Under the pieces are notes generated by a model. That model was not told the DNA's origin. It worked only from the letters and a program-made list of their open reading frames with translations, and ran no database searches. A program made the position numbers and the translations under genes. A stretch of DNA of 64,000 bases from an uncultured Clostridium sp. (GTDB lineage Bacteria > Bacillota_I > Bacilli_A > RF39 > UBA660). The stretch spans positions 6,162 to 70,161 of the forward strand of contig CABULC010000005.1 in the NCBI GenBank assembly GCA_902492325.1, given 5' to 3'. This document shows, piece after piece, positions 1-64,000 of the stretch (positions within the stretch are counted from its first letter, which is position 1; each line of letters opens with the position of its first letter).

Positions 1-125
1 TGTTAGTTATTAATATTAAAGGAGTTATGTGGGCTATAGTAATTGGTTTTGCTGTTATAATGGCTCTTACATACTCTTTATATGAAATATTTGGTAGAGC
101 ATTAAAAAGAAGGGAAGATAAATAA
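1..125 (+). CDS. 3' end of an upstream CDS (hydrophobic C-terminal segment); partial
   Basis: Open frame from the window edge: ...[40 protein letters not shown], stop TAA 123-125. The internal ATG at 27 has an RBS too close (2 nt), so it is more likely the tail of a longer gene. Confidence 0.3.
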
Positions 126-127
126 AA

Positions 128-2527
128 ATGTACGATTATAAAAAAATAGAAGAAAAATGGAAAAAGTATTGGGAAGACAATGAATGCTTTAAAACTGATA
201 TTAATGATTTTAGTAAACCTAAGTTTTATGCTTTAGATATGTTTCCTTATCCTAGTGGCGTTGGATTACATGCTGGGCATCCGGAAGGTTATACTGCAAC
301 TGATATAGTATCTAGAATGAAGAGAATGCAAGGATATAATGTACTTCATCCAATGGGATTTGATTCATTTGGTTTACCTGCTGAACAGTATGCTATACAA
401 ACTGGTAATCATCCATCTATTTTTACAGATGAAAATATTAAAACATTTAGAAGTCAATTAAAAAATATAGGACTTTCTTATGATTGGGATAGAGAATTAT
501 CTACAAGTGATCCTAAGTTCTATAAATGGACTCAATGGATATTTAAAAGATTATTTGAAGATGGACTTGCTAAAAAAGTAGATATGCCTGTTAACTGGTG
601 TGAAGAACTAGGAACTGTACTTGCTAATGATGAGGTAATTGATGGCAAAAGTGAAAGAGGTGGATATCCTGTTGTTCGTAAGAATATGAGTCAATGGGTT
701 ATAAATATTACTAAGTATGCTGATAGATTATTAGAAGGACTTAATGAAATAGATTGGCCAGAATCTACTAAAGATATACAAAGATATTGGATAGGTAAGA
801 GTATTGGAGCAGAAGTAATTTTTAAAGTAAAAGATAGTGATAAAGATTTTACTGTTTTTACTACTAGATGCGATACTTTATATGGTGCAACTTATTGTGT
901 ACTTAGTCCAGAGCATCCTCTTATTAGTGAAATAACTACTTCAGAAAAGAAAGAAGAAGTAGAAAAATATATTAATGAATCTAAGAGTAAGAGTGAACTT
1001 GAGAGAACTGGTACTAATGGTGGTAAAACTGGAGTATTTACTGGGGCATATGCTATTAATCCAGTTAATAATAAGGAAATACCTATATGGATAAGTGATT
1101 ACGTTCTTATGAGTTATGGAACTGGTGCTATTATGGCTGTACCTGCTCATGATGAAAGAGATTATGAATTTGCTCGTAAGTTTAATATTCCTGTTATTGA
1201 AGTATTAAAAGGTGGAGATATTACAAAAGAAGCTTATACTAAAGATGGAATACATGTTAATTCTGGATTCTTAGATGGACTTGATAAGGAAGAAGCAATT
1301 AACAAAATGATTCTTTGGTTAGAAGAACATAATTGTGGAAAGAAAAAGATAAATTATAGATTAAGAGATTGGATATTTGCAAGACAAAGATATTGGGGAG
1401 AACCTATTCCAGTAGTAGAATTAGAAGATGGAGAGTATGTTGCTCTTAAAGATGAAGAATTGCCTTTAATATTACCAGAGCTTGAAGACTATACTCCAAT
1501 GAAAGATGGAACTGCACCTTTAAATAAAGCAAAAGATTGGGTTAATGTAATAGTTGATGGCAAAAAAGGAAAAAGAGAAACTTCTACTATGCCTGGTAGT
1601 GCTGGATCAAGTTGGTATTTCTTAAGATATATAGATCCACATAATGATAAGGAACTTGCTAATTACAAGTTGTTAGAACACTGGATGCCAGTAGATTTAT
1701 ATGTAGGTGGTCCTGAACATGCTACTGGACACTTATTATATTCTAGAATGTGGAATAACTACTTATATGATAAAGGAATTGTACCAGTAAAAGAACCATT
1801 TAAAAAGCTTGTTCATCAAGGAATGATACTTGGGTCTAATGGAATTAAAATGGGTAAGAGACATCCTGAATTTGTTGTAAATCCTAATGATGTAGTACGT
1901 GAATACGGAGCAGATACATTAAGACTTTATGAAATGTTTATGGGTCCAATCGAAGCTGATAAACCATGGAGTGAACAAGGAGTTAATGGAAGTAAGAAAT
2001 TCTTAGATAAAGTATATAGATTACTTATTGAAAGTGATAAAGTAAAAGGTGAAGAAAATAAAAATTTAGAACAACTATATCATTCAACAGTTAAAAAGGT
2101 TACTGAAGATTATGAGAATCTTAAATTTAATACTGCGATTAGTACACTTATGATATTTATGAATGCTGTAAGTAAGGAAGAAGTTTTACCAAAAGAATAT
2201 GCAGTTGGATTTATTAAATTATTGTATCCAATATGTCCATTTATTTGTGAAGAAATGTATTCAATTATAGATGGAAGTGAAGATACACTTACTTATGCTA
2301 GTTGGCCAAAATATGATGAAAAGAAAGCATTACTTGATGAAGTAACTATAGCAGTAAGCGTTAATGGTAAATTAAGAGCGACTTTCAGTGTAAGTAAAGA
2401 TACTGATAAAGATGAATTATTAAAGTTAGCTAAAGAACAAGAGAATGTTATTAAACATATTGAAGGACATGAAATAGTAAAAGAAATAGTTGTTCCTAAT
2501 AAGATTGTTAATATAGTAATTAAATAG
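128..2527 (+). CDS. leuS: leucyl-tRNA synthetase
   Basis: 799 aa. Class I aaRS HIGH-type motif (HAGHPEGY), CP1 editing domain, KMSKS-region (KMGKR variant), C-terminal anticodon-binding region. Collinear with bacterial LeuS. Starts 2 nt after the upstream stop, with no T-box leader. Confidence 0.97.
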
Positions 2528-2638
2528 GTTAAGTAGTTAACCTATTTTTTAATTGAATTAATCTTGTACTTCTTAAAAGTTAAATTAAAAAGAAGTGTTT
2601 TGATAATTTATGCCTAACTATAATAATAGGAGGGTTAA

Positions 2639-3667
2639 ATGAAAAAAATATTTTTAGTTTTAGTAACTATATTTTTATTTAGTAAGTGTTATGCGATTGA
2701 ATATAAATATAGTGAATGGAGTCCTATTTATCCGGGGGAAGTAAAGGATAAGAAATTTATATTTGAAGAAGATAGGTATTTATGGTACAAAGAAGTAGAA
2801 AAGGATATTAAATATCTAAAACTTGAAGATATAGAAAGTGATATGTTGGTGCAGTATGAAGATTATAAATATATTAACTTTATAACACCAAAAGCACCAG
2901 AAAAATATAAAGAAAGGATTATTACGTCTAATTTTGAAGATTATACATTTAAAAATGAAGATATAACAGGTTTAGTATTAAATGAGATAGAAGACCTAAA
3001 TATATCAAAAATAGAAATCTTTGATAATAATAAAAAAATAAATTATAATACTAATCTTAAATCTTTAATAAATGGTAATGAGTTTATAAATTATAAAAAT
3101 AAAAATCTTAAATTATTTTTTGATGGATTTAATGAATCATTTAATATAGTTATTCATTATAAAAGTAGTGATGATGTTAGTGCATTAATATCATATAAAT
3201 CATGTGATAAATATAATGTTTATAGTAAGAAGTTTACTTTTAAGAAGTGTGATGATTGTGAGTTAAAACTATCTTTAAAAGATTTTAAATCATATGTTAA
3301 TCAATATATGGAGATATATAAAGTAACTGATAAAGTGTATAAAACATATAAGATAGAAAGAGAATATGCAACTGATTATTATTCTAATTTAGATGGTTAT
3401 ATTAAAGATGAAAGTACACTTAAAAAATATTATAGATTTTTACTTAATGATTATATTATTGTTGATAATGATGGTAATTTAGTAGAAGATGGTAATTGTT
3501 TTAAAGAAACATGTTATATTAAATATCTAGATTATAAAGAAGAAATAGAGAATCCTAAAACAGGAGATAATATATATAAATATCTTACTAATAGTTCTAT
3601 ATTGTTAGTTATACTTGTACTTTTGATAAATAAAAAATCTAGTTTTGTCGAATCACAACATTCATAA
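2639..3667 (+). CDS. cell-wall-anchored surface protein with NPKTG sortase sorting signal
   Basis: N-terminal signal peptide (MKKIFLVLVTIFLFSKCYA). C-terminus ...ENPKTGDN + hydrophobic segment + KKS tail, a classic sortase sorting signal (NPKTG is a class-B sortase-type motif). Confidence 0.55.
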   Translation: MKKIFLVLVTIFLFSKCYAIEYKYSEWSPIYPGEVKDKKFIFEEDRYLWYKEVEKDIKYLKLEDIESDMLVQYEDYKYINFITPKAPEKYKERIITSNFEDYTFKNEDITGLVLNEIEDLNISKIEIFDNNKKINYNTNLKSLINGNEFINYKNKNLKLFFDGFNESFNIVIHYKSSDDVSALISYKSCDKYNVYSKKFTFKKCDDCELKLSLKDFKSYVNQYMEIYKVTDKVYKTYKIEREYATDYYSNLDGYIKDESTLKKYYRFLLNDYIIVDNDGNLVEDGNCFKETCYIKYLDYKEEIENPKTGDNIYKYLTNSSILLVILVLLINKKSSFVESQHS

Positions 3668-3691
3668 TAACAATTGTAGTATTATTTAATC

Positions 3692-4033
3692 ATGACAACA
3701 AATATTGAATTCAAAAAAGGGATTTTATTTGTTAGATTAAATGGTAGTTTTTATAACGAGACATTAAATGTATTTGAGAGTAGAGTTATTCCTGTAATAT
3801 TAGGTATGTCTTTAAAACAAGTTAATATTGATTTAGAAGATGTTAATTATGTTGATAAAAGTGGAATAGATTCTATAATTAAAATATCTAATGTTGTTAG
3901 TAGATATGATGGTAAAGTAGTAATTAGTGGTATAAATGATAAACTTAAATTAACTCTTAAAAATAGTGATTTATTTGATTATTGTTTTAAATCTAAGAGT
4001 GAAAAACATAGTATAGGGATATTTAATATATGA
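3692..4033 (+). CDS. STAS-domain anti-sigma-factor antagonist (SpoIIAA/RsbV-like)
   Basis: 113 aa, STAS fold pattern with conserved phospho-Ser context (VDKSGIDS). Stop overlaps the start of the following sigma gene (ATGA). Confidence 0.7.
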   Translation: MTTNIEFKKGILFVRLNGSFYNETLNVFESRVIPVILGMSLKQVNIDLEDVNYVDKSGIDSIIKISNVVSRYDGKVVISGINDKLKLTLKNSDLFDYCFKSKSEKHSIGIFNI

Positions 4034-4665
4034 GCGATAAATATTTAACATTGATTAAAGAAAGTGAGGGATTAATATATAAAATCGCTAGTAAATATTC
4101 TATGTATTATAGTATTGATGATCTCTATCAGGTAGGTTCTATTGGAGTAATAAAAGCATATAAAAATTTTAAGAAAGATACTAGTGTTAAGTTTAGTACA
4201 TATGCTTATAAATATATTTTAGGTGAAATAATAGAATTTATTAGAACTGATAGGAATATAAGAGTTAGTGAGGAGTATATGTCATTATATAAAAAATATT
4301 TAAATGTAAAAACATTACTTACTACAAGATATGGTAGAGAGGTAACATTTAAAGAGATTTGCTCGTTTATGGAAATAGATGAAAGTGTTATGCTTAATAT
4401 AATTGAAACTATATCGTTTACTACAAGTACAGATGAAAAAGATTATGATTATGGAAATGATAAAAGAGAGGAGATTGATAATAGAATTCTTTTAGATACA
4501 GAATTATCGTCAATGAATGATTTTGATAGACATTTAATAGAATATAGATATTATCAAGGATATACTCAAAGTGAAACAGCTGATGTTTTAGGAGTGTCTC
4601 AAGTAAAAGTATCAAGGCAAGAAAAATTAATACTAGAGAGAATGAAATCCAATATTTGTGCATAA
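4030..4665 (+). CDS. sigma-70 family RNA polymerase sigma factor (compact, regions 2 and 4)
   Basis: 211 aa. Region 2 (DLYQVGSIGVIKAYKNF...FSTYAYKYILGEI) and region 4 HTH (YTQSETADVLGVSQVKVSRQEKLILERMK). Translationally coupled to the STAS gene. Confidence 0.8.
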   Translation: MSDKYLTLIKESEGLIYKIASKYSMYYSIDDLYQVGSIGVIKAYKNFKKDTSVKFSTYAYKYILGEIIEFIRTDRNIRVSEEYMSLYKKYLNVKTLLTTRYGREVTFKEICSFMEIDESVMLNIIETISFTTSTDEKDYDYGNDKREEIDNRILLDTELSSMNDFDRHLIEYRYYQGYTQSETADVLGVSQVKVSRQEKLILERMKSNICA

Positions 4666-4666
4666 T

Positions 4667-4692
4667 AAAAAACACTTTTTAGTGTTTTTTTA
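4667..4692. terminator. bidirectional rho-independent terminator
   Basis: AAAAACACT-tttt-AGTGTTTTT hairpin flanked by A/T runs, between convergent genes. Confidence 0.6.
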
Positions 4693-5311
4693 ATGTTGAG
4701 ATTACGAATGCTACGATTCCACCGAAGACGCCAATTACTAATGCAAGTTTCCATTTGTTTTTTAGAAAGTTGTTATCTTCAATTTCTTTATCAAGTGTCT
4801 TGAAACTATTTATTGTAGTTTTAAAGTCTTCATTATTAGTAAGTTCTGAATCACTACTGTAAGTATAAACATAAATATAATTTTCAGTAGTAAATGCATA
4901 TCCTTTTTGATATATATCGTATCCAGTTGATTCTTTAGTAGGCCATATTACATCATAACTAACTGTTTGCATATCATTAAGAGTATCTTTTTTAACATTT
5001 TTAACATCTACTTTAATTTTATATTCTTCTAGTTGCTTATTTATTTCATCTTCTAAATATTTTTCATATTCATTGATATTTTCATCAGTATAGTTTTCAA
5101 TGTTATATTTATTATCTTTTTGATTCTTACTAACTGTAATAATTATATTATCATTATTTTTAGAATCATTACTAATCCATTTATATGTTCCATTTTCAGC
5201 AATTTCTTCTTTAAATGTATCAGGTATATCAATCTTAAAGTATTCGTTTTCATAAGCTTTTACATTACTTATACTTAGTAAAAGTAATGGTATTAATAAT
5301 AATTTTTTCAT
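4679..5311 (-). CDS. secreted/membrane-anchored hypothetical protein
   Basis: 210 aa. N-terminal signal peptide, Asn/Lys/Glu-rich body, C-terminal TM helix. Confidence 0.5.
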   Translation of the reverse strand: MKKLLLIPLLLLSISNVKAYENEYFKIDIPDTFKEEIAENGTYKWISNDSKNNDNIIITVSKNQKDNKYNIENYTDENINEYEKYLEDEINKQLEEYKIKVDVKNVKKDTLNDMQTVSYDVIWPTKESTGYDIYQKGYAFTTENYIYVYTYSSDSELTNNEDFKTTINSFKTLDKEIEDNNFLKNKWKLALVIGVFGGIVAFVISTLKKH

Positions 5312-5410
5312 TCAATTCACCAAAACAATTATAATCCATTTTAATAAATTTATCAATATTGATTATTGACCTAACTAAATTAGATAGTTATAATTATAAT
5401 AGGTGATTAT

Positions 5411-6664
5411 ATGAAAAATAGAAATGGTTTTACATTAGTTGAATTACTTGCAGTCATTGCAATTTTAGCAATACTTGTAATAATAGCGCTTCCTAATGTA
5501 ATAAATATGTACAATAAAGCGCAAAAAGAAACATTTTTAACAGAAGCAAAGAAAGTGTATAGTGAATCAGAAAAGAAGTTTATATCAAATTCTATAAGTA
5601 ACAAGCAAACAAAAATTATAAATTCAGAAGATAGTACTAAACTTGATATGACAGGAAAAAAACTTCAATATTGTGTTATTCTAAATAATAGTGGAAAAGT
5701 AACTAGTATGAAGGTATCTAATGGTAAATGGATAGCAAGTTTAGATAATAACAAAACTGTTGATAAATTAACTATAGATGATTTAGAAGAAGGAAATTTA
5801 GATAACTATGAATGTGGTAGTCAATCAGTAGATTCTAATTCTTATAATTGTACTTTTAATGGAAATATGGTACAAGGTGCCGAATTTATTGATGGTAAAT
5901 ATACCTATAGATACATGCAAAAAGTAGGATATAATGTTACTGAAAAAGGAATTATAACTTGGGTTAATATATCAACTGATGGCTGGGGAGTTAGTCTTAC
6001 TGATAAAAATAGTACTGAAATGGTAAGCGGTAAAACATGCTCAACTATAAATAATATACCAATAGTTTCAATGTCTTATATGTTTTTTGATAGTAATGCT
6101 TCTACAGTTGATGTAAGTGAATTCGATACCAAAAATGTAGTTGATATGCAAGGAATGTTTGATGGCAGTCAAGCAACAGTAATAAATGGCTTTGAAAATT
6201 TTGATACTAGTAATGTTGCAAATATGAGAGATATGTTTTATGATAGTAAAGTAGTAACTTTTGATTTAAGTAGTTTTGATACAAGTAACGTAACTAATAT
6301 GAGGTATATGTTTTATAATAATAAAGCTTCAAAATTAGAATTAGCAAATTTTAATACTAAAAATGTAACTGATATGTCTGGTATGTTTTATCAAAGCGAA
6401 GCTTCTATAATTGATATAAGTGGTTTTGATACAAGTAATGTTACTGATATGAGTTATATGTTTGAGAATACTAAAAATCTTAAAACAATATATGCAAGTG
6501 ATAAATTTATAACTAACAAAGTTACTAGTAGCACTAATATGTTTTCTAGTTCGATTAATCTAGTTGGTGGTGCAGGTACTATATATAATAGTTCTAAAAC
6601 TGATAAAACATTTGCAAGAATAGATGGTGGAACATCAAGCCCAGGATATTTTACTAAAAAGTAA
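5411..6664 (+). CDS. prepilin-type N-terminal (class III signal) protein with DUF285/BspA-family repeats
   Basis: MKNRNG^FTLVELLAVIAILAILVI: short basic leader ending in Gly, Phe+1, Glu+5, hydrophobic helix (type IV pilin/pseudopilin signature). C-terminal half has ~24-aa repeats F(D/N)TSNVT(D/N)M..MF typical of DUF285 (BspA-type LRR surface proteins). RBS AGGTGA upstream. Confidence 0.75.
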   Translation: MKNRNGFTLVELLAVIAILAILVIIALPNVINMYNKAQKETFLTEAKKVYSESEKKFISNSISNKQTKIINSEDSTKLDMTGKKLQYCVILNNSGKVTSMKVSNGKWIASLDNNKTVDKLTIDDLEEGNLDNYECGSQSVDSNSYNCTFNGNMVQGAEFIDGKYTYRYMQKVGYNVTEKGIITWVNISTDGWGVSLTDKNSTEMVSGKTCSTINNIPIVSMSYMFFDSNASTVDVSEFDTKNVVDMQGMFDGSQATVINGFENFDTSNVANMRDMFYDSKVVTFDLSSFDTSNVTNMRYMFYNNKASKLELANFNTKNVTDMSGMFYQSEASIIDISGFDTSNVTDMSYMFENTKNLKTIYASDKFITNKVTSSTNMFSSSINLVGGAGTIYNSSKTDKTFARIDGGTSSPGYFTKK

Positions 6665-6680
6665 AAGATGTTAAAAAGAA

Positions 6681-6732
6681 AATTATAATAATATATAATA
6701 ATATATAATAATATATAATAATATATAATAAT
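6681..6732. repeat. tandem decamer repeat (ATATATAATA) x ~5
   Basis: Four perfect and one imperfect 10-bp unit directly downstream of the 5411 gene's stop and upstream of its terminator. Confidence 0.85.
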
Positions 6733-6740
6733 GATTACTT

Positions 6741-6771
6741 AAAGGCTAGAATATAAAATCTAGTCTTTTTT
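6741..6771 (+). terminator. weak rho-independent terminator
   Basis: CTAGA-atataaaa-TCTAG stem followed by TTTTTT. Confidence 0.4.
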
Positions 6772-6842
6772 AATGTAAGATTGTTATAATTTTCTTTTTG
6801 TTTTTAATAATTAATGATATAATCTATTATAGGAGAAGATAT

Positions 6843-7571
6843 ATGAAGAAGTTATTTAAATTATTGGTTGTTATTAGTTTTTCATTTTTATTCTTTGGAT
6901 GTGATAAAGATGATAATAAGTTAGTTATGGTTACTGAGGCAGGTTTTGCACCTTATGAATACCGTGATAGTAATGGTATAGTAGGAGTAGATGTTGATAT
7001 AGCACGTGAAATAGCTGCATCTATGGGAAAAGAATTAGAAATTAAAGATGTTGCTTTTGATTCACTTATTAATGAACTTAATTCTGGTAAAGCTGATTTT
7101 GCTGCTGCCGGAATGAGTATTAGTGAAGAGAGAAAAAAAGAAGTAGATTTTTCTATTGAATATGTTTCTAGTAAACAAGTAATAGTTGTTAGAAAAGACT
7201 ATAATAAAATTAAAAGTGTTAATGATTTGAATGGTAAAACCATTTCTGTTCAACTTGGAAGTGTTGCAGATAGTTATGTTAATAATAATTATAAAAATTC
7301 TAAAATAGTTCGTCAAAAGAAATTTTTAAGTGCTGCTGAAGATGTTAAAGCTAAAAAAGCAGATTGTATTGTAATGGATGAACTACCAGCAAAAGAACTT
7401 GTTAAAAATAATAGTGAACTTACTATATTAAGTATAGAACTATTTACTGATAAATATGCTATTGCTGTTAAAAAAGGAAATACTGAATTATTAAATAAAA
7501 TAAATGAAGTGTTGGAAAAATTAATTGAAGAAGGGAAGATAGAAGAATTTATTATTAATCATTCTTCTTAG
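6843..7571 (+). CDS. polar amino-acid ABC transporter substrate-binding lipoprotein
   Basis: Lipobox LFFGC after the signal peptide. SBP type-3 (family 3) pattern. RBS AGGAG 8 nt upstream of ATG 6843; the track ORF starts earlier at 6798. Confidence 0.8.
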   Translation: MKKLFKLLVVISFSFLFFGCDKDDNKLVMVTEAGFAPYEYRDSNGIVGVDVDIAREIAASMGKELEIKDVAFDSLINELNSGKADFAAAGMSISEERKKEVDFSIEYVSSKQVIVVRKDYNKIKSVNDLNGKTISVQLGSVADSYVNNNYKNSKIVRQKKFLSAAEDVKAKKADCIVMDELPAKELVKNNSELTILSIELFTDKYAIAVKKGNTELLNKINEVLEKLIEEGKIEEFIINHSS

Positions 7572-7577
7572 TGTTGT

Positions 7578-8270
7578 ATGTCTGATTTATTAAATAAAAT
7601 ATATGATAATTTTTATAAAACAGTTATATTTGATAATCGATATGAATTAATATTGGAAGGTCTTAAGAACACTATTATTATATCTTTAGGGGCTCTTGCG
7701 ATTGGTATATTAATTGGAGCAATTATATCTATTATAAGATATACTAATAAACATACTGGCAAATTTAAAATATTAAATGCTATTAGTAAATTATATGTTT
7801 CAATTATAAGAGGAACTCCTAGTGTTCTTCAACTTATGATTATGTACTATATAATATTTAAAACATCTACATTAAATCCTGTTATAGTTGGTATGCTTGC
7901 ATTTGGTATTAATAGTGGAGCATATAGTTCTGAGATACTTAGAAGTGGATTTGATAGTATAGATGATGGTCAAATTGAAGGTGGACTTGCACTTGGTCTT
8001 ACATTTAGACAAACATTAATACATATTATAATACCTCAAGCAGTTAAGAATAGTTTAGCATCTATGGGTAATGAATTTATTACTCTTGTAAAAGAAACTG
8101 CGATTGCAGGATATATAGGTATTACAGATTTAACAAAAGCATCTGATATTATTGCATCTAATACATATGATTATTTCTTTCCGTTAATTATTATTGCGAT
8201 TATATATTTAATAATTACTGGATTATTAAGTAAAATAATGAAAACTATTGAAAGGAAGATGGATGTTTAA
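7578..8270 (+). CDS. amino-acid ABC transporter permease (His/Gln/Arg family)
   Basis: 230 aa polytopic. EAA-like loop region typical of polar amino-acid permeases. Operonic with the SBP and ATPase. Confidence 0.8.
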   Translation: MSDLLNKIYDNFYKTVIFDNRYELILEGLKNTIIISLGALAIGILIGAIISIIRYTNKHTGKFKILNAISKLYVSIIRGTPSVLQLMIMYYIIFKTSTLNPVIVGMLAFGINSGAYSSEILRSGFDSIDDGQIEGGLALGLTFRQTLIHIIIPQAVKNSLASMGNEFITLVKETAIAGYIGITDLTKASDIIASNTYDYFFPLIIIAIIYLIITGLLSKIMKTIERKMDV

Positions 8271-8980
8271 TGATTAGTGTAGATAATATTACTAAAAAGT
8301 ATGGTAAAAAAATAGTATTTAGGAATATTAGTTTTGATATTACTGATAATGAAAAATTATTAATTATTGGTCCATCTGGTTGTGGTAAGACAACGCTTAT
8401 TAGATGTTTAAATGGATTTGAAAAAATAGATGGTGGTAAGATACTTTTAAATGGTGTTAATATTAAAGATATAGATGAAGTAACATTAAAGAGTAAAGTA
8501 GGAATGGTATTTCAAAACTTTAATTTATTTCCTCATTTAACAGTTGGAGAAAATATAGCACTTGCTCCTAGATTATTAAAACTTGGAAGTAAAAGTGAGA
8601 TTGACAAAAAAGTTAGAGAGTTATTAAATCAAGTTCATATACTTGATAAAATTGATGCTTATCCTAAGAGATTAAGTGGAGGAGAAAAACAAAGAGTTGC
8701 GATAGCAAGAGCACTTGCTACTAAACCTGAAGTTATATTATTTGATGAACCTACAAGTGCATTAGATCCAGCAGTAATAAATGACTTATTAGAACTTTTA
8801 GATGAATTATCCAAAACCACTACAATAGTTGTTGTATCCCATGAAATGGATTTAATTAAAAATTATGCTGATAAAGTATTATTCCTAAAAGATAAAAAAA
8901 TAATCGAATATGGAACTAAAAAAGATATATTAAATAGTGAAAATATTGATGTTAGAGAATTTTTAGGAAAGAGTAAGTGA
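8270..8980 (+). CDS. amino-acid ABC transporter ATP-binding protein
   Basis: Walker A GPSGCGKTT, signature LSGGEKQRVAIARAL, Walker B ILFDEPTSALD. Start overlaps the permease stop. Confidence 0.9.
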   Translation: MISVDNITKKYGKKIVFRNISFDITDNEKLLIIGPSGCGKTTLIRCLNGFEKIDGGKILLNGVNIKDIDEVTLKSKVGMVFQNFNLFPHLTVGENIALAPRLLKLGSKSEIDKKVRELLNQVHILDKIDAYPKRLSGGEKQRVAIARALATKPEVILFDEPTSALDPAVINDLLELLDELSKTTTIVVVSHEMDLIKNYADKVLFLKDKKIIEYGTKKDILNSENIDVREFLGKSK

Positions 8981-9058
8981 AAATTTTAAAATTCATTTAC
9001 TTTTTTTTATATAAAAGTTATAATTATTGTGAAGAATAAAGATGGAAAGGAGAGTTGT

Positions 9059-10282
9059 ATGTCAGGTATTCATGTATATAGTGAAATAAAACCTTTAAAG
9101 AAAGTATTATTGCATAGACCTGGAGATGAATTTTTGAATTTAACTCCTAATACTTTAGAGAGACTTTTATTTGATGATATACCATATTTGAAAAAGGCTC
9201 AAGAAGAACATGATGTATTTGCTGGTGCTCTTAGAGCTGAAGGGGTTGAGGTTGTATATCTTGTTGATTTAGCTGCTGAAGCATTAGATACACATCCTAA
9301 GGTTAGAGAAAAATTCTTAAAACAATTTATTAAAGAAGGAGGAGTTACGTCCCCAATAGTATTTGACTTAGTATTTAATTATTTAAATCAATTTAAAGAT
9401 AATCGTGAATTAATTAAGAAATGTATTACTGGTATAGATAGTGAAGATTTAGAAGGATATAGACCAAGTAGTGGGTTCTTTGCTACTCGTGATATTGGAA
9501 AAATGATATTAGATCCACTTCCAAATTTATATGCTCCACGTGACCCATTTGCTTCAATTGGAGATGGGGTAAGTATTCATAGAATGTACTCAGTAACTCG
9601 TCAAAGAGAGACTATATTTGCTGAATATATATTTAAATATCATCCAGAATATAAGGATACTCCAAGATATTATGATAGATATAATGCTTATCATATTGAA
9701 GGAGGAGATATTCAAGTACTAAGTGATGAAGTTATTGCGATAGGTATTTCTGAGAGAACAGAACCTGATGCGATAAATTTACTTGCTAAAAACATATTTA
9801 GTACTAAAGGCAATAAATTTAAATATGTTCTTGCTTTTGATATTCCAGATGAAAGAAGTTTTATGCATTTAGATACTGTTATGACTAGAGTGGACACTGA
9901 TAAATTTGCTGTTCATAGTCAAGTTATGCATGTAACAACTGTGTTTGAACTTTCTAAAGGAAAAAGTGATGATGAATTAAATATAGTAGAACTTAAAATG
10001 CCACTTGATAAATTATTAGAGAAATATTTACACATTGATAAAGTTACTCTTATTAAATGCGGTGGAGGAAAGAGAATTCCTGCAGAACGTGAACAATGGA
10101 GTGATGGAGCTAATCTGCTTACAATTAGACCTGGTGTAGCAATAGCATACGATAGAAATCACGTAAGTAATGAAGTATTTAGACAAGCTGGCATTAAAAT
10201 AATAGAAGTACCAAGTAGTGAGTTATCTCGTGGTAGAGGTGGACCTCATTGTATGAGTATGGCATTAGAAAGAGAGGATTAA
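9059..10282 (+). CDS. arcA: arginine deiminase
   Basis: ~408 aa. N-terminal [20 protein letters not shown]-terminal catalytic Cys context [20 protein letters not shown] before ATG 9059; the track ORF starts at an upstream GTG. Confidence 0.9.
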
Positions 10283-10286
10283 AAAG

Positions 10287-11279
10287 ATGGTTGATTTAAG
10301 AAAAAAATGTTTTCTAAAAATATTTGATTTTAAAGAAGAAGAGATTAGATATTTATTAGATTTAGCAAAAGATTTTAAAGAAAAGAAACATAATCATGTA
10401 ACTCATGATTACTTAAAAGGAAAAAATATTGCATTAATATTTGAAAAGACTAGTACTAGAACTAGATGTTCATTTGAGGTTGCAGCTTATGATTTAGGTA
10501 TGCATACTACTTATTTAGATTCAAGTGGTAGTCAACTTGGAAAGAAAGAAAGTATTGCTGATACTGCTAGAGTTCTTGGAAGAATGTATGATGGCATTGA
10601 GTTTAGAGGATTTAAACAAGCATCAGTAAATGATTTAGCTAAATATTCTGGAGTACCTGTATGGAATGGACTTACTGATACTTTTCATCCAACACAAGTG
10701 CTTGCTGATTTTATGACTATGGAAGAACATTTTGGTCATTTAAAAGGATTAAAACTTGTATTTATTGGAGATACTAGAAATAATATAGCTAATTCTTTAA
10801 CTGTTATGAGTGCTAAAATGGGAGTTAATTTTGTAGCTTGTGGACCTAAAGAATTATGGGGAGATGAAAAAATTCTTTCTAAAGCACGTACTATTGCTGA
10901 AAAGAATGGATGCACAATTACACAAACTGAAGATGTAAATGAAGCATTTAAAGATGCTGATGTAATATATACTGATGTATGGGTATCAATGGGAGAACCA
11001 GATGAGATATGGGAAAAGAGAATTAAACTATTAAAACCATATCAAGTAGATAAAGCTAAAATGTCTATGGCAAAAAAAGATGCTATATTTATGCATGCTT
11101 TACCTTCATTCCATGATCAAAATACTTCAATAGGAGTAGATATTAATAATAAATTTGGTATTCCAGAAATGGAAGTTACTAATGAAGTGTTTGAAAGTGA
11201 GCAATCAGTTGTATTTGATGAAGCAGAAAATAGAATGCATACTATTAAAGCTGTTATGTATGCAACATTAAAAGATTAA
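10287..11279 (+). CDS. arcB: ornithine carbamoyltransferase (catabolic, ADI pathway)
   Basis: 330 aa. STRTRCSFE carbamoyl-phosphate motif, [16 protein letters not shown]-type ornithine-binding region. Immediately downstream of arcA. Confidence 0.9.
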
Positions 11280-11301
11280 TAAAAGTAAGGGAGTTTTAAA
11301 A

Positions 11302-12018
11302 ATGAAGTTGATTAAGAAAATATTTATAATAACAATTGTACTATTATTAATATTGTCAGGCTTATCTTATATAGATTATTTTCTTGTCAAAACTAAAAAT
11401 GTTGTACCTAAGATTTCTTTGAAGGAAGATAAAAAAGAATTTATTGTATATAAAGCACCATTTTATAAAGTATGGTATTGTAAAGATAGTAAAACTACTG
11501 TGATAGGAGGGTATGATGATCCTGATGCAGTTTGTCCTAAAAATTATACTTATGATAATGGATATTATACAAATTCTTTAGGAGTAAAAATTTCTCAAAG
11601 AGATTTAGAATTAATTACTAAAAATGGTATTTATACAAGTGAAATGGTTGAAGCAATGAAAGATGAAAAAGCAGTAAATGATGCTGTGTATGTTGCTTCT
11701 TTATATGGAAAGACAGTGTACAAAAAATTAGTTGATAAAAAAGACAATGAGATGATGGTAGATAATAACTATTTAGTTGTTTTTCCCAAATTTAAAGAAG
11801 TAAAAGGTGTATATGATTGGTATTATGATGAAGAAGATGATACACAATTTTATTGCTTAATTGAAAAAGATAATGAAATAATTTATTCTAAGTATGAGAA
11901 TAATAGTTGCGATAAAAAATATAATAAGTTAAAGCTTGATACTGAATGGTGTGGTAAGTATAAAGATTCGACACTTGTATATAATGAAGATGTAATTAAG
12001 AAATTATGTGAAGAGTAA
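11302..12018 (+). CDS. secreted Cys-containing hypothetical protein
   Basis: N-terminal signal/TM helix. No recognisable domain. Confidence 0.45.
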   Translation: MKLIKKIFIITIVLLLILSGLSYIDYFLVKTKNVVPKISLKEDKKEFIVYKAPFYKVWYCKDSKTTVIGGYDDPDAVCPKNYTYDNGYYTNSLGVKISQRDLELITKNGIYTSEMVEAMKDEKAVNDAVYVASLYGKTVYKKLVDKKDNEMMVDNNYLVVFPKFKEVKGVYDWYYDEEDDTQFYCLIEKDNEIIYSKYENNSCDKKYNKLKLDTEWCGKYKDSTLVYNEDVIKKLCEE

Positions 12019-12083
12019 TGTGAGTTACTCTTTTTTTCTTGTTTATGTATATTCAACGTGTTATAATTGATATGGTGAAGTAT

Positions 12084-12881
12084 ATGAAAAAAAGAGTGAT
12101 TAGTGCTATAGTAGCTTTGATTATTGTAGTACCATTATTGATTTTAGGTGGTTATTGGTTTTATATAGGAGCATGTGTTATAGGAGTAATTGGTTTTAAT
12201 GAATTCTTATTAGTTCGTGAAAAAGAAAAGAAGTTACCATTAATAGTTAAAAGTTTATCAATGGCTGCTTTTATACTTTTGATGATGTCATCAATATCTA
12301 ATAGTTATACATTTAAAATTGATTATAGATCATTATCACTTGTTATGTTATGTTGCTTATTACCATTATTATTTTATCCTGATAGAAAAGAGTATGATGC
12401 TGATGATGCATTCTATCTATTAGGTGGAGTATTCTTTTTAGGAACTGCATTTAATTTCTTAATTACTATTAGAAATATGAGTTTAGACTATTTAGTTTAC
12501 ATTATGTTAGTAACATTTATGACAGATACATTTGCTCATTTCTTTGGAACTAAATTAGGAAAGATTAAATTATGTCCTAAAATTAGTCCTAATAAAACTG
12601 TAGAAGGAGCTTTAGGTGGCACTTTCTTTGGTACATTTATTGGAGTTGTATATTTTATAACATTTATTAAGATTGATGCTAATTTATTATCAGTATGCTT
12701 AATATCTTTATTCTTATCTGTTATGGCTCAATTTGGAGATTTATTCTTCTCATCAGTTAAGAGAAAATATGGTGTTAAAGATTATGGTAATATTATGCCA
12801 GGACATGGTGGAGTACTAGATAGGGTAGATAGTTTATTATTTGCTATATTAGCATTTACTTTTGCAATAACATTCTTCTAG
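12084..12881 (+). CDS. cdsA: phosphatidate cytidylyltransferase
   Basis: Polytopic membrane protein with C-terminal CdsA signature (PNKTVEGALGG...). RBS before ATG 12084; the track ORF begins at 12039. Confidence 0.85.
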   Translation: MKKRVISAIVALIIVVPLLILGGYWFYIGACVIGVIGFNEFLLVREKEKKLPLIVKSLSMAAFILLMMSSISNSYTFKIDYRSLSLVMLCCLLPLLFYPDRKEYDADDAFYLLGGVFFLGTAFNFLITIRNMSLDYLVYIMLVTFMTDTFAHFFGTKLGKIKLCPKISPNKTVEGALGGTFFGTFIGVVYFITFIKIDANLLSVCLISLFLSVMAQFGDLFFSSVKRKYGVKDYGNIMPGHGGVLDRVDSLLFAILAFTFAITFF

Positions 12882-12891
12882 GAGGGATAAA

Positions 12892-13953
12892 ATGAATTTC
12901 TTGATAACGTTATTGATATTATTTATAATTTTAAGTGTAATAATAATTGTCCATGAATTTGGACATTTTATTGCGGCAAAAAAAGGTGGGGTTTATATAG
13001 ATGAGTTCTCACTTGGTATGGGACCTCAACTATTAAAACATAAACCTAAAAAGAGTGAGACAACTTATTCTTTGAGAGCTTTTCCAATTGGTGGTTTTGT
13101 TTCTATGGCTGAAAAAGAAGATCCTAGTAACAAAGCTATTAAGAAAAATCAAGTACTTGAGAATAAGAGTTTTGGAAGAAAACTATTAGTATTAATAAAT
13201 GGTATATTATTTAACTGTTTCTTAGCTATTTTCTTATTCTTTATAAGTGGACTTTTTTATGGCAGACCTGTTAGTGAACCAGTGATTAATAAAGTTGTTG
13301 AAGGAATGGCTGCAGAACAAGCTGGACTTGAAAGTGGAGATAAGATTCTTGAAGTTAATGGTGTTAAAATAAATACTTGGGATGATTTCTTATTAGAAGC
13401 ATCTGCTAAAAAGTTAAAAGATGAATATATATTTAAAATAGAAAAAAGTAATGGAGACATTAAAGAATATAATTTAGTTCCTGAAGTACAAGAAGTTGAA
13501 GGACAAGAAGTAAAAGTATTTGGTATACAATCAAGTGGAACAACTTACTATAAAGGATTTAAAAATGCAGTAATATATGCGTTTGAAGGATTCTATACAA
13601 ACTTTAAAACAATATTTAAAATATTAGGTAATTTATTTACTGGTGAAGTTCCAGTTAAGAGTCTTAGTGGACCGGTTGGAATATATTCACTTGTAGATTC
13701 TGTTAAATCTCAAGGATTAAATACATTACTATATTTAACTGCATATTTAAGTATTAATGTAGCAATTATTAATTTAATACCTATACCAGTATTTGATGGT
13801 GGAAGAGTATTACTATTATTGATAGAAAAGATAACAAGAAAGAAATCTAGTGAAAATTTAGAAGCTATATTAAACTATATTGGTTTTGGTTTAATGATTT
13901 TATTGATGCTTTATGTTACATTTAATGATATAATAAAGCTTGTGGTGAAATAA
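12892..13953 (+). CDS. rseP: RIP zinc metalloprotease (site-2 protease)
   Basis: HEFGH zinc motif at the N-terminus, PDZ domain, C-terminal LDGG motif. Conserved cdsA-rseP synteny. Confidence 0.9.
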   Translation: MNFLITLLILFIILSVIIIVHEFGHFIAAKKGGVYIDEFSLGMGPQLLKHKPKKSETTYSLRAFPIGGFVSMAEKEDPSNKAIKKNQVLENKSFGRKLLVLINGILFNCFLAIFLFFISGLFYGRPVSEPVINKVVEGMAAEQAGLESGDKILEVNGVKINTWDDFLLEASAKKLKDEYIFKIEKSNGDIKEYNLVPEVQEVEGQEVKVFGIQSSGTTYYKGFKNAVIYAFEGFYTNFKTIFKILGNLFTGEVPVKSLSGPVGIYSLVDSVKSQGLNTLLYLTAYLSINVAIINLIPIPVFDGGRVLLLLIEKITRKKSSENLEAILNYIGFGLMILLMLYVTFNDIIKLVVK

Positions 13954-14324
13954 TGAAAAATAGTTATTTAGATAATAAAGTTGTATTAAAATATTGTCCT
14001 GATTACTATAGAATAATAAATGAAGAATTTAGTGAGCTTGACTATATGACTGATAAAATAATAACTATTTTTCAGTCTTATATATTTAGAATTGATATTA
14101 CAGATAAAACTGATTTGAAAAAAGTTGGTATGCTAAATAAAGCAGTTGCTAGATATATTGATGACAGGGAGTTTAAGACTTTACTCACTTCTTCTTTAAC
14201 ATCTCTAAAAGTTTCTAAAAAGGAAACTGATGTTATTGGTGTAATAGTAAAAACTATTATAGATGAGTATAAAAAGTATATGGAAGGATTTACAAGAAAT
14301 TTGTATATTCCTAGATGGATTTAA
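13953..14324 (+). CDS. hypothetical protein
   Basis: 123 aa ORF, start overlaps the rseP stop. No recognisable motif. Confidence 0.4.
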   Translation: MKNSYLDNKVVLKYCPDYYRIINEEFSELDYMTDKIITIFQSYIFRIDITDKTDLKKVGMLNKAVARYIDDREFKTLLTSSLTSLKVSKKETDVIGVIVKTIIDEYKKYMEGFTRNLYIPRWI

Positions 14325-14349
14325 ATTTTAATAAGGTGTGGTAATAAAA

Positions 14350-14838
14350 ATGAATTATGATAAAGGCTTATACTATGAAATCTATAGCGAATTTTATAGT
14401 GTTAATAAGTTTAGAAAACTTAAGTCTATAATACATCATGGTGATAATAGACTTAATCATATAAATAGAGTCGCTAAAATGAGTTTTTTTATCTCTTCAA
14501 AAATGGGGTTGGATTATATTTCTTGTACAAGAGGTGCTCTTATGCATGATTTCTTTACTACTGATGATTTAAGTAAAACTGACAGTAGATATAAAGATTT
14601 CTTAAGGACTCATCCTAAAGAAGCACTTGCTAATGCTTCTAAGTACTTTGAAATAAACGAAGTTGAAAAAGATATAATACTTACACATATGTATCCAATT
14701 ACTAGAATTAAACCTAAATATAAAGAATCTAAGATAGTTAGTATTTGTGATAAATTAGTTAGTTTTTATGAATTTTTTAGATTTGAAGTTAAAGCTAATT
14801 TCTGTTATGCGTTATTATCTTTTTATAAATTAATTTAG
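14350..14838 (+). CDS. HD-domain phosphohydrolase-like protein
   Basis: H...HD pattern (HHGDNRLNHINRVAKM...ALMHDF). ATG 14350 preceded by AAGGTG. Confidence 0.55.
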   Translation: MNYDKGLYYEIYSEFYSVNKFRKLKSIIHHGDNRLNHINRVAKMSFFISSKMGLDYISCTRGALMHDFFTTDDLSKTDSRYKDFLRTHPKEALANASKYFEINEVEKDIILTHMYPITRIKPKYKESKIVSICDKLVSFYEFFRFEVKANFCYALLSFYKLI

Positions 14839-14877
14839 ACTAGTTACTAGTCTTTTTTTGTGCTACAATAGGTATGT

Positions 14878-14954
14878 GTCCATGTAGCTCAGTAGGATAG
14901 AGCAATCGCCTCCTAAGCGATAGGTCGTTGGTTCGATTCCAATCATGGACGCCA
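14878..14954 (+). tRNA. tRNA-Arg (anticodon CCT)
   Basis: 77-nt cloverleaf. 7-bp acceptor stem GTCCATG/CATGGAC, anticodon stem ATCGC/GCGAT with loop CTCCTAA (anticodon CCT), T-arm GTTCGATTC, encoded 3' CCA. Confidence 0.9.
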
Positions 14955-14965
14955 CTTCGTAAAAT

Positions 14966-14996
14966 AAAATACTTAAGATTAAACTTAAGTATTTTT
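14966..14996. terminator. bidirectional terminator
   Basis: ACTTAAG-attaaa-CTTAAGT hairpin followed by TTTTTT. Serves the tRNA and the convergent minus-strand gene. Confidence 0.6.
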
Positions 14997-16292
14997 TTAT
15001 CTCTTCATATTATCATTAAATGTTTCATTTTCGAATGTCATTGTTATAGTTTCACCTGATGTTTTTTTGAATTCTATTTGTGTATCGTTTGGAAGATATC
15101 TAAGAACATTCTCTAAATATCTATCATCACCGTTTTTAATTACACTTCTATAGTTTGTCCATATCAGATTAGTAGGGTCGCTTATATCACTACGACTATA
15201 TCCTGTATCTCTGCAGCACTCACTGATTACTTGATCCATGTATGCACTTCCATAGTTATAACATTGAATAGCTCTTGGTACATTATAATTTTGTTCTCTA
15301 AGAGCATTTTGAAATAACATACATCCATATTTTATATTATATTCTAAAGTACTTGCTTTTTCTTTAGTTATTGTAACTGTTTCTTCTTCGTTAGTTCTAA
15401 AATTGAATGCTGATATGTCTTCGTTATCCCAGTTCCAGCCACCTTCAATTTGTATTTGAAATAATCCAAGTCCTCCACCTGCATCAACAGTTTCAGAGTG
15501 AACACCTCTTTCTTGAGTAGCTAAAGCAAGCATTACCATTGGATCAAGTCCATATTCAGTTGCATATTTTTCAATTAAATCAAAATATTTCTCTTTAGTA
15601 TTTTGATATTTTTCGCTACCAGTTAAATCTTCTGTTTCTATAGTAAATGGATTTACTTTTTCTTCTTGTACTTCTTCTACAGGTGTAGGTGGGATTGTTT
15701 CTTTTACTTCTTCTTTAATATCCACTATTGGTGGGGTTGTTACTGTGAATTCTTTATTTATATCATCTTCGATTTCGATATTTTGAGAATAACCTACTGA
15801 AGGGTTTATATCTACGTTAGTTGCAGCTTTTGTATCAGCTTTAGAAATAAAAGATAATAACATTATAGTTGATAGAGTAAGAGCTGTAACAGTTGCAGCT
15901 ATAGTTTTTTTATTACTCTTTTTTCTTGTAACTGTTTTATTTTTACCTTTTATATATTCTCTATCACAAGTGTAATCGATAGTTTCTGTTTGATATCTTC
16001 TTTCTTGATGAGCTTTAGCTCTTATTCTTTCTAACTTTTGCTTATACTCAGCTGATATTTTGGCAAGTTCTGTAAGAGCATCATCATCAACATCATAGAA
16101 AGTTAAGATTATTGTATCTTTATTAATTTTTTCATCTATTTGTTTATATTCATCAGCAAATAATTTTAATAGTGAATTAAGTCTTCCAGGTTCCATTTCT
16201 ATAGTACCAGTTTTATTACTATTAATATCGTGAGTATAAACACATTTTAATACATTATCATAATCATCTACTATAAATCTTATCGCATTCAT
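14997..16292 (-). CDS. membrane-anchored protein with C-terminal lytic-transglycosylase (SLT/lysozyme-like) domain
   Basis: 431 aa. ~130-aa cytoplasmic N-terminal domain, one TM helix (IAATVTALTLSTIMLLSFI), Pro/Glu/Thr linker. C-terminal ...LALATQERGVHSE...GGLGLFQIQ resembles the SLT catalytic Glu and GLMQ motifs. Confidence 0.55.
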   Translation of the reverse strand: MNAIRFIVDDYDNVLKCVYTHDINSNKTGTIEMEPGRLNSLLKLFADEYKQIDEKINKDTIILTFYDVDDDALTELAKISAEYKQKLERIRAKAHQERRYQTETIDYTCDREYIKGKNKTVTRKKSNKKTIAATVTALTLSTIMLLSFISKADTKAATNVDINPSVGYSQNIEIEDDINKEFTVTTPPIVDIKEEVKETIPPTPVEEVQEEKVNPFTIETEDLTGSEKYQNTKEKYFDLIEKYATEYGLDPMVMLALATQERGVHSETVDAGGGLGLFQIQIEGGWNWDNEDISAFNFRTNEEETVTITKEKASTLEYNIKYGCMLFQNALREQNYNVPRAIQCYNYGSAYMDQVISECCRDTGYSRSDISDPTNLIWTNYRSVIKNGDDRYLENVLRYLPNDTQIEFKKTSGETITMTFENETFNDNMKR

Positions 16293-16549
16293 TATTCTTC
16301 TCCTATATTAGATAATATGCTATCTATATAATCCCATTCATCATCATTTTCAATTTCATGTAATTTTAATTCATTATCATTTATTTCAAAAGTAGATGCA
16401 TATACATCTTTATTATCATTATTTTCTGTATAGATTATATAATTCTTATTATTATCTTTATTAGTAATCATTTTGATAATAAAATATTCTTTTGTAATAC
16501 CATCTTCAGTTAATTTAAATGTTAGTTTATTTTTCATATACTTCACCAA
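16292..16549 (-). CDS. small acidic hypothetical protein, translationally coupled to the SLT-domain gene
   Basis: 85 aa. Stop overlaps the downstream ATG (ATGA). Confidence 0.4.
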   Translation of the reverse strand: MVKYMKNKLTFKLTEDGITKEYFIIKMITNKDNNKNYIIYTENNDNKDVYASTFEINDNELKLHEIENDDEWDYIDSILSNIGEE

Positions 16550-16646
16550 TACTATTTTAACATAATGATTTTATTTTATAAAGAACAATATGTTTGATTA
16601 ATTGACTTTTAAAGTGTATTTATGTAAAATGTTGTTGTGATTATTT

Positions 16647-19154
16647 ATGATTAAAATTAATAAAAAAGATAAGCTTAATTTAATTATTATGACTGTTATA
16701 TTTTGCTTGATTATAATATTTATATTAAGAAATGGTAATTTATATGGAAGTATTCTTGATTGGAATACTCAACATTCTGTTATTCCAGAATATTTTAGAA
16801 GTTTATTTTATAAAACTTTAAATATATTTCCCGATTTTGCTTTAAATTTAGGAAGTGGTCAAAATATATATAATTATAGTTATTATGGGCTTTTTAATCC
16901 TGTTATAATTATTTCATATTTTTTACCATTTATTAGTATGAAAAGTTATATTCAAATATCGAGTATATTACTTGTATATTCTAGCGTTATATTATTTTAT
17001 TATTTTCTAAGAAGAAATAAAATTAATGAGAATGTTAGTTTATTATCTAGTATTGTATTTTTAACAGCTAGTCCATTATTATTTCATTCTCATAGGCATA
17101 TTATGTTTATGAATTATATGCCATTTTTAGTACTTGCATTAATTGGTGTAGATAAATATTTTGAAAAAGATAATAGTAAATTACTGTGTATTTCAACAGT
17201 ATTAATTATATTAATGAGTTATTACTATAGTATACCAGCTATTATATCAATAGTTATATATGGTGTTTATAAATATATTAAACTTAATAAAAAGATAACT
17301 TTTAAATCATTTTTCAAAGATGGGTTTAGATTTTTAATTCCTATAATGATTGCGATACTTATATCTTGTGTGTTATTAGTTCCAACATTTTATGCGATAT
17401 TAACAGGAAGACTACCTAATGATATACATATTAGTTTAAGTGATTTATTAGTACCTAGAATTAATGTTAAATATTTGATGTATAATGCTTATGGAATAGG
17501 TCTTACATCTATTTCATTACTTGCGTTAATTACATTTGCTTTTGATAAAAAACGTGAGAATAGATTTTTATTAATTTGTTTATCATTTCTTATTATTTTT
17601 CCAATTATTAATTATTTATTAAATGGAACCATGTATATAGATGCTAAAGTATTAATACCATTTTTACCTTTATATACTTTAGTAATATCTTATATGTTTG
17701 ATAAAATAAGTACTAAAAAAATAGATTTAAGAAAGTTAATTATTGCGTCTTTAGCAGTTCTATTCTTAATATATGTAGGTAAAAGTAGTTATGGAAATTA
17801 TTTCTATATAGATTTTATATTTAGTTTGATTTTAATAATTATTGCTACTAAAACAAATACTAAATATTTATTTAAAGTATTAACTATAGTTTTGCTTGTT
17901 ATATATTCTTGTGCTGGTAATAGTAAAGATACATTAGTATCAAGAAAAGATATAAATTCTAGTGAAAATGTTAATCAAGAAAAATTAATAAAAAAAATAC
18001 CTAAAGGGTATGATCATACGACATTATATAATTTGAAATTAGAAAATGTTAATAATATATATGGTAATTTAAATATATATTCTGATTACTTATATTCATC
18101 TACTGGAAATGCTAACTATAATTTATTTATGTTTGATACATTTGAAGTACCTATGCAATCTAGAAATAGATTAATAATAAGTGCTAATAAAGATTTAATG
18201 TATTTGATGTTTTCAAACAATAGATATTTTATTGGAGATAATGTTGATATAACTGGTTATAAAGAAATAGACAAAATAGGGGATACAAAACTTTATGAAA
18301 ATACTGATGTTCTTCCATTTATGTATGTAAGCTATAACTATTATAATAAAACTGATTTTAGTAAGAAGTCATTTCCATATAACAATGAAATATTACTAAA
18401 TAATGTAGTTGTTAATGAAAAAACTAATAATGAGTTTAAAACTAGTATTAAAGAAACATTTATTAGACAAAGTGATATTAAATATATGGATCCTAGTATC
18501 ATAAATAATGGAGACAGAATAACTGTTAAAAAAGATGATAGTAGAATGTTAATAGATGTACCAAAAGTTGCTCGTAATAAAATATTGTTTGTAAGTTTTG
18601 AGTTAGAACCTCAATCTTGTAGAGTAGGAGACTTACTAGTAAATATAAATGGTAATACTAATAAACTTACTTGTAGAGAGTGGAAATACTATAATGGAAA
18701 TACTACATTTAATTATGTAATATCTGGAGATACATCTAATAAAGTAGAAGTTACATTCTCAAAAGGAATGTATAAAATAGATAATCTAAAAATATATTAT
18801 ATGGATTATAATGATATCAAAGATATAAATAAAAAAGTTACTAAGGTAGACATTGATTCCAAAACTAAAGGGGATAAAATATATGCTTCAGTTGAAGCAG
18901 AAAAAGATGGTTACTTTGTAACAACACTACCGTATGATAAAGGATTTACTATTAAAGTTGATAATAAAAAGGTAGATTATGAAAAAGTAAATACAGCTTA
19001 TGTTGGATTTAAAATATCTAAAGGAAAACATAATATAGTTATTGAATACAAAGCTCCATTTAAAATAGTAGGTTTAATAATGAGTTTTGCTGGTATTATT
19101 GTGTATATACTTTTCTATCATAAAAATTTAATTAAAAATATTAAGAAAAAATAG
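16647..19154 (+). CDS. YfhO-family polytopic membrane protein (putative glycosyltransferase)
   Basis: 835 aa. Many N-terminal TM helices, conserved N-terminal region (ILDWNTQHSVIPEYF...SGQNIYNYSYYGLFNPV), large extracytoplasmic C-terminal domain and a terminal TM. Confidence 0.7.
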   Translation: MIKINKKDKLNLIIMTVIFCLIIIFILRNGNLYGSILDWNTQHSVIPEYFRSLFYKTLNIFPDFALNLGSGQNIYNYSYYGLFNPVIIISYFLPFISMKSYIQISSILLVYSSVILFYYFLRRNKINENVSLLSSIVFLTASPLLFHSHRHIMFMNYMPFLVLALIGVDKYFEKDNSKLLCISTVLIILMSYYYSIPAIISIVIYGVYKYIKLNKKITFKSFFKDGFRFLIPIMIAILISCVLLVPTFYAILTGRLPNDIHISLSDLLVPRINVKYLMYNAYGIGLTSISLLALITFAFDKKRENRFLLICLSFLIIFPIINYLLNGTMYIDAKVLIPFLPLYTLVISYMFDKISTKKIDLRKLIIASLAVLFLIYVGKSSYGNYFYIDFIFSLILIIIATKTNTKYLFKVLTIVLLVIYSCAGNSKDTLVSRKDINSSENVNQEKLIKKIPKGYDHTTLYNLKLENVNNIYGNLNIYSDYLYSSTGNANYNLFMFDTFEVPMQSRNRLIISANKDLMYLMFSNNRYFIGDNVDITGYKEIDKIGDTKLYENTDVLPFMYVSYNYYNKTDFSKKSFPYNNEILLNNVVVNEKTNNEFKTSIKETFIRQSDIKYMDPSIINNGDRITVKKDDSRMLIDVPKVARNKILFVSFELEPQSCRVGDLLVNINGNTNKLTCREWKYYNGNTTFNYVISGDTSNKVEVTFSKGMYKIDNLKIYYMDYNDIKDINKKVTKVDIDSKTKGDKIYASVEAEKDGYFVTTLPYDKGFTIKVDNKKVDYEKVNTAYVGFKISKGKHNIVIEYKAPFKIVGLIMSFAGIIVYILFYHKNLIKNIKKK

Positions 19155-19210
19155 AGATATTTTTTCTTTTATTATGTCTATTTTTTTAATAATGTGTTAA
19201 TATAATTTGT

Positions 19211-21367
19211 ATGAAGAAATACATATTAGGAAATATTAGAAAAATTATTTATGAGAGTAATAACGGGCCATATAAAGTTGGTATTTTTAAAGTACGTGAA
19301 ACTAATGATGATGAGATGAGTGAGTATGTTAATAAAGTTATTGGTTTTACTGGTAATTTTGCTGAAGTTAATCCTGATGTTGATTATATACTATATGGTA
19401 GACTTGTAGAACATCCTAAATATGGAAGTCAATTTGAAGTTTTAAATTATGAAATAAAAGCACCAAGTGATTTGGATAGTTTGGTATTATATTTAAGCAG
19501 TGGAATGTTTAAAGGAATTGGTCTTAAGACAGCTAAACGTATTGTTGAAAGATTTGGGACAGATACTATAAAAACCATAAAAGAAAATCCTGAAAATATT
19601 GCTACTGTTAGTGGAATGACTATTACTAAAGCAAGACGTATGCATGATAAAATATTAGAAAATGAATATAATCAAGATTTAATACTTAAATTAAATGGTT
19701 ATGGATTTAGTGTACGTGAAGCTATAGATTTGATAACAATATACGGAAGTAATCTTCAAAATAAAATAGAAGAAAATATATATGATTTAGTAGAACATAT
19801 TACTTTTGATAAACTAGATATTATGTTTTTAAAAGATAATGATGAAATGGATAAAAGAAGAATAGAAGCACTAATTCTTCATAATATATATACTACTTGT
19901 TATGAAACAGGAGATACGTTAGTACTTAAAGATGAGCTATTTATTAAAATGAAAAGATGCTTTAAAGGTGTATTTGCAGCAGAAGAATATCTTAAATATA
20001 TAGATAGTTTAGCATTAAAAGCAAAGATAGTTTTATTTAATGAGTATGTTACGTTAAGTGACTTTTATAATACTGAAAAATCTATTCTTATGGATATAAA
20101 TAGAATTAATGATATTAAAAATACTATTAAACCAGATAAAATTGATACATATATAAGTGAATATGAAAAGATAAATTCTATTACATTTAATAATGATCAA
20201 AAAGAAGCAATAAAGGGAGCAATATTAAATAATTTCTTTATAATAACTGGTGGCCCTGGTACTGGAAAGACAACTATTATTAAAGCAATTGTTATGATTT
20301 TAAAAGATATACTTGATTTGAATCATGAAGATATTGCTTTACTTGCACCAACTGGTAGAGCTAGTAAAAGAATGGCTGAGAGTGTAGGAGCACCTGCTTA
20401 TACAATACATAAATTTTTAAAATGGAATAAAGAAACAGAATCTTTCTTAATAGATGAATATAATAAATCTCAAGAAAAAGTAGTAATAGTAGATGAGAGT
20501 TCTATGATAGATATATTCTTATTTTCATCATTACTTAAAGGACTTAAATTAAATGTTAAATTAATATTAGTAGGGGATGCTAATCAGCTTCCTTCTATAG
20601 GTCCTGGTGACTTACTTAATGATTTATTACATATTAGTACTATTAAAAATAAGTATTTAAATACTATTTATAGAGTTAAAGAAGGAAGTTATATAACATA
20701 CTTAGCAAATGATATTAAGAATAGAAAACATTTTGATAAGTTTCCAACTAACTATAGTGATTTTAAATTCATTGAAAGTAATGATGATGATATTAAAAAA
20801 TATCTTAGTGAAATAGTTAATAAAGCAGTTGAAAAGGGTATTCATAGTGAAAACTTTCAAGTGCTTGCGCCTATGTATAAAGGACTTAATGGAATAGATA
20901 GTTTAAATAGTATGATGGCTGATATATTTAATCCTAACGCTGAAAAGTTTGTTATAGGAGATAAATACTATAGAGTTAATGATAAAGTTATACAACTTGT
21001 AAATGATGTGGATAACAACGTTTATAATGGTGATATAGGATATATAAGAGATATATATTATCTTGATAAAAAGATGGTTGTTGAAATAGATTATTCTGGT
21101 AATATAGTTGAATATAAGAGTGGAGAATTTGATAAGTTTAATCTTGCTTATGCAGTTAGTATTCATAAAAGTCAAGGAAGTGAATATGCTAATGTTGTAA
21201 TAATACTTGCTCGTAGTTTTAATAGAATGTTTTATAATAAATTAATATATACAGCAGTTACTCGTGCTAAGAGTTCACTGATAATACTAGGAAGTATAGA
21301 TTCACTTAATAAATCAGTTCTTACTAATTATGGAGCAAATAGAAATACTTATTTAAAATACGTATAA
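19211..21367 (+). CDS. recD2: ATP-dependent RecD-like DNA helicase
   Basis: 718 aa. HhH region (GIGLKTAKRIVERFG), Walker A GGPGTGKTT, Walker B VIVDESSM. C-terminal YAVSIHKSQGSEY and TAVTRAKSSLIILG motifs. Confidence 0.9.
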   Translation: MKKYILGNIRKIIYESNNGPYKVGIFKVRETNDDEMSEYVNKVIGFTGNFAEVNPDVDYILYGRLVEHPKYGSQFEVLNYEIKAPSDLDSLVLYLSSGMFKGIGLKTAKRIVERFGTDTIKTIKENPENIATVSGMTITKARRMHDKILENEYNQDLILKLNGYGFSVREAIDLITIYGSNLQNKIEENIYDLVEHITFDKLDIMFLKDNDEMDKRRIEALILHNIYTTCYETGDTLVLKDELFIKMKRCFKGVFAAEEYLKYIDSLALKAKIVLFNEYVTLSDFYNTEKSILMDINRINDIKNTIKPDKIDTYISEYEKINSITFNNDQKEAIKGAILNNFFIITGGPGTGKTTIIKAIVMILKDILDLNHEDIALLAPTGRASKRMAESVGAPAYTIHKFLKWNKETESFLIDEYNKSQEKVVIVDESSMIDIFLFSSLLKGLKLNVKLILVGDANQLPSIGPGDLLNDLLHISTIKNKYLNTIYRVKEGSYITYLANDIKNRKHFDKFPTNYSDFKFIESNDDDIKKYLSEIVNKAVEKGIHSENFQVLAPMYKGLNGIDSLNSMMADIFNPNAEKFVIGDKYYRVNDKVIQLVNDVDNNVYNGDIGYIRDIYYLDKKMVVEIDYSGNIVEYKSGEFDKFNLAYAVSIHKSQGSEYANVVIILARSFNRMFYNKLIYTAVTRAKSSLIILGSIDSLNKSVLTNYGANRNTYLKYV

Positions 21368-21429
21368 AATTTTAGAAATAATAAATAATAATATCAAAGG
21401 AGCGTGATATTATTAAAACTTTAGGAAAT

Positions 21430-21540
21430 ATGATAGCTTTTGCTTCAGGTGTGGGTGCGTGCCTAGTTTATAAGAAATATGAAAAAGACATTATGAATTA
21501 TATGCAAAAGATGTCAAAAACATTATCAGAAGGAAAATAG
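21430..21540 (+). CDS. possible small membrane peptide (36 aa)
   Basis: MIAFASGVGACLVYKKYEKDIMNYMQKMSKTLSEGK. Weak AGGA RBS. Followed by a strong terminator. Not in the >=60-aa track. Confidence 0.2.
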   Translation: MIAFASGVGACLVYKKYEKDIMNYMQKMSKTLSEGK

Positions 21541-21566
21541 TTCTAAAATTGAACTATTTTTTTAAT
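21536..21566 (+). terminator. rho-independent terminator
   Basis: AATAGTTC-taaaatt-GAACTATT stem plus TTTTTTT. Confidence 0.7.
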
Positions 21567-21606
21567 AGAAAGTGTGTTATTATTATGATGATAGGAGTGG
21601 AAAAGT

Positions 21607-22779
21607 ATGATTGAAAAATTCAAAAAAGATGAAGATAAAAAAGTTAATACTAAAAAAGTTAATGAATTAGTTAGTACTGGTAATAAGATTTTAAAAATAA
21701 TGTATATATTATTTGCGATAGTATTAATATATGTACTTGGTTTAATATTTAAAGAATGGCATATATTATCATTTATTGGTAAAATATTTTCAATAATATC
21801 TCCATTATTTATTGGGTGGTTTATTGCTTGGTTACTTAATCCTTTAGTAAAGAAACTTACTGATAAAGGGATAAAGAGAACACTTAGTGTAGTAATAGCA
21901 TATTTATTATTAATAGCTGTGTTATATGCTTTATTTGCATTTACTATACCATCACTTGGTACTCAAATATCTGAAATGGTTTCATCAATTCCTAAAATGG
22001 TAGAAGATGTTAAGGGATGGATAGATAATGTATTTATTAAATTATCAAATTTAAGTTTAGAAAATTTAGATGGTATAAAAGCTTCATTCTTAGGTAAGAT
22101 AGAAACATTTGCTCGTGATATTCAAACTAATATACCAGAAATGGCAATGACAGTTGTTTCATCGCTAGCTAGTGGAATAGGTAAGATAGCATTAAGTTTA
22201 ATCTTAGGATTCTATATATTATTTGACTTTGATAAAGTTAGTGCTGGATTTATTAATTTATTTCCTAAAAAATCTAGAAAAGAAGTTAAATATTTAATGG
22301 AACAATTAGACGATTCATTATTCTCATTTGTAAGTGGAACTTTATGGTTATCATTATTATTATTTGTAACTTCATTAATAGGTTTCTCTATAATAGGTTT
22401 AAATGCTCCAGTTCTTGTAACAATTGTATGTGTTATTACTAACTTAATTCCATATATTGGGCCTTATATGGGTGCTGCAGTTGCAGGTGCAATTGGATTT
22501 ACTCAAAGTCCATTAATAGGTATTTTAACATTAGTATTTATTGCTGTAGTTCAAACTATAGATGGAAATGTATTACAACCTTTAGTAATGAGTAAAAAGC
22601 TTAACTTAAGCCCTATAACTATTATTTTATCATTAATGATATTTGAATATTTATTTGGTATTTTTGGAATGGTAATTGCTACTCCAGTAGTTGCACTTCT
22701 TAAAATAATATATGTGTTCTTTGATGAAAAATATAATTTCTTTGGTTATAGAGATAAAGAAGAAAAAGATGAAGAATAG
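21607..22779 (+). CDS. AI-2E family transporter (PerM/UPF0118)
   Basis: 390 aa, ~8 TM helices. Characteristic N-terminal and central conserved segments. Acidic C-terminus. Confidence 0.7.
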   Translation: MIEKFKKDEDKKVNTKKVNELVSTGNKILKIMYILFAIVLIYVLGLIFKEWHILSFIGKIFSIISPLFIGWFIAWLLNPLVKKLTDKGIKRTLSVVIAYLLLIAVLYALFAFTIPSLGTQISEMVSSIPKMVEDVKGWIDNVFIKLSNLSLENLDGIKASFLGKIETFARDIQTNIPEMAMTVVSSLASGIGKIALSLILGFYILFDFDKVSAGFINLFPKKSRKEVKYLMEQLDDSLFSFVSGTLWLSLLLFVTSLIGFSIIGLNAPVLVTIVCVITNLIPYIGPYMGAAVAGAIGFTQSPLIGILTLVFIAVVQTIDGNVLQPLVMSKKLNLSPITIILSLMIFEYLFGIFGMVIATPVVALLKIIYVFFDEKYNFFGYRDKEEKDEE

Positions 22780-22857
22780 TTAAAACTATTCTTTTATTTT
22801 GCGTTGACTTATTCTTTTAAATGATATAGAATTAATTTTAGAATAAGAAGGTGCGTT

Positions 22858-23529
22858 ATGAAGAAAGTGGTAATAAAAGAGTTAGATAGAACATTTTTAG
22901 GAATAGATTTAATGTTATATTCTATATATGCAGTTATTGGATATATATTAATTGGTTTTCCTGAAATAGAGATATTAGATCCTATAGAATATTCTCCAGT
23001 ATTATTTTATATGTTTGGTTTATTTTCATTAATTGCATATTTTTCAAATAGAAGAATTGGAGATTATGAATATTTGTTTTTAGGATTAATAAATGTAATA
23101 ATTGGCTCTTTTGTTCTTGTAAATGTATTGTATGGCAATGATGCTTTAATAATAACTTTGGCTGTCTCTGCTTATTCATTAGCAATTATATTAAATAAAT
23201 CTTATCATTTATTTAATATGTTTAAAAATAAAGATATTAATTTTTATCCTAAAACTATAACAGTTATTTTATTAGTATTTATAGGATTTTTAACTATTTC
23301 ACCATTGTTTGCTAAGTATGCTGCTGCTAATATGATTCTTGGATATTATTTTATGTCTTTTGGACTTATTAACTTACTTGAAGTTTTAACTACTATAATA
23401 ATTAGAAATCCAAAATTAGATAAAGCTTTATCTTCTTTAGTTGGTTTAGAACCTAAGAAAAAGAATAAAAAAAAAGTAGTTTTAAAAGAGATAAAAAAGG
23501 AAAAAATAAATAAGAGTACTAAAGATTAA
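22858..23529 (+). CDS. polytopic membrane protein with Lys-rich C-terminal tail
   Basis: 223 aa, ~6 hydrophobic helices, C-terminal KKKNKKKVVLKEIKKEK. Confidence 0.45.
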   Translation: MKKVVIKELDRTFLGIDLMLYSIYAVIGYILIGFPEIEILDPIEYSPVLFYMFGLFSLIAYFSNRRIGDYEYLFLGLINVIIGSFVLVNVLYGNDALIITLAVSAYSLAIILNKSYHLFNMFKNKDINFYPKTITVILLVFIGFLTISPLFAKYAAANMILGYYFMSFGLINLLEVLTTIIIRNPKLDKALSSLVGLEPKKKNKKKVVLKEIKKEKINKSTKD

Positions 23530-23581
23530 TTCTTTAGTATTTTTTTATTTAATATTCATATAAATTAATGAGGTGAAAGAA

Positions 23582-23845
23582 ATGGATATAATAAAAGTTT
23601 CAAGTAAAAGTATTTCTCAAAAGGTTGCTGGAAGTATAGCTAACTCTTTTAGAGAGGGGTGTAGTGAAGTAGAAATACAAACTGTAGGAGCAGGAGCAGT
23701 AAATCAAGCTATTAAGGCTATTTCTATTGCTAGAGGTTTTGTTGCTCCACTTGGTATGAATTTAATGTGTACTCCTGCTTTCTATGATGTAGTTATAGAT
23801 GGTAAAGAGAAAACAGCTATTAAATTATTAGTACAAAATAAATAA
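23582..23845 (+). CDS. spoVS: stage V sporulation protein S homologue
   Basis: ~87 aa, collinear with Bacillus SpoVS (KVSSKS...VAGSIA...EVEIQTVGAGAVNQAIKAISIARGF.APLGM.L.C.PAF.D..IDG.E.TAIKL.V). AGGTGA RBS 5 nt before ATG 23582; the track start is the GTG inside the RBS. Confidence 0.85.
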   Translation: MDIIKVSSKSISQKVAGSIANSFREGCSEVEIQTVGAGAVNQAIKAISIARGFVAPLGMNLMCTPAFYDVVIDGKEKTAIKLLVQNK

Positions 23846-23864
23846 GCAACTAATGTTGCTTTTT

Positions 23865-24383
23865 TTAGTGAATTACTTTATCAAGTTTAATATCATATTT
23901 ATCTATTGGCAACTTTTTGATAATTGTTTCTTTGTATGATAAACCAATAGTATAAATATTTTTATTTGATAAAAACTTATCATAATATCCTTTACCATAA
24001 CCAAGCCTGTAATTTTCTTTATCAAAACATAATCCTGGTACTATGCAAATAGAATTATCAAAGTTAGTAACTTTATTTGTAGTAATAGGTTCTAAAATAT
24101 TAAATGATCCTTTTGATAAGTCATTAAAAGAATCTATGTAGTAAAAATTCATTTCGTTACCATTAACTTTTGGCACAGCTACTTTTTTCTTACCTAAAAA
24201 ATACTTAATAATATTTAAAGTATCTACTTCATTATTAAAAGATACATATATTAAAATAGTATCTGCTTTTTTGACTTTTTCTAAACTAATTACTTTATTA
24301 AAAATAATTTCATTTTGAATATTTCTATCTTTTATATTATTTCTAATATATTTATAAATTTTTCTTAATTCATTTTTATTCAT
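23865..24383 (-). CDS. 5-formyltetrahydrofolate cyclo-ligase
   Basis: 172 aa. C-terminal GYGKGYYD motif and overall MTHFS pattern. Confidence 0.8.
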   Translation of the reverse strand: MNKNELRKIYKYIRNNIKDRNIQNEIIFNKVISLEKVKKADTILIYVSFNNEVDTLNIIKYFLGKKKVAVPKVNGNEMNFYYIDSFNDLSKGSFNILEPITTNKVTNFDNSICIVPGLCFDKENYRLGYGKGYYDKFLSNKNIYTIGLSYKETIIKKLPIDKYDIKLDKVIH

Positions 24384-24482
24384 AATATAATTGTATCATA
24401 CTTTATCTGTAAATATATTTTAAAAATATAGAAATAGATTATTAAATAGTGTATAATATTTTAATAGATGGAGGTATCGATA

Positions 24483-25313
24483 ATGATATATACAACTATA
24501 TTGAAAATAGCAGCTAAGATACTAGATATTGCTGTTGTGTGGTTCATGTTTTATGAATTATTAAAGTATTCTAGAAATAATTTTAAGTTAACATTAATAT
24601 TTAAGGGAGTAATAATAATAGTATTATTAAAGTTCTTGAGTGACTTTTTAAATTTAAATACTGTTGGTATTATACTTGAATATGTAATTTCTTGGGGACC
24701 TTTGGCGTTGATTATAATATTTCAACCAGAAATTAGAAATGCTCTTGAAAGTATTGGTAGAAGTCAATTACTTGGTAGACATAAGACATTAACAGTAGAT
24801 GAAAGAGAAAAAATGGTTTATGAAATAGTTAATGCTTTAGATTATTTAAAGAAAAATAAAATTGGAGCATTAATAGTTATTGAAAGAGATTATAGTTTAG
24901 CTCAATATATAGAACCAGCTACTAAGTTATATGCTGATATTACAAGTGAGTTATTAATATCTATATTCTGGAAGAATAATCCACTTCATGATGGTGGTGT
25001 TATTATTCAAGGTGATAAGATTACTTGTGCTGGAAGCGTATTCCCAACAAGTTCAAACCCTAATATTTCTAAGAGACTAGGTACTCGTCATAGAGCAGCT
25101 CTTGGAATAAGTGAAATTTCAGATTGTATTTCAGTAATAGTTAGTGAAGAGACTGGTAGAATATCAATCGCTATTCAAAGTGATTTACATTATAATTTAT
25201 CATTAGATGATGCTAGAATGTTACTATTAGAAGAGTTACAACCAAAGAAAGAAACATTCTATGAAGCTGATACTATAGAAAGCGAAGGTGATGAAGATGA
25301 AAAAAATGCTTAA
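24483..25313 (+). CDS. cdaA: diadenylate cyclase (c-di-AMP synthase)
   Basis: N-terminal TM helices then DAC domain with DGG/GTRHRAA motifs (HDGGVIIQ...LGTRHRAALG). GGAGG RBS 8 nt before ATG 24483. Confidence 0.9.
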   Translation: MIYTTILKIAAKILDIAVVWFMFYELLKYSRNNFKLTLIFKGVIIIVLLKFLSDFLNLNTVGIILEYVISWGPLALIIIFQPEIRNALESIGRSQLLGRHKTLTVDEREKMVYEIVNALDYLKKNKIGALIVIERDYSLAQYIEPATKLYADITSELLISIFWKNNPLHDGGVIIQGDKITCAGSVFPTSSNPNISKRLGTRHRAALGISEISDCISVIVSEETGRISIAIQSDLHYNLSLDDARMLLLEELQPKKETFYEADTIESEGDEDEKNA

Positions 25314-26670
25314 GAAAATAGGTAAGTTCTTCGCTAGATTATTTAAGATGTTATATAAAGTAATTGATGTTTTACTTGTAACACCAATATCTAAGGCAGT
25401 ATATTTTATAGGTGATAAATTCAGTAATAAAAATGGAAACTTAGATAAATTTTTAAATAAACCTAATACATTAATATATGTTTCATTGATTTGTGCGTTT
25501 GCTGCTTTCTTTGCAGTAGATAGAAAGGTTATTAATTTAGTTGAAACTGAAGCTATAGTTTTATCTAATCAACCTGTAGTTGCTGAATATAATGAAGAAG
25601 CATATGTAGTTGAGGGAATACCTGAAACTGCTGATATAGTGCTTATGGGTAGAAAGAGTGATTTATACTTAGCAGAACAATTAGGTGATCATAAATTAAC
25701 ACTTGATTTAACTGGTTTATCTGCTGGTACTCATAAAGTTAATATTAAATATAATAATCCAATTAAATCATTAGATTATAAAGTAGACCCATCAAGGGCT
25801 ACAATAGTTATATATCCTAAAGTTAGTGCTTCTCGTACAGTTACTACTGATATATTAAATAAAGATAAATTAGGAAGTACACTTGTAATAAGTTCTATTA
25901 AACTTGATAGAGATGAAGTAATTATTAAATCATATAAAGAAAAATTAGAGAAGGTTGCTAGTGTTAAAGCGTTAGTTGATGTTAATGCATTAAATGCTAA
26001 TAGTGCTGGTACATATACTTTAGAAAACGTTAAATTAATTGCTTATGATGAAAAAGGTACAGAAATTAAAGATATAGAAATAGTTCCAGGTACAATAACT
26101 GCTACTGTTGTAATATCAAGCCCAAGTAAGACTGTTCCGGTTAAAGTTGTTCCAGTTGGAGAAGTTGCTAGTGGAAGTGCTATTAGTTCAATAACTTCAA
26201 ATGTAACTACTGTAACATTATATGGTGAAGAAGATGTACTTAAAGATATTAGTGAAATAGAAGTAGAAATAGATGTAAATGGACTTAGCAAAGATAAGAC
26301 GTTCCAAGAAACAATAGTTAAACCTACTGGTGTTAGATCAATGTCTGATACGGCAGTAACTATTAAAGTTAAAATGGAAGGTGAAACATCTAAAGAGTTT
26401 AAAGATATACCAATTGTATTTGAACATTTAGATACAACTAAATATAAACCGCTTGCTAAGAATGCTAGTGATACTAAAGTAAATGTAGTTGTTAAAGGCG
26501 TTAAATCAGTACTTAATAAATTAGATTCTAAAGATATAAAAGCATATGTTGATTTATCAGATTTAGAGCCAGGTACATATGAAGTTCCAGTAATGGTAAC
26601 TGGAAACGACTTGAAGCTTACATATTCATCTAGAACTACTAAAATAGAAGTAATAATAGCTAAAAAGTAA
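25288..26670 (+). CDS. cdaR: CdaA regulatory protein CdaR (YbbR-domain protein)
   Basis: N-terminal membrane anchor plus repeated YbbR-like beta domains. Overlaps the 3' end of cdaA (canonical cdaA-cdaR arrangement). glmM does not follow. Confidence 0.8.
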   Translation: MMKMKKMLKKIGKFFARLFKMLYKVIDVLLVTPISKAVYFIGDKFSNKNGNLDKFLNKPNTLIYVSLICAFAAFFAVDRKVINLVETEAIVLSNQPVVAEYNEEAYVVEGIPETADIVLMGRKSDLYLAEQLGDHKLTLDLTGLSAGTHKVNIKYNNPIKSLDYKVDPSRATIVIYPKVSASRTVTTDILNKDKLGSTLVISSIKLDRDEVIIKSYKEKLEKVASVKALVDVNALNANSAGTYTLENVKLIAYDEKGTEIKDIEIVPGTITATVVISSPSKTVPVKVVPVGEVASGSAISSITSNVTTVTLYGEEDVLKDISEIEVEIDVNGLSKDKTFQETIVKPTGVRSMSDTAVTIKVKMEGETSKEFKDIPIVFEHLDTTKYKPLAKNASDTKVNVVVKGVKSVLNKLDSKDIKAYVDLSDLEPGTYEVPVMVTGNDLKLTYSSRTTKIEVIIAKK

Positions 26671-26728
26671 AGAGTAATCTTTACTTTTTTAATTGTAATA
26701 AAAAATTAGTATGATATAATTAAAATAG

Positions 26729-28507
26729 GTGAATGATGTGAAAAATAAAAATGGATTTTCTTTAATTGAATTGCTTGGAGTAATTGCGATAGTTGCAATT
26801 TTAACGTTAATGACTGTTCCTGCAGTTTTAGAAATATATAATAAGAATGTAATAAAGAGTATGCATATACAAGAAACTGAGATTAAAGATGCTGCTAATT
26901 TATTTGTAGAAGATTATTGTAAAACTTCAATTGATCAGACTAAGATTTGTCCTAAGAGTTATAGTACTGCAGTTAATAATAAGAAAACTGTTTGTCTTAA
27001 AGACCTTCAAAATAAATCAGATAAATATATTGATACGGTTAAATATAAAGGCTCTGATTGTAAATGATATGTTACATATTATTTAGATTCTGAAACTGGT
27101 GTCTATGGAAATGAAAAAACATATTTATTTTGTGGTAGGGGTGAAGACAATACTTATGCATATATGACTGATAGTAATTATGATCATAAAGAGTATTGTA
27201 AGTGTAGTGATGATGAGAAAATATGTGGTTCTTCTTATCCATTACTTTATAATGTTTTAAAAAATGAAGAAGAAAATGGCGGTTTAGTAAAAAAATATGA
27301 TGGTATTCATAATGATTCTTATAATGAAACTGGAAATAAAGATATATATTATTATAGAGCTGAAACAAATGATGATGTAAATAAAATATTAAATAAAAAT
27401 AATGTGCTATTTGGAAACTATTGTTGGCAAATAATAAGAACTACAGATATGGGTGGTGTTAGGTTATTATATAATGGTGAACCAAATGTTGTTGATGGAA
27501 AAAAACAATGTTATAATGATACAACAATTCGTTCAATTGGAAAATCAAAATTTAATGATGGGTATGATTCTATTGGCTATGTTGGTTATATGTATAATAA
27601 AAGTGAAACAGAAAAATACAAGTACACTTATAAAAAAATGATTGATGTTCAAGGGTCATCTTATACATTTAAATATTCTACTAGTTTTGATTATAAGAAT
27701 GGTGTATATACTTTAAAGGATGACATAAAAGAGATTAAGGCCGCTTATCCAGGCAATGTTAAAAATAGACATTATACTTGTTTAAGTGATTCTGAAACTT
27801 GTAAAAATGGAGAAATATATTATATTACTGGTTTTGAATATGATGGTGATGATTGGCATCTATACTATATAACATTGAAAAATGGAAATAGTGTTGAAGA
27901 TGCATTGAATTCTATGCTGTATAATGATGTTAATAAAGATGATTCATCAATAAAAAAATATATTGATAATTGGTTCGAACAAAAATTATTAAATTTTTCT
28001 GATTATTTAGAAGATAGTGTTTATTGTAATGATAGAACTATTATTGATTATAGTAATTGGGATTCTAAAAGTAATTGTACTTCTTTTGGTTCAGCTTACG
28101 AAACTTTAAAATTTAAAAATTATAATTTAAATAATGATCTTTATTGTACAAATATTACTGATAGATTTAGTGTTAATAATAATAAAGCTAAATTGAAATA
28201 TCCTATTGGATTAATTACTCTTCCTGAATTATATTTACTTAAAGACGGTTCCACATCTGCTCCTTATAGAGAAGGATTTTATACAATGTCTCCTTTAAGA
28301 TCCTTTAATTATAGTGAATTAGTTAATGGTTCGTTATTTGGTAACAATTATTTTCAGGCACCTAATAATTATTATTTAACTATAGGAAGTAGTGCGAGTA
28401 TAGAGACTTATGTACGTCCTGTTATAACACTTGCTTCTAATACTGAATATTTAAAAGGAGATGGAAGTTCTACTAATCCATATATTATTATTACTGATAA
28501 CAAATAA
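26729..28507 (+). pseudogene. prepilin-type N-terminal surface protein gene interrupted by an in-frame nonsense codon (TGA at 27065-27067)
   Basis: ORFs 26729-27067 and 27164-28507 are in the same frame. The first ~110 aa are ~75-80% identical to the N-terminus of the 53206 protein. At the stop position the paralogue has GGA (Gly, 53542-53544), so the change is GGA->TGA. Likely start is GTG 26738 (VKNKNG^FSLIELL) after AGGTGA. Confidence 0.7.
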
Positions 28508-28521
28508 TTTTAAAAAAGGGG

Positions 28522-28550
28522 TTTACATTTTAAAAATAATATTGTATAAT
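28522..28550 (+). promoter_or_regulatory. sigma-A type promoter of the rplJL operon
   Basis: -35 TTTACA (28522-28527), 17-bp spacer, extended -10 TGtTATAAT (28542-28550). Confidence 0.6.
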
Positions 28551-28556
28551 CTAATT

Positions 28557-28662
28557 CGTGAAGTGACCAAAGACAGTAAGTACAGAAGTAAATCTTACCG
28601 AGGAAACAATGAATAATGACGATTATTATGAGTTTCCTTGTCATGAGGAAACTTTTTAATTT
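28557..28662 (+). promoter_or_regulatory. ribosomal protein L10 leader (autoregulatory attenuator)
   Basis: Untranslated leader before rplJ. Terminator hairpin GAGTTTCCT-tgtcatg-AGGAAACT + TTTTT (28630-28660). Upstream GAGGAAAC (28600-28607) can alternatively pair with GTTTCCTT to form an anti-terminator. This matches the L10(L12)4-controlled attenuation leader of Firmicutes. Confidence 0.6.
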
Positions 28663-28677
28663 ATGAAAGGAGACTAT

Positions 28678-29181
28678 ATGGCAAGTAAAGAGATACTTAA
28701 ACAAAAAGAAGCTGTTGTAAAAGAAATAACTGAAAAATTAGATAATTCTAAAACATTCTTGTTATTAAATTATCAAGGTTTAACAGTTAGTGAATTTGCA
28801 GAGTTAAGAAGAAGTTTAAGAGAAGTTAATTCTGATGTAAAAATTTATAAAAATACTCTTATGAATATTGCATTAAATCAAAAGAATATTAAATTAAATG
28901 ATTACATGGAAGGACCAAATGCTTATCTTTTTGCTGATTCTATTATTGAACCAATCAAAGTTGTTAGTAAGTTTGCTAAAGAACATCCAGCTCTTGAAGT
29001 TAGAGTAGGATATATTGATTCAGAATTTGCTGATAGCAAAATCATTGCTGAATATGCAACTATTCCAAGTATGGAAGGATTACTTACAATGTTTGCTGGT
29101 GGCTTAATTGAACATGTAAGAAATTTAAGTATTGCATTAAATCTATATGCTGAAAAGTTAGAAGAAGGAGGAAATAATTAA
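28678..29181 (+). CDS. rplJ: 50S ribosomal protein L10
   Basis: Collinear with bacterial L10. AAAGGAG RBS before ATG 28678; the track ORF starts at an ATG that lies within the RBS. Confidence 0.93.
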
Positions 29182-29182
29182 T

Positions 29183-29554
29183 ATGGCAAAGATTGAAAAC
29201 AAAGAAATTATTGAAGCTTTAAAAGAAAAAACTATTCTTGAAGTTAAAGAATTACTAGATATGATGAAAGAAGAATTTGGTGTTGATCCAAGTGCTGTAG
29301 CTGTTGCTGCTGCTCCAGCTGCTGTTGAAGAAGACAATGCAGGAAGTGGAGTTAAGACTGTAGTATTAAAAGCTGCTGGTGCTCAAAAATTACAAGTTAT
29401 TAAAGTAATTAGAGAAGTTACTGGATTAGGTCTTAAAGAAGCTAAAGATATCGCTGATGCTGGTGGAAATGTTAAAGAAGGAATTCCTGCTAGTGAAGCT
29501 GAAGAATTAAAAGCTAAATTAGAAGAAGCTGGCGCTACTGTAGAATTAGCTTAA
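29183..29554 (+). CDS. rplL: 50S ribosomal protein L7/L12
   Basis: 123 aa. N-terminal dimerisation region, Ala/Pro hinge, C-terminal domain ([11 protein letters not shown]..., [15 protein letters not shown]). Confidence 0.95.
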
Positions 29555-29563
29555 TTTAACTAT

Positions 29564-29587
29564 GAGCCTTGTTAAAAGGCTTTTTTG
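29564..29587 (+). terminator. rho-independent terminator after rplL
   Basis: AGCCTT-gttaa-AAGGCT + TTTTTT. Confidence 0.6.
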
Positions 29588-29611
29588 CGTATATAAGAGA
29601 AGGAGAATTAT

Positions 29612-30199
29612 ATGAGTCATTATTTTGAAAATGATATGAACTTAAAGAGTGAAATTAGAGAATTAAGTTATAAATATGATTCTTCTTTTTTCACGTTTTA
29701 TAGCGATAATGGTGTGTTTAGTAAAAAGAATGTCGATTATGGAAGCAAATTATTATTAGAAACATATCTAAAAGAAAATATAACTAACGCAAATGTTCTT
29801 GATGTTGGTTGCGGTTATGGATTTATAGGAATAGTAATAAGTGTTCTTACAAATTCATATGTAGATATGGTTGATGTTAATAAAAGAGCTATCCATCTAA
29901 CAAATAGAAATATTAAACGTTATCCTAAGTTTAATGGAAGTGCATTTATAAGTGATGCATACTCAAATATTAAAAATAAATACAATGTAATTATTACTAA
30001 TCCGCCAATTAGAGTAGGTAAAACTAAATTATTAGAGATATTAGAAGGTGCTTTTGATCATTTAGATGAAGATGGGGTTTTGTACTTCGTTATTCGTAAA
30101 GATCAAGGAGCTTTATCAATAAAGAAGATTCTTGAAGAGCAAAGACAAGTAGAAATAATTAACAAAGATAAAGGATACTTTATATTTAAAGTAAAATAA
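29612..30199 (+). CDS. class I SAM-dependent methyltransferase (RsmC/YbxB-like rRNA methyltransferase)
   Basis: SAM motif I VLDVGCGYGFIG, motif IV ITNPPI. Same rplL-methyltransferase-rpoB position as B. subtilis ybxB. Confidence 0.75.
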   Translation: MSHYFENDMNLKSEIRELSYKYDSSFFTFYSDNGVFSKKNVDYGSKLLLETYLKENITNANVLDVGCGYGFIGIVISVLTNSYVDMVDVNKRAIHLTNRNIKRYPKFNGSAFISDAYSNIKNKYNVIITNPPIRVGKTKLLEILEGAFDHLDEDGVLYFVIRKDQGALSIKKILEEQRQVEIINKDKGYFIFKVK

Positions 30200-30233
30200 T
30201 ATAAATTTGCTTGACATTTTTTATAAAAAATAA

Positions 30234-30263
30234 TTGACTTATTGAAATAGAGTGTGGTAAAAT
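30234..30263 (+). promoter_or_regulatory. putative sigma-A promoter upstream of rpoB
   Basis: -35 TTGACT (30234-30239), 18-bp spacer, extended -10 TGgTAAAAT (30255-30263). A second TTGACA lies at 30211. Confidence 0.4.
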
Positions 30264-30334
30264 TTTATATTGCAGTACATTTGTTTTATTTTTAAAATTT
30301 GTGTTCTTTAAAAATTTAGGATTGGGGTGAAATA

Positions 30335-33300
30335 GTGGCATACAAAACAGTAAAATTTGGTGACCATAGAGAAAGAAGAAGTTTCTCAACAAAGCGTAGT
30401 ACGCTAGAACTTTCTAATTTATTAGAAATTCAGAAAAGTTCATTTGACTTATTTTTAAAGGAAGGAATCAAGGAAGTATTTGAGGATATTTTTCCTGTTG
30501 AAAGTTTTTCAGGTTCATTATCACTAGAATTTGGTGATTATTATTTTGATGAGCCTAAATATTCTGTTAAAGAAAGTCGTGAAAGAAAAGTTACATATTC
30601 TGCACCTTTAAAAGTAAAAGCTAGATTATTTATTAATGAAACTGGTGAAGTTAAGGAACAAGAAGTATTCTTAGGTGATATGCCTTTAATGACTGATACT
30701 GGTTCATTCATAATTAATGGAGCAGAGAGAGTTATCAACTCACAACTTGTTATGGGACCATCTTGTTATTACAAGAATGAAGTAGATAAGAGTGGTAGAA
30801 ATATCATTACAAGTGAAGTAAGACCTAATAAAGGTACTTGGCTTGAATATGAACTTGATGCTAGAGGAATCTTATATGTAAGAATAGATAGAACTCGTAA
30901 AGTTCCTGTTACTACATTATTAAGAGCTTTAGGACTTTCAAGTGACGATGAAATTTTAGAATTATTTGGTCAAGATGAATATTTAATTAATACTTTAGAA
31001 AAAGATTCTACTAAGAATACTGATGAAGCATTAATTGAAATATATGAAAAATTAAGACCAGGTGAACCAGCAACATTAGACTCAGCTAAAAACCAATTAA
31101 TCGTTAGATTCTTTGATAAATTTAGATATGATTTAGGTAAAGTTGGTAGATATAAATTCAATAAAAAACTTAATGTATTAGATAGACTTCTTAATGCTAA
31201 AATAGCTCAAGATATCGAAATTGATGGAGAAGTTATTGTTAAAAAAGGTACAGTAATTACTAAAGATATTCTTGAAACTATTAAACCATATTTTAAAAAT
31301 GGCTATGGTGTAAAAGAAGTAACTATTAATGAAGAATTAGATACATACAATAAGATCCAAGAAGTTCTTGTATATTCTAATGATGAAGATGAAAAAGTTA
31401 TTAAGATTATAGGTAATGATCAAACTATTGATACTAAGAGATTAACTATATCTGATGTGTATGCATCACTATCATATTATATTTGTTTATTATATGGTAT
31501 TGGTAAGTATGATGAAATAGATCACTTAGGAAATAGACGTGTAAGACAAGTAGGAGAATTAATTCAAAATCAATTTAGAATTGGTATTGCACGTATGGAA
31601 AGACAAATTAGAGATAAGATGTCTACTCAAGAGATTGATGCTGTTACTCCAAAATCATTAATTAATATTAGACCAGTTACTGCTTCATTAAAAGAATTCT
31701 TTGGTAGCAGTCAACTTTCTAAATTCATGGATCAAATAAACCCATTATCAGAATTAAATGATAAACGTAGACTTAGTGCTTTAGGTCCAGGTGGTTTATC
31801 AAGAGATAGAGCTGGTATGGAAGTTCGTGATGTTAACCCATCTCACTATGGTAGAATTTGTCCTATCGAGACTCCAGAAGGTCAAAACATTGGACTTATT
31901 ACATCACTTGCTAGTTATGCTAGAATTAATGAATATGGATTTATAATGACTCCATATAGAAAAGTTGTTGATAATAAAATAACTGATGAAATAGTATATA
32001 TGACTGCTGATGAAGAAGAAGATTATTACATTAGTCAAGCTACAATTGATGTAGATGATAATGGTTATATTGCTTCTGAAACAGTTCCAGTTAGATATAA
32101 TAAAGATAATATGATCGTTCCTCGTGAGAAGGTAGATTATATAGATGTTTCACCATCACAAATCGTATCTGTTACAACAAGCATGATTCCATTTATGGAA
32201 CATGATGATGCTAACCGTACACTAATGGGTGCAAACATGCAAAGACAAGCTGTACCACTAATGATTACAGAAGCTCCTATTGTAGGAACTGGAGTAGAAG
32301 CTGCTATAGCTCGTGATTCTGGTTGCTCAGTAGTATGTGACTTAGATGGTGTAGTTGAATACGTTGATGCTAAAAAGATCATAGTTAAAGGTTTAGAAGA
32401 AAAACATACTTATGAACTAGTTAGTTATCAAAGAAGTAATAATGAAACTTGTTATAATCAAAGACCAATTGTTAAGAAAGGTGAACAAGTTCATAAAGGA
32501 GAAATAATTGCTGATGGACCTTCTACTGATAAAGGAGAAATAGGTTTAGGTAAAAACTTAGTTGTAGCATTCATGACTTATAATGGTTATAACTATGAAG
32601 ATGCAGTTATTCTAAATGAAAGAATAGTTCGTGATGATGTTCTTACATCAGTTCACATTGAAATGAAAGAAATAGAGTGCCGTGATACTAAACTTGGACC
32701 AGAAGAATTCACAAGAGATATTCCAAATATTAGTGAAGATGCTCGTAAGAATTTAGATGAAAATGGTATAGTAAGAATTGGTACTGAAATAAAAGAAAAT
32801 GATATTCTTGTTGGTAAAGTTACTCCTAAGGGAATGCAAGAATTATCAAGTGAAGAAAAATTATTACATGCAATCTTCGGTGAAAAGACTCGTGAAGTTC
32901 GTGATACATCACTTCGTGTTAGCCACGGATGTTCAGGAATTGTACACGACGTTCAAATATTCACTAAAGAAAACTCTGATGAACTTCCTGCTGGAGTTTC
33001 AAAAGTAGTTCGTGTATATATAGTTAAGAAGAGAAAGATTCAAGTTGGAGATAAGATGGCTGGACGTCACGGAAATAAAGGTGTTTGTTCATTAATTCTT
33101 CCTTCAGAAGATATGCCATATTTACCAGATGGTACTCCAGTAGATGTAATCTTAAACCCATTAGGTGTTCCTTCTCGTATGAACTTAGGACAAATCTTAG
33201 AGTTACACTTAGGTATGGCTGGTAAAAAGTTAGGTGTTCATTATGCTACACCAATATTCGATAGTGCTACTGAAAAAGATATTCAAGAAGAAGTAGCTGA

Positions 33301-33976
33301 AGCTGGACTTGATCCTGACTATAAGACTTGGTTATATGATGGACGTACAGGTGAAAGATTCGATAAGAGAGTATCTGTTGGTGTCATGTACATGATAAGA
33401 CTTGTACACATGGTTGATGATAAGATTCATGCTCGTGCTACAGGACCTTATAGTATGGTTACACAACAACCTTTAGGTGGTAAAGCTCAATTTGGTGGTC
33501 AAAGATTCGGAGAAATGGAAGTTTGGGCATTATATGCTTATGGTGCTGCTCATATCTTACAAGAAGTTCTTACAATTAAATCAGATGATGTAGTTGGAAG
33601 AGTTAGAGTATATGAAGCACTTGTTAAAGGTAAACCAATCCCAACACCAGGTGTTCCAGAATCATTTAGAGTATTAATTAAAGAATTCCAAGCATTAGGT
33701 TTAGATATTCAAATAGTTAATAAAGATGGATCACTAAAAGATGTTAAAGAACTTGAAGATGATGAAGATAAAGAAGATACTCCAGTATCAATCGAAGAAA
33801 TTAGTAAAGTAGAAGATACTGAAAGTGATAATACAGATGAATCTGATTATGAAGATGTTCAAGATGAAGATGATGAGGATGAAGATTTAGAACCTACTGA
33901 TGAAGATCTTGAATATGAAGAAGAGTATGGTCTTGATGACTATCAAGATGATGCTTACGAAAGGGGTGAAGAATAA
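30335..33976 (+). CDS. rpoB: DNA-directed RNA polymerase subunit beta
   Basis: 1213 aa, GTG start after GGGGTGA RBS. All conserved beta regions. ~110-aa highly acidic C-terminal tail. Confidence 0.97.
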
Positions 33977-36900
33977 TGATGGAAGTTAATGAATTTGATG
34001 GAATTCGTATTGGTATAGCTTCTCCTGAAAAGATTCGTGAATGGTCTTATGGTGAAGTTAAAAAACCAGAAACTATTAACTACAGAACTTTAAACCCTGA
34101 AAGAGATGGACTTTTCTGTGAAAAGATATTCGGTCCAACAAAAGACTTTGAATGTAGTTGTAAAAAATATAAAAGATTAAGATATAAAAATGTTATTTGT
34201 GATAGATGTGGTGTAGAAGTAACACGTGCTAAAGTACGTAGAGAAAGAATGGGACATATTGAACTTGCTAGTCCTGTTAGCCACATTTGGTATGCAAAAG
34301 GTGTACCTCCTAAAATGGGACTTGTACTTGATATTAGTCCTCGTGAACTTGAAGAAGTATTATATTTCGTTAGTTATATAGTACTTGATCCAGGAATTGC
34401 ACCTCTTGCTAAAAAGCAAACATTATCTGATAAAGAGTACAGAGCATATTATGAAAAATATGGTGATGAATTCAAAGTAGGTATGGGTGCTGAAGCAATT
34501 AAACAATTACTTACTGAAGTTGATCTTGAAAAAGAAGTAGAAGAATTAAAGAAAGAAGTAGAAAAAGCTCAAGGACAAAAGAAAATTAGATTAGTTAAGA
34601 GACTTGACTGTTTAAATTCATTCCTTGAAAGTGGTCAAAGACCTGAATGGATGATACTTGATGTACTTCCAGTAATACCACCAGATCTAAGACCTATGAT
34701 TCAACTTCCAGGTGGAAGATTTGCTACTTCAGATTTAAATGATTTATATAGAAGAATTATTAATAGAAATAATCGTCTTAAAAAATTATTAGAACTTGAA
34801 GCTCCAACAATCATTGTTCAAAATGAAAAACGTATGCTTCAAGAAGCAGTAGATGCTTTAATTGATAATGGAAGACGTGGTAGAAGTGTTTCTGGTGTAG
34901 GAAATAGACCACTTAAATCATTATCATCAATGTTAAAAGGAAAACAAGGTAGATTTAGACAAAACCTATTAGGTAAACGTGTTGACTATAGTGGTCGTTC
35001 AGTTATCGTAGTAGGACCTAGTCTTAAAATGTATCAATGTGGTGTACCTAAAGATATGGCTCTTGAATTATTCAAACCATATGTTATGCAACAATTAGTT
35101 GAAAGAGGAATAGCTCACAATATTAAAGCTGCTAAGAAGATAATAGATGTGCAAGATGAAAGAGTATGGGATGTAGTAGAAGATGTTATTCGTGAACATC
35201 CAGTATTATTAAACCGTGCTCCAACACTACATAGACTTTCTATTCAAGCATTCGAACCAATCTTAGTTAGTGGTAAAGCATTAAGATTACACCCACTAGT
35301 TTGTAGTGGATTCAATGCTGACTTCGATGGTGACCAAATGGCTATTCATATTCCAATTAGTGAAGAAGCTCAAGCTGAAGCTAGATTATTAATGTTAGGT
35401 GCTAATAACATACTTGATCCAAAAGATGGAAAACCAATCGTTACACCATCTCAAGATATGGTATTAGGTAACTATTATTTAACATTAGAATTAGCTGGTG
35501 AACCTAATGAAGGTAAAGCTTATAAAGATCCAAATGAAGTATTAATGGCTTATGAAAGACGTGATATTACTCTTCATACTAGAGTATGTATTCCAACTAA
35601 GGAATTTAAACATAAAGTTTGGACAGATGAGCAAAAAGATAAATATATAGTAACAACTGCTGGTAAAATAATATTCAATGAAATATTCCCAGATACTTAT
35701 CCTTACATTAACGAAGGAAGTAAAGAAAATATCGAAGTTATGACTCCAGATAAATTCTTTATTGAAAAAGGTAAGAATCTTCCAGAAGAAGTTGCTAAAA
35801 TGCCTTTAATTCCTGCTTTAATTAAAAAAGATTTAGGAAAAATAATTGCTCAAATATTTAAGAGATATAAAACTACAGAAACATCAATTTTCTTAGATAA
35901 ATTAAAAGATTTAGGATTTAAATATAGTACTAAATCTGGTATAACAATTTCACTTTCTGATATACCAGTTAACCATGAAAAAGAAACTATTATAGCTGAA
36001 ACTAATGCTACTATTGAAAAAATCAATAAGCAATTCAAACGTGGTCTTATAACTGATGAAGAAAGACATAATAAAGTTATTAAATTATGGACAGATGCTA
36101 CAAATAATGTTCAAGGTAAATTAGGTGAATTACTAAAACAAGATGTAGAAAATCCATTATCAATGATTATTAACTCTGGAGCCAGAGGTTCTGCAAACCA
36201 ATTAGGACAACTTGCTGGTATGCGTGGTATTATGGCTAAACCAGATGGTGGTCAAGTAGAAATTCCAATCTTAGCTTCATTCCGTGAAGGATTAGACGTT
36301 CAAGAATTCTTCTTATCAACACACGGATCTAGAAAAGGAACTGCCGATACAGCACTTAAGACTGCAGATGCAGGTTACTTAACAAGACGTTTAGTTGATG
36401 TAGTACAAGATATAATTGTACGTGAAGAAGATTGTGGAACTATCCAAGGTATTGAAGTTGAAGCATTCACTGATGAAAAGAGTGGAGCTGTTATTGAAAG
36501 CTTTAAAGATAGAATAACAGGTCGTTTCTCAAATCAAAAAGTATTAAATCCTGAAACTAAAGAAGTATTAGTTGATAAAGGTGCTTTAATTACTGAAAAG
36601 ATTGCTGATAAGATAGAAAAAGCTGGAATTACTAAGATGGAAATCAGAAGTGTACTTACTTGTAAGTGTACTAATGGTGTATGTCAAAAATGTTATGGTA
36701 TCAACCTTGCTACTGGTAACCTAGTAGAAGTAGGTGAAGCTACTGGTATTATGGCTGCTCAATCAATCGGTGAGCCAGGTACACAATTAACAATGCGTAC
36801 ATTCCATACAGGTGGTGTTGCATCAGCTGCAGATATCACTCAAGGTCTTCCAAGAGTTGAAGAACTTTTCGAAGCTCGTATTCCTAAAGCTAAAGCTACT

Positions 36901-37683
36901 ATCGCTGAAATCAATGGTAAGATTACTAAGATTACTGATGATAAGAATAATAGATTTAAAATATATATTACTAACGATGTTGAAACTCGTGAACATGTTA
37001 CTCAATACAATGCTAAACTTAGAGTTGAAAAGGGTGACGTTGTAAATGCTGGAGATCCATTAACAGAAGGAAGTATTTCTCCAAAAGAATTACTTGCTGT
37101 TACTGACCCAACTACAGTACAAGGTTACATCTTAAAAGAAATTCAAAAAGTTTATAAGAGTCAAGGTGTTGATGTTTCAGATAAACATGTTGAAACAGTT
37201 GTTAGAAGAATGATTACTAAGATTAAAGTTGTTGATCCAGGAGATACAAATTTAATTGAAGGACTTACAGTTCCTCTAAGAGAATTTGCTGAAATCAACA
37301 AACCTGTTATCTTATCAGGTGGAGTTCCAGCTACTGGAAAACCAATTATGTTAGGTATAACTAAGGCTTCATTAGAAACTGATTCATTCTTATCAGCTGC
37401 ATCATTCCAAGAAACTACAAGAATCTTAACTGATGCTGCTACTCGTGGTAAGATGGATATGTTACATGGACTTAAAGAAAACGTTATCTTAGGTAAATTA
37501 ATTCCTGCTGGTACAGGTGCTAAACAATACAACAATATCGAAGTTATCTTAAAGAATGAACTTTTAGATGATGATGCTGCTGAAGTATTAGAAGAAAAGT
37601 TCTTAACTGATGATAAAACTGAAGAAGTAGTTGACGCAATGGCTAAACCAGAAAAAGAAAACGATGAAGAAGAAAATGCTTAA
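33976..37683 (+). CDS. rpoC: DNA-directed RNA polymerase subunit beta'
   Basis: 1235 aa. Zn-finger [23 protein letters not shown], catalytic [10 protein letters not shown], trigger loop etc. 1-nt overlap with the rpoB stop. Confidence 0.97.
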
Positions 37684-37700
37684 TGCGTTTTCTTTTTTTA
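37668..37700 (+). terminator. rho-independent terminator after rpoC
   Basis: GAAAAUGC-uuaau-GCGUUUUC (one G-U pair) + TTTTTTT. Confidence 0.55.
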
Positions 37701-37735
37701 TGCCTTTATGTTATAATAATTTTTAGGTGATATAA

Positions 37736-39031
37736 ATGTTTGAAAACTTGAGTGAAAGATTACAAAAAGTGGTTAGTAATATTAAATCTAAAGGTGTAAT
37801 AAATGAAGATAATATTAGTGATATTACTCGTGAAATTAGACTTTGTTTATTGGAAGCTGATGTTAATGTTAAAATAGTTCGTGAATTTATAGATAGCGTT
37901 AAAGAAAAAGCACTTGGTGAAGAAGTTAGAAAAAGTATTAAGCCAGGAGATATGTTTGTTAAAATCTTAAAAGATGAACTTGTTAATTTACTTGGAGGAG
38001 ATAGTGCTCCTTTAGAAGTAAATAAGAATCCAACTATAGTTATGGTTGTTGGTCTTCAAGGTGGTGGTAAAACTACTACTATAGGTAAGATTGGAAATAT
38101 GGTACGTAAGAAACATCATAAAAAACCTATGTTTATAGCATGTGATGTTTATAGACCTGCTGCTATAGATCAACTTAAAGATATTGGAAAACAACTTAAT
38201 ATTGAAGTTTATGAAGAAGGAAAAGGAAATCCTGTAGAAATATCTAAACGTGGTATAGAGTATGCTAAAAGTAAAGGATACGATTATATATTAATAGATA
38301 CAGCTGGTCGTCTTCAAATAGATGAAGCACTAATGGACGAGCTTGTTAATATTGAAAGTGAAGTTAAACCAAATGAAGAATTACTTGTAATAGATGCTAT
38401 GATGGGACAAGATGCTATTAATGTAATTACTGGATTTAATGAAAAACTTAAACTTACTGGTTGTGTTCTTACTAAGATGGATGGAGACACTAAAGGTGGT
38501 GTTGCTTTATCATTAAGGCATCTTACTAATATACCAATTAAGTTAATAGGAGATTCTGAAAAGTTAGATGGTATTAGTGAATTTTATCCTGAACGTATAG
38601 CTGATAGAATTCTTGGTATGGGAGATTTACTTTCAATAATAGAGAAGACTGAAGCTGAACTTGATAAAGATGAAATGATGAGTACTGCTAAGAGAATGCA
38701 AAGAGGTAAATTTGATCTTGAAGATTTCTTAAAAACAACTAAACAAATTAAGAAGTTAGGTCCACTTGAAAACTTATTAAAACTACTTCCAGGAGCATCT
38801 AAAATGGGACTTAACAATGTTAATATAGATCCTAAAATAATGGCTAGAACAGAAGCTATAGTTCTTTCTATGACACCACAAGAAAGACGTAATCCTGAGA
38901 TAATAAAAGCAGAAAGAAAGGTAAGAATAGCTAAAGGATGTGGACAAAAAGTAGAAGATGTTAATCGTTTACTTAAACAATTTGATCAAATGAAACAAAT
39001 GATGAAACAAATGAAAAATATGAAATTTTAG
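37736..39031 (+). CDS. ffh: signal recognition particle protein
   Basis: 431 aa. N domain, G domain (GLQGGGKTTT, DTAGR, TKMDGD), Met-rich M domain (QMKQMMKQMKNMKF). Extended -10 TGtTATAAT at 37709-37717 upstream. Confidence 0.95.
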   Translation: MFENLSERLQKVVSNIKSKGVINEDNISDITREIRLCLLEADVNVKIVREFIDSVKEKALGEEVRKSIKPGDMFVKILKDELVNLLGGDSAPLEVNKNPTIVMVVGLQGGGKTTTIGKIGNMVRKKHHKKPMFIACDVYRPAAIDQLKDIGKQLNIEVYEEGKGNPVEISKRGIEYAKSKGYDYILIDTAGRLQIDEALMDELVNIESEVKPNEELLVIDAMMGQDAINVITGFNEKLKLTGCVLTKMDGDTKGGVALSLRHLTNIPIKLIGDSEKLDGISEFYPERIADRILGMGDLLSIIEKTEAELDKDEMMSTAKRMQRGKFDLEDFLKTTKQIKKLGPLENLLKLLPGASKMGLNNVNIDPKIMARTEAIVLSMTPQERRNPEIIKAERKVRIAKGCGQKVEDVNRLLKQFDQMKQMMKQMKNMKF

Positions 39032-39087
39032 ATTATTGATATTCAATAATCTTTTTTATGTTAAAATTTATTTAAGGTAGTGATTGT

Positions 39088-39372
39088 ATGGATGAGAAAG
39101 CTCAAAAAGAAGCACTTAGAGAATTAAATAAATCTTTAGAAGAAAACATAAAGAAAAGAAATAGAAAAATATTAATTATATTAATAATATACATTATTCT
39201 TGTTATTGTATATCAAACAATTATTGGAACTTTGAAAAGAGAAAATCCTGCTTTTTTAGATTTTAAAATAATACCAATTAAAGATGTTCAAACTAAAGAA
39301 AAATATGAAATAAATATTAATGATTATGATAATCTGGATATTATGTTCAGAAAGATTTTAAATTTCTTATAA
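39088..39372 (+). CDS. small membrane hypothetical protein
   Basis: 94 aa, charged coiled N-terminus and one TM helix. Confidence 0.35.
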   Translation: MDEKAQKEALRELNKSLEENIKKRNRKILIILIIYIILVIVYQTIIGTLKRENPAFLDFKIIPIKDVQTKEKYEININDYDNLDIMFRKILNFL

Positions 39373-39816
39373 TACCTTTCTTGTTAGATATAGTAGATTA
39401 TGGTAGTGATACTACCGGTAGTGGGGACCTTATAATTATTGAGTCTAATGATAAATTTAAAATTAAATTTAGAAGTATATAAGTGTTATAAAAATAAATT
39501 TATAAGTAGTAATTGTAATAAAGAAACTAAATATTTTAAAAAGAAAGAAATTAAAATAGATGAAGTGGAGATTAGAAGATAGGAATTAATTCAAATAAAT
39601 ATAATGAGCTAGTTTATAAAGGTCAATTTGGAAAAGATATTTATTCTTATGTGAAAGATACTGATTACTATTCATTAAGATTTAAATATAAAGATGGAAA
39701 TAAAATATATAATGTAGATTATGGGTTTTTCACAAATATTTTACATCCTGATATTCTATAATTTACTTATAAAATTTAATATGATATACTAATTATGAAG
39801 ATAAGGTGTTGGTTAT

Positions 39817-41388
39817 ATGAAAAAGAAAATTATCGTTATAGTAGTTGCTTTATTATTTGTTTTTAGCTTTGTTAAAGATTTTGTTAAAGAACAATTACCA
39901 AGTATAAACGATAAAAAAAGTTTTAGGATTTTAGCAAATCCTGATAATAAAGACTTCATGGAAGAACTTGTTAAATATGGAAAGAGTGAACATATTAATG
40001 TTTATGTTGAATATGCTGATGATTTAGAAGCAGTTGATATGTTAGAAGAAGAAAATAATTATGATGCTGTATGGATGTCTAACTCAGTGTGGCTATATAT
40101 GCTTAATAATGCTAGGGTATCTAATTCTAAATCAATTAGTATTAATCCTGTAGTTATGGGTATTAAAAAATCTAAAGCTAGCGAGTTAAGATTTGTTGAT
40201 AATGAAATTAAAAATAAAGATATTTTGAATGCTGTTAGTAGTGGAAAACTTAAATATGTTATGACTTCTGTTACTAAGACAAATACTGGCCTTACTGCTT
40301 ACTTAGGATTTTTAAATTCTCTTGCTGGTAGTCCTGAAATATTAACAAGTGATATGCTTAATGATAAAGATTTAGTTACAAATTTAAAATCACTATTTAG
40401 TGGAGTAGAAAGAGTTTCTGGTAGTACTTCATTCTTGGAAGATATGTTTGTTAATAGTAATGATTATGAAGCAGTTATTGCGACTGAATCATCATTAATA
40501 AATATAAATAAGCAATTAGAAAATAGTAACAAAGAAACATTATATTTATTATATCCAAGTGATGGTGTTGCTATTAATGATTCTCCATTTGCATATGTAG
40601 ATAGAGGACAAGAGAAGTTAGAAAAGTTTAATACTTTACAATCATATTTATTAAGTTTATCTACTCAAAAAGAATTAGAAAAACTTGGTAAAAGAACTTG
40701 GTATGGTGGAACTAATAGTAATGCTGATAAATCAGTGTTTAAGACATCATATGGAATAGATACAACTAAATATTTAATGCCACTTAAGTATCCTTCTAAA
40801 AAGGTTATGAATGAGGCTATTGCACTTTATATTGCTGAACTTAGAAAACCGGCTGCTGTAGCGTTCTGCTTAGATTATTCTGGTAGCATGTATGGTAGAG
40901 GAGAGAGAGAACTTAAATCCGCAATGGAATTTATACTTGATGCTGATAAAGCTAGTGAAGAAAGACTTCAATTTTCAAAATATGACAAAATATTTGTAAT
41001 TCCATTTGATTCTGATAATAGAACAGTTTTAAGTGGTAGTGGAGATAATACTAAAAAATTAATTGAAAGAATTAATGAAGCTGATCCTAGTGGTGGAACT
41101 AATATTTATGGTTGTACAGTAGAAGCATTTAAGCAACTTGAAAAAACTGGTAAAGATTATACAAAAACAGTTATACTTATGTCAGATGGTTACTCTAATA
41201 CAGGAAAATTTGATGATGTTACGAATTATTACTTAAATATGACTGAAAAAATACCAGTATATAGTATTATGTTTGGAGATTCAAGTGAATATGAACTTGG
41301 AAATTTAGCTAATCTTACTAATGCTAAAGTATTTGATGGAAGAACAAGTTTAATAAGAGCATTTAAAGAAGTAAGGAGTTATAACTAA
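39817..41388 (+). CDS. secreted protein with N-terminal binding-protein-like domain and C-terminal von Willebrand factor A domain
   Basis: Signal peptide. C-terminal vWA with MIDAS DYSGSM (D-x-S-x-S) and ...ILMSDGYSNTG. Confidence 0.65.
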   Translation: MKKKIIVIVVALLFVFSFVKDFVKEQLPSINDKKSFRILANPDNKDFMEELVKYGKSEHINVYVEYADDLEAVDMLEEENNYDAVWMSNSVWLYMLNNARVSNSKSISINPVVMGIKKSKASELRFVDNEIKNKDILNAVSSGKLKYVMTSVTKTNTGLTAYLGFLNSLAGSPEILTSDMLNDKDLVTNLKSLFSGVERVSGSTSFLEDMFVNSNDYEAVIATESSLININKQLENSNKETLYLLYPSDGVAINDSPFAYVDRGQEKLEKFNTLQSYLLSLSTQKELEKLGKRTWYGGTNSNADKSVFKTSYGIDTTKYLMPLKYPSKKVMNEAIALYIAELRKPAAVAFCLDYSGSMYGRGERELKSAMEFILDADKASEERLQFSKYDKIFVIPFDSDNRTVLSGSGDNTKKLIERINEADPSGGTNIYGCTVEAFKQLEKTGKDYTKTVILMSDGYSNTGKFDDVTNYYLNMTEKIPVYSIMFGDSSEYELGNLANLTNAKVFDGRTSLIRAFKEVRSYN

Positions 41389-41996
41389 TGATTAATATAC
41401 AAAAAAGATATTTGTTGTCTGCTTTGGTATCAGGTCTTTCATTCATAATATTATATGTGGTGTTAGACTTCTACTTATGGATGGCATTATTACTCACAAT
41501 ACTTATTTATATAGCTGGTATATTCTTATTTAAATCGCAAGATATAAGAATATACGATAGAGAAGCTCTTGCTAGATATAACTTCGAAATGTCTAAACTA
41601 AATGATTATAAAGAAAAAATAAAAGATAAAACTATAAAAGATAAGTTAGCTAAAATAGTTAATGTTTCTCAAAAAATAACAAAACATTTAGAAACTAGAC
41701 CTAGAAATGCTACTAAAATTTATAACTTCTTAGATTATTATTTACCATTTACTACTAGAATAGTTACTAAATATATAGAAGCTGAAAGTAAGAAAGAAAA
41801 AACTTTCGTAGAAAATAAACTTATACTTAAAATGTCAGTATATATTAAAGAAGTTGAACATGAATGTGATAGATTACTTGAAGAGATCGTAAAATCTAAA
41901 GATAAAGAATTAGATTTTGAAATGAAAGTCTTTGAAAAAACATCTGATTTAGATATAAATGAAGATGAATTAAAAGGAAGTGAAAAAAATGTTTAA
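41388..41996 (+). CDS. membrane protein with 2 N-terminal TM helices and helical C-terminal domain
   Basis: 202 aa. Start overlaps the stop of the vWA gene. Weak resemblance to XpaC/TelA-like helical proteins (not confirmed). Confidence 0.4.
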   Translation: MINIQKRYLLSALVSGLSFIILYVVLDFYLWMALLLTILIYIAGIFLFKSQDIRIYDREALARYNFEMSKLNDYKEKIKDKTIKDKLAKIVNVSQKITKHLETRPRNATKIYNFLDYYLPFTTRIVTKYIEAESKKEKTFVENKLILKMSVYIKEVEHECDRLLEEIVKSKDKELDFEMKVFEKTSDLDINEDELKGSEKNV

Positions 41997-43113
41997 AAAA
42001 GAAGGAATGGTATCAAAGATAGTTGGTGTTGTTTTACTTGTAGTTATTATTGTTTTAGTAATAGTAATTAAGAATGGAAATTTCACTAATAAAGTTGATG
42101 AAATTTATGGAGCAGTAGGTGGTGGTAAAGAAGACTTACTTGCTGATGAAGAAATTAATAAAATATTTGCTAAAAAGTATAAATTTAAATTTGTACAAGA
42201 TTCATGGAGTAATGGAAAAACTGTTAAAGAAAGTTTGGTTCGTAAAGATGGAAGTAAGTATGATTTAGCTTTCTTCTCTGATCAAAGATATTATGATTAC
42301 TTTAAAACTTCTCCTAAAGCGGATGAAGCGCCTCGTGATTATGTAATTGATGGTGATTTAGTACTTAATACGCCAATTGTTATTTATAGTTGGGCTGAAG
42401 TAACTGATGCATTAATTAAAGAAAATATCGTAACAGTTAAGAATGATGTTTATTATATTACTGATATGAATAAACTTATAACTTATATATTAAATGGTAA
42501 AAAATGGAGTGAACTTGGTTTAGATATATATGGTCAAGTTAATATAGGTTCTACAGATCCTGTTACTTCATCACCAGGTGCTACATATTATGGACTTTTA
42601 CTTTCTATAATGGCTGGTGGAGATGTTAATAATGTAAGTATTAAAGAAGCACTTCCTAAATTAAAAGAATTTTATATAAAGAGTGGATACATGAATAATA
42701 CACCTGCTGACTTATTCTCAATGTTCTTAAAGACTGGTATGGGTGCTAAACCTATGATAGTTGATTATGAAAAGAGTGTTATTGATTTTGCTAATGCAAA
42801 TCCTGATGGATGGAATCAAGTAAAAGATAAAATTAGAATATTATATCCAACACCAACTATATGGAATAGCCACTGTATTGCAGCATTTGATGAAAATGGT
42901 AAAAAGCTTTTAGAAGCATTCAATGATAAAGAGGTTGCTCAAAGAAGTTGGGAAAGATATGGATTTAGAGTTGGTACTACTGGAGGAAACTATGATGTTA
43001 GTAAAATTAGTGGTACTATAAAAGGAATACCTCAAGAAATAACAAGTGTAACTTCTGGACTTAGAATGGATGTATATAATGAAGTTATAGATTACTTAAA
43101 AAATAATCAATAA
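41980..43113 (+). CDS. membrane-anchored extracytoplasmic binding-protein-like protein
   Basis: 377 aa. N-terminal TM anchor, periplasmic-binding-protein-like composition. Overlaps the preceding gene by 17 nt. Confidence 0.4.
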   Translation: MKKMFKKEGMVSKIVGVVLLVVIIVLVIVIKNGNFTNKVDEIYGAVGGGKEDLLADEEINKIFAKKYKFKFVQDSWSNGKTVKESLVRKDGSKYDLAFFSDQRYYDYFKTSPKADEAPRDYVIDGDLVLNTPIVIYSWAEVTDALIKENIVTVKNDVYYITDMNKLITYILNGKKWSELGLDIYGQVNIGSTDPVTSSPGATYYGLLLSIMAGGDVNNVSIKEALPKLKEFYIKSGYMNNTPADLFSMFLKTGMGAKPMIVDYEKSVIDFANANPDGWNQVKDKIRILYPTPTIWNSHCIAAFDENGKKLLEAFNDKEVAQRSWERYGFRVGTTGGNYDVSKISGTIKGIPQEITSVTSGLRMDVYNEVIDYLKNNQ

Positions 43114-43134
43114 GTTAATATTTGGAGTTTAATT

Positions 43135-43168
43135 AAAACAGTATTTATTTTTTATAAATACTGTTTTT
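43135..43168. terminator. bidirectional terminator (perfect 14-bp-arm palindrome)
   Basis: AAAACAGTATTTAT-ttttt-ATAAATACTGTTTT between convergent genes. Confidence 0.75.
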
Positions 43169-43191
43169 AGTTTGATAATTTATATAGTTTA

Positions 43192-44919
43192 TTAGTCTTT
43201 TATAAGCGGTTTAAAATTTTTAATTGCTTCAATAAGTTTTTGGTTTTGTATGACAAAGTGTATTACGGGATTTGAGCTTTTTGAGATGATTGTGTAATTA
43301 TTTTCAAGTGATACTATAGTTATATTTTTAAATATTTTTTCGGCTAAATAATTTAGTTTGTAATTTTTTACGCTTTTTGCATATTCCTTTGTTTGATTTA
43401 GATGCTCTATATATTCGTTATAATTGTAATTTATTTTTTTATTAAAAAAAATGTTACTTAATAAAAGTGATGGTGTATCATTTTTAAATTCGTTTTCTTT
43501 TATATTATAAATATAATCATATATTTTATTATTCTTCCTAATGCTATTTATATGTTTTAGTTCATCATTCTTGTATTTTATTATTTTATTAATGTCTTCA
43601 TTTGTTAGTTTATTTCTTTTTAAAATTTTAATTAATAATTCATCTTTTATAGTGAATATTGGTAATGATGAAAGATATCTTTTTCTATTGCATATTATTT
43701 TTTCATCTTTTTTTAAAAATAATTCGTATTCTTTTGCATTATTTTCTCTATAAATTTTCATAAGTGGTTTTGCTTTTTTAAGAAGTAAATTACTTTTTTC
43801 TCTATAATATTTAACCTCATTTTTGTTTGTTGTTAGATAATACATTCCCTTATCATGGTAACCTTTAATGCATTCGCCAGTTAATGCTGACGTTCCTGAT
43901 ACATAATCAAGGTGATTGTAAATACTATTTTTTATATCTTTTAAATAGTAGGGTGATACTTGTCCAGTCATATAAATCGGTATCCAACTTTCAAGACCTA
44001 GCATCATTTCGTTAAATGGTCTATCTACATTATGAATAATATTTATATGATGTCCTTTTTTTAAACACATAGCTATTGCTAACATCCATTTTTTTCCAAA
44101 TTCTGTATCTTTGGCCATGTCTTCCATTGGCATGTAACTGCACATGAAAATATCTTCTTTTGATTTAGCTAAAACTGTTGCTTTAAAAAAATTAAGTTCT
44201 CCTTCTTTCATTTCTTCTATTCCATAATAATGTTTTGTTTTTGCTTTATAAAAAGGTATACTTGGAACTTTTAATTTATCAAATTTTATTACTTTTATAT
44301 AATCTTCTAAATCAAATGTATCGAGATTATATAAAAAATCTGATACATTATTTTTAGTTGGGGTTGTTTCACTTGTAAGCCAAGTAAGTAATGTATTATA
44401 TAAATTTTCAGATGTTAATTTATTTTTTTCATTGTCAATGATTGTTGCTATACGATTTATATTATCTACATTATTACATTTGCTAAATATATAAGAACAT
44501 ATTTTGTTTGAAAATTCTACTGGATTTGAAGGCTTAGCTTTACCATTTTTTATTCTTGAAATATGTGATGCATCAAATACAATATATTTTGCCATTTCGT
44601 TTGTATTTATATTAAGTAGTGTTATTAAAGTATTTAGTTTATTACTAAAAGCTGTATAATCAAAGTCATCACTTGATAGTGTTGAATTAAAATCATTTGA
44701 TATTTTATCAAGTGTATATTGAGTTTTATTATTTTCTTGTGCAATATTAAAAAGTGCAGCAGTTAACTCGGTTAGTTGTTTGCTGTTTTTTAGTGGAATT
44801 CTTTCGCCATTTCTATATCTACTGATAACTGTTTGTGATAATCCAGAAACTTTAGATAGTTGTTTTGGAGTGCAATTAAGTTCTTGTAAATATATATTTA
44901 ATAGGTTTTTAAAATTCAT
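43192..44919 (-). CDS. XRE-family transcriptional regulator with two HTH modules and a large C-terminal domain
   Basis: 575 aa. N-terminal HTH_XRE (LSKVSGLSQTVISRYRNGERIP) and second HTH (MAKYIVFDASHISRIKNGKAKP). ~400-aa C-terminal domain of unknown function. Divergent from the 45059 operon. Confidence 0.65.
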   Translation of the reverse strand: MNFKNLLNIYLQELNCTPKQLSKVSGLSQTVISRYRNGERIPLKNSKQLTELTAALFNIAQENNKTQYTLDKISNDFNSTLSSDDFDYTAFSNKLNTLITLLNINTNEMAKYIVFDASHISRIKNGKAKPSNPVEFSNKICSYIFSKCNNVDNINRIATIIDNEKNKLTSENLYNTLLTWLTSETTPTKNNVSDFLYNLDTFDLEDYIKVIKFDKLKVPSIPFYKAKTKHYYGIEEMKEGELNFFKATVLAKSKEDIFMCSYMPMEDMAKDTEFGKKWMLAIAMCLKKGHHINIIHNVDRPFNEMMLGLESWIPIYMTGQVSPYYLKDIKNSIYNHLDYVSGTSALTGECIKGYHDKGMYYLTTNKNEVKYYREKSNLLLKKAKPLMKIYRENNAKEYELFLKKDEKIICNRKRYLSSLPIFTIKDELLIKILKRNKLTNEDINKIIKYKNDELKHINSIRKNNKIYDYIYNIKENEFKNDTPSLLLSNIFFNKKINYNYNEYIEHLNQTKEYAKSVKNYKLNYLAEKIFKNITIVSLENNYTIISKSSNPVIHFVIQNQKLIEAIKNFKPLIKD

Positions 44920-45058
44920 AGTATATTACTCCTTTGATAGTATTATACTATGAATTTCGAGTGTAGTAAATTTATTACCATTGAAAACAATGATTTTGCT
45001 GGTAACTTAGTTGTACTTTAAATAACTTCAAATTATAATATATATATAAAGGAGAAGA

Positions 45059-46138
45059 ATGTTTATGAAGAATGTTAAATTAAATTCTATGCAAAAAAGA
45101 ATAATTATAATTTCTATAGCTGCTATTACTATATTAGTATGTGTTATTTTATTTAGTAATAATGGTAAAGGAATATTTAATAATCCTGATAGTAATGTTA
45201 AAATTGTAAAATCAGAAGTTAGTAAAATAGAACTTGAGGATTATAATACCAGTGAATTTACCATAAAAAAGCCAAAAGGTTGGAAAGTTGATACACTTGG
45301 AGATTATATTCATTATACAATTAAGGTATATGACCCAAATAATTCATCTTATCAATTTTTCTTTAATATGAAAACTGAAGGGTATAATAAGTCAGAGGCT
45401 GCTAAAAAATGGCAACAAAAGTATTATCCAAATAATATATTTTCAAAAACTAGTGTAATTGCTACTAAAGATACTGAAGGATTTTATAAGATATTTAATG
45501 ATTTAGGAACTTTAAATAATACTAGTACATTTACGTTTCCAACATTAACTGATTTTACTGTAACGGATAATTTAGGTAAAGGTAGTTTAGGTGGAGATAT
45601 GCTAAGAGCAACATTTAAAGATGCTAATGGTAAAGAGGGAGAAGGAATATTTACTGCCTATGTATATGATGTTGGACCTTATTATGTTTATGAAAATATA
45701 GTTTCGGGTAGAAAAATAGATATACAACACTTAAATGTATATGATGCTATCTTTATTACTGCACCAAAAGATGAACTTATAGATTGGCAAGATACATTGA
45801 ATACTATTTGTTCTTCACTAGAATTCACAGATACTTTTATAAATGGATTTAATCAACAACAAGACGCAGTCATGAAAAACTTTCAACAAATTAGAGCAAT
45901 AGGTAATCAAATAAGTGATGGAATAATGGATTCTTGGAATAAAAGAAATAAATCATTTGATATTATGAGTCAAAAACAAAGTGATGCAACACTTGGATAT
46001 GAAAGAGTATATGATACTGAAACTAATGAAATATATAAAGCATATAATGGATTTACAGATGACTATGATGGGGAAAGATATAAATCTATAACTGATGATA
46101 TGTATTCACAAAAAACTAGTGGATATATAGAAAAGTAG
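45059..46138 (+). CDS. secreted/membrane-anchored hypothetical protein
   Basis: 359 aa, N-terminal TM/signal, no known motif. Confidence 0.45.
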   Translation: MFMKNVKLNSMQKRIIIISIAAITILVCVILFSNNGKGIFNNPDSNVKIVKSEVSKIELEDYNTSEFTIKKPKGWKVDTLGDYIHYTIKVYDPNNSSYQFFFNMKTEGYNKSEAAKKWQQKYYPNNIFSKTSVIATKDTEGFYKIFNDLGTLNNTSTFTFPTLTDFTVTDNLGKGSLGGDMLRATFKDANGKEGEGIFTAYVYDVGPYYVYENIVSGRKIDIQHLNVYDAIFITAPKDELIDWQDTLNTICSSLEFTDTFINGFNQQQDAVMKNFQQIRAIGNQISDGIMDSWNKRNKSFDIMSQKQSDATLGYERVYDTETNEIYKAYNGFTDDYDGERYKSITDDMYSQKTSGYIEK

Positions 46139-46145
46139 GTATGGT

Positions 46146-47069
46146 ATGAAGAATAAAAAAACAATTTATGTTATTATATTATCTATTGTATTAGTAGGTA
46201 TTATTTCTATAATTATTATTAAAAGTAAAAATCAAAAATTAAATGATCATACTCCTCCAGAAGCAAAATCAATATTTGATGCACTTAAGAAAAAATATCC
46301 GGATAAAGAATATCAAAGACTAAAGGGTGGAGAAATATTAAAGGAAGATACTTCATTTAGTAAATACTCTTTTATTGCCAATAATTCTATATATATTTTT
46401 AATCCACAAAAACTAGATAATGGAGAGTTTGAATATAAAAAAGTATATAATATAGCTAATAGTATTAAGGTTATGAATATTACTCCGAATTCAGGTGCTG
46501 ATATAAGATTTTATGATTATAATGATACTATATATACTTTACATGATGATAATACAAATAATAAAATTAAAGATAGTTATGATATGTATTTAAATGCAAA
46601 TTATAATCTTAGTGATTATCTTAAATGGGATTATTCAACAGAGTTTCTTGGCAAAAAAATTGATTATGATTTTATGTCTGAATATGCTTATGTAAAAGAT
46701 AATGTTTTATATAGTAAAAACTATGGCAATGAAAAATATCCAACTATTGAAAAAATAAGTGGTAATTATGAGGGAGAAAAAGTAATTAGAATCTACAATG
46801 AGAGAATTGTGAAAACTGATAAAGGTTTTTATGAACTGATGAGTTATTTTGATAATAATTTAAATAAAAAAGTTATTACTACTGTTAGAATTAATATGCT
46901 AACAAAATATTATGATGAGATTTTAACGTTTACATATAAATATGTAATATTAAAGGATTGTACACTTATACCTATAAATGATGTTATGGAGAATAGGGTA
47001 AGAGAATATTCATATGATTATTATATAAGTGGATTTAATTCTATGAGTGAAGTTAGATATGAAGAATAA
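46146..47069 (+). CDS. secreted/membrane-anchored hypothetical protein
   Basis: 307 aa, N-terminal TM/signal, Tyr/Asn-rich. Confidence 0.45.
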   Translation: MKNKKTIYVIILSIVLVGIISIIIIKSKNQKLNDHTPPEAKSIFDALKKKYPDKEYQRLKGGEILKEDTSFSKYSFIANNSIYIFNPQKLDNGEFEYKKVYNIANSIKVMNITPNSGADIRFYDYNDTIYTLHDDNTNNKIKDSYDMYLNANYNLSDYLKWDYSTEFLGKKIDYDFMSEYAYVKDNVLYSKNYGNEKYPTIEKISGNYEGEKVIRIYNERIVKTDKGFYELMSYFDNNLNKKVITTVRINMLTKYYDEILTFTYKYVILKDCTLIPINDVMENRVREYSYDYYISGFNSMSEVRYEE

Positions 47070-47113
47070 AAAGTTCATTATCTAACTTTTTTTATAGATG
47101 TGATATAATTTAA

Positions 47114-47569
47114 TTGAGGTGTCAGATGATTATAAGAGTAGAAAATGTAGAAGACTGTAAAACTTGTGATGAATTTTTAACACTATTAATTCATGATGAA
47201 AAACAATATGATGAAACAATAGATGAGAATTTTGTTGTTAAAGATTATTTTGTTAATGTAATAAAAAATAAAGATAATATATTACTTTTATATAAAGAAG
47301 ATAATAATAGTATTGGTTATATGTTTGCTAAAAGAGTAGACGAAGGATATTTATTGGATGGATTATATGTTCTTGAAAACTTTAGAAATAAAGGAATTGC
47401 TAGAAAACTTTTAAATGAAATTATTAAAGAAATTAATTTAAATGGTGAATATAAAATATCTATAAATGTTTTAAAAGAAAATGCTGTTGCTTATAATTTA
47501 TATAAAAGCTTAGGATTTATTATTCAAAAAGAAGATGAACTTAAATATTATATGATTTATAAAAAATAG
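47114..47569 (+). CDS. GNAT family N-acetyltransferase
   Basis: Motif A region (LENFRNKGIARKLLNEI). Confidence 0.65.
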   Translation: MRCQMIIRVENVEDCKTCDEFLTLLIHDEKQYDETIDENFVVKDYFVNVIKNKDNILLLYKEDNNSIGYMFAKRVDEGYLLDGLYVLENFRNKGIARKLLNEIIKEINLNGEYKISINVLKENAVAYNLYKSLGFIIQKEDELKYYMIYKK

Positions 47570-47635
47570 TTTTACTTTGCCTAAACATAGATTTTATTTT
47601 TACATAAAATATCTATGAAAAGGAGAAGTGTTAAA

Positions 47636-47953
47636 ATGAATAATACAATGGGTATGTATCAAGGTTATAGTGTTGAAGGTAGTGCTGAATTAAAAGTTAC
47701 TCCTGAAAAAATGATGAATGAAAATGTTTCTTCTTGTAATACTATGCCAGGTGTAGTTTGTCAACCAATATATGAATGTCCACAAGAAAGATGTGTACAT
47801 AGACAAATTATTCATGAAGTTCCACATGTTTGTCCAGTAAATACAAGAATTATTAATCATCATATTTATAGACATACTTATAGTCCTTGTTATACATGTA
47901 CTGAAGAAAATGAAATTTGTAATGAGAATGTAGGTTGCCCTATAAAGTTCTAA
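47636..47953 (+). CDS. Cys/His-rich small protein, spore-coat CotD-like
   Basis: ~105 aa with repeated (V/I)xHx/VPHVxP/HH patterns and 10 Cys, resembling the CotD spore-coat family (from memory, unverified). RBS before ATG 47636. Confidence 0.4.
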   Translation: MNNTMGMYQGYSVEGSAELKVTPEKMMNENVSSCNTMPGVVCQPIYECPQERCVHRQIIHEVPHVCPVNTRIINHHIYRHTYSPCYTCTEENEICNENVGCPIKF

Positions 47954-48052
47954 TAAAAGTTTATAAAAGAGTTATTTAATATAACTTTTTTATTTTGTAA
48001 AAAGAAGTGTTTTTGAAATTTATGTCTAACTATAATAATAGGAGGCTATAAT

Positions 48053-48603
48053 ATGAAAGAAAATCAAATGTACTTAATAAACAAAATGTTTAATAGTGAA
48101 ACAATAAGAACTGTGTGGAATAGGGAGAAACAAAAGTATTATATTAGTGTTGTTGATATAGTTGCTGTTTTGGTAGAAAGCAAAGATCCTAGACATTATT
48201 GGAATGTTCTAAAATCAAGATTAAAACATGAAGGAAATCAGTCGGTCACAAATTGTGACCAACTGAAATTAAAATCATCAGATGGCAAATATTATAAAAC
48301 TGATGTAGTTGATATCGAAGGTATGTTTAGAATAATTGAATCAATTCCAAGTAAAAATGCAGAACCCATCAAATTATGGTTAGCAAGACTTGGAAGAGAA
48401 AGAATAGATGAAGTATTTGACCCATCAATAACTGTGCAAAGAGCAATAGATACATATAGAGTTAAAGGATATGATTAGGTGGTCATGCCTCTAAAGTTGC
48501 GCGTGAGGATATAGAAAAGAATTTAGGACAAAGTATTTTAAGTGTTGAAAATACTTTAGAATATGAATATACTCAGGATAAAGAGATGATTCAAAATAAA
48601 TAA
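48053..48603 (+). pseudogene. Bro-N/DinD-like (phage-related DNA-binding) gene remnant with internal deletion
   Basis: ORF 48053-48478 encodes a Bro-N/ORF6N-like N-terminal domain ending ...PSKNAEPIKLWLARLGRERIDEV...VKGYD. A -1 frame downstream (48478-48603) encodes GGHASKVAREDIEKNLGQSILSVEN, which resembles the C-terminal tail of full-length (~270 aa) family members. The middle of the gene appears to be missing. Confidence 0.4.
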
Positions 48604-48641
48604 TATAGTGTTATAAAGCTATCATCTATGCTAAAATAATA

Positions 48642-49313
48642 TTGGTGAAGATAATGATCAAAAAGTATGAAAAAATATTAAAATTAGATGATACAGTAGC
48701 TAAAAATTTATTTGATAAAGTAGAATACCCATGGGAAGTATTACCTGAAATTAAAAATTATATATTAGAAATAATTCCTACTTTAGGAAGTGAATATATA
48801 AAATTAAAAGATGATGTTTATGTTCATAAAAATGTTCAAGTTGATGAGAGTGCTCATATAGATGGACCTTCTGTTATTGGTGAAAATAGTGTAATAAGAC
48901 ATTCTGCATATATTAGAGGTTCTGTTATAATTGGTAAGAATTGTGTTATAGGGAATTCTACTGAAATTAAAAATTCTATTCTTTTTGATGGAGTTGCTTG
49001 TCCTCATTTTAATTATGTTGGTGACTCTATTTTAGGAAGTAAAGCTCATACCGGAGCTGGTGTTATTCTTTCTAATGTTAAAAGCGATAATACTAATGTA
49101 ATTATTAGAGATAAAGATAATTCTATCGATACTAATCTTAGAAAAATGGGTTCTATAATTGGAAATAATGTTGAGATAGGATGTAATAGTGTTATATGTC
49201 CTGGTACAATAATAAATTCTAATGTAAATATTTATCCACTTACTATGGTAAGAGGTGTAATACCTGAAAATGTTATAGTAAAATCTATGGATAATATAAT
49301 AAATAAAAAATAA
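48642..49313 (+). CDS. hexapeptide-repeat (left-handed beta-helix) transferase-like protein
   Basis: Tandem [LIV]-G-x-x-x-x hexapeptides across residues ~60-200. Confidence 0.6.
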   Translation: MVKIMIKKYEKILKLDDTVAKNLFDKVEYPWEVLPEIKNYILEIIPTLGSEYIKLKDDVYVHKNVQVDESAHIDGPSVIGENSVIRHSAYIRGSVIIGKNCVIGNSTEIKNSILFDGVACPHFNYVGDSILGSKAHTGAGVILSNVKSDNTNVIIRDKDNSIDTNLRKMGSIIGNNVEIGCNSVICPGTIINSNVNIYPLTMVRGVIPENVIVKSMDNIINKK

Positions 49314-49342
49314 TTATGATATAATGAATTAGGTGAATTATT

Positions 49343-50584
49343 ATGATTTTAAGTATATGTTCTAATCCTGAAGTGCTAGAAGTTATGAGAATTGTTAATA
49401 TGGCAATATTGATAATTAAAATAACTGTTCCAATATTATTAATAGTTATTGGTATGGTAACGTTAATGAATACAATTAAAGTTGGTAATGAAGATTTACT
49501 AGCTAAAGCTAAAAAACAACTTATTAATAATTGTATTGCAGCAATGATTATATTTTTAATACCAACTCTTGTTAGTGTAATAGTTAGAGTAAGTGATACT
49601 AATAATCAATACAGAGCTTGTTTAGATGCTGATGTAACAATGATAAATGATGCATATATATCAAGAGCTGAGAATTTAGTATCTAAAGCTGAAGAAGCAA
49701 AAACATACAATGATTATTATGCTGCTAAAAAAGCAGTAGATGGATTGAAAAATGAAAGTGATAGAGCTAGTTTTAGTTCAAGATTAAATGCTGTATATGA
49801 AATAATTAAGGCAGATATTGAAAAAAACAATAATAATGAAGATGAAAATAGTGGTGGCGTAGGTTCTAGTGATGATGGAAGCGGAAGTACTACGGGTAGT
49901 AATTTAAATGTTAGTGCTGGTTCATCTGAATATACTGGAGTAGGAAGTATTACTAAATATACTTTGTTTGTTCCAAAAAATGCCAAAGAAAATATGCCAT
50001 TGATAGTTATGTTACCTGCTAGTAACGGGGACTATAGTGCTGCTGTTAATGAATTTAAAAATATGAAACTTGAAAATGATTTAGCATTTATGATGGTTGT
50101 TTATCCTAGTGGTAACTATTCTTCACAAGCATATAGCGATATTAAAACTACAGCTGATGAAGTTGTTAATAAATATAAAATAAACAAAAATAAAATTGGT
50201 GCTTCTGGATTTAGTTCTAGTGGGACATATGTGTATCATTTAGTTGTGAATAATCAAGGTTATTTTCATAGTATGGTTCCTATAAGTTCAGGAGTAAGTT
50301 CATCGGATAAAATTTTAAAAGATAACTTAGATTATTTAAAAACATTAAATATTAAAGGTTATGGTGAAAATGGTGGAGCATATGATTCTAATGGTAAAAA
50401 ATGTGCTGGATGGACTAATTGGTCACCATCTAATTCAATGACAAGTGCATTTAATGCTTTAGGCAAATCAAATAATTTTGTTAATCTTGGAAAGATATGC
50501 CATAGTAATGTTAGAAGTTATGTTTTTAATTTAGATGAAAATAATAATAATCGTTCTGATTATATAGAATGGTTTACTAAATAG
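49343..50584 (+). CDS. membrane-anchored modular protein: shared N-terminal 2-TM/coiled-coil module plus alpha/beta-hydrolase(esterase)-like C-terminal domain
   Basis: 413 aa. First ~185 aa are nearly identical to the 58300 protein. Gly/Ser/Asp-rich linker. C-terminal ...LIVMLPASNG...IGASGFSSSG... suggests an esterase fold (weak). Confidence 0.5.
   Translation: MILSICSNPEVLEVMRIVNMAILIIKITVPILLIVIGMVTLMNTIKVGNEDLLAKAKKQLINNCIAAMIIFLIPTLVSVIVRVSDTNNQYRACLDADVTMINDAYISRAENLVSKAEEAKTYNDYYAAKKAVDGLKNESDRASFSSRLNAVYEIIKADIEKNNNNEDENSGGVGSSDDGSGSTTGSNLNVSAGSSEYTGVGSITKYTLFVPKNAKENMPLIVMLPASNGDYSAAVNEFKNMKLENDLAFMMVVYPSGNYSSQAYSDIKTTADEVVNKYKINKNKIGASGFSSSGTYVYHLVVNNQGYFHSMVPISSGVSSSDKILKDNLDYLKTLNIKGYGENGGAYDSNGKKCAGWTNWSPSNSMTSAFNALGKSNNFVNLGKICHSNVRSYVFNLDENNNNRSDYIEWFTK
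49360..49891 (+). repeat. dispersed repeat copy 1 (~530 bp, ~99% identical to 58318-58850)
   Basis: Direct comparison of the two 5' gene segments shows only ~8 mismatches over ~530 bp. Confidence 0.85.
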
Positions 50585-50710
50585 AAGTATTATTTTTTAA
50601 TAATACTTTTTTTGTAAAGTTTTGAAATATTTTTTATATATATTGACAAGTGAGTAGCTGTTCAACTATAATATAAATAGTTGAAAGAATATTCAACTAA
50701 AGGAGTTATT

Positions 50711-51073
50711 ATGTCAAAGAATGAGTTTACTTGTGATTGTAATATAATACATGAAGATGCTGTTCATAATGTTAAAAAAAATATGCCAGATGAAAATACA
50801 TTCAATAATTTAGCAGATTTGTTTAAATTAATAGGTGATACTACTAGATGCAGAATATTATTTGCTTTAGACGAAAATGAAATGTGTGTCTGCGATATTG
50901 CTAATGTACTTAGTATGACTAAGTCCGCTGTTTCTCATCAACTTGCAACTTTAAGAAGAAGTGGAATAGTAAGATGTAGAAAAAGTGGTAAAGAGGTGTA
51001 TTATACACTTGATGATGATCATATAGTTAAATTGTTTGAAATAGGACTTCAACATATAAAACATAGATGTTAG
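50711..51073 (+). CDS. cadC: ArsR/SmtB-family metalloregulator (CadC-like)
   Basis: N-terminal Cys pair (TCDCN), alpha3 CVC site (EMCVCDIANVL) and HTH (SKSAVSHQLATLRRSG), collinear with CadC. AGGAG RBS before ATG 50711. Confidence 0.75.
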   Translation: MSKNEFTCDCNIIHEDAVHNVKKNMPDENTFNNLADLFKLIGDTTRCRILFALDENEMCVCDIANVLSMTKSAVSHQLATLRRSGIVRCRKSGKEVYYTLDDDHIVKLFEIGLQHIKHRC

Positions 51074-51085
51074 AAAGAAGGAAAT

Positions 51086-51310
51086 ATGAAAAATTATAAG
51101 TTTAAAATTGAGGGGTTAGATTGTGCTAATTGTGCTAATGAATTAGAAAGTGAACTTAGAGAGTTAGATTTAATAAATAACGTTAGTATAAGTTTTATGA
51201 CTGAAAAATTATCTTTTGATTGCGAAGAAAATAATATAGATGAAGCGTTAAAAGAAATAAAGAAAGTAATAAAGAGAGAAGAACCTGATGTTTCTATTGA
51301 GGAAATGTAA
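51086..51310 (+). CDS. heavy-metal-associated (HMA) domain metallochaperone-like protein
   Basis: 74 aa. GLDCANC metal-binding CxxC loop at the N-terminus. Confidence 0.65.
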   Translation: MKNYKFKIEGLDCANCANELESELRELDLINNVSISFMTEKLSFDCEENNIDEALKEIKKVIKREEPDVSIEEM

Positions 51311-53160
51311 TGAATAAAAAGATGAAAAAACAACTACTTAGAATTATAATATCTGGAATTATGTTATTGTTTTCTATGCTAGTTAGTATTAATGTTAAGT
51401 ATATAAATAATATTATATTTATTATTGCATACTTTATAATTGGTTATGATATTTTATTAAAAGCATTTAGAAATATAAAATGTGGAAAAGTATTTGATGA
51501 AAACTTTTTAATGGCAGTTGCTACTATAGGTGCTTTATGTATAGGAAATATACCTGAAGCTGTTAGTGTTATGTTATTTTATCAAGTTGGTGAATTATTT
51601 CAAAGCTATGCTGTTAATAAGAGTAGAAAGTCAGTTGCTGCTTTAATGGATATTAGACCTGATTACGCTAATGTAATTAGAAATGATAAACATATTAAAG
51701 TAGATCCAAATGAAGTAAATATTGAAGAAATAATACTTGTTAAACCAGGTGAGAAGATTCCACTAGATGGAATTATTGTTGAGGGTAGTTCAATGCTTAA
51801 TACTCTTGCTCTTACTGGTGAAGCAGTTCCAAGAAGTGTTAAAAAGGGTGATGAAGTTCTTAGTGGATGTGTAAATAATGAAGGTATATTAAAAATAAAA
51901 GTTACTAAGAAATTTGGAGAATCAACAGTTAGTAAAATATTAGAATTAGTTGAGAATGCTAGTAGTAGAAAGTCTAGTTCAGAAGCATTTATTACTAAGT
52001 TTGCTAAATATTATACTCCTATAGTATGTGCTATAGCTTTAGTACTCGCAATATTTCCTCCATTAATATTAAATCAACCATTTAATACTTGGATATATAG
52101 AGCATTATCATTCTTAGTAGTTTCATGTCCATGTGCTTTAGTTGTTTCAATTCCGCTTAGTTTCTTTGGTGGAATAGGTGCCTCTTCAAGTATAGGAGTA
52201 CTTGTTAAAGGTAGTAATTATTTAGAAGCACTTTCTAATGTAGAGATTGTTGTATGTGATAAAACTGGTACATTAACAGAAGGAGTTTTTAAAGTTCAAA
52301 AGATAGAAGCTATATCTATTAGTGATGAAGATTTATTAAAGTATGCTGCTTATGCTGAGAGTTTTTCTAATCATCCAATTGCATTATCTTTAAAAGAAGC
52401 TTATGGTAAAAAAATAGATAATAAAAAAATTACTGATACTAAAGAAATATCAGGAAAAGGTGTACAAGCTAAAATTGATGGAAAAGAAGTTTTAGTGGGA
52501 AATGAAAAACTATTAAAAGAAAAGAATATAGATTTTAATAAATCTAAAGATATTGGTACTATAGTATATATCGTTATAGATAATAAATATTGTGGTTATA
52601 TAGTTATTTCGGATAAAATAAAGGAAGACTCTTATAAAGCAGTTAGTTCATTAAAAGAAAATAATGTTAAGAAAATAGTTATGCTTACAGGAGATAAAAC
52701 TGATATAAGTAGAGAAGTAAGTGAAGAATTAAACCTTGATGAATTTCATAGTGAGTTGTTACCTCAAGATAAAGTAAAAAAGATTGAAAAATTAATGTTA
52801 GAAAAATCTAACGATGGTAAATTATTGTTTATAGGTGATGGTATAAATGATGCTCCTGTACTTGCATTATCAGATATAGGTGTTGCGATGGGTGGTCTTG
52901 GAAGTGATGCTGCTATTGAAGCTGCTGATATTGTAATTATGACTGATGAACCATCTAAAATTGCTGAAGCAATTAAAATATCTCATAAGACTATGAGAAT
53001 AGTAAAAGAAAATATAGTGTTTGCTATAACTGTTAAGATAGCTGTACTTGTATTATCAGCGCTTGGAATTGCAACTATGTGGTCTGCTGTATTTGCTGAT
53101 GTTGGTGTATCAGTAATAGCAATATTAAATGCACTTAGAATTTTAAAGGTAAATAAATAA
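51310..53160 (+). CDS. cadA: heavy-metal translocating P1B-type ATPase (Cd/Zn-type) lacking N-terminal metal-binding domain
   Basis: 616 aa. TM CPC motif (SCPCALV), DKTGTLT phosphorylation site, GDGINDAP hinge. Start overlaps the HMA gene stop by 1 nt. Confidence 0.85.
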   Translation: MNKKMKKQLLRIIISGIMLLFSMLVSINVKYINNIIFIIAYFIIGYDILLKAFRNIKCGKVFDENFLMAVATIGALCIGNIPEAVSVMLFYQVGELFQSYAVNKSRKSVAALMDIRPDYANVIRNDKHIKVDPNEVNIEEIILVKPGEKIPLDGIIVEGSSMLNTLALTGEAVPRSVKKGDEVLSGCVNNEGILKIKVTKKFGESTVSKILELVENASSRKSSSEAFITKFAKYYTPIVCAIALVLAIFPPLILNQPFNTWIYRALSFLVVSCPCALVVSIPLSFFGGIGASSSIGVLVKGSNYLEALSNVEIVVCDKTGTLTEGVFKVQKIEAISISDEDLLKYAAYAESFSNHPIALSLKEAYGKKIDNKKITDTKEISGKGVQAKIDGKEVLVGNEKLLKEKNIDFNKSKDIGTIVYIVIDNKYCGYIVISDKIKEDSYKAVSSLKENNVKKIVMLTGDKTDISREVSEELNLDEFHSELLPQDKVKKIEKLMLEKSNDGKLLFIGDGINDAPVLALSDIGVAMGGLGSDAAIEAADIVIMTDEPSKIAEAIKISHKTMRIVKENIVFAITVKIAVLVLSALGIATMWSAVFADVGVSVIAILNALRILKVNK

Positions 53161-53214
53161 TTTACCTTTTTATTTTGCTTAGCAACGTGTTATAATTCAT
53201 AATAGGTGAAGCAT

Positions 53215-55113
53215 ATGAAAAATAAAAATGGATTTTCTTTAATTGAATTGCTTGGAGTAATTGCGATAGTTGCAATTCTTACTTTAATGGTTGTACCAGC
53301 TGCTATTAAAACCTATAATGAAAATGTTATTAAAGCAATGCATGTACAAGAAAATGAAATGAAGGAAGCGGCAAATTTATTTGTAGAAGACTATTGTAAG
53401 AATTCAATTGATCAAACTAAGATTTGTCCTAAGAGTTATAGTACTGCAGTTAATAATAAGAAAACAGTATGTCTTCAAGATCTTCAAAAGAGTAGTGATA
53501 AATATATAGATGGTATTAAATATAAGGGTTCTGATTGTAAAGGATATGTTACTTATTATTTAGATTCTGAAACTGGTGTGTATGGTAATGAAAAAGCATA
53601 TTTATTTTGTGGATTAAATGAAGATGGTTCTTTTGATTATGCTACAAGTAAAGATTATGATTATAAAGAATATTGTAGTTGTAGTGATGATGAAATATGT
53701 AAGGAGAAAACTGAAAGAGTTTATTGTAAATTTGATGGTGACTTGAAACAAGGCGCTGAGTATGTCAATGGTCAATATACTTATAGATATAAACAAGCTG
53801 GTGTTAGAAGTGATGATGATCTTGCATGGAATAATTTTTCAAAAGATGGATGGGGAGTACAACTTACAGATAAAACTAGTACTGAACCAGTAACTAGTAA
53901 AGTATGTACATATATAAATGATAAACCAGTTATCGCTATGTCTAATATGTATAGTGATAGTAAGGCTACAAGTATAGATTTAAGTAGTTTAAATACAGCA
54001 AAAGTTGATAATATGAGTTATATGTTTGCATCTAGTGCTGCAACTGATTTAGATGTTAGTTTCTTTAATACAAGTAATGTAACTCTTATACATAGTATGT
54101 TTAATGGAAGTAAAACAACTACTTTAGATGTAAGCGGATTTGATACAAGTAAAGTAACAAATATGGGTAATATGTTTAGAGGTGTTTTAGTTGAAACCTT
54201 AGATTTAAATAATTTTAATACTTCTAATGTTATATATATGGATAACATGTTCTTTGGAAGTAAAATGATTTCATTAGATCTTTCAAGTTTCAACACTTCT
54301 AATGTAACGACTATGTATGGAATGTTTTGGGGTTCATCAGCGACTGATTTAAATCTTAAGAGTTTTGATACAAGCAAGGTTAAATCAATGTCATTTATGT
54401 TTAGAGGTGCTTTAGCTGAAAATTTAGATTTGAATAATTTTAATACAAGTAATGTCGCTGATATGGGGGGAATGTTTGAAGGTGCTAAAGCTAAAACATT
54501 GGATTTGAGTAATTTTAATACTTCAAAAGTTAAAAATATGTATTTAATGTTTGATGGCGCTGAAGCAGAGAATTTAGATTTAACAAGTTTTGATACAAGT
54601 AATGTAACTGATATGAGTTCTATGTTTAGATTTTCAAAAGCTAAAAAAATAGATGTTTCAAGTTTTGATACAAGTAATGTAACTAGTATGTTTCTTACAT
54701 TTGCTCAATGTTCTGCGACTGAGGTTGATGTTAGCAAGTTCAATACTAGTAATGTTAAAAATATGGGAAGTATGTTTCATTCAAGCAATATAATCAATTT
54801 GGATGTAAGCAACTTTGATACAAGTAATGTTACTAATATGGCGTCAATGTTCTATTATAGTAAGTCAAAAACTTTAGATGTTAGTAAATTTAATACTGAA
54901 AAGGTTACTGATATGAGCGCGATGTTTCAAGGAAGCAATGCAGAATTATTAGATTTAAGTAATTTTAATATTGATAATGTAACTAATATGAATATAATGT
55001 TTAGTGCAGCTAAAGCAACTACTGGATATGCAAAAGATGATCCAACTGCAGCTAAGTTTAATGACAGTAGTGTTACTAAAATACCAAGTACACTTAAATT
55101 TACTGTTAAATAA
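53215..55113 (+). CDS. prepilin-type N-terminal protein with pilin-like Cys-containing domain and DUF285/BspA-family repeat array
   Basis: MKNKNG^FSLIELLGVIAIVAILTL (class III signal). ~130-aa N-terminal domain shared with the 26729 pseudogene. Then ~15 tandem ~24-aa F(D/N)TS(N/K)V..M..MF repeats. AGGTGA before ATG 53215; the track start is GTG 53206. Confidence 0.8.
   Translation: MKNKNGFSLIELLGVIAIVAILTLMVVPAAIKTYNENVIKAMHVQENEMKEAANLFVEDYCKNSIDQTKICPKSYSTAVNNKKTVCLQDLQKSSDKYIDGIKYKGSDCKGYVTYYLDSETGVYGNEKAYLFCGLNEDGSFDYATSKDYDYKEYCSCSDDEICKEKTERVYCKFDGDLKQGAEYVNGQYTYRYKQAGVRSDDDLAWNNFSKDGWGVQLTDKTSTEPVTSKVCTYINDKPVIAMSNMYSDSKATSIDLSSLNTAKVDNMSYMFASSAATDLDVSFFNTSNVTLIHSMFNGSKTTTLDVSGFDTSKVTNMGNMFRGVLVETLDLNNFNTSNVIYMDNMFFGSKMISLDLSSFNTSNVTTMYGMFWGSSATDLNLKSFDTSKVKSMSFMFRGALAENLDLNNFNTSNVADMGGMFEGAKAKTLDLSNFNTSKVKNMYLMFDGAEAENLDLTSFDTSNVTDMSSMFRFSKAKKIDVSSFDTSNVTSMFLTFAQCSATEVDVSKFNTSNVKNMGSMFHSSNIINLDVSNFDTSNVTNMASMFYYSKSKTLDVSKFNTEKVTDMSAMFQGSNAELLDLSNFNIDNVTNMNIMFSAAKATTGYAKDDPTAAKFNDSSVTKIPSTLKFTVK
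53221..53613 (+). repeat. dispersed repeat (~390 bp, ~85% identical to 26743-27135): pilin-like 5' module
   Basis: Nucleotide-level comparison of the 5' ends of the two prepilin-type genes. Confidence 0.75.
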
Positions 55114-55164
55114 AAAGTACTAGAAATAGTACTTTTCTTTTGTTATAATTTGTATGGTGATAAT

Positions 55165-55503
55165 ATGGAACATATGATGAGACTTCATAAAGGACCATTT
55201 GAATTAATTAAGAATGGTAGTAAAACTATAGAGTTAAGACTTTATGATGAAAAAAGACAAATGATTAATTTGGGAGATACTATTACTTTTGAAAATAGAA
55301 GTGATGGAGATAAGATTAAAGTTAAAGTTATTGCTTTACATAAATATCCTAGTTTTGAAGAATTATATAAACATTTTAATAAAATATCTATGGGATATAA
55401 AGAAGATGAAGAAGCTGACCCTAAAGATATGGAATTATATTATAGTAGTGAAGAGCAATCTAAATATGGTGTGGTTGGTATAGAAATGGAGTTAATTAAA
55501 TAA
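55165..55503 (+). CDS. ASCH (PUA-like) domain protein
   Basis: ~112 aa. ...FELIKNGSKTIELRLYDEKRQ...GD.I.F. Start ambiguous (TTG 55150 / ATG 55165 / 55171). Confidence 0.5.
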   Translation: MEHMMRLHKGPFELIKNGSKTIELRLYDEKRQMINLGDTITFENRSDGDKIKVKVIALHKYPSFEELYKHFNKISMGYKEDEEADPKDMELYYSSEEQSKYGVVGIEMELIK

Positions 55504-55505
55504 TT

Positions 55506-56363
55506 ATGAAAATATTACTTAGTTGGAAGTTTTGGGTAATTTTATATTTAGTTTCTGCGGTTATATTTGCTCAAGCTTTTAAAAAATCAAATCGTAATAT
55601 GAAGAGTGCTGGAGCTCTTACAATATTACTTGAAATATATACTGCATTTTTTGCTATATTTTTTATTCCATTTTTTGATTTTGTTTGGCCAACTGATTCT
55701 AGTGTATATTTAACATTAGTTGCTGTTGTTAGTATCTATGCTATAACAGATAGACTTAATATTGAAGCTAGATATGGACTTGATCCTTCAGTATTTAGTA
55801 TGCTTAAACAATTATCTACAGTATTCTTAATAATATTAGGATTTATATTCTTAAAAGAACCAGTTGTTCTTAAAAAGATTATTGGTTCATTAATAATTAT
55901 ATTTGCGAATGTTTTACTTGCGTTTGATAAAGGAAAAATCAAGTTTAATAAATATTTTATTATGTCATTTATATCTAATTTCTTATTCGCAGTTGCGATG
56001 CTTATAAATGTTAATATTTCTAATTATTTTAATTTAGCTTTTTATACAATTCTTACTGTTTTTACGCCATCAATATTAATATTTATATTTGGTAAACATA
56101 GTTTAAAAGAATTAAAAAAAGAATTTAATTCTTATGATAAAAAGAGTTTCTTACTTGCTGCGTTTACTTGGTGTTTAATGTTAATTGCGTCAGTTCGTGC
56201 ATATCAACTTGGTAATGTTACTTTAATTGCACCGCTTTTAACATTGACATCAATATTAAATACTATGTATGAATACTTTGTATGTAAAAATAAAAGTAAG
56301 TTTATTCAAAAAGTTATAGCATCTATACTTATTATAATAGGTGTTGTTATAATAAAGATGTGA
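55506..56363 (+). CDS. DMT/EamA-like polytopic membrane transporter
   Basis: 285 aa, ~10 hydrophobic helices in two halves. Confidence 0.45.
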   Translation: MKILLSWKFWVILYLVSAVIFAQAFKKSNRNMKSAGALTILLEIYTAFFAIFFIPFFDFVWPTDSSVYLTLVAVVSIYAITDRLNIEARYGLDPSVFSMLKQLSTVFLIILGFIFLKEPVVLKKIIGSLIIIFANVLLAFDKGKIKFNKYFIMSFISNFLFAVAMLINVNISNYFNLAFYTILTVFTPSILIFIFGKHSLKELKKEFNSYDKKSFLLAAFTWCLMLIASVRAYQLGNVTLIAPLLTLTSILNTMYEYFVCKNKSKFIQKVIASILIIIGVVIIKM

Positions 56364-56371
56364 GGTGAAAT

Positions 56372-56770
56372 ATGAAAGCATTAACTATAAAAGAACCTTG
56401 GGCATCTTTAATAATTGAAGAATATAAAAAATATGAGTTTCGTAGTTGGAAAACAAAATATAGAGGTAAAATACTTATACATGCTGGACTTAGCGTTGAA
56501 AAAGATATGTTAAAAAGATTTAAAGACTATGATATCAATATTAATCCTGGATATATTATTGGTGAAGCTACTATTACTGATTGTATACTTGTTGATGAAG
56601 AATTTAATTGTGAACTTAGAAATATTGATCCAGTTGTGTATGGAAGAAGTAATCATACTGAAACATATGCTTGGAAGCTTGAAAATGTTATTAAATATGA
56701 AAAACCAATACCATATAAAGGTAAACTTGGTTTATGGAATTATTGTGAAGATAATCTTGAAAAAAAATAA
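56372..56770 (+). CDS. ASCH-domain protein (YqfB-like)
   Basis: IKEPWASLIIEEYKKYEFRSWKTKYRGKILIHAG matches the ASCH core. Confidence 0.6.
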   Translation: MKALTIKEPWASLIIEEYKKYEFRSWKTKYRGKILIHAGLSVEKDMLKRFKDYDININPGYIIGEATITDCILVDEEFNCELRNIDPVVYGRSNHTETYAWKLENVIKYEKPIPYKGKLGLWNYCEDNLEKK

Positions 56771-56837
56771 GTGTTGTGGTAATATATCTAAGCACTTATT
56801 TTTTAGTGTGATGATGTGACAAAAAGGGGAGGAAAAT

Positions 56838-58241
56838 ATGAAAAAAACAAAAATTATATGTAGTATAGGACCAGCTAGTTGTAATACTGAAACTATGACT
56901 AAAATGGTTCAAAATGGAATGAATACTGCTCGTATAAATTTTTCTCATGCGACTTTAGAAGAAAGAGAAAATGTTGTTAGAGTAGTAAATGAGGTAAGAA
57001 ATAATACTGGAATTTATATAGGAATATTATATGATACTAAAGGTCCTGAATTTAGAAATGGAATGTTAGAAAATGATTCTATAAATTTAGTTGAAGGCAA
57101 AAAAATTAGAATGGTTAAAGAAAATGTTCTTGGAAATGAAGAAAGATTTTCTGTTAATCATCCACAAGCAATTGATTCATTAAAAGTAGGAGACACGGTA
57201 TTACTTGAAAATGGTCTTATGAAAATAGAAGTTATTTCTAAAGAAGAAGATGGAGTAACTTGTAAAATAATTAATGGTGGAGTACTTGGAAATAGAAAAA
57301 GTTTAAGTGTTCCTGGAGTACATTTAGATATACCATTTATATCTAAAGAAGATGATGAAGATATAAGATATGCTTGTAATCATGATGGAGACTTTTTAGC
57401 TTTATCATTTGTATCAACTAAAGAAGATGTATTAGAAGCTAAAAAAATTATAGAAGAAGAAAATGCTAATATAAAAATTATTTCTAAAATTGAAAGTACA
57501 ACTGGCATTGAAAACTTAAGTGAAATAATAAGTGTATCAGATGGAATTATGGTTGCTCGTGGTGACTTAGGTGTGGAAGCTCCTATGGAACAAATACCAT
57601 ACTTTCAAAAGGAAATAATAGATGAATGTAGACGTCAAAATAAATTCTGTATAGTTGCTACTGAAATGCTAGAAAGTATGAAACATAATGCAAGACCTAC
57701 AAGAGCAGAAGTATCTGATATATTTAATGCTGTTATAAATGGAACAGATGCTGTTATGTTAAGTGGTGAAACTACTACTGGTAAATACCCAGTTGAGACA
57801 GTTACTTATATGTCAAATATATGCACTGAAGCAGAGAAACATTTTGATTATAAATATTATCCAAAATATATTACTAAAGATATAGCTGGTGCTATAGCTA
57901 ATAGTGTATTTGATGCAGCTAACTTACTTGATACTAAATTAATAGTTGCGGCTACTATGAGTGGAACAAGTGCAAGATTAATAAGCAACCTAAGACCAAG
58001 AAATTTAATATTAGCTGCATGTCCAAGTAAAAAAGTTGCTTATGGTTTATCATTAAATAGTGGTGTATATCCAGTTGTTACTGAAGTATATAGTTCTACT
58101 GATAGAATAATAGAAGATGCTAAAACTAAATCTATGGAATTTATGGAACTTAATAAAGGTGATATGATTATAGTAACTGGTGGTTTTCCAAATAATACAA
58201 AAGATAAAAAAACTAATTTTATGAAAATAGAAGAGATATAA
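56838..58241 (+). CDS. pyk: pyruvate kinase
   Basis: 467 aa. MKKTKIICSIGPAS, MVARGDLGVE active site, C-terminal allosteric domain. Confidence 0.95.
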   Translation: MKKTKIICSIGPASCNTETMTKMVQNGMNTARINFSHATLEERENVVRVVNEVRNNTGIYIGILYDTKGPEFRNGMLENDSINLVEGKKIRMVKENVLGNEERFSVNHPQAIDSLKVGDTVLLENGLMKIEVISKEEDGVTCKIINGGVLGNRKSLSVPGVHLDIPFISKEDDEDIRYACNHDGDFLALSFVSTKEDVLEAKKIIEEENANIKIISKIESTTGIENLSEIISVSDGIMVARGDLGVEAPMEQIPYFQKEIIDECRRQNKFCIVATEMLESMKHNARPTRAEVSDIFNAVINGTDAVMLSGETTTGKYPVETVTYMSNICTEAEKHFDYKYYPKYITKDIAGAIANSVFDAANLLDTKLIVAATMSGTSARLISNLRPRNLILAACPSKKVAYGLSLNSGVYPVVTEVYSSTDRIIEDAKTKSMEFMELNKGDMIIVTGGFPNNTKDKKTNFMKIEEI

Positions 58242-58299
58242 GTATAGAATACTTATATTTTTTATGTTAAAATTTAATTATACGATAAGAGGTGTTAAT

Positions 58300-59388
58300 A
58301 TGTTAGTTATGTCTATATGTTCGGTTCCTGAAGTGTTGGAGGTTATGAGAATTGTTAATATGGCAATATTGATAATTAAAATAGCTGTTCCAATATTATT
58401 AATAGTTATTGGTATGGTAACGTTAATGAATACAATTAAAGTTGGTAATGAAGATTTACTAGCTAAAGCTAAAAAACAACTTATTAATAATTGTATTGCA
58501 GCAATGATTATATTTTTAATACCAACTCTTGTTAGTGTAATAGTTAGAGTAAGTGATACTAATAATCAATACAGAGCTTGTTTAGATGCTGATGTAACAA
58601 TGATAAATGATGCATATATATCAAGAGCTGAGAATTTAGTATCTAAAGCTGAAGAAGCAAAAACATACAATGATTATTATGCTGCTAAAAAAGCAGTAGA
58701 TGGATTGAAAAATGAAAGTGATAGAGCTAGTTTTAATTCAAGATTAAATGCTGTATATGAAACAATTAAAGCAGATATTGAAAAAAACAATAATAATGAA
58801 GATGGAAATAGTGGTGACGTAGGTTCTAGTGATGATGGAAGCGGAAGTACAGTCACAAGTGGTGGAGTTAAAAATGTTTCTGGAACTATTTATATGGGTG
58901 ACTCTAGAACTAATGGATTAAAATTATATGGTGATTTATCATCTGATGAGCAAGTATTTGCGACTGATGGTGGAGGATATAATGAATTTCTTGGACATAT
59001 AACTAGTGTTAACAATGTTTTGAGTGATGGTAAAAGCTATAATATAGTACTTAATTATGGTGTTAATGATTTAAGTAATTCATCTAAATATTGTGAAAAA
59101 TATAAATCATTTATAAACGATGTTAATTCTAAAAACAATGTATATGTAATGTCTGTAAATCCAGTTAATGATAGTGGAAGTAAATATGCTAAAAATTCTA
59201 GTATAGAATCATTTAATTCTTCTATTAAATCTTGTATTTCTGGACTTAAGAATGTAAAATATTGTGATGTATATGGAAGTGCATCAATAAGTGATTGGAC
59301 AAGTAAATATATAAGTAGTGATGCAATACATTATACAAGTGATGGATATAAATACATACATTCTAAAATAAAGTCATGTATGGGATAG
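58300..59388 (+). CDS. membrane-anchored modular protein: shared N-terminal module plus SGNH/GDSL hydrolase domain
   Basis: N-terminal ~185 aa almost identical to the 49343 protein. C-terminal SGNH blocks: block I IYMGDSRTNG, block V DAIHYTSDGY. GAGGTG RBS before ATG 58300; the track start is 58264. Confidence 0.65.
   Translation: MLVMSICSVPEVLEVMRIVNMAILIIKIAVPILLIVIGMVTLMNTIKVGNEDLLAKAKKQLINNCIAAMIIFLIPTLVSVIVRVSDTNNQYRACLDADVTMINDAYISRAENLVSKAEEAKTYNDYYAAKKAVDGLKNESDRASFNSRLNAVYETIKADIEKNNNNEDGNSGDVGSSDDGSGSTVTSGGVKNVSGTIYMGDSRTNGLKLYGDLSSDEQVFATDGGGYNEFLGHITSVNNVLSDGKSYNIVLNYGVNDLSNSSKYCEKYKSFINDVNSKNNVYVMSVNPVNDSGSKYAKNSSIESFNSSIKSCISGLKNVKYCDVYGSASISDWTSKYISSDAIHYTSDGYKYIHSKIKSCMG
58318..58850 (+). 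repeat. dispersed repeat copy 2 (~530 bp, ~99% identical to 49360-49891)
   Basis: See copy 1. Confidence 0.85.
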
Positions 59389-59395
59389 GAGAATT

Positions 59396-59908
59396 ATGAT
59401 AAATATAGTTTTATTTGAACCAGAAATACCAGAAAATACTGGTAATATTATGAGAACATGTGTGGCTACTAATAGCCATTTACATTTAATTAAACCTTTA
59501 GGTTTTAGTCTCGAAGAAAAATATATTAAAAGAGCTGGTGTAAATTATATAGATAAATGTATATATACAGTTTATGAAAATATAGATGAATTTTTTGAAA
59601 AGAATAAAGGAGAATATTATTTTTTAACTAGATATGGACATAAACCACATACTAGTTTTGATTATAGCGATAGTGATAAGAATTATTATTTCTTTTTTGG
59701 AAAAGAAAGTACTGGGATTCCACCACACATATTAAAACCATATATAGATAGATGCATGAGAATGCCTATGACTGATAATGTTAGAGCACTTAATCTATCT
59801 AATACAGTGGCTATAATGACTTATGAAGCATTAAGACAACAAGGATATCCAGGACTATTATTTGATGAACCACACAAAAGTAAAAATTTTATAGAAGAAA
59901 GTGAGTAA
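59396..59908 (+). CDS. trmL: tRNA (cytidine/uridine-2'-O)-methyltransferase, SpoU family
   Basis: 170 aa. N-terminal LFEPEIPENTGNIMRTC and the SPOUT knot motifs. Confidence 0.8.
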   Translation: MINIVLFEPEIPENTGNIMRTCVATNSHLHLIKPLGFSLEEKYIKRAGVNYIDKCIYTVYENIDEFFEKNKGEYYFLTRYGHKPHTSFDYSDSDKNYYFFFGKESTGIPPHILKPYIDRCMRMPMTDNVRALNLSNTVAIMTYEALRQQGYPGLLFDEPHKSKNFIEESE

Positions 59909-59932
59909 TCACTTTTTCTTTTCGGAGGAAAT

Positions 59933-61795
59933 ATGGCAATAACTAAAACAAATTTTATAGATTATACTAGATGTAGAAGATATAGTGCTCTTGAGAATAT
60001 TAGAAAAGATAAACTTGATTCTAAAATGACTATAGAAGAATACATGAGGGAAAGTGAAAAAGAGGAATATAGAGAACTTTTAGGTGATATGTTTGAAAGT
60101 ACTGATGAAGGAGATACTGATTTAACTAAAAAAGAAGATAAAGAATTATCTGCGATGATGAAATATTATAAAGAAGTAGAACTTGAAAGTGCATTTAAAG
60201 CTAAAAGAATATTTAATGGTAAATTTGTTTATAGTGAAAACACATATAATCAAGAATCTTTTGATTTTGTTCATAATGGTATTAGATATTTATGTTATGT
60301 AGATATTTATAATGAAAATGATGATGAAATAAATATTATAGAAGTTAAATCTACTACTAGTAGAAACTATATAGAAGGATTAAAATATGGAGAAAATTCA
60401 AAAGAGAAAAAAGATATGTTTATACTTGAAGATGAAATTTATAGACTTAATAAACCAATAAATGGTAGTGAAAAGTTAATAAAGAAATTTAATGAAAAAT
60501 ATAAAAAGCTATTTGATAGATATAGTGATGTGGGACGTTATGTTTTTGATTTAGCTGTTCAAAGATATATAATTGAGAATGATTTAAAAAGTCATAATAT
60601 AAAGAAACATGTTAATTATTATTTATCAGTACTTAATCATAATTATGTATATGATGGATATATGGTAGGAGAAAAACGAATTTATAGAACTATAAATGGA
60701 GAAGATATAGTAAGTTTCTTTGATATGAATGAAATAACTAAGGAATATATGCCTATTATAGAATCTATGGTAAAGACTCTTGAAAATAATATTTATAATC
60801 CTGATTCTAGTCCTTGCAATGTAGGAGTACATTGTTCATACAAAGAGAAATGTGAATGTAAATATAGAAGTATTTGTTATAAAAATTTACCAGAGTATAA
60901 TGCTAGTTTTAATTATATTGGTTTTACTGATAGGATTGGTTTAGGGCCAGATAAATATAACAAATATGATTTAATAAATAATGGATATTATAAGTTAGAT
61001 GATGTACCTATAGAGTGGTTACAAAATAAACCTAATATGTTAATTGAGAGAGACTGTTATGATAATGATAAAACATATTTAGATAAAGAAAAGATAAAAG
61101 CTATGTTTGATACTTTAGAGTATCCAATATATCATTTAGATTTTGAAAGTTTTCCTTGTCCAATGCCTAGATTTAAAGGTGAAAGGCCGTACACTCAATC
61201 ATGTTTTGAATTTAGTTTACATATAGAGCACGAACCTGGAGTTTGTGATAAAGACAATGATAACTATGTATTTTTAGCTGAAACTTTAAATGATGAAAGA
61301 CTAGAAATGGTAAAAGAAATAGTTAAAAGAATAGATCCTAATAAAGGTACTATGTTTGCTCAAAATGTTACATTTGAAAGAAGTAGATTAAAAGAACTTG
61401 CGTATATATTTCCAGAGTATAAAGAACATCTACTTAAAATAGTAGAGAAGTCTACAGATTTACTTTATTTTATAAAAAATAATCAAAGTATATATGAAGA
61501 GTTAGGTTTTGATGATGAAAGAAGTAAACTCGTAAATTTCTATCATAAAAATCTTAGTGGAAGTTATTCAATTAAGAAGACTTTACCAGTACTTAGTGAT
61601 TTAACTTATAAAAACTTGGAAGTTAAAAATGGTACTGAAGCATTAGTAACATATTCATTATATGATGATATGACACCGGATGATTTGGAAAGAGCTAAAA
61701 AGAATTTAAGAATATATTGTAAACAAGATACTTGGGCTATGGTAGTAATATTGGATGCTTTACGTAATCTTGTAAAAGATGATAGAAAGGAATAA
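59933..61795 (+). CDS. DUF2779-like predicted nuclease (PD-(D/E)XK core with Cys cluster) with additional C-terminal domain
   Basis: N-terminus MAITKTNFIDYTRCRR (DUF2779-like). D...EVK motif (VDIYNEND...INIIEVKS). Cys cluster C-x5-C-x5-C-x-C-x5-C (CNVGVHCSYKEKCECKYRSIC). C-terminal half has HLDFESF (possible DEDD-like acidic motif). Confidence 0.45.
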   Translation: MAITKTNFIDYTRCRRYSALENIRKDKLDSKMTIEEYMRESEKEEYRELLGDMFESTDEGDTDLTKKEDKELSAMMKYYKEVELESAFKAKRIFNGKFVYSENTYNQESFDFVHNGIRYLCYVDIYNENDDEINIIEVKSTTSRNYIEGLKYGENSKEKKDMFILEDEIYRLNKPINGSEKLIKKFNEKYKKLFDRYSDVGRYVFDLAVQRYIIENDLKSHNIKKHVNYYLSVLNHNYVYDGYMVGEKRIYRTINGEDIVSFFDMNEITKEYMPIIESMVKTLENNIYNPDSSPCNVGVHCSYKEKCECKYRSICYKNLPEYNASFNYIGFTDRIGLGPDKYNKYDLINNGYYKLDDVPIEWLQNKPNMLIERDCYDNDKTYLDKEKIKAMFDTLEYPIYHLDFESFPCPMPRFKGERPYTQSCFEFSLHIEHEPGVCDKDNDNYVFLAETLNDERLEMVKEIVKRIDPNKGTMFAQNVTFERSRLKELAYIFPEYKEHLLKIVEKSTDLLYFIKNNQSIYEELGFDDERSKLVNFYHKNLSGSYSIKKTLPVLSDLTYKNLEVKNGTEALVTYSLYDDMTPDDLERAKKNLRIYCKQDTWAMVVILDALRNLVKDDRKE

Positions 61796-61826
61796 ATAAT
61801 AATAGAAAGTGTGATAATATTAAAGT

Positions 61827-62159
61827 ATGAATGAGAGAATGGATAGAAAAAGTTTTTTAATTATATTTATAATAATATTTGTTTTAGTACTATTAGGTGC
61901 ATTAATTGGATTTTTATATAGAGATTATAATAAACTTGATGACACTACTCATAAATTTAATGTTCCTGTCTCTAAATATATAATCATAGATGGAACTATG
62001 GTGACAAGTGATATGGTAGAAATCAAAGAAATGGTTCTTGATAGTACAGATGGTATAGTTATGGACATTAATGATGTGGTTGGCAAATGCGTTAAAAATA
62101 ATGTTAAAGTTGATGCAGGAAAGGTTTTTAAAATTGATGACATTGAAGAGTGCAATTAA
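61827..62159 (+). CDS. small membrane hypothetical protein
   Basis: 110 aa, one N-terminal TM helix. Confidence 0.4.
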   Translation: MNERMDRKSFLIIFIIIFVLVLLGALIGFLYRDYNKLDDTTHKFNVPVSKYIIIDGTMVTSDMVEIKEMVLDSTDGIVMDINDVVGKCVKNNVKVDAGKVFKIDDIEECN

Positions 62160-62649
62160 AACATTTGGTATAGCTTTGATACTTATACTTTTAACGGGGT
62201 GTGGTAATAAACTAGATATTAAAATATCTGATGATAGAAGTGACTTTAAAGTTATGGAAAAAACTGGTTACATAGAACTAAATTATAAAGATAAAATATA
62301 TAACTTGCATAATTACGAAGGAAAAACTAAAGAAATTGTTTTAATACCTAATTGTTCTATGGATGAAAGCTATTTAAGCGTAACACTTCTTACTGAAGAC
62401 AATTTATACTTTCTGATGATTGATGATGAAGATTTGGAGAATGCTAGTGATTTAAATTTTACTTGGATTAGTGAAAGTAAAAATATAAAAGATTTAGATT
62501 ATACTAAAGATATAGAACAAAAAAGTGATAAGTATTTATATTGCTTTAGAAATGTTCAGATTAATTATATAAATGGAAGTAAAAAGAGTATATTAATGTC
62601 ATATGATAGTGATACTATTAAAAAATATGATTTAATAAATTTTAATTAG
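62137..62649 (+). CDS. lipoprotein, hypothetical
   Basis: Lipobox ILLTGC. ATG 62137 with AGGAAAGG upstream; the track ORF starts earlier at 62071. Confidence 0.55.
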   Translation: MTLKSAIKTFGIALILILLTGCGNKLDIKISDDRSDFKVMEKTGYIELNYKDKIYNLHNYEGKTKEIVLIPNCSMDESYLSVTLLTEDNLYFLMIDDEDLENASDLNFTWISESKNIKDLDYTKDIEQKSDKYLYCFRNVQINYINGSKKSILMSYDSDTIKKYDLINFN

Positions 62650-62735
62650 TTGTAAATTTAATGTAAAAAAATGTGTATATTAGTTGTATAGAACTTTAGA
62701 ATTGGTTATATTATTAGTGTAGGGAGATGGTAAAA

Positions 62736-62936
62736 GTGATATATCCTTCAATCGATAGACTATTAAACATTGTTGACTCTAAATATAAGTTAGTTCATAT
62801 AGCTGCAGATAGAGCCAAAGTTATGAAAGAACATAAACATTTTCAAATGCCTGAAAGTGAGTATGTATCTAAAAAAGAAATAGGAAGGGCATTAGAAGAA
62901 GTAGATAGAGGATTAATTACAATTAAGAATAATTAA
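62736..62936 (+). CDS. rpoZ: DNA-directed RNA polymerase subunit omega
   Basis: ~66 aa collinear with Bacillus RpoZ (..YPSIDRLLNIVDSKYKLVHIAADRAKVM...EIGRALEEVDRGLIT). GTG 62736 9 nt after AGGGAG; the track start is ATG 62727. Confidence 0.8.
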   Translation: MIYPSIDRLLNIVDSKYKLVHIAADRAKVMKEHKHFQMPESEYVSKKEIGRALEEVDRGLITIKNN

Positions 62937-62975
62937 TTCTTTTTTTCTTGGTACTAGTTTTACTAGTATTTTTTT
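62916..62975 (+). terminator. two tandem rho-independent terminators after rpoZ
   Basis: AAGAAT-aatta-ATTCTT + T7, then TACTAGT-ttt-ACTAGTA + T7. Confidence 0.6.
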
Positions 62976-62996
62976 GATTTACAAATAGGTTAAAAT
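62968..62996 (+). promoter_or_regulatory. putative sigma-A promoter for the esaB-essC operon
   Basis: -35 TTTACA (62968-62973), 17-bp spacer, -10 TAAAAT (62991-62996). Confidence 0.35.
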
Positions 62997-63030
62997 ATTA
63001 TAAAATTATATTAGCATAGTAGGTGAAAAT

Positions 63031-63276
63031 ATGTACGAGAATAAAGTGTTAATTAGACTTAGTATTTTATCTTTAAATGATAGTTATGAATTATTTATAC
63101 CTGTTAATGAAAAAATAGGTAATATCACTAGATTACTTAATAATACAATGTTTGACTCTATAGATTTTTCAAGAAATATTATCTTAATAAATGTTCAAAA
63201 TGGACAATATTATAAAAATAATACAATAATAAGAGATACTGATATAGTTAATGGCACACATTTATTATTGTTATAG
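63031..63276 (+). CDS. esaB: type VIIb secretion ubiquitin-like protein EsaB/YukD
   Basis: 81 aa. YukD-like pattern with C-terminal ...IRDTDIVNGTHLLLL (compare YukD ...LSDCGITNGDRLEIL). Confidence 0.55.
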   Translation: MYENKVLIRLSILSLNDSYELFIPVNEKIGNITRLLNNTMFDSIDFSRNIILINVQNGQYYKNNTIIRDTDIVNGTHLLLL

Positions 63277-63287
63277 GAGTTGTTATT

Positions 63288-64000
63288 ATGAATTTATATT
63301 TATTTGGTGATAATGAAATTATTAGATTTATTTTGCCTTTGAAAAAGATTGGTAATTTTTGGATGTCTAATAGTAATGATGAAAATATTATAAATATTAA
63401 GAGTGAAAATAATGAATGGATTATTAGTGGAAGTGAAAATGTTAAGATTAATGGTGGCAGTGAAGAAATAACATTAAAGATTAAAACATATTATGAAGTG
63501 GTAAAAGATAATGATAAATATTTATTATTTGCTGATTGGCTTGTAGATAATTCTTTTTCTAGATATAAAGTCGAATCACCAAAAGTTCAATTTGGTACTT
63601 CTAATCAAAATAATTTATCTATACCTTCTGATCATTTTAAAGATAAAGAATATACTTTAGATAAAATTAATGACAGTTGGAAAATTACTGTTAATCAAAA
63701 CTCTAATGTTTATTTAAACAATAGTAAGATTACTGAAACTGAGGTTATTCTTAATCCGGGGGATGAAATAAATGTTAATGGTTTTAGATTAGTTGTTACT
63801 ACTACACATTTTTTTATGAATAATCCTTTTAATAATTTAAATATTGGATGTTCTATAGCTGTTGATAAAATAGTACTTGACGATAAGGTAGAAGATGAAG
63901 AAATATCAAATGATAAGATTTATAAAGATGAAGATTATTTTTTAATATCTCCTAGAATTAAAAGAGAAATAGAAGAATTTGATATGAGTATAGATTCTCC
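63288..64000 (+). CDS. essC: type VIIb secretion FtsK/SpoIIIE-family ATPase EssC/YukB, N-terminal FHA-like region (5' partial, runs off window)
   Basis: AGGAG RBS before ATG 63288. Open to the window end. ...NSKITETEVILNPGDEINVNGFRLVVTT aligns with the YukB N-terminal forkhead-like domain (NGEKINANTPLKPGDEIFWNFTQMRVTE). Confidence 0.55.
   Translation, partial: MNLYLFGDNEIIRFILPLKKIGNFWMSNSNDENIINIKSENNEWIISGSENVKINGGSEEITLKIKTYYEVVKDNDKYLLFADWLVDNSFSRYKVESPKVQFGTSNQNNLSIPSDHFKDKEYTLDKINDSWKITVNQNSNVYLNNSKITETEVILNPGDEINVNGFRLVVTTTHFFMNNPFNNLNIGCSIAVDKIVLDDKVEDEEISNDKIYKDEDYFLISPRIKREIEEFDMSIDS

Follow-up and report, generated by a model that had tools for sequence, protein, structure and literature searches.

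The window analysed here is a stretch of 64,000 nucleotides with a G+C content of 26.7%, from an uncultured low-G+C member of the human-gut Bacilli related to "Clostridium sp. CAG:524". It contains three prepilin-type genes, one of which is interrupted by an in-frame TGA. The features at this gene, and the two related genes, are as follows.

26693-26720, forward strand: promoter-like sequence TTGTAA-16 nt-TATAAT with a TG before the -10 element (TGnTATAAT), 10 of 12 positions matching; consensus match only.
26727-26732, forward strand: ribosome-binding site AGGTGA, 5 nt before GTG 26738; the paralogue has the same motif before ATG 53215.
26738-27064, forward strand: 5' part of the interrupted gene, 109 codons, with the class III (prepilin) signal, the hydrophobic alpha1 and the start of the pilin module (PF07963, TIGR02532).
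27065-27067, forward strand: premature TGA in place of a conserved GGA (Gly110), from alignment to orthologues and paralogues.
27068-28507, forward strand: remaining frame, 479 codons and TAA without a further stop, covering what remains of the pilin module (to about 27235), then the C-terminal module (about 420 aa).
28549-28668: ribosomal protein L10 leader RF00557, immediately following the interrupted gene (Rfam, 51.4 bits, E 9e-7).
53215-55113, forward strand (start listed as 53206 or 53215): intact paralogue with the same pilin module, GGA at 53542-53544, then DUF285/PARCEL repeats (Pfam).
5411-6664, forward strand: third prepilin-type modular gene, N_methyl plus DUF285, 417 aa, with a more divergent pilin module (Pfam).

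The interrupted frame starts at a GTG and reaches the TGA after 109 codons. Beyond it the same frame stays open up to the TAA at 28505-28507, with no stop within 27068-28504. An earlier note on this DNA had described two ORFs, 26729-27067 and 27164-28507, as lying in one frame and split only by this TGA, and this is borne out (all coordinates are 2 mod 3). Two ORFs are listed for one gene because ATG 27164 is the first in-frame start past the stop. The start given in that note needs to be replaced. It is almost certainly GTG 26738 rather than GTG 26729, given the ribosome-binding site, the choice of the gene callers and the leader MKNKNG-FSLIELL shared with the orthologues; GTG 26729 itself falls within the ribosome-binding site. 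With this start the readthrough product has 589 aa, the exact length of the intact syntenic orthologues, and reads ...GSDCK-X-YVTYYLDSETGVYGNEK across codon 110, X being the TGA. An open frame of 479 codons in DNA of 26.7% G+C, together with full-length homology to intact proteins, lies far beyond chance. The region upstream of the gene is identical in strains with intact alleles. Downstream, the next transcription unit begins with the L10 leader and its terminator-like hairpin (28630-28654).

The encoded N-terminus has the features of a class III signal, MKNKNG followed by FSLIELLGVIAIVAILTL, with a basic leader ending in Gly, a hydrophobic stretch and Glu at +5. The N_methyl model PF07963 reaches 28.1 bits against a cut-off of 21.2, and TIGR02532 reaches 21.4 bits against 16.3. 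Solved pilins match the alpha1 region, and only its N-terminus by sequence. AF2 models place alpha1 at residues 9 to 60/62, followed by four strands up to about residue 166, where pLDDT is only 35-55. Gly110 is the start of the second of these four predicted strands, again at low confidence. On the other hand, residues 167-589 of the orthologue P0001 are modelled as a compact domain with a pLDDT of about 90. The C-terminal module is thus predicted to fold independently, grafted onto the pilin module, as in modular pilins, and the same pilin module is also found joined to DUF285 and PT-HINT modules. We infer that the gene product is a modular type IV pilin-like surface protein.

The C-terminal module has no match in Pfam or NCBIfam and no PDB relative by sequence search, and the best Foldseek hit against the PDB has an E of 0.41. 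Its family is large, with at least 1489 matches at E <=1e-3 among the candidates scored. Members of this family (the module spans 27236-28504 in the window) are also fused to VWA, DUF6273 and other modules, and share a conserved C-terminal motif, VRPxI(T/S)L...GDGSxxNPY. As for the pilus itself, no prepilin peptidase or pilus machinery gene was found among the genes of the 64 kb window, and none of the three prepilin-type genes lies beside such machinery. Elsewhere in the window, a run of genes with weak or no Pfam matches (43195-50584) includes a minus-strand HTH_3 protein (575 aa), a Bro-N protein (48053-48475) and several family-less ORFs, and is possibly a mobile-element remnant.

Modular type IV pilins are known from Streptococcus sanguinis, where PilB carries a vWA module and PilC a lectin module (Raynaud et al. 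2021, PMC8179133; Shahin et al. 2023, PMC9934059). The proteins described here resemble PilB and PilC in having a class III signal and a small pilin module to which a large, unrelated C-terminal module is attached, and in coming from a monoderm. They also share the use of one carrier module for varied functional modules, in this case the 420-aa module, DUF285/PARCEL and PT-HINT. Unlike in S. sanguinis, the C-terminal module of the interrupted gene has neither a Pfam family nor a solved relative, the genes are scattered beside housekeeping genes instead of forming a pil operon, and the pilus machinery is absent from the window. Furthermore, the pilin fold is here predicted at low confidence, and this copy is interrupted by a stop.

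The earlier note had taken the gene at 53215 as the intact paralogue. It does carry GGA at the aligned codon, in a near-identical context (ggttctgattgtaaaGGAtatgtt versus ggctctgattgtaaaTGAtatgtt), but it is paralogous only over the N-terminal pilin module of about 165 aa, and its DUF285/PARCEL repeat domain is unrelated to the C-terminal part of the interrupted gene. The true intact counterparts are the 589-aa orthologues of other strains. A search of 5.8 billion proteins for full-length relatives of the readthrough product returned P0001 (589 aa, 85% identity, 100% coverage), followed by P0002 and P0003, with 591 and 592 aa and 71-73% identity. In addition, the 90% cluster that holds the 447-aa downstream fragment has many members of 587-589 aa, among them P0122 (35 contigs), P0123 (34) and P0124 (12). 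Summing over the listed intact members of this cluster gives about 102 intact contigs. In a scan of GTDB genomes the closest of the matches listed had 72% amino-acid identity, the representative of the species itself not being among them.

The genomic context is the same for P0001, P0003 and P0123: 5-FTHF cyclo-ligase (minus strand), cdaA, ybbR, the gene, rplJ, rplL, a methyltransferase and rpoB. The strains bearing P0123 (L007-L012) and the window belong to one species, with 98.5% identity over 11 kb. Within this species the slot between ybbR (cdaR) and the rplJ leader, with flanks 97-99% identical, differs in its cassette by strain (compared over window 26671-28548, L093 1736-3996 and L097 1733-4599). 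Some strains have one 589-aa pilin-module gene, others have two genes, N_methyl plus PT-HINT (394 aa) and N_methyl plus DUF285 (331 or 532 aa). The slot looks like a variable surface-protein locus beside core genes. In the first gene of the two-gene version (L093 1736-2920, also in L094-L097), the prepilin signal and pilin module are joined to a pretoxin-HINT domain (PF07591, E 8e-19). In polymorphic toxins a PT-HINT domain is usually found ahead of the toxin tip; by analogy, the fusion protein may be a pilin-carried, self-cleaving module.

We then consider the TGA itself, which is genuine, of a single base, derived and rare. It is identical in the three loci read (L001-L003), which come from different samples and assemblers (scaffold_137, k119_ and k141_ contigs) and show no other difference within the gene. 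The 109-aa upstream product and the exact 447-aa downstream product are each on record in 6 contigs (NCBI, ENA), one of them an NCBI record. Outside the gene, L003 has one SNP relative to the window. L002 matches the window exactly as far as about 29,500, a stretch that takes in the TGA gene and rplJ/rplL, and beyond that it is 10-25% divergent in the methyltransferase and the start of rpoB (L002 5394-6881, window about 29,550-31,100). This divergence is either a recombination breakpoint with a different backbone or a chimeric metagenome contig. Gly, encoded by GGA, stands at the site in every orthologue and paralogue examined, within the orthologue motif KGSDCK-G-YVTYY. When JGI metagenomes were scanned with the variable base set to K (G or T), all 7 of 7 matches had G. 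Compared across strains, as the earlier note proposed, about 102 contigs are intact and 6 carry TGA, and an in-frame stop is present where the syntenic orthologues have a sense codon.

The interrupted gene differs from the intact P0123 allele at 66 positions, all between nt 14 and 513 of the gene. The remainder (nt 514-1770) is identical, so that the last 1257 nt (27252-28507) match at 100%. A multiple alignment and a 25-mer map resolve the 5' 500 nt into a patchwork.

26676-26751: best match to the P0123 type.
26739-26800, forward strand: identical to the window's own paralogue at 53215, differing from the P0123 allele.
26793-26923: best match to the P0123 type.
26900-27122, forward strand: apart from base 27065, no difference from the DUF285-pilin gene P0136/P0007 found in other strains of the species.
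27109-27141: best match to an L104-type paralogue.
27252 onward: best match to the P0123 type.

P0136/P0007 occupies the ybbR-rplJ slot of other strains of the species, between flanks that are 97-99% identical, and the intact P0136-type sequence is carried by L093-L096. In the 26900-27122 segment every 25-mer has an exact match elsewhere unless it spans 27065. The TGA is thus a single de novo G to T transversion, because only the 25-mers with this base are unmatched in intact circulating copies. This agrees with the earlier claim that one GGA to TGA change interrupts the gene. We also considered import of the stop from a paralogue by gene conversion, which is rejected, as every candidate donor has GGA. 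The change appears to be very recent, since no other defect has accumulated: frameshifts, extra stops and raised dN/dS were not seen downstream, where the last 1257 nt are unchanged. Such an undecayed frame is what a very recent mutation would leave, and it fits a pseudogene and a leaky gene alike.

The Cys-rich carrier module of about 165 aa is common to many genes, at 70-90% identity. Comparing window 26738-27250 with 53215-53720 and the loci L007, L093 and L104, the 25-mer map shows it exchanged among paralogues and alleles in tracts of 30-220 nt. Such short tracts indicate gene conversion.

In terms of decoding, the genetic code of the window is standard, as the earlier note had held. The ORFs of at least 150 codons end in TAA (33), TAG (13) or TGA (3). 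Twelve large genes, including rpoB and rpoC, have no in-frame TGA, with 44 TGG, 213 GGA and 246 GGT codons. Two plausible genes ending in TGA (at 8980 and 56363) have an ordinary junction with the next gene. An alternative code (4 or 25) is rejected by these codon counts and gene ends. The window encodes a single tRNA, tRNA-Arg(CCT). Both TGA ends have a back-up in-frame stop 2-3 codons further on (8978-8989, KSK-stop-KF-stop; 56361-56375, IKM-stop-GEI-stop), two cases being too few to tell selection against UGA leakiness. At the interrupting stop, Rfam at E <=1 gives no SECIS or other RNA family, the sole match being the L10 leader, and the RNA structure of the 121 nt around and after the stop is no better than that of shuffled sequences (z = -0.39). 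No dedicated cis signal for recoding was therefore seen: the sequence flanking the stop equals that of the intact copies, and the base after the TGA is T. Selenocysteine is rejected, with no SECIS present and Gly instead of Cys in the homologues. In addition, the stop is not conserved across diverged lineages, being present in six near-identical contigs only.

Of the explanations left by the earlier note, a recent nonsense allele fits all of this evidence. A sequencing or assembly error, the true base being G, would need only a one-base difference in AT-rich metagenomic DNA, but the identical TGA in at least 3 samples, different assemblers and 6 contigs makes it extremely improbable, and this option is set aside. 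Decoding of UGA as Gly (code 25), Trp (code 4) or selenocysteine is given hardly any credence either. The aligned residue is indeed the Gly that code 25 assigns to UGA, and the AT-rich genome is related to Mollicutes-like Bacilli, but twelve large conserved genes use 44 TGG and 459 GGA/GGT codons without one in-frame TGA, TGA ends genes at normal junctions, and the stop has none of the signals expected of selenocysteine. Code 25 of Gracilibacteria/Absconditabacteria also has TGA aligned with the Gly codons of homologues; unlike that genome-wide assignment, the case here occurs once in 64 kb, with TGA otherwise a terminator. A split gene would yield a truncated 109-aa pilin and a 447-aa protein re-initiated at ATG 27164. 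The gene callers do annotate two CDSs, and this ATG is the first in-frame start available, but it lies inside the conserved pilin module, with no Shine-Dalgarno-like motif 5-12 nt away (the nearest, GGGGTGA, ends about 17 nt upstream). Furthermore, the 447-aa product has no signal peptide, while its homologues are always fused to export or anchor modules, and all relatives are single proteins of 587-592 aa. A functional split gene is very unlikely, since the ATG is without a nearby Shine-Dalgarno motif and its product without an export signal.

A leaky stop, tolerated or even useful, is a more serious alternative, which we nevertheless consider unlikely. UGA would be misread by a near-cognate tRNA, probably tRNA-Trp, to give a little 589-aa pilin, which would be a low-expression state of a minor pilin or adhesin, and conversion could restore the gene. 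The fully intact downstream frame and the presence of the allele in several samples are consistent with this, and many bacterial in-frame stops have been argued to be read through (PMC7918605). The N-terminal module is demonstrably swapped among paralogues, and the paralogue at 53215 matches the 12 bases before the codon and the 10 after it. Repair by conversion is mechanically plausible, if speculative, because of this mosaicism and the 12 and 10 shared flanking bases. But the stop is unconserved beyond the near-identical contigs, the other contigs (about 102) having GGA, and its flanks, equal to those of the intact copies, hold no allele-specific signal. The fourth base, T, also argues against leakiness, as it makes a strong UGA termination context in E. 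coli. With 0 substitutions among the TGA contigs since the mutation, there is no selection signal in dN/dS, and a Trp where a strand begins with a conserved Gly may not be tolerated. As a dedicated recoding or readthrough site, the option raised in the earlier note, the TGA finds no support: it is limited to near-identical strains, lacks a SECIS or significant structure, and stands in a genome with the standard code.

Polymorphic in-frame stops in bacterial genes have been studied before, readthrough being inferred from conservation and low dN/dS, and such stops have been argued to be able to persist (Belinky et al. 2021, PMC7918605). The present case resembles these in being a single nonsense substitution in an otherwise intact gene, segregating and possibly reversible. 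It differs in that the stop occurs only in near-identical strains with no later substitutions, and hence no such signal. In the case of Bacillus subtilis, low-efficiency decoding of UGA as Trp was reportedly described by Lovett et al. in 1991. The host here is likewise of the Bacilli class with a UGA stop, which offers a generic route to traces of full-length protein, but there is no sign that UGA decoding is exploited here.

Our preferred reading, with a probability of roughly 0.8, is that a modular type IV pilin-like gene, at a variable locus prone to recombination, has very recently acquired a GGA to TGA nonsense mutation. One G to T transversion in this strain lineage turned the conserved Gly110 codon into a stop. 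Translation from GTG 26738 would then normally end after 109 residues, before three of the four predicted beta-strands, leaving a fragment made up of the signal peptide, alpha1 and no more than the first predicted strand, so that the pilin module would be incomplete. The adhesin-like C-terminal module would be absent, or present in traces through near-cognate misreading of UGA, in which case the full-length protein would carry Trp at position 110. Re-initiation at ATG 27164 would have no ribosome-binding site to rely on, and its product would have no export signal. The mutation is thus probably inactivating, judging from the sequence, and residual leaky readthrough at a low level is possible. 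Against this reading, UGA is known as the stop most prone to leak in Bacilli, and translation may therefore yield some full-length protein. The intact downstream frame is equally predicted by continued use through readthrough, and the TGA allele is found in several samples, including L002 with its differing downstream backbone. The allele has therefore persisted and spread to some extent. Still, it is confined to a rare strain, and is an ordinary nonsense allele rather than a new decoding trick. The main claim of the earlier note, a prepilin-type gene interrupted by one GGA to TGA change, is supported, corrected for the start coordinate and for the identity of the intact counterpart.

In Neisseria, pilE/pilS vary the pilin by gene conversion, and non-functional variants arise as by-products or off states. 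The interrupted gene is likewise a mosaic pilin gene built from paralogue segments. Unlike in Neisseria, the exchanged part is the conserved N-terminal carrier module and not the hypervariable C-terminal region, the donors would be expressed full-length genes, and no dedicated recombination signal was identified. The stop here is also a point mutation and was not imported. A rather speculative extension, which we regard as quite doubtful, is that the TGA is one state of a population-level on/low switch for variable pilin-carried surface modules. The slot and the scattered paralogues would swap segments of the pilin module by gene conversion. With a stop in the shared module, the adhesin-like module would be silenced, or only attenuated where UGA leaks, and any paralogue could supply the repair. 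If true, uncultured gut Bacilli would have a system that varies their modular pilins by recombination.

Taking the nonsense mutation as the working explanation, the stop itself matters little, being a strain-level nonsense polymorphism in an accessory surface-protein gene. For annotation, the two CDSs called here are one interrupted 589-aa gene, and the case illustrates how a real nonsense allele can be told apart from an assembly error or a change of code. More interesting than the stop is the setting, a gut Bacilli lineage with many modular pilin-like genes, in which a single Cys-rich carrier module moves between paralogues and is attached to C-terminal modules of very different kinds. Among the latter is a module from a large, confidently predicted family that is without structural or functional annotation.

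Follow-up and report, generated by a model that had tools for sequence, protein, structure and literature searches.

In Neisseria, a single pilin expression locus (pilE) receives variable C-terminal segments from silent promoterless cassettes (pilS). Modular pilins are a second kind of pilin system, described in Streptococcus sanguinis, in which PilB combines a pilin with a vWA domain and PilC combines a pilin with a lectin (PMC8179133, PMC9934059). Such pilins are thought to explain many functions of simple type IV filaments, and work on them covers very few organisms. The combination of a pilin with DUF285 (IPR012902-IPR005046) is already listed among the 264 architectures of Dataset S1 in PMC8179133. 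PARCEL/DUF285 repeats as such are known from Mollicutes surface proteins, LppQ for example, and have been described as a module spread horizontally over assorted membrane-targeting sequences (PMC2996958, in whose main text the word 'pilin' is absent). Finally, DUF6273 has been described as a C-type-lectin-like domain of phage receptor-binding proteins (PMC10743442) and as the domain at the N-terminus of an IgA protease from a gut bacterium (PMC12402451).

The uncultured human-gut Bacilli considered here offer a compact natural example of the modular pilin, with one carrier, at least ten head types, measurable gene conversion and repeated inactivation. We analysed a 64-kb stretch of DNA from one such genome, referred to below as the window. 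It contains three prepilin-type sequences, loci A, B and C, every one of them a full gene (Table 1).

Results

Two genes share a pilin module and carry unrelated heads

An earlier note on this DNA had paired the segment 26743-27135 with 53221-53613 at about 85% nucleotide identity. Ungapped alignment over 393 nt yields 85.8% identity at an offset of 26477, compared with a mean of 30.8% (sd 2.7, maximum 39.1) for random ungapped pairs of similar length drawn from the same window, which has a GC content of 26.7%. The neighbouring offsets 26476 and 26478 give only 31-32%. The first interval is exact and the second is shifted by a single nucleotide, its correct limits being 53220-53612. An independent repeat search recovered the A/B pair as family D5 (84% over 300 nt), and blastn aligned the two loci at 83.6% over 513 nt. 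Extended to its limits, the shared block runs from 26711 to 27226 and from 53188 to 53703 and comprises the -10 element, the ribosome-binding site and 163 codons. Its 5' edge lies about 27 nt upstream of both start codons, with the TATAAT -10 and the AGGTGA ribosome-binding site included, and its 3' edge falls at codon 163, in ...KEYC(K/S)C.DDE. Outside these edges A and B are 38% identical over the next 300 nt downstream and 31% identical over the 300 nt upstream. The two loci are direct repeats about 26 kb apart (26.5 kb), and between them lie rplJ, rplL, rpoB and rpoC, confirmed with Pfam, and an ffh-like gene recognised by eye.

Both genes indeed encode the same leader and pilin-like domain, and the peptides that the earlier note quoted are found in each. 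Alignment disposes of the counter-case that it had raised, namely a similarity confined to the 25-residue signal peptide, with 163 codons and the promoter -10 and ribosome-binding site being shared. Two of its boundaries need correction. Divergence was placed after about 130 residues, and similarity actually continues to codon 163; the sequence beginning at 27164 was taken for a gene of its own, and it is the tail of a longer frame broken by a TGA codon.

Table 1. Coordinates of the pilin loci, their signals and their heads in the window.
Feature	Position	Strand	Basis or remark
Locus A promoter-like site, TTGTAA-16 nt-TATAAT, TG extension	26693..26720	+	Promoter scan; -10 inside the shared block
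Locus A RBS AGGTGA (26727-26732), probable start GTG (26738)	26727..26740	+	Aligned to ATG 53215
Locus A pilin module, codons 1-163	26738..27226	+	Leader (M/V)KNKNG, linker end KEYCKCSDDE
In-frame TGA, codon 110 of locus A	27065..27067	+	GGA (Gly) in locus B; Gly in every relative
Locus A head, ectodomain of about 425 aa, no Pfam family, in frame with the module	27227..28507	+	Pfam scan, homolog search
A7 homopolymer in the locus A head	27289..27295	+	Orthologous tract is A8 in L008, shifting the frame
Locus B extended -10 TG-T-TATAAT (53188-53196), RBS AGGTGA (53204-53209), ATG (53215)	53188..53217	+	Read from the sequence
Locus B pilin module, codons 1-163	53215..53703	+	About 82% nt identical to locus A, patchy
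Locus B head, lead-in of about 70 aa, then DUF285/PARCEL repeats of 75-nt period	53704..55113	+	PF03382, TIGR02167
Locus C, third prepilin-type gene, MKNRNG/FTLVELL	5411..6664	+	Pfam/TIGR scan

The prepilin leader of A and B reads MKNKNG followed by FSLIELLGVIAIVAILTLM (MKNKNG/FSLIELL), and that of C reads MKNRNG followed by FTLVELL. All three genes encode the class III signal peptide of type IV pilins: PF07963 (N_methyl) scores 26.3, 28.6 and 33.4 bits in A, B and C, respectively (cutoff 21.2), TIGR02532 exceeds its cutoff in each, and G-1, F+1 and E+5 are invariant across all homologs. In locus A the mature N-terminus, FSLIELLGVIAIVAILTLM, is followed by a globular part with conserved cysteines and by a Cys-rich linker. 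The GTG start given for locus A was also chosen by the gene callers on public contigs (109-aa product). The consensus promoter scan passed over the site at locus B, the -35 of which is weak.

A fold model was computed with AlphaFold for P0026, an intact 589-aa ortholog of locus A whose module is 74-87% identical to that of window A per 90-nt block, using an 84-sequence alignment (mean pLDDT 83.7, pTM 0.76). The model consists of a 53-residue helix (9-61), a four-stranded sheet within residues 82-143 (strands 82-86, 108-117, 122-134 and 140-143), a linker at about 144-170 and a large head predicted with confidence (170-589). The shared block is thereby predicted to encode a type IV pilin fold, that is, an alpha-1 helix packed with an antiparallel sheet. 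A sequence-profile search of the PDB gave weak matches, all of them to alpha-1 regions of pilins (best E 6e-4), and a Foldseek comparison of the whole P0026 model with solved pilins returned no significant match. Type IV filament machinery (ATPase, platform protein, prepilin peptidase) did not turn up in the 64-kb window or in about 170 kb of related loci, nor did an obvious major pilin, so the incorporation of A, B and C into a type IV filament is an inference.

Used alone as the query of an exhaustive profile search, the module retrieved 210 clusters at E<=1e-10. The best 150 of these 210 are mostly stand-alone pilins of 135-200 aa, together with 38 long proteins of 347-1461 aa. The latter bear Listeria-Bacteroides repeats (Flg_new, 12), DUF285 (8), Gly_rich_2 (4), Flagellin_N (3), Dockerin (2), DUF6273 (2), a BspA-type LRR (LRR_5, 1) and other heads. 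Judged by these sequences, the module is a general carrier that appears with at least ten other head types in public data. In two relatives (L012:6001-7851 and L018:147-1316) a module of this family is fused to a segment matching the N-terminal helical region of flagellin (PF00669; E=3e-14 for the L012 segment), a pilin-flagellin chimera seen in 3 of the 38 long module proteins; a second prepilin-type gene starts near position 7916 of L012.

Intact orthologs of locus A are 589-592 aa long. Their head belongs to an unnamed family of 1177 hits, typically 570-710 aa, whose members carry at the N-terminus a prepilin leader, a TasA/camelysin-like sequence or an ordinary signal peptide, those of the last group ending in C-terminal InlB-B repeats and a TM anchor. 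Since it also occurs on non-pilin scaffolds, head A is a portable ectodomain. PF19789 (DUF6273) covers the distal head in 9 of 84 family members and reached no threshold in head A of the window and its closest orthologs, and Foldseek comparison of head A with the PDB and BFVD gave nothing significant. Head A is a beta-rich ectodomain and, by analogy, most likely a ligand-binding (adhesin) one, which makes this family of 1177 hits a candidate adhesin domain. One family member, P0034 (587 aa), apparently contains two tandem head copies and has no recognisable N-terminal anchor.

The gene at locus B spans 53215-55113. Its lead-in, CKFDGDLKQGAEYVNGQYTYRY...GWGVQLTDK, precedes repeats that match PF03382 at E=9.5e-101 and TIGR02167 at E=1.3e-77 in 13 stretches; neither profile matches locus A. 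Locus C has a pilin globular domain unrelated to the A/B module, joined to a lead-in and PARCEL head of the same type as in B (PARCEL/DUF285 match, E=1.3e-34). Both B and C display the tandem repeats of about 25 residues that define PARCEL proteins, visible in the DNA as 75-nt repeat families. Thus the window holds three combinations: module 1 with head A, module 1 with head B, and module 2 with head B. Head B, too, is by analogy most likely a ligand-binding (adhesin) module. A and B are both modular pilins in the sense of PMC8179133, B by virtue of its DUF285/PARCEL domain and A by virtue of a head that recurs on scaffolds other than pilins.

A second pair of the same design is present in the window at 49343-50584 and 58264-59388 (repeat D4, 49354-49653 versus 58314-58613), with 98% DNA identity over 300 nt and an N-terminal part shared to about residue 190 as judged by eye. 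This part comprises two TM helices, matched weakly and below threshold by T4SS_pilin, together with a helical region; the C-terminal domains differ, one being a GDSL-like lipase and the other having no assignment. A relative of this pair, L001:717-1838, carries a Peptidase_C39-like head. Elsewhere in the window, a 55-nt block ending in AGGAGG (2586-2640 versus 47998-48052, 87% identical) directly precedes the unrelated genes 2639-3667 and 48053-48478, possibly as a promoter/leader cassette common to both.

Relatives occupy several chromosomal sites

A scan of species-representative genomes yielded 12 module-bearing loci in seven uncultured gut genomes, labelled Bacilli bacterium, Mollicutes bacterium or Clostridium sp. 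CAG:524, and exact-protein look-ups added two further loci. The module-bearing genes are solitary or paired among housekeeping genes. In 7/7 genomes where head A was found, the window counted, it is flanked by cdaR and rplJ. PARCEL-headed genes with the A/B module occupy at least three sites, namely between ATPase and ASCH genes (window, L002 and L004), after an ABC transporter and beside arcA (L007 and L009), and downstream of valS (L001 and L018). A more distant genome, L011, has a headless pilin of 168 aa at the valS site; in L018 this site is occupied by a flagellin-headed pilin and, behind it, a B-type gene that hardly differs from window B. In most genomes the flanking proteins are 95-100% identical to those of the window, and head A is 68-72% identical. 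The closest intact ortholog of window A, in L019, sits in a background 97% identical to the window and matches window A at 68-87% over codons 1-300 and at 90-100% over codons 301-590.

In L003 an extra prepilin-type gene (L003:4727-about 5990) lies between cdaR and the A-type gene. Inspected by eye, its C-terminus resembles a Hint/intein-type autoprocessing domain (CFVAGTKV...VLVHN) with a short tail.

Gene conversion within the module

Identity between A and B is distributed unevenly along the module, amounting to 94.7, 68.0, 90.8, 76.7, 92.8 and 67.8% in successive blocks, and the first three blocks of A match its ortholog in L003 at 70.8, 96.0 and 85.0%. Locus A is thus nearest to its paralog B in codons 1-25 and 51-90, and nearest to L003 (96%) in codons 26-50. 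Informative sites in the A/B/L003 triplet fall into runs: 17 that are paralog-like, then 26 of which 25 are ortholog-like, then 12 that are again paralog-like. For this triplet the max-chi2 permutation test returns p=0/1000; a PHI-like test applied to 12 sequences returns p=1/2000. Differences that are only synonymous are patchy as well, affecting 2 of 25 codons in block 1-25 and 8 of 25 in block 26-50. In addition, A and B share the derived states FSLIELLGVIAIVAIL and STAVNN, which are absent from the orthologs of A.

Exchange also reaches genes with different heads. In the linker block, the B-type gene of L002 (HGM10772) agrees at 90-91% with A-type genes from three other genomes and at only 70% with the B-type genes of the window (WIN_B) and L001. 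The promoter and GTG start of window A correspond to those of the additional pilin gene on the cdaR side in L003 and not to those of the L003 A gene, which would fit a past deletion between tandem pilin genes. Conversion tracts seen in the window genome stay inside the module. These comparisons demonstrate that the module is a recombination substrate and that heads and linkers have been re-assorted over evolutionary time.

Interruption of locus A and of its relatives

Positions 26738-28507 constitute one reading frame, interrupted once, by the TGA at codon 110, over which all homologs read CKGYVTYY. The 447-aa ORF that follows at 27164 has no signal peptide of its own, and inspection by eye revealed no Shine-Dalgarno-like sequence upstream of its ATG. 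Its exact product occurs on 6 public contigs from at least three samples, and TGT AAA TGA TAT is present in 3/3 contigs fetched; the split allele is therefore not an assembly error, being reproduced in at least three independent assemblies or samples. Because the TGA falls in strand 108-117 of the P0026 model, the 109-aa product would lack the last three strands of the sheet. Locus A has here the character of a pseudogene, apparently produced by a GGA-to-TGA nonsense mutation within the predicted pilin fold, so that of the two heads only B can be full length in this genome, setting aside possible low-level readthrough of the UGA in A. Annotation should treat the 109-aa and 447-aa ORFs as two pieces of one disrupted pilin gene.

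One of the public contigs, L014 (ERZ27256516 k119_131236), aligns with window positions 24164-31032 at 96.9% over 6.9 kb (175 mismatches, 30 gap openings). Its locus A gene, TGA included, is identical to that of the window despite the regional divergence of about 3%, which suggests either recent sharing of the disrupted allele among strains or a very uneven distribution of divergence over the region.

Lesions of this kind recur. Among 17 distinct module-bearing genes, six are hit by a single lesion apiece, and no two of the lesions are alike: the TGA of window A, a TAA where module and head join in L001, a frameshift at the corresponding junction in L007, the loss of 4 bp in L004, an A7-to-A8 change in L008 that shifts the frame at the tract matching window 27289, and a 1-nt insertion outside any homopolymer at about codon 112 in L018. 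A change in homopolymer length, of the kind that switches phase-variable contingency genes, is seen in one of the six (L008), the other five being two point nonsense mutations, the 4-bp deletion, the 1-nt insertion and the L007 frameshift. The truncated product of L007 equals P0009, whose cluster numbers 26 sequences, compared with 9 for the intact form P0007. Wherever the sequence sufficed, the remaining frames are open for hundreds of codons, so the lesions look recent and independent. The two junction lesions (L001 and L007) leave a complete headless pilin. One may speculate that inactivation is driven by immune or phage pressure or by the cost of expression.

Discussion

The reading that we consider quite likely is that A and B are paralogous modular type IV pilins whose carriers have undergone gene conversion and that locus A has been inactivated by a nonsense mutation, the whole forming a fast-evolving adhesin family and not a programmed switch. 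In the carrier, a class III signal peptide leads into a hydrophobic alpha-1 helix, which is followed by a small Cys-bearing beta-sheet domain and a Cys-rich linker. If it behaves like the modular pilins already characterised, a prepilin peptidase would cut it and it would enter a type IV filament, displaying the C-terminal effector. Short-tract, non-reciprocal conversion, together with recombination of alleles between strains, would keep the carriers alike, plausibly because both must fit the same filament and machinery. The nonsense mutation silences locus A and leaves B and C producible at full length. Across relatives the same family undergoes repeated single-lesion knockouts, moves between chromosomal sites and swaps of linker and head segments.

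Three other explanations bear on parts of this reading. That the modules arose by simple duplication and divergence, with purifying selection alone making their similarity patchy, is highly improbable. The best-kept blocks (the N-terminus of alpha-1, the Cys core and codons 111-133) are conserved in all genomes too, as such a history would predict, and the block pattern of A/B identity could in part reflect uneven constraint; the switching of neighbours argues otherwise, however, as the sites at which locus A is nearer to its paralog or to its ortholog form runs with sharp edges (p<0.001), the derived states common to A and B are missing from the orthologs of A, and the patchiness extends to differences that are only synonymous. 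That locus A functions through recoding of TGA (as Gly under code 25, as Trp under code 4 or as selenocysteine) or through programmed readthrough strikes us as extremely improbable. The TGA does align with the Gly codon GGA of paralog B, UGA encodes Gly in some uncultured lineages, one relative is labelled 'Mollicutes bacterium' by NCBI, the remaining 480-codon frame is open and the allele is unchanged across several samples. Against this, TGA closes at least three ordinary genes of the window, no other long ORF in the window holds an in-frame TGA, Trp is written TGG 91 times, and rpoB and rpoC are intact under the standard code (table 11); selenocysteine is further opposed by a homologous residue that is Gly, not Cys. 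Five related genes bear lesions of other kinds, among them frameshifts and a TAA, so inactivation is a common theme of the family, which also speaks against recoding. To judge from its codon use, the window is read with the standard code, and TGA is a true stop in it.

The earlier note's picture of a constant stalk with a variable head describes the genes well, since the pilin module is shared and the downstream ectodomains are unrelated, and its proposal of a substrate for recombination holds insofar as the modules exchange tracts by gene conversion. A working head-switching system, the further step that it took, finds no such backing. Programmed switching, with the 5' module serving as a recombination site in the manner of pilE/pilS or a shufflon, is in our estimation very unlikely, even though recombination inside the module is real, linker alleles are common to different head types up to the junction, a nearly identical B-type gene adjoins a flagellin-like-headed pilin at valS in a close relative, and the promoter and GTG of window A fit a past tandem deletion. 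Each locus is a complete gene equipped with a promoter-like site, a ribosome-binding site and a start of its own, so neither is a silent cassette, and the window shows no promoterless donors arrayed around one expression locus. No recombinase or inverted repeat was recognised among the flanking ORFs, whose translations were read. Head A stays between cdaR and rplJ in every genome that has it, and the tracts observed in this genome are confined to the module. Moreover, the direct repeats flank rplJ, rplL, rpoB and rpoC, so that a crossover between them would delete essential genes and be lethal, and only non-reciprocal conversion is viable. The exchanges observed lie between species or strains and are therefore evolutionary events, not a switch.

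A broader proposal, which we regard as doubtful at present, is that the promoter and pilin-module block acts as a portable homology cassette through which solitary pilins exchange, gain, lose and relocate heads between sites and strains, frequent single-hit inactivation followed by reversion or replacement setting which tip adhesins are displayed. If true, this would amount to a population-level combinatorial adhesin system for the type IV filaments of commensals, operated by ordinary homologous recombination with no dedicated recombinase.

Set beside the described systems, the paralogous modular pilins of the window resemble those of S. sanguinis in that a short linker connects a pilin module, class III leader included, to a bulky domain without specificity for pilus biology, and in that several such pilins with different heads coexist in one organism. 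They differ from them in being paralogs with nearly the same carrier (about 82% at the nucleotide level), kept similar by gene conversion, and in being solitary genes scattered among housekeeping genes instead of lying in a pil operon; head A, furthermore, has no defined domain signature, and piliation and adhesion are putative in this lineage. Heads B and C share the PARCEL repeats of about 25 residues with LppQ-type proteins, but the mycoplasma proteins are anchored by a lipoprotein signal or TM segment, whereas here the anchor is a prepilin-type module. With the DUF6273 proteins (PMC10743442, PMC12402451) the connection is PF19789, found in 9 of 84 head A family members and 2 of 38 long module proteins; unlike those proteins, head A of the window falls below every PF19789 threshold and has no structural match.

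The resemblance to pilE/pilS of Neisseria lies in non-reciprocal conversion between dispersed pilin sequences, which gives rise to mosaic genes. In contrast to Neisseria, both partners here are complete genes of the expressed type, it is the conserved carrier that is converted, and the unrelated heads stay put. The modular pilin design and the pairing of a pilin with DUF285 are already known, and this case adds to a known kind; what is new is a gene-converted carrier shared by paralogs, an undescribed head family, solitary genes scattered over the chromosome and a high rate of single-hit inactivation.

Follow-up and report, generated by a model that had tools for sequence, protein, structure and literature searches.

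VirB2-like pilins of the T4SS_pilin family (PF18895) are known mainly from the pilin arrays of Patescibacteria (PMC12102498; PMC12857230), and a 2025 review describes VirB2 as missing from Gram-positive T4SSs, Patescibacteria excepted (PMC12857230). Two genes in the 64-kb window (the whole stretch of DNA that was analyzed) encode proteins that share with the PF18895 pilins (PMC12102498; PMC12857230) a pair of hydrophobic helices joined by a short basic loop, as well as a Cys near the N-terminus (that of the mature protein in the pilins) and another Cys past TM2. In contrast to the PF18895 prepilins, the window proteins lack a signal peptide, are 362-413 aa long and carry the hairpin at their extreme N-terminus; furthermore, unlike in the pilins, a three-helix bundle comes after the hairpin, and a linker then leads to an enzyme of 170-230 residues. 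The two genes are single and scattered, without T4SS linkage within the window, unlike the pilin arrays. No description of a pilin-hairpin/hydrolase fusion was found in the literature on T4SS_pilin/PF18895, RF39 pilins and VirB2-like fusions. The two genes define a large protein architecture (pilin-type hairpin, three-helix stalk, linker, hydrolase), the module of which has no above-threshold match to a curated family and no informative database name. More likely than not, although with room for doubt, the products of both genes are extracytoplasmic hydrolases that are anchored in the membrane and share a lineage-specific, pilin-derived module kept alike by gene conversion. The features of the two loci are as follows.

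49343-50584, + strand: gene 1, fusion of hairpin, three-helix stalk, linker and alpha/beta-hydrolase, 413 aa
49354-49890, + strand: repeat copy 1, gene-converted module (codons 4-183), 12 differences in 537 bp from copy 2
49358-49360, + strand: codon of invariant Cys6 in the N-tail (Cys in 107 of 107 representatives)
49367-49594, + strand: two-helix TM hairpin, residues 9-84, VirB2-like pilin domain (AF2 helices 9-47 and 50-84)
49619-49621, + strand: codon of invariant Cys93 just past TM2 (Cys in 107 of 107 representatives)
49634-49834, + strand: three-helix bundle ("stalk", AF2 helices), residues 98-164, GA-like
49835-49909, + strand: Asn/Gly/Ser/Asp linker, disordered (pLDDT <50 at residues 162-183), holding the 3' repeat boundary
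49910-50581, + strand: alpha/beta-hydrolase (carboxylesterase-like) domain, residues 190-413 (AF2 pLDDT ~90-95)
50213-50215, 50366-50368 and 50501-50503, + strand: predicted triad of gene 1, S291 (in GFSSSG), E342 and H387
58300-59388, + strand: gene 2, the same module fused to an SGNH/GDSL hydrolase, 362 aa
58314-58850, + strand: repeat copy 2, gene-converted module, aligned to copy 1 without gaps
58882-59385, + strand: SGNH hydrolase domain (Lipase_GDSL_2 and blocks I, III and V)
58903-58905, + strand: Ser202 of SGNH block I, GDS, residues 200-202
59065-59067, + strand: Asn256 of SGNH block III, GVND, residues 254-257
59320-59331, + strand: SGNH block V, DAIH, residues 341-344 (Asp341, His344)

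The hairpin is homologous to VirB2-like T4SS pilins and is a remote relative of PF18895. Both window proteins match PF18895 below the gathering threshold of 26.6 bits (gene 1, 18.3 bits, E = 2.5e-3, over residues 26-80; gene 2, 20.3 bits, E = 6e-4). Within the fusion family, 13 of the 107 representatives match PF18895 at E < 1e-3 (best 2.8e-6), and matches were also obtained for 17 of 32 cluster pilins (best 3.6e-8), which in other gut Bacilli are encoded in arrays of 2-7 between Tad-like and VirB6/PrgI/VirB4 genes. The cluster pilins consist of a signal peptide, a Cys, the hairpin and a second Cys. An hhalign comparison of the module (A4) with the 32 cluster pilins (A7) gave a probability of 99.7% (E = 3.4e-26) across 90 columns and placed both Cys in register: Cys6 corresponds to the Cys that follows the signal peptide of the cluster pilins, and Cys93 to their conserved Cys past TM2. 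The initial annotation recognized no known family in the module; for the hairpin, the sub-threshold PF18895 match and the alignment to the cluster pilins overturn this assessment. A search of PDB sequences with the module profile returned chance matches only (EzrA, E = 1.2).

The AlphaFold2 model of the gene 1 protein (mean pLDDT 83) contains three stalk helices (residues 98-119, 122-133 and 138-164) and an alpha/beta fold after the linker. Linkers across the family have a median content of 45% G/S/N/D/T/P. The hairpin loop is Lys-rich (approximately residues 44-63) and, among the 107 family members, carries a mean charge of +1.5, compared with -1.4 for the N-tail and -1.9 for the segment after TM2; its charge is above that of the N-tail in 105 of the 107 and above that of the post-TM2 segment in 104. 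According to the positive-inside rule, this distribution suggests that both termini are located outside, with the Lys-rich loop in the cytoplasm. In such a topology, TM2 would function as an uncleaved signal-anchor and export everything downstream of it. Cys6 and Cys93 would then face the outside, where a disulfide probably staples the hairpin, and the three-helix bundle together with the flexible linker of ~25 residues may hold the catalytic domain off the membrane, at the cell wall or inside it. In 74 of the 107 representatives, the conserved Cys is at position 6 of the unprocessed protein, with no signal peptide; the only variant with a cleavable signal peptide (P0197) carries it directly before the Cys and the hairpin, which, like the similar layout of the cluster pilins, favors this topology.

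The C-terminal region of gene 1 is predicted to be a Ser-Glu-His esterase. A Foldseek search of the PDB with this region yielded 701 matches at E <= 1e-3, the top 50 of which are all alpha/beta hydrolases; esterases, cutinases, a feruloyl esterase and the catalytic domains of S9 enzymes are matched with E ~1e-6 to 4e-7. In the model, S291 lies between strand 285-290 and helix 292-303, whereas E342 comes after strand 339-341 and H387 after strand 379-381. These three residues are invariant across 26 homologues, down to ~31% identity. The nucleophile motif, GFSSSG, is not a strict GxSxG and the acid is Glu. The protein shares with esterase_phb/TIGR01840, the 1GKL feruloyl esterase module and LC-Est1 (3WYD) the fold and the nucleophile elbow followed by a helix, and with carboxylesterases in general the canonical Ser-acid-His order; it differs from carboxylesterases with known structures in its low identity to them (10-18%), in the G-F-S-S-S-G elbow and in the acidic residue. 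The matches to the NCBIfam esterase_phb/PHB depolymerase models are partial and score below the curated cut-offs (18.6 vs 107.85 bits for TIGR01840 and 33.4 vs 150 bits for NF050058), so that gene 1 is not filed in this family and is only a distant relative. Public assemblies contain the same protein without any change (P0160), as well as 28 population variants of it.

For gene 2, the true start is most likely the ATG at 58300 (MLVMSICS, preceded by AGAGGTG) rather than the first in-frame ATG at 58264, judging from the orthologues and 32 population variants, all of which begin there. A protein 99% identical to that of gene 2 (P0191) is encoded on an independent 18-kb scaffold. The Lipase_GDSL_2 match of gene 2 (25.8 bits, E = 1.7e-5) is below the 32.9-bit cut-off, and precomputed PF13472 matches exist for three orthologues (P0194-P0196). 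As in the SGNH/GDSL hydrolases, the GDS, GxND and DxxH blocks are all present. The domain organization described in the initial annotation is borne out by these results: the two-TM hairpin, the helical region and the Gly/Ser/Asp linker correspond to the AlphaFold2 helices and the disordered stretch, the domains downstream of the module are indeed unrelated (esterase-like vs GDSL/SGNH), and the proposal of an SGNH hydrolase at 58300 agrees with the Lipase_GDSL_2 match and the catalytic blocks.

The two genes belong to a large, unannotated module family that is found only in uncultured gut Bacilli, with several paralogs per genome; the module has matches at E <= 1e-10 in at least 281 clusters (50% identity). 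The C-termini of the 107 representatives include M23, esterase, GDSL, M15_4/VanY, C39_2, CHAP, NlpC/P60, glucosaminidase, NAGPA and other domains, that is, at least 15 kinds of hydrolases among which peptidoglycan hydrolases predominate. Fusion genes are located in housekeeping contexts (pyk/trmL, LbH/cadC, recX, nusA-infB), and the neighbors of the window genes are those for an LbH transferase, cadC, pyk and trmL. A short CpaB-like ORF (61827-62159) is the sole match in the window to the neighbor families of the cluster pilins.

The two copies of the module lie at a fixed offset of 8960 nt and are 97.8% identical. Only 6 of the differences fall within the core of the repeat (49382-49890), and a stretch of 351 bp (49425-49775) is a 100% match between the copies. 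Identity is lost sharply at both edges. The 5' edge coincides with codon 4-5 of each gene, inside the coding sequence, and hence the RBS and promoter regions of the two genes are unrelated; promoter and terminator scans near both genes gave background levels only in this 26% GC DNA. The 3' edge is at 49890, within the Gly/Ser linker, just past "...GSGST". The near-identity of the two copies was already recognized in the initial annotation, with ~8 differences and 99% identity; the near-identity stands, although these figures overstate it slightly, and the coordinate pairs were off by 1-2 nt. An HMM search of all six-frame ORFs detected no third copy of the module in the window, and no third paralog with >90% identity to the window module was found.

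Comparison with sister genomes shows that both loci are old and syntenic and that the module alone has been homogenized. In the sister genomes, modules are 90% identical at the esterase-type locus and 92-95% identical at the SGNH-type locus, vs 80-83% between the esterase and SGNH modules inside one genome. The window modules, in contrast, are 97.9% identical to each other and 76-82% identical to either orthologue set; of the two sets, the SGNH-type orthologues are the nearer (80-82%, vs 76% for the esterase type), with ~20% distance from both. The flanks are 90-98% identical to the orthologues, and the drop is confined to the module: for copy 1, flanks with 90-95% identity give way to 52-84% precisely within 49354-49890, and for copy 2, compared with three orthologous loci (L009, L010 and L011), identity falls from 92-98% outside to 64-88% within the module. 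At the nucleotide level, the module of the window lineage is ~20% diverged from the orthologues vs 5-10% for the flanks. Quartet sites tell the same story, with 43 sites grouping by locus vs 6 by genome among the sister genomes, and 2-3 by locus vs 54-56 by genome when the window genome is included. Within the population of the window lineage, 8 module sites vary in both paralogs between one and the same pair of residues, and consistent differences between the paralogs are limited to 2 sites, one fixed (172) and the other with a single exception (site 8, P0387). Paralog pairs from same-sized contigs differ by 2, 2, 2, 3 and 5 residues. Together, the orthologue comparison and the polymorphisms common to both paralogs demonstrate conversion, and the shared polymorphisms imply repeated exchange: the near-identity results from gene conversion that is frequent and continues to act between the two loci, at a distance of 9 kb. 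The converted tracts start near codon 4 and extend as far as the low-complexity linker. Of the two origins originally proposed, very recent duplication or gene conversion, the latter is thus supported by the orthologues and the shared polymorphisms, whereas the former is incompatible with the age and synteny of the loci.

As rival accounts of the near-identity, a chimeric assembly and a one-off, very recent duplication with no exchange afterwards both appear extremely improbable. The repeat does trouble short-read assemblers, as indicated by the scaffold of one strain (L090) that ends inside it, at window position 49783, and this break is what speaks for such an account. However, each junction is crossed by independent assemblies of different strains: L089, from a strain 98.9% identical, covers gene 1 plus both flanks, and L090 (98.5% identical) covers gene 2. 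Moreover, when clustered at 90%, gene 1 and gene 2 have members on contigs of the same sizes (75152, 75524, 76949, 76994, 78561 and 78858), which implies that both genes lie on one contig in many assemblies, and dozens of 75-79 kb contigs hold both. The repeat is therefore not an assembly artefact, and the concern about a chimeric assembly raised at the outset can be dismissed. As for a duplication, both loci are syntenic in the sister genomes, where the modules have diverged, and polymorphisms shared by the paralogs require repeated exchange.

The ancestry of the hairpin raises the alternative that it is still a working pilin, extracted by a chromosomal T4SS or Tad-like machine encoded elsewhere in the genome that builds a pilus or surface fibre, with the hydrolases decorating or tipping the filament or passing to neighboring cells and cutting foreign or own wall. 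We regard this as unlikely, although not negligibly so. The homology to arrayed pilins encoded next to Tad-like and VirB6/PrgI/VirB4 genes is clear, and in one such cluster (L054) some of the hairpin proteins themselves are fused to domains of peptidoglycan hydrolases (NlpC/P60 and Amidase_3). The pilins of F-type pili have both termini pointing outward and can display C-terminal extensions, a precedent that counts for a working pilin. The VirB2-like arrays of Patescibacteria, which are essential for the epibiotic lifestyle (PMC12857230, PMC12102498), count for it as well. The genomic data, however, point in the other direction. Neighbors of the VirB4, VirB6, PrgI or Tad families are found within 6 kb at none of the 41 loci with the N-terminal hairpin architecture of the window genes, in contrast to 36 short-pilin loci where they are present, and the window contains no homologues of VirB4, VirB6 or PrgI. 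The 10 closest modules served as the query of the genome scan. Judging by record titles in a sample of 80 loci, no assembly contains both the fusion type and the cluster type, a weak observation that is limited by the search pattern. A VirB4 profile search, saturated by more than 7300 proteins of the "Mycoplasma sp. CAG:472" type, says little either way: among the 120 listed, none matched the contigs of the gene 1 orthologues by size. Against a working pilin, the fusion proteins also possess a helical stalk that is absent from the cluster pilins, a helical pilus lattice would hardly accommodate a C-terminal load of 230-330 residues on every subunit, and the genes are scattered among housekeeping genes, with stable orthologues. 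A broader version of this idea, in which gut Bacilli with reduced genomes (MAGs of the RF39-like and related "Mollicutes/Tenericutes" groups) encode on their chromosomes a T4SS/Tad system like that of Patescibacteria, with VirB2-like pilin arrays and with the window fusions as its enzyme-bearing pilins or clients, is in our judgment a little more doubtful still; if true, it would mean that wall-cutting and de-esterifying enzymes are placed on a filament or on neighboring cells and that conversion keeps the pilin modules compatible with one machine.

One N-terminal module is combined with no fewer than 15 unrelated families of hydrolases, a set reminiscent of the effector repertoires known from antibacterial systems. 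Together with recombination boundaries located exactly at the module edges, this could suggest a polymorphic-toxin-like system in which the module is a trafficking domain onto which variable C-terminal antibacterial effectors (wall hydrolases and lipase- or esterase-type enzymes) recombine. This seems quite improbable given that no immunity-like gene follows either gene (the cadC/HMA/cadA operon and trmL are located directly downstream), that the C-terminal domains are kept at the same loci in at least 4 sister genomes with 90-97% nucleotide identity and conserved synteny, that the exchanged part is the module and not the "toxin", and that an anchor of two TM helices that lacks a cleavage site would keep the protein on the cell that makes it. 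The holin-like role entertained in the initial annotation, under which the TM helices would oligomerize and release or activate the fused lytic enzyme, has hardly any probability left: the likeness is superficial, a two-TM hairpin beside hydrolase domains, and it is countered by the homology of the hairpin to T4SS pilins, the housekeeping chromosomal context, a charge distribution that places the enzyme outside with no pore needed, and the presence of esterase and SGNH domains that are not typical of endolysins. No holin PHROG was matched at E <= 0.1, and tblastn gave no matches in 50,697 phage records and 72,556 plasmids.

The module is most likely a pilin-derived membrane anchor that displays ecto-enzymes, which is in line with the initial proposal of a targeting or anchoring module on two unrelated hydrolases. 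Such a module would serve anchoring rather than pilus assembly, exposing a Ser-Glu-His esterase in the case of gene 1 and an SGNH esterase in the case of gene 2, whereas its relatives would instead expose M23, M15/VanY, CHAP, NlpC/P60, glucosaminidase and C39-like domains. The putative substrates of the window enzymes are ester bonds of the cell envelope or other ester bonds. The hairpin fusion appears to be the standard tether for wall hydrolases and esterases in a group of uncultured gut Bacilli, and its recognition helps annotate thousands of "hypothetical proteins" from gut metagenomes. If the VirB2-like clusters of Bacilli, found in MAGs of the Firmicutes lineage, are confirmed, the statement of the review on the absence of VirB2 needs to be revised, and the fusion proteins would offer a way to study such pilins in monoderm bacteria.

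Among the known systems, the hydrolases of Gram-positive T4SSs (the VirB1-like PrgK, pIP501 TraG, CwlT and TcpG) resemble the window family in having an N-terminal TM tether and in the enzyme families involved (CHAP, NlpC/P60, M23 and glucosaminidase/lytic transglycosylase; for the roles of these families, see the references in PMC12102498). These VirB1-like hydrolases are encoded in conjugative elements, serve one machine and are attached via single TM or lipoprotein anchors unrelated to pilins; in contrast, the window family is encoded on the chromosome by several paralogs per genome, and esterases are among its members. The evolution of the window pair is best compared with the concerted evolution of surface proteins, such as adhesin and antigen families, in which tract boundaries are similarly sharp and located at domain edges, paralogs within a genome are closer to each other than orthologues between genomes, and polymorphisms are shared. 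No sign of antigenic-variation cassettes or silent copies was detected in the window. Unlike in adhesin and antigen conversion, the anchoring module alone is homogenized here, whereas the catalytic domains have unrelated folds; the window pair is a clean natural case of concerted evolution that is limited to a single domain, in genes with nothing else in common, and the population data show continuing exchange.

The repeat found in the initial annotation links two genes that encode different hydrolases behind a common 5' module:

Gene 1, 49343-50584: 413 aa, module followed by an esterase-like alpha/beta-hydrolase
Gene 2, most likely start at ATG 58300 (a position common to all orthologues and population variants): 362 aa, module followed by an SGNH/GDSL hydrolase

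The two copies (49354-49890 and 58314-58850) differ at 12 of 537 positions, an identity of 97.8% obtained both by direct alignment and by comparison without gaps at an offset of 8960; the near-identity noted initially stands, with the original figures of about 8 differences and 99% being slightly optimistic. The central 351 bp (49425-49775) are free of differences, and six of the 12 fall within the first 28 nt, adjoining the 5' boundary. Similarity starts at codon 4-5 in both genes, so that neither the upstream DNA nor the ribosome-binding sites are related, and ends sharply within the Gly/Ser linker. Comparison of a module HMM with six-frame ORFs of the window revealed no third copy.

A chimeric assembly, against which a check had been proposed, is rejected. 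Both junctions are spanned by independent assemblies from two further samples: L089, a 4.7-kb contig (98.9% identity to the window, 53 mismatches), covers gene 1 with both flanks, and L090, an 18-kb scaffold (98.5% identity), covers gene 2 with both flanks. Position 1 of L090 corresponds to window position 49783, inside the repeat and 108 bp short of the 3' end of the first copy, which indicates that the 537-bp repeat breaks short-read assemblies. Protein clusters at 90% identity include 28 variants of gene 1 and 32 of gene 2, and variants of both are encoded on contigs equal in size (75152, 75524, 76949, 76994, 78561 and 78858), implying that many independent assemblies carry the two genes on a single contig. 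The polymorphisms common to the paralogs (see below) likewise argue against an artefact.

The near-identity of the copies has an ordinary cause. The window is a stretch of ordinary chromosome (leuS, rpoBC, ffh, pyk, trmL; ~26% GC), and both loci are syntenic in sister genomes (gene 1 in L012 and L013, gene 2 in L009, L010 and L011), where the modules are diverged and group by locus, with 90% mutual identity for the esterase type and 92-95% for the SGNH type vs 80-83% between the two types inside one sister genome. Between the window modules identity is 97.9%, vs 76-82% with either set of orthologues. In sliding comparisons, flanks and catalytic domains show 90-98% identity to orthologues, and identity drops to 52-88% solely inside 49350-49900 and 58300-58880. 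Quartet site patterns for two sister genomes group by locus at 43 sites vs 6 by genome; when the window genome is included, 2-3 sites group by locus vs 54-56 by genome. The population variants are the decisive evidence for exchange between the paralogs: at eight module positions (28, 68, 69, 99, 107, 119, 145 and 150), the identical residue pair is polymorphic in both, position 172 alone is fixed for a different residue in each, and position 8 differs with a single exception. Size-matched contig pairs differ at 2, 2, 2, 3 and 5 residues, vs a mean of 5.7 over all pairings. The exception at position 8, gene 1 variant P0387 (compare window 49343-49365), opens with the gene 2-type N-terminus MLVMSICSV, not MILSICSN, indicating that in some strains the conversion tract extends to the start codon.

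Of the two origins put forward initially, a single very recent duplication is contradicted by the syntenic, diverged sister loci and by the shared polymorphisms, and gene conversion is borne out by the same polymorphisms together with the orthologue comparison and the quartet sites. Judging from these sequence patterns, the likeness of the modules is concerted evolution through repeated gene conversion, and the tract ends are the gene start and the low-complexity linker. The homogenised sequence is ~20% diverged from every sampled orthologue, among which no donor was found.

The gene 1 enzyme (residues 190-413) is modelled as an alpha/beta hydrolase fold with pLDDT >90 and resembles esterases, cutinases, a feruloyl esterase module and S9 catalytic domains at 10-18% identity; NCBIfam adds only weak PHB-depolymerase/esterase similarity. 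Ser291 (GFSSSG, after strand 285-290), Glu342 (after 339-341) and His387 (after 379-381) are invariant in 26 homologues. The SGNH blocks of gene 2 (GDS, GVND and DAIH) are all present, and both enzymes look catalytically competent. Since peptidoglycan hydrolases make up most of the relatives, the substrates may reasonably be guessed to be esters of the cell envelope, for instance O-acetyl groups.

Searching 1.84 billion representatives exhaustively with phmmer retrieved 2388 proteins at E <= 1e-3, of which 281 reach E <= 1e-10. The module occupies residues 1-160 in almost all of the top 150 matches, proteins of 150-880 aa. The C-termini of 107 representatives include Peptidase_M23 (12), esterases and alpha/beta hydrolases (at least 11), GDSL (10), M15_4 (7), Peptidase_C39_2 (6), CHAP (4), NlpC/P60 (4), glucosaminidase (3), NAGPA (3), VanY (2) and other hydrolases, one each. 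Several paralogs per genome occur in the host MAGs, which come from uncultured gut bacteria and are labelled Bacilli, Mollicutes, Tenericutes or Erysipelotrichaceae. Names are mostly absent from the source records, the few present being 'hypothetical protein'; NCBIfam has no curated model for the module, the searchable literature yielded no description of this architecture, and it appears to be undescribed so far. A paralog in the 'Mollicutes bacterium W3P13.010' MAG (L031:5940-7500), apparently C39-like, carries frameshifts or stops just past TM1 and is probably a pseudogene.

AlphaFold2 models of the full protein (pLDDT 83) and of the module alone (pLDDT 80) agree on a long hairpin of helices 9-47 and 50-84, a short helix that contains Cys93, a bundle of three helices (98-164) and a disordered Asn/Gly/Ser/Asp linker (about 162-189). 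Cys6, Pro74 and Cys93 are invariant in the 107 representatives. Net charge is +1.5 in the inter-helix loop, which has about 3.9 Lys/Arg, vs -1.4 in the N-tail and -1.9 in the segment after TM2, a pattern seen in at least 104 of the 107. By the positive-inside rule, the loop would be cytoplasmic and both ends outside; TM2 would then be a signal-anchor for the enzyme domain, with both cysteines on the outer side, where they might form a disulfide staple. In the 582-aa relative P0197, a cleavable signal peptide directly precedes the Cys and the hairpin, an arrangement like that of true prepilins and one that fits this orientation; an extra domain and a gene 1-type esterase domain follow. Four proteins of 1100-2000 aa (P0026, P0079, P0119 and P0135) contain 8-17 tandem three-helix units (query residues about 96-160), so the stalk domain is also used repetitively in giant surface proteins.

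Three further genes of the window carry the type IV prepilin N-terminal methylation motif, N_methyl (5411-6664; 26729-27067 with 27164-28507, perhaps one gene that is split or frameshifted; 53206-55113), two of them with DUF285 repeats. Segments 26724-27023 and 53201-53500 are 84% identical and are a second instance of a common 5' module on differing C-termini. The 431-aa product of 14997-16292 (minus strand) has a TM segment in its middle and an SLT/lysozyme-like domain at the C-terminus; it is a further wall hydrolase tethered to the membrane, by an anchor unrelated to the module. A gene extending beyond the window (~63289-64000; L090:13507-18066) encodes a 1519-aa FtsK/SpoIIIE-family protein that, by size, would fit a candidate EssC-type (type VII secretion) ATPase.

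The hairpin is related to pilins. Both window proteins give sub-threshold matches to T4SS_pilin (PF18895), a family of VirB2-like pilins known chiefly from Patescibacteria (PMC12102498), and in a scan of 80 related loci the setting of the hairpin differs in the more distant ones. There, arrays of 2-7 pilins of 105-190 aa (signal peptide, Cys, hairpin, Cys-x2-Cys) are flanked on one side by Tad-like genes (CpaB/RcpC-like, T2SSE ATPase, membrane proteins) and on the other by TrbL/VirB6-like, PrgI/VirB3-like and DUF87/TraG-P-loop VirB4-like ATPase genes. PF18895 matches 17 of 32 cluster pilins (best 3.6e-8), and a profile-profile comparison aligns the window-type module with them over 90 columns, including both cysteines (99.7% probability, E = 3.4e-26).

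We favor, with reasonable though not full confidence, a pilin-derived hairpin that would serve as a membrane anchor with both ends outside, the stalk and tether displaying hydrolases on the cell surface, and the anchor being homogenised between paralogs by gene conversion. The main rival, in which a T4SS/Tad-like machine still acts on the hairpin and a filament bears the enzymes, draws on the same pilin relationship and seems unlikely. There is a clean division between the two settings: the hairpin of 41 loci begins no later than about residue 20 (usually 1-7), nearly always followed by stalk and enzyme domain, and none of the 41 has T4SS/Tad neighbours; in 36 it follows a signal peptide or ends a 240-580 aa protein, always inside T4SS/Tad-like clusters. 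The window encodes no VirB4, VirB6 or PrgI homologues. A 110-aa membrane-anchored protein (61827-62159) resembles the N-terminal part of the clusters' CpaB/RcpC-like protein (blastp E = 2.6e-6), with no other cluster genes nearby. A polymorphic toxin would account for a single N-terminus with many C-termini, but immunity genes are missing and the C-termini are stable at each locus, and we regard this reading as improbable, somewhat less likely than the main rival. The holin-like hairpin suggested initially was rejected.

The conserved chromosomal cluster is present in MAGs of uncultured gut Bacilli (L042-L088), including 'Mycoplasma sp. CAG:472' and 'Firmicutes bacterium CAG:884':

Cluster examples: L050:378-12244; L044:959-11982; L059:92-12646; L076:56-12265

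Its order is CpaB-like, T2SSE ATPase, two membrane proteins, two small TM proteins, an uncharacterised 330-aa protein, 2-7 VirB2-like pilins (PF18895), VirB6/TrbL-like, PrgI/VirB3-like, an uncharacterised 190-aa protein and a VirB4-like ATPase, the latter with 68-76% identity across genomes and >7300 variants in the protein database. Two long cluster proteins carry NlpC/P60 or Amidase_3 ahead of the hairpin, as seen inside one cluster (L054:2355-4364), where proteins of ~330 aa combine an N-terminal Amidase_3-like or NlpC/P60 domain with a C-terminal pilin hairpin, the opposite domain order to that of the window genes. According to a 2025 review, VirB2 is absent from Gram-positive T4SSs, Patescibacteria excepted (PMC12857230); the VirB2-like arrays beside VirB4, VirB6 and PrgI in these Firmicutes-lineage MAGs run counter to that statement.

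What the first reader, a model, noticed from the sequence alone, without database searches (positions are those of the whole stretch)
53215..55113. Type IV prepilin signal fused to a ~600-aa BspA/DUF285 repeat ectodomain
The N-terminus MKNKNG^FSLIELLGVIAIVAILTL is a textbook class III (prepilin peptidase) signal, normally found on 100-150 aa pilins and pseudopilins. Here it precedes a ~130-aa Cys-containing pilin-like domain and about 15 tandem 24-aa F(D/N)TSNVT.M..MF repeats (DUF285, annotated elsewhere as BspA-family LRR surface protein). This would be a pilin-anchored or pseudopilus-displayed adhesin of unusual size. No pilB/pilC/pilD or comG genes are in the window, so the assembly machinery must be elsewhere. 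Three such genes occur within 50 kb (5411, 26729, 53206).
Basis: partly seen in the sequence, partly recalled or inferred. Interest (0 to 1): 0.8.

Follow-up and report, generated by a model that had tools for sequence, protein, structure and literature searches.

The report
Type IV pilin carrying an LRR-like adhesin
This gene from an uncultured human-gut bacterium joins a pilus-subunit head to a long leucine-rich-repeat-like rod, most likely so that a pilus can display a sticky domain; the design is already catalogued in the literature but has never been studied.

Summary
Window 53215..55113 (+) encodes a 632-aa protein in four parts:
- a class III (prepilin) signal, MKNKNG^FSLIE, which passes the Pfam N_methyl and TIGR02532 cut-offs;
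- a pilin head of about 160 aa;
- a conserved cap of about 75 aa;
- 14 exact 25-residue PARCEL/DUF285 repeats (not 24 aa, not 15) plus a half unit.

The head alone has 122 relatives at the 50%-cluster level. Most are ordinary 120-220-aa pilins, and 115 of 121 scanned carry N_methyl, so this is a genuine pilin scaffold.

It is a modular type IV pilin in the sense of Raynaud et al. 2021. Their dataset already lists N_methyl-DUF285, so I rate it a new member of a known kind.

"Three such genes" is only partly right. Gene 5411 is one. Gene 26729 has the same head but a different, unnamed cargo, and an in-frame TGA.

No pilus machinery lies in the window or in 27 related loci (368 kb). Assembly therefore remains inferred.

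An extra finding: in related genomes the same cargoes also sit on BsaA/TasA-type fibre modules.

The parts
53188..53196 (+). Extended -10-like element TGtTATAAT upstream of gene A. A similar TGaTATAAT lies upstream of paralog C.
   Evidence: Read by eye. The consensus scan did not call it because there is no -35 at 16-18 nt. Low confidence.
53204..53209 (+). Ribosome-binding site AGGTGA, 5 nt before the ATG at 53215. It argues for ATG 53215 as the start rather than GTG 53206.
   Evidence: Sequence. The same AGGTGA-N5-start layout is seen at paralog C.
53215..53232 (+). Leader peptide MKNKNG (residues 1-6) of the class III signal. Predicted prepilin-peptidase cleavage is after Gly6.
   Evidence: N_methyl and TIGR02532 are above their cut-offs. 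In 30 homologues Gly6 is nearly invariant and Phe7 and Glu11 are invariant.
53233..53694 (+). Mature pilin module (residues 7-160): hydrophobic alpha1N, a long alpha1 helix, a Cys-rich loop and a 4-stranded beta-sheet head.
53695..53913 (+). Conserved cap or adaptor (residues 161-233), with motifs C.FDG....GAEYVNGQYTYRY and DGWGVQLTDK.ST.PVTSK.C. It forms the N-terminal cap of the solenoid.
   Evidence: pLDDT is 91-97 in the full-length model. Invariant columns are C171, G175, G180, G186, Y190, Y192, Q194, W205, G212, W213, G214, V215 and C231. The cap is shared with paralog B and with BsaA/TasA-type and Flg_new-type fusions.
53914..55038 (+). PARCEL/DUF285 array: a half unit (residues 234-258) plus 14 canonical 25-residue repeats (259-608). 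The consensus is FNTSNVTxMxxMFxGSxAxxLDLSx. The array is predicted to be an LRR-like solenoid.
55039..55113 (+). C-terminal tail (residues 609-632, DPTAAKFNDSSVTKIPSTLKFTVK) and TAA stop. It has no LPXTG motif and no hydrophobic anchor.
   Evidence: Translation. The model is low-confidence at 598-632. The same tail occurs in homologues P0066, P0090 and L076.
5411..6664 (+). Paralog B: 417-aa modular pilin with a different, ComG-like pilin head, the same cap, about 6 PARCEL repeats and the alternative C-terminal cap.
   Evidence: N_methyl scores 33.4 bits and DUF285 119 bits. Mature residues 1-30 are 22-27/30 identical to the standalone pilins compared (P0220, P0157, P0204, P0150, P0143, P0178).
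26738..28507 (+). Paralog C: the same pilin head as A fused to an unnamed cargo of about 430 aa. It is interrupted by an in-frame TGA at 27065-27067.
   Evidence: The cargo has no Pfam hit. Intact orthologues P0302 (589 aa) and P0304 (592 aa, 541 member sequences) have Gly at that codon.

Best explanation
Gene A encodes a modular type IV pilin.

Proposed mechanism, all of it inferred unless marked as shown:
- The precursor inserts into the membrane through its class III signal.
- A prepilin peptidase, encoded elsewhere in the genome, cuts after Gly6 and methylates Phe7.
- The hydrophobic alpha1N helix, with the conserved Glu at mature position 5, lets the subunit join a type IV filament (T4P or Com-type) built mainly of small pilins of the same lineage.
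- The bulky C-terminal module (cap plus 14 PARCEL repeats, an LRR-like solenoid) cannot pack in the filament core. It is most likely presented at the tip, or as a rare subunit, beyond the cell wall, where it acts as a ligand-binding adhesin.

The gene belongs to a multi-copy, fast-changing repertoire of orphan modular pilins in an uncultured, spore-forming, low-GC Bacilli lineage of the human gut. Within that repertoire the heads and cargoes are recombined, the repeat number varies, and copies are often knocked out.

Shown here: the architecture, the family memberships, the predicted folds, the homology of the head to ordinary pilins, and the modular shuffling.

Inferred: cleavage, methylation, filament incorporation, tip location and adhesion.
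For: - The class III signal passes curated cut-offs. Phe+1 and Glu+5 are invariant and Gly-1 is nearly invariant across 30 homologues.
- There is a single N-terminal hydrophobic segment and no C-terminal anchor.
- The head without its signal finds 122 representative clusters. The match nearly always starts at target residue ~26-33, and most targets are 120-220 aa. Of 121 scanned, 115 carry N_methyl.
- B-type modular pilins share 22-27 of the first 30 mature residues with the standalone 124-149-aa pilins compared. Two of these are widespread: P0220 and P0204 are each seen on dozens of contigs.
- The head is a swappable cassette. A and C share it, including the RBS, up to residue ~160 and then diverge completely.
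- The same cargoes are also fused to BsaA/TasA-type fibre subunits. That fits a role as a fibre-displayed payload.
- Precedent: S. sanguinis PilB and PilC modular pilins, and the catalogue that lists IPR012902-IPR005046 (PMC8179133).
Against: - No prepilin peptidase, T2SSE ATPase or platform protein was found in the window or in 27 loci (368 kb) around family members. The existence of an assembly machine in this genome is therefore unproven.
- A's alpha1N differs from the B-type and standalone pilins in about half of its first 30 residues (13-17/30 identical). Co-assembly with them is therefore less obvious for A than for B.
- Family members are often interrupted by stops or frameshifts. That could mean relaxed selection.
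- Nothing is known experimentally about what DUF285 binds.
Confidence: 0.6

Rival explanations
1. It is a membrane-tethered surface protein, not a filament subunit. The class III signal serves only for membrane insertion, with or without cleavage. The protein stays anchored in the cytoplasmic membrane by alpha1N with the LRR rod pointing outward, as with the many N_methyl proteins of PVC bacteria or the archaeal class III-signal binding proteins.
For: The pilin genes are scattered among housekeeping genes and never sit next to assembly genes. There are several copies per genome. The N-terminal helix is the only hydrophobic segment. The genome-contig scan was swamped by N_methyl signals from PVC-type MAGs (Verrucomicrobia, Planctomycetes, Victivallales).
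Against: Glu+5 is strictly conserved, and a complete pilin head is homologous to standalone pilins. Neither is needed for a mere anchor. By inference, a head-plus-rod of roughly 10 nm would hardly clear a Gram-positive wall unless lifted by a filament. The same cargo is also found on BsaA/TasA fibre modules, which points to fibre display.
Confidence: 0.22
2. It is a substrate or component of a Gram-positive T2SS-like or Com-type pseudopilus. A short pseudopilus pushes the LRR module through the peptidoglycan and the module may be released, rather than sitting on a long adhesive pilus.
For: B-type heads give their best named matches to ComGE, ComGC and ComGD, all below cut-off. In C. perfringens a T4P gene set promotes secretion of a protein from the BsaA biofilm-matrix operon (PMC11580942), which links the two fibre systems that share cargo here.
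Against: No ComG operon was seen. All ComG-model scores are far below their cut-offs. No cleavage site between head and cargo is evident.
Confidence: 0.12
3. It is a decaying or non-expressed member of a redundant surface-protein family, a reservoir of sequence variants with no current function for this copy.
For: One of the three copies in the window carries a nonsense codon. The orthologue of A in a syntenic genome has an in-frame TAA. Two further copies in L067 are broken. Roske et al. 2010 proposed that some PARCEL ORFs are reservoirs of variants.
Against: Gene A itself is an uninterrupted 632-codon frame with a good RBS. An intact 788-aa orthologue exists (L076). The signal, head Cys pattern, cap and repeat consensus are all conserved.
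Confidence: 0.06

Closest known systems
Modular type IV pilins, for example Streptococcus sanguinis PilB (pilin + vWA; PDB 7B7P) and PilC (pilin + lectin); Raynaud et al. 2021, PMC8179133
   Different: The cargo here is a 14-repeat PARCEL solenoid with its own conserved cap, not vWA or lectin. The genes are orphan, multi-copy and scattered rather than in a pil operon. No experimental work exists for this architecture.
PARCEL / DUF285 repeat proteins (Roske et al. 2010, PMC2996958), for example the Mycoplasma mycoides lipoprotein LppQ
   Same: Both have a canonical 25-residue amphipathic tandem repeat with conserved hydrophobic positions and variable polar ones. Both have an antisense ORF over the array.
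   Different: The described members are lipoproteins or carry other membrane-targeting signals. The word 'pilin' does not occur in that paper. That paper predicted helical amphipathic structure, whereas AF2 here predicts an LRR-like solenoid.
BspA-type LRR (LRR_5, PF13306) cell-surface proteins of gut bacteria, for example BACOVA_04585 (PDB 4FS7)
   Different: No Pfam LRR_5 hit is obtained for gene A at E <= 0.1. Sequence identity to 4fs7 is 13%.
BsaA/TasA-family SipW-dependent fibre subunits (C. perfringens BsaA; PMC7395162, PMC11580942)
   Same: In related genomes the identical cap-plus-PARCEL cargo (cap 59-74% identical to A's) and the C-type cargo are fused to BsaA/TasA-type N-terminal modules. 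That suggests the same display logic on a second fibre type.
   Different: Gene A has no BsaA/TasA module. Its carrier is a pilin.

Membership tests
Type IV pilin (class III signal peptide protein) | A short basic leader ending in Gly, then Phe+1 and Glu+5, then about 20 hydrophobic residues (N_methyl / TIGR02532) | tested here: met
   PF07963 scores 28.6 bits against 21.2, and TIGR02532 scores 21.2 against 16.3. The sequence is MKNKNG^FSLIELLGVIAIVAILTLMVV. F7 and E11 are invariant and G6 nearly invariant in 30 homologues.
Type IV pilin (class III signal peptide protein) | Pilin fold: an extended N-terminal alpha1 helix of about 50 residues packed on an antiparallel beta-sheet | tested here: inconclusive
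Type IV pilin (class III signal peptide protein) | Head domain homologous to bona fide small pilins | tested here: met
   The head alone (residues 28-165) finds 122 representative clusters. The match starts at target residue ~26-33, and most targets are 120-220 aa. Of 121 scanned, 115 carry N_methyl.
Type IV pilin (class III signal peptide protein) | Cognate prepilin peptidase and assembly ATPase/platform in the same genome | not testable with these tools
   They are absent from the 64-kb window and from 27 related loci. The rest of the genome could not be read.
Type IV pilin (class III signal peptide protein) | Cleavage, N-methylation and incorporation into filaments | not testable with these tools
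   This needs experiments.
Modular pilin (sensu Raynaud et al. 2021) | A pilin module followed by an extra module that matches a domain signature not specific to pilus biology | tested here: met
   N_methyl and head, followed by DUF285/TIGR02167. The architecture is listed in their Dataset S1.
PARCEL / DUF285 (PF03382, TIGR02167) | A tandem array of canonical 25-residue repeats with the conserved hydrophobic pattern | tested here: met
   There are 14 units in exact 25-aa register. PF03382 scores 302 bits against 25, and TIGR02167 scores 254.8 against 30.
Mbov_0838-family PARCEL lipoprotein (NF045896) | Full-length match above the curated cut-off, with a lipoprotein signal | tested here: not met
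   The score is 156.7 bits against a cut-off of 500. There is no lipobox; the N-terminus is a class III signal.
BspA-type LRR (LRR_5, PF13306) | Sequence match to PF13306 | tested here: not met
ComG competence pilins (ComGC/GD/GE/GF/GG equivalogs) | Score above the NCBIfam equivalog cut-off | tested here: not met
   For gene A, ComGE scores 21.4 against 49 and ComGC 17.7 against 75. The matches cover the N-terminal helix only.

The most novel reading that the evidence does not exclude
This abundant, uncultured gut Bacilli lineage may run a combinatorial 'fibre-display' system. A shared library of adhesin-like cargoes would be shuffled by recombination onto at least two unrelated filament-subunit scaffolds. 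The cargoes seen are cap-plus-PARCEL solenoids, the unnamed ~430-aa C-type domain, BspA LRR_5, beta-helix, Flg_new and even flagellin-like helices. The scaffolds are two kinds of type IV pilin head and BsaA/TasA-type subunits. The genes are dispersed as orphan genes among housekeeping loci, and they would be switched by repeat-number change and by frequent stop or frameshift alleles.
Probability: 0.3. Interest if true: 0.6.

Novelty: new member of a known kind. Interest (0 to 1): 0.4.

Why it matters
DUF285/PARCEL repeats have been known since 2000-2010 without any function or solved structure. I found no PDB sequence match for the repeats.

Here the array sits on a pilin head, and in related genomes on BsaA/TasA fibre subunits. 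The predicted BspA-like LRR fold adds to this. Together these give a concrete, testable hypothesis: the array is a filament-displayed ligand-binding module.

For pilus biology, the gene adds a well-defined family with natural head and cargo swaps, in a prevalent human-gut lineage. That makes it useful for asking how bulky modular pilins are incorporated into filaments.

It does not overturn current views, because modular pilins are an established concept.

Tried and rejected
1. The genome-contig scan with the N-terminal alignment A1 was wasted. The pattern FTL[ITV]ELL[AV]VI matched generic class III signals, mostly from PVC-type MAGs. Only two Firmicute loci came back, neither with machinery. 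The organism could not be named beyond 'MAG: Bacilli bacterium'.

3. The search for pilus machinery failed:
- I read 9 contexts with the look-up of encoding contigs.
- I ran one JGI metagenome scan with a head-only alignment.
- I scanned all the loci fetched for T2SSE Walker A and PilD GxGD motifs.
- None was found next to any family member.
- Walking along the contig is not possible, because only window proteins or search hits can be looked up.

4. Alternative genetic code (TGA = Gly or Trp) as the explanation for the in-frame TGA in paralog C: rejected.
- TGA ends two of the 45 large ORFs, and all large ORFs are intact under table 11.
- Other broken family members carry TAA stops or frameshifts.
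- Intact orthologues have Gly at that position.

5. Programmed read-through to set the pilin:adhesin ratio: considered and rejected. The TGA in C lies inside the head, at residue 110, before three of its four strands, not at a module boundary.

6. Recent slipped-strand expansion of the repeats: not supported. Tandem Repeats Finder (TRF) finds no DNA tandem repeat.

7. The exact sequence of gene A is not on record, so its own contig neighbours beyond the window could not be fetched through it.
Full report

Window 53206/53215..55113 (+) is a single uninterrupted ORF. An AGGTGA lies 5 nt before the ATG at 53215, and paralog C has the same layout. I therefore take ATG 53215 as the start, giving a 632-aa product.

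Pfam-A gives two families. N_methyl (PF07963) scores 28.6 bits against a gathering score of 21.2, on residues 1-26. DUF285 (PF03382) scores 302 bits, E 2e-91. NCBIfam gives TIGR02532 'IV_pilin_GFxxxE' at 21.2 against 16.3, and TIGR02167 'PARCEL repeat-containing surface protein' at 254.8 bits in 13 stretches. All ComG, GspG and GspH equivalogs fall far below their cut-offs and match the N-terminal helix only.

A hydropathy scan finds one hydrophobic segment, at residues ~7-30, and nothing above 0.79 afterwards.

A six-frame motif scan finds exactly three class III motifs in the 64 kb, each at the head of an ORF, at 5411, 26738 and 53215.

**2. Anatomy**

The repeat unit is 25 residues, not 24. 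There are 14 units in perfect register with no indel (residues 259-608), preceded by a half unit (234-258). The consensus is FNTSNVTxMxxMFxGSxAxxLDLSx. This is the canonical 25-residue PARCEL unit of Roske et al. 2010 (PMC2996958). At the DNA level the units are too diverged to register as a tandem repeat.

Comparison with the two paralogs defines the module boundaries.
- Paralog C (26738..28507) shares A's first ~160 residues, at 62-100% DNA identity in 60-nt windows from the RBS at ~53190 to ~53690. Identity then drops to background, about 45-55%.
- Paralog B (5411..6664) has a different N-terminal head but shares with A a conserved segment of about 75 residues (C.FDG..QGAEYVNGQYTYRY ... DGWGVQLTDK.ST.PVTSK.C), followed by PARCEL repeats.

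The protein is therefore leader (1-6), pilin module (7-160), cap (161-233), repeats (234-608) and tail (609-632). There is no LPXTG motif or C-terminal anchor.

**3. Predicted structure**

- AF2 on residues 1-252 with 30 homologues gave mean pLDDT 67. It predicts a continuous helix at 9-62 and then strands 82-86, 106-116, 123-134 and 140-143, which is the pilin 'lollipop' topology.
- Foldseek against the PDB found nothing with E below 0.4.
- The full-length model (39 sequences) has mean pLDDT 80.3. The cap is at 91-97 and the repeat blocks mostly at 75-97, falling at the last unit.
- No solved structure matches the repeats by sequence.

**4. Is the head really a pilin?**

The head without its signal (residues 28-165) was scored against 1.84 billion representatives. 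It finds 122 proteins at E <= 0.001. The match almost always begins at target residue ~26-33, just after where a class III signal plus alpha1N would sit. Most targets are 120-220 aa, with a tail of proteins from about 290 to 1461 aa.

Of 121 of these scanned against Pfam, 115 carry N_methyl. Extra domains are DUF285 (8), Flg_new (8), Flagellin_N (3), Dockerin_1 (3), LRR_5 (2), Gly_rich_2 (2), DUF6273 (2) and others.

So A's head belongs to a family that is mostly ordinary small pilins and is repeatedly used as a carrier.

In 30 close homologues Phe+1 and Glu+5 are invariant and Gly-1 is nearly so. This is the signature required for prepilin-peptidase processing and filament assembly (established knowledge of type IV pilins). 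Such conservation is hard to explain if the lineage had no such machinery, but that is an inference.

**5. Family and context**

The window is part of a 74,100-bp contig of an uncultured 'MAG: Bacilli bacterium'. The same LeuRS occurs on a contig from a human-gut metagenome, and relatives occur in Hadza gut samples. The genome is about 26% GC. It uses table 11, with TAA, TAG and TGA ending 31, 12 and 2 of the 45 large ORFs. Related loci carry sporulation genes: SpoIIP, SpoVA and YlbD/E.

A search with residues 1-252 gave 218 hits. N_methyl plus DUF285 is recurrent, appearing in dozens of 90% clusters. NCBI names them 'BspA family leucine-rich repeat surface protein', and JGI 'prepilin-type N-terminal cleavage/methylation domain-containing protein'.

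Orthologues of A vary in repeat number:
- 632 aa here, with 14 repeats;
- 788 aa in L076, about 20 repeats;
- about 840 aa in the syntenic L001 if read through its in-frame TAA.

Pilin genes of this family sit singly among housekeeping genes:
- after a P-type ATPase (A);
- after cdaA-cdaR (C);
- between a sigma-factor gene and an ABC transporter (B);
- near obg, mutL, PFOR or dnaE in relatives.

Other modular pilins in the lineage carry Beta_helix (L002) or LRR_5 (L071).

**6. Machinery**

None of the window's ORFs of at least 140-160 aa looks like PilB/C/D/M/N/O or ComG. Motif scans for the T2SSE Walker A and the PilD GxGD box are negative in the window and in 27 family loci totalling 368 kb. 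The same scans are positive in two unrelated loci fetched by accident, so the patterns do work.

The genome outside these stretches could not be read. The existence of the assembly system is untested, and this is the main gap.

**7. Cargo shuffling**

The cap-plus-PARCEL unit, with a cap 59-74% identical to A's, also occurs behind N-terminal modules that match Peptidase_M73/TasA. Examples are P0041, P0044, P0059 and P0080.

C's unnamed ~430-aa cargo has more than 1200 homologues and no Pfam hit. It occurs behind pilin heads and also behind a full BsaA-family SipW-dependent module in P0401 (TIGR04090 at 86.9 bits against 60).

P0080 lies in a locus (L094) that shares gene order with L068, where a 141-aa pilin sits. 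Both carrier types therefore occur in related genomes.

BsaA/TasA proteins polymerise into fibres (PMC7395162, PMC11580942). Finding one cargo on two kinds of fibre subunit is the best comparative argument that the cargo is meant to be displayed on a filament.

**8. Comparison with what is known**

Raynaud et al. 2021 (PMC8179133) defined modular pilins through S. sanguinis PilB. They counted more than 1,200 proteins in 264 architectures. Their Dataset S1 lists IPR012902-IPR005046 (N_methyl-DUF285; 9 proteins, plus 4 with three DUF285 hits, among other rows) and IPR012902-IPR026906 (BspA LRR; 18).

No paper in the library discusses the DUF285 case. The PARCEL paper never mentions pilins.

The architecture is therefore catalogued but uncharacterised. 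I rate it a new member of a known kind.

**9. Side observations**

- Family members are often broken. The cases are C's GGA-to-TGA change, L001's TAA, and in L067 a poly-A frameshift plus a CAA-to-TAA change. Whether this is contingency variation, decay or consensus error in metagenome assemblies cannot be settled here.
- A second 'same anchor, different cargo' pair flanks gene A, at 49343 and 58264.
- Pilin-flagellin-like chimeras exist in relatives.

**10. Verdict**

The most likely mechanism is a prepilin-peptidase-processed modular pilin that presents an LRR-like PARCEL rod on a type IV filament. My confidence is 0.6. The architecture alone is near-certain; assembly and adhesion are inferred.

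Interest is moderate, 0.4. The class is known, but this family offers a first functional handle on DUF285 and a natural system of head and cargo swaps.

Noticed in passing
window 27065-27067 (within 26738..28507): There is an in-frame TGA in paralog C at the codon where A has GGA. Intact orthologues (P0302, 589 aa; P0304, 592 aa with 541 member sequences) have Gly there. The window copy is a nonsense allele, or a sequencing or consensus error.
   Followed up: yes
L001 10583-10585; L067 1390-2714 and 10001-11541: Other family members are also interrupted. The syntenic orthologue of A has an in-frame TAA in the cap. In L067, one gene has a frameshift in a poly-A run, and another has CAA->TAA at the conserved GQYTYRY motif plus a late frameshift. 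Recurrent inactivation, contingency variation and assembly artefact could not be told apart.
   Followed up: partly
window 27164..28507 (C-terminal ~430 aa of paralog C): This cargo domain has no Pfam or PDB sequence match but more than 1200 homologues. It is found behind pilin heads, BsaA/TasA modules (P0401), Flg_new_2, DUF6273 and Cleaved_Adhesin. It ends in a conserved VRPVITL...GDGS..NPY motif.
   Followed up: partly
window 49343..50584 and 58264..59388: Two genes flanking gene A share a 94% identical N-terminal 186 aa. That shared part has two hydrophobic helices with a weak, sub-threshold T4SS_pilin PF18895 match, and a sub-threshold GA-like linker match in the first gene. Their C-termini are unrelated, and the second has a GDSL-lipase-like match, also sub-threshold. 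This is a second 'shared anchor, swapped cargo' pair.
   Followed up: partly
P0041, P0044, P0059, P0080 (L094 10001-11272), P0401: The same cap-plus-PARCEL cargo and the C-type cargo are fused to BsaA/TasA-type (SipW-dependent) fibre-subunit modules in related genomes. L094 shares gene order with L068, where a 141-aa pilin sits upstream of PFOR and the fusion sits downstream of it.
   Followed up: partly
L085 9923-; L088 6577- and 8593- (tandem); L089 9920-; P0025: Proteins of roughly 390-630 aa join the A-type pilin head to helical segments resembling flagellin. Pfam Flagellin_N hits 3 of 121 head-family representatives, and the motif is YFRSYLGAEQNAYEYR. This is an odd pilin-flagellin-like chimera.
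   Followed up: no
L076 6715- (788 aa) versus window 53215-55113 (632 aa): Orthologues of gene A differ in repeat number, about 20 against 14 units. Contigs L074 and L075 end inside gene B, which shows that these genes break metagenome assemblies.
   Followed up: partly
window 54018..54377 (-): A 119-aa antisense ORF lies inside the PARCEL array and has its own periodic VTLEVLKL pattern. It is most likely the shadow of the dyad symmetry described for PARCEL-coding DNA, not a gene.
   Followed up: no
L002 2904-4601; L071 14418-16043: Further orphan modular pilins occur in the lineage: N_methyl + Beta_helix (565 aa) and N_methyl + LRR_5 (541 aa). The second shares its first 30 mature residues with the standalone pilin P0220.
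   Followed up: partly
window 28549-28668 and 14878-14954: A ribosomal protein L10 leader (Rfam RF00557, 51.4 bits) lies upstream of rplJ. There is also a single tRNA-Arg (CCT).
   Followed up: no
window 26710-26718 and 53188-53196: Extended -10-like elements (TGaTATAAT and TGtTATAAT) lie about 7 nt upstream of the RBS of paralogs C and A. They would imply very short 5' leaders. They were read by eye only.
   Followed up: no
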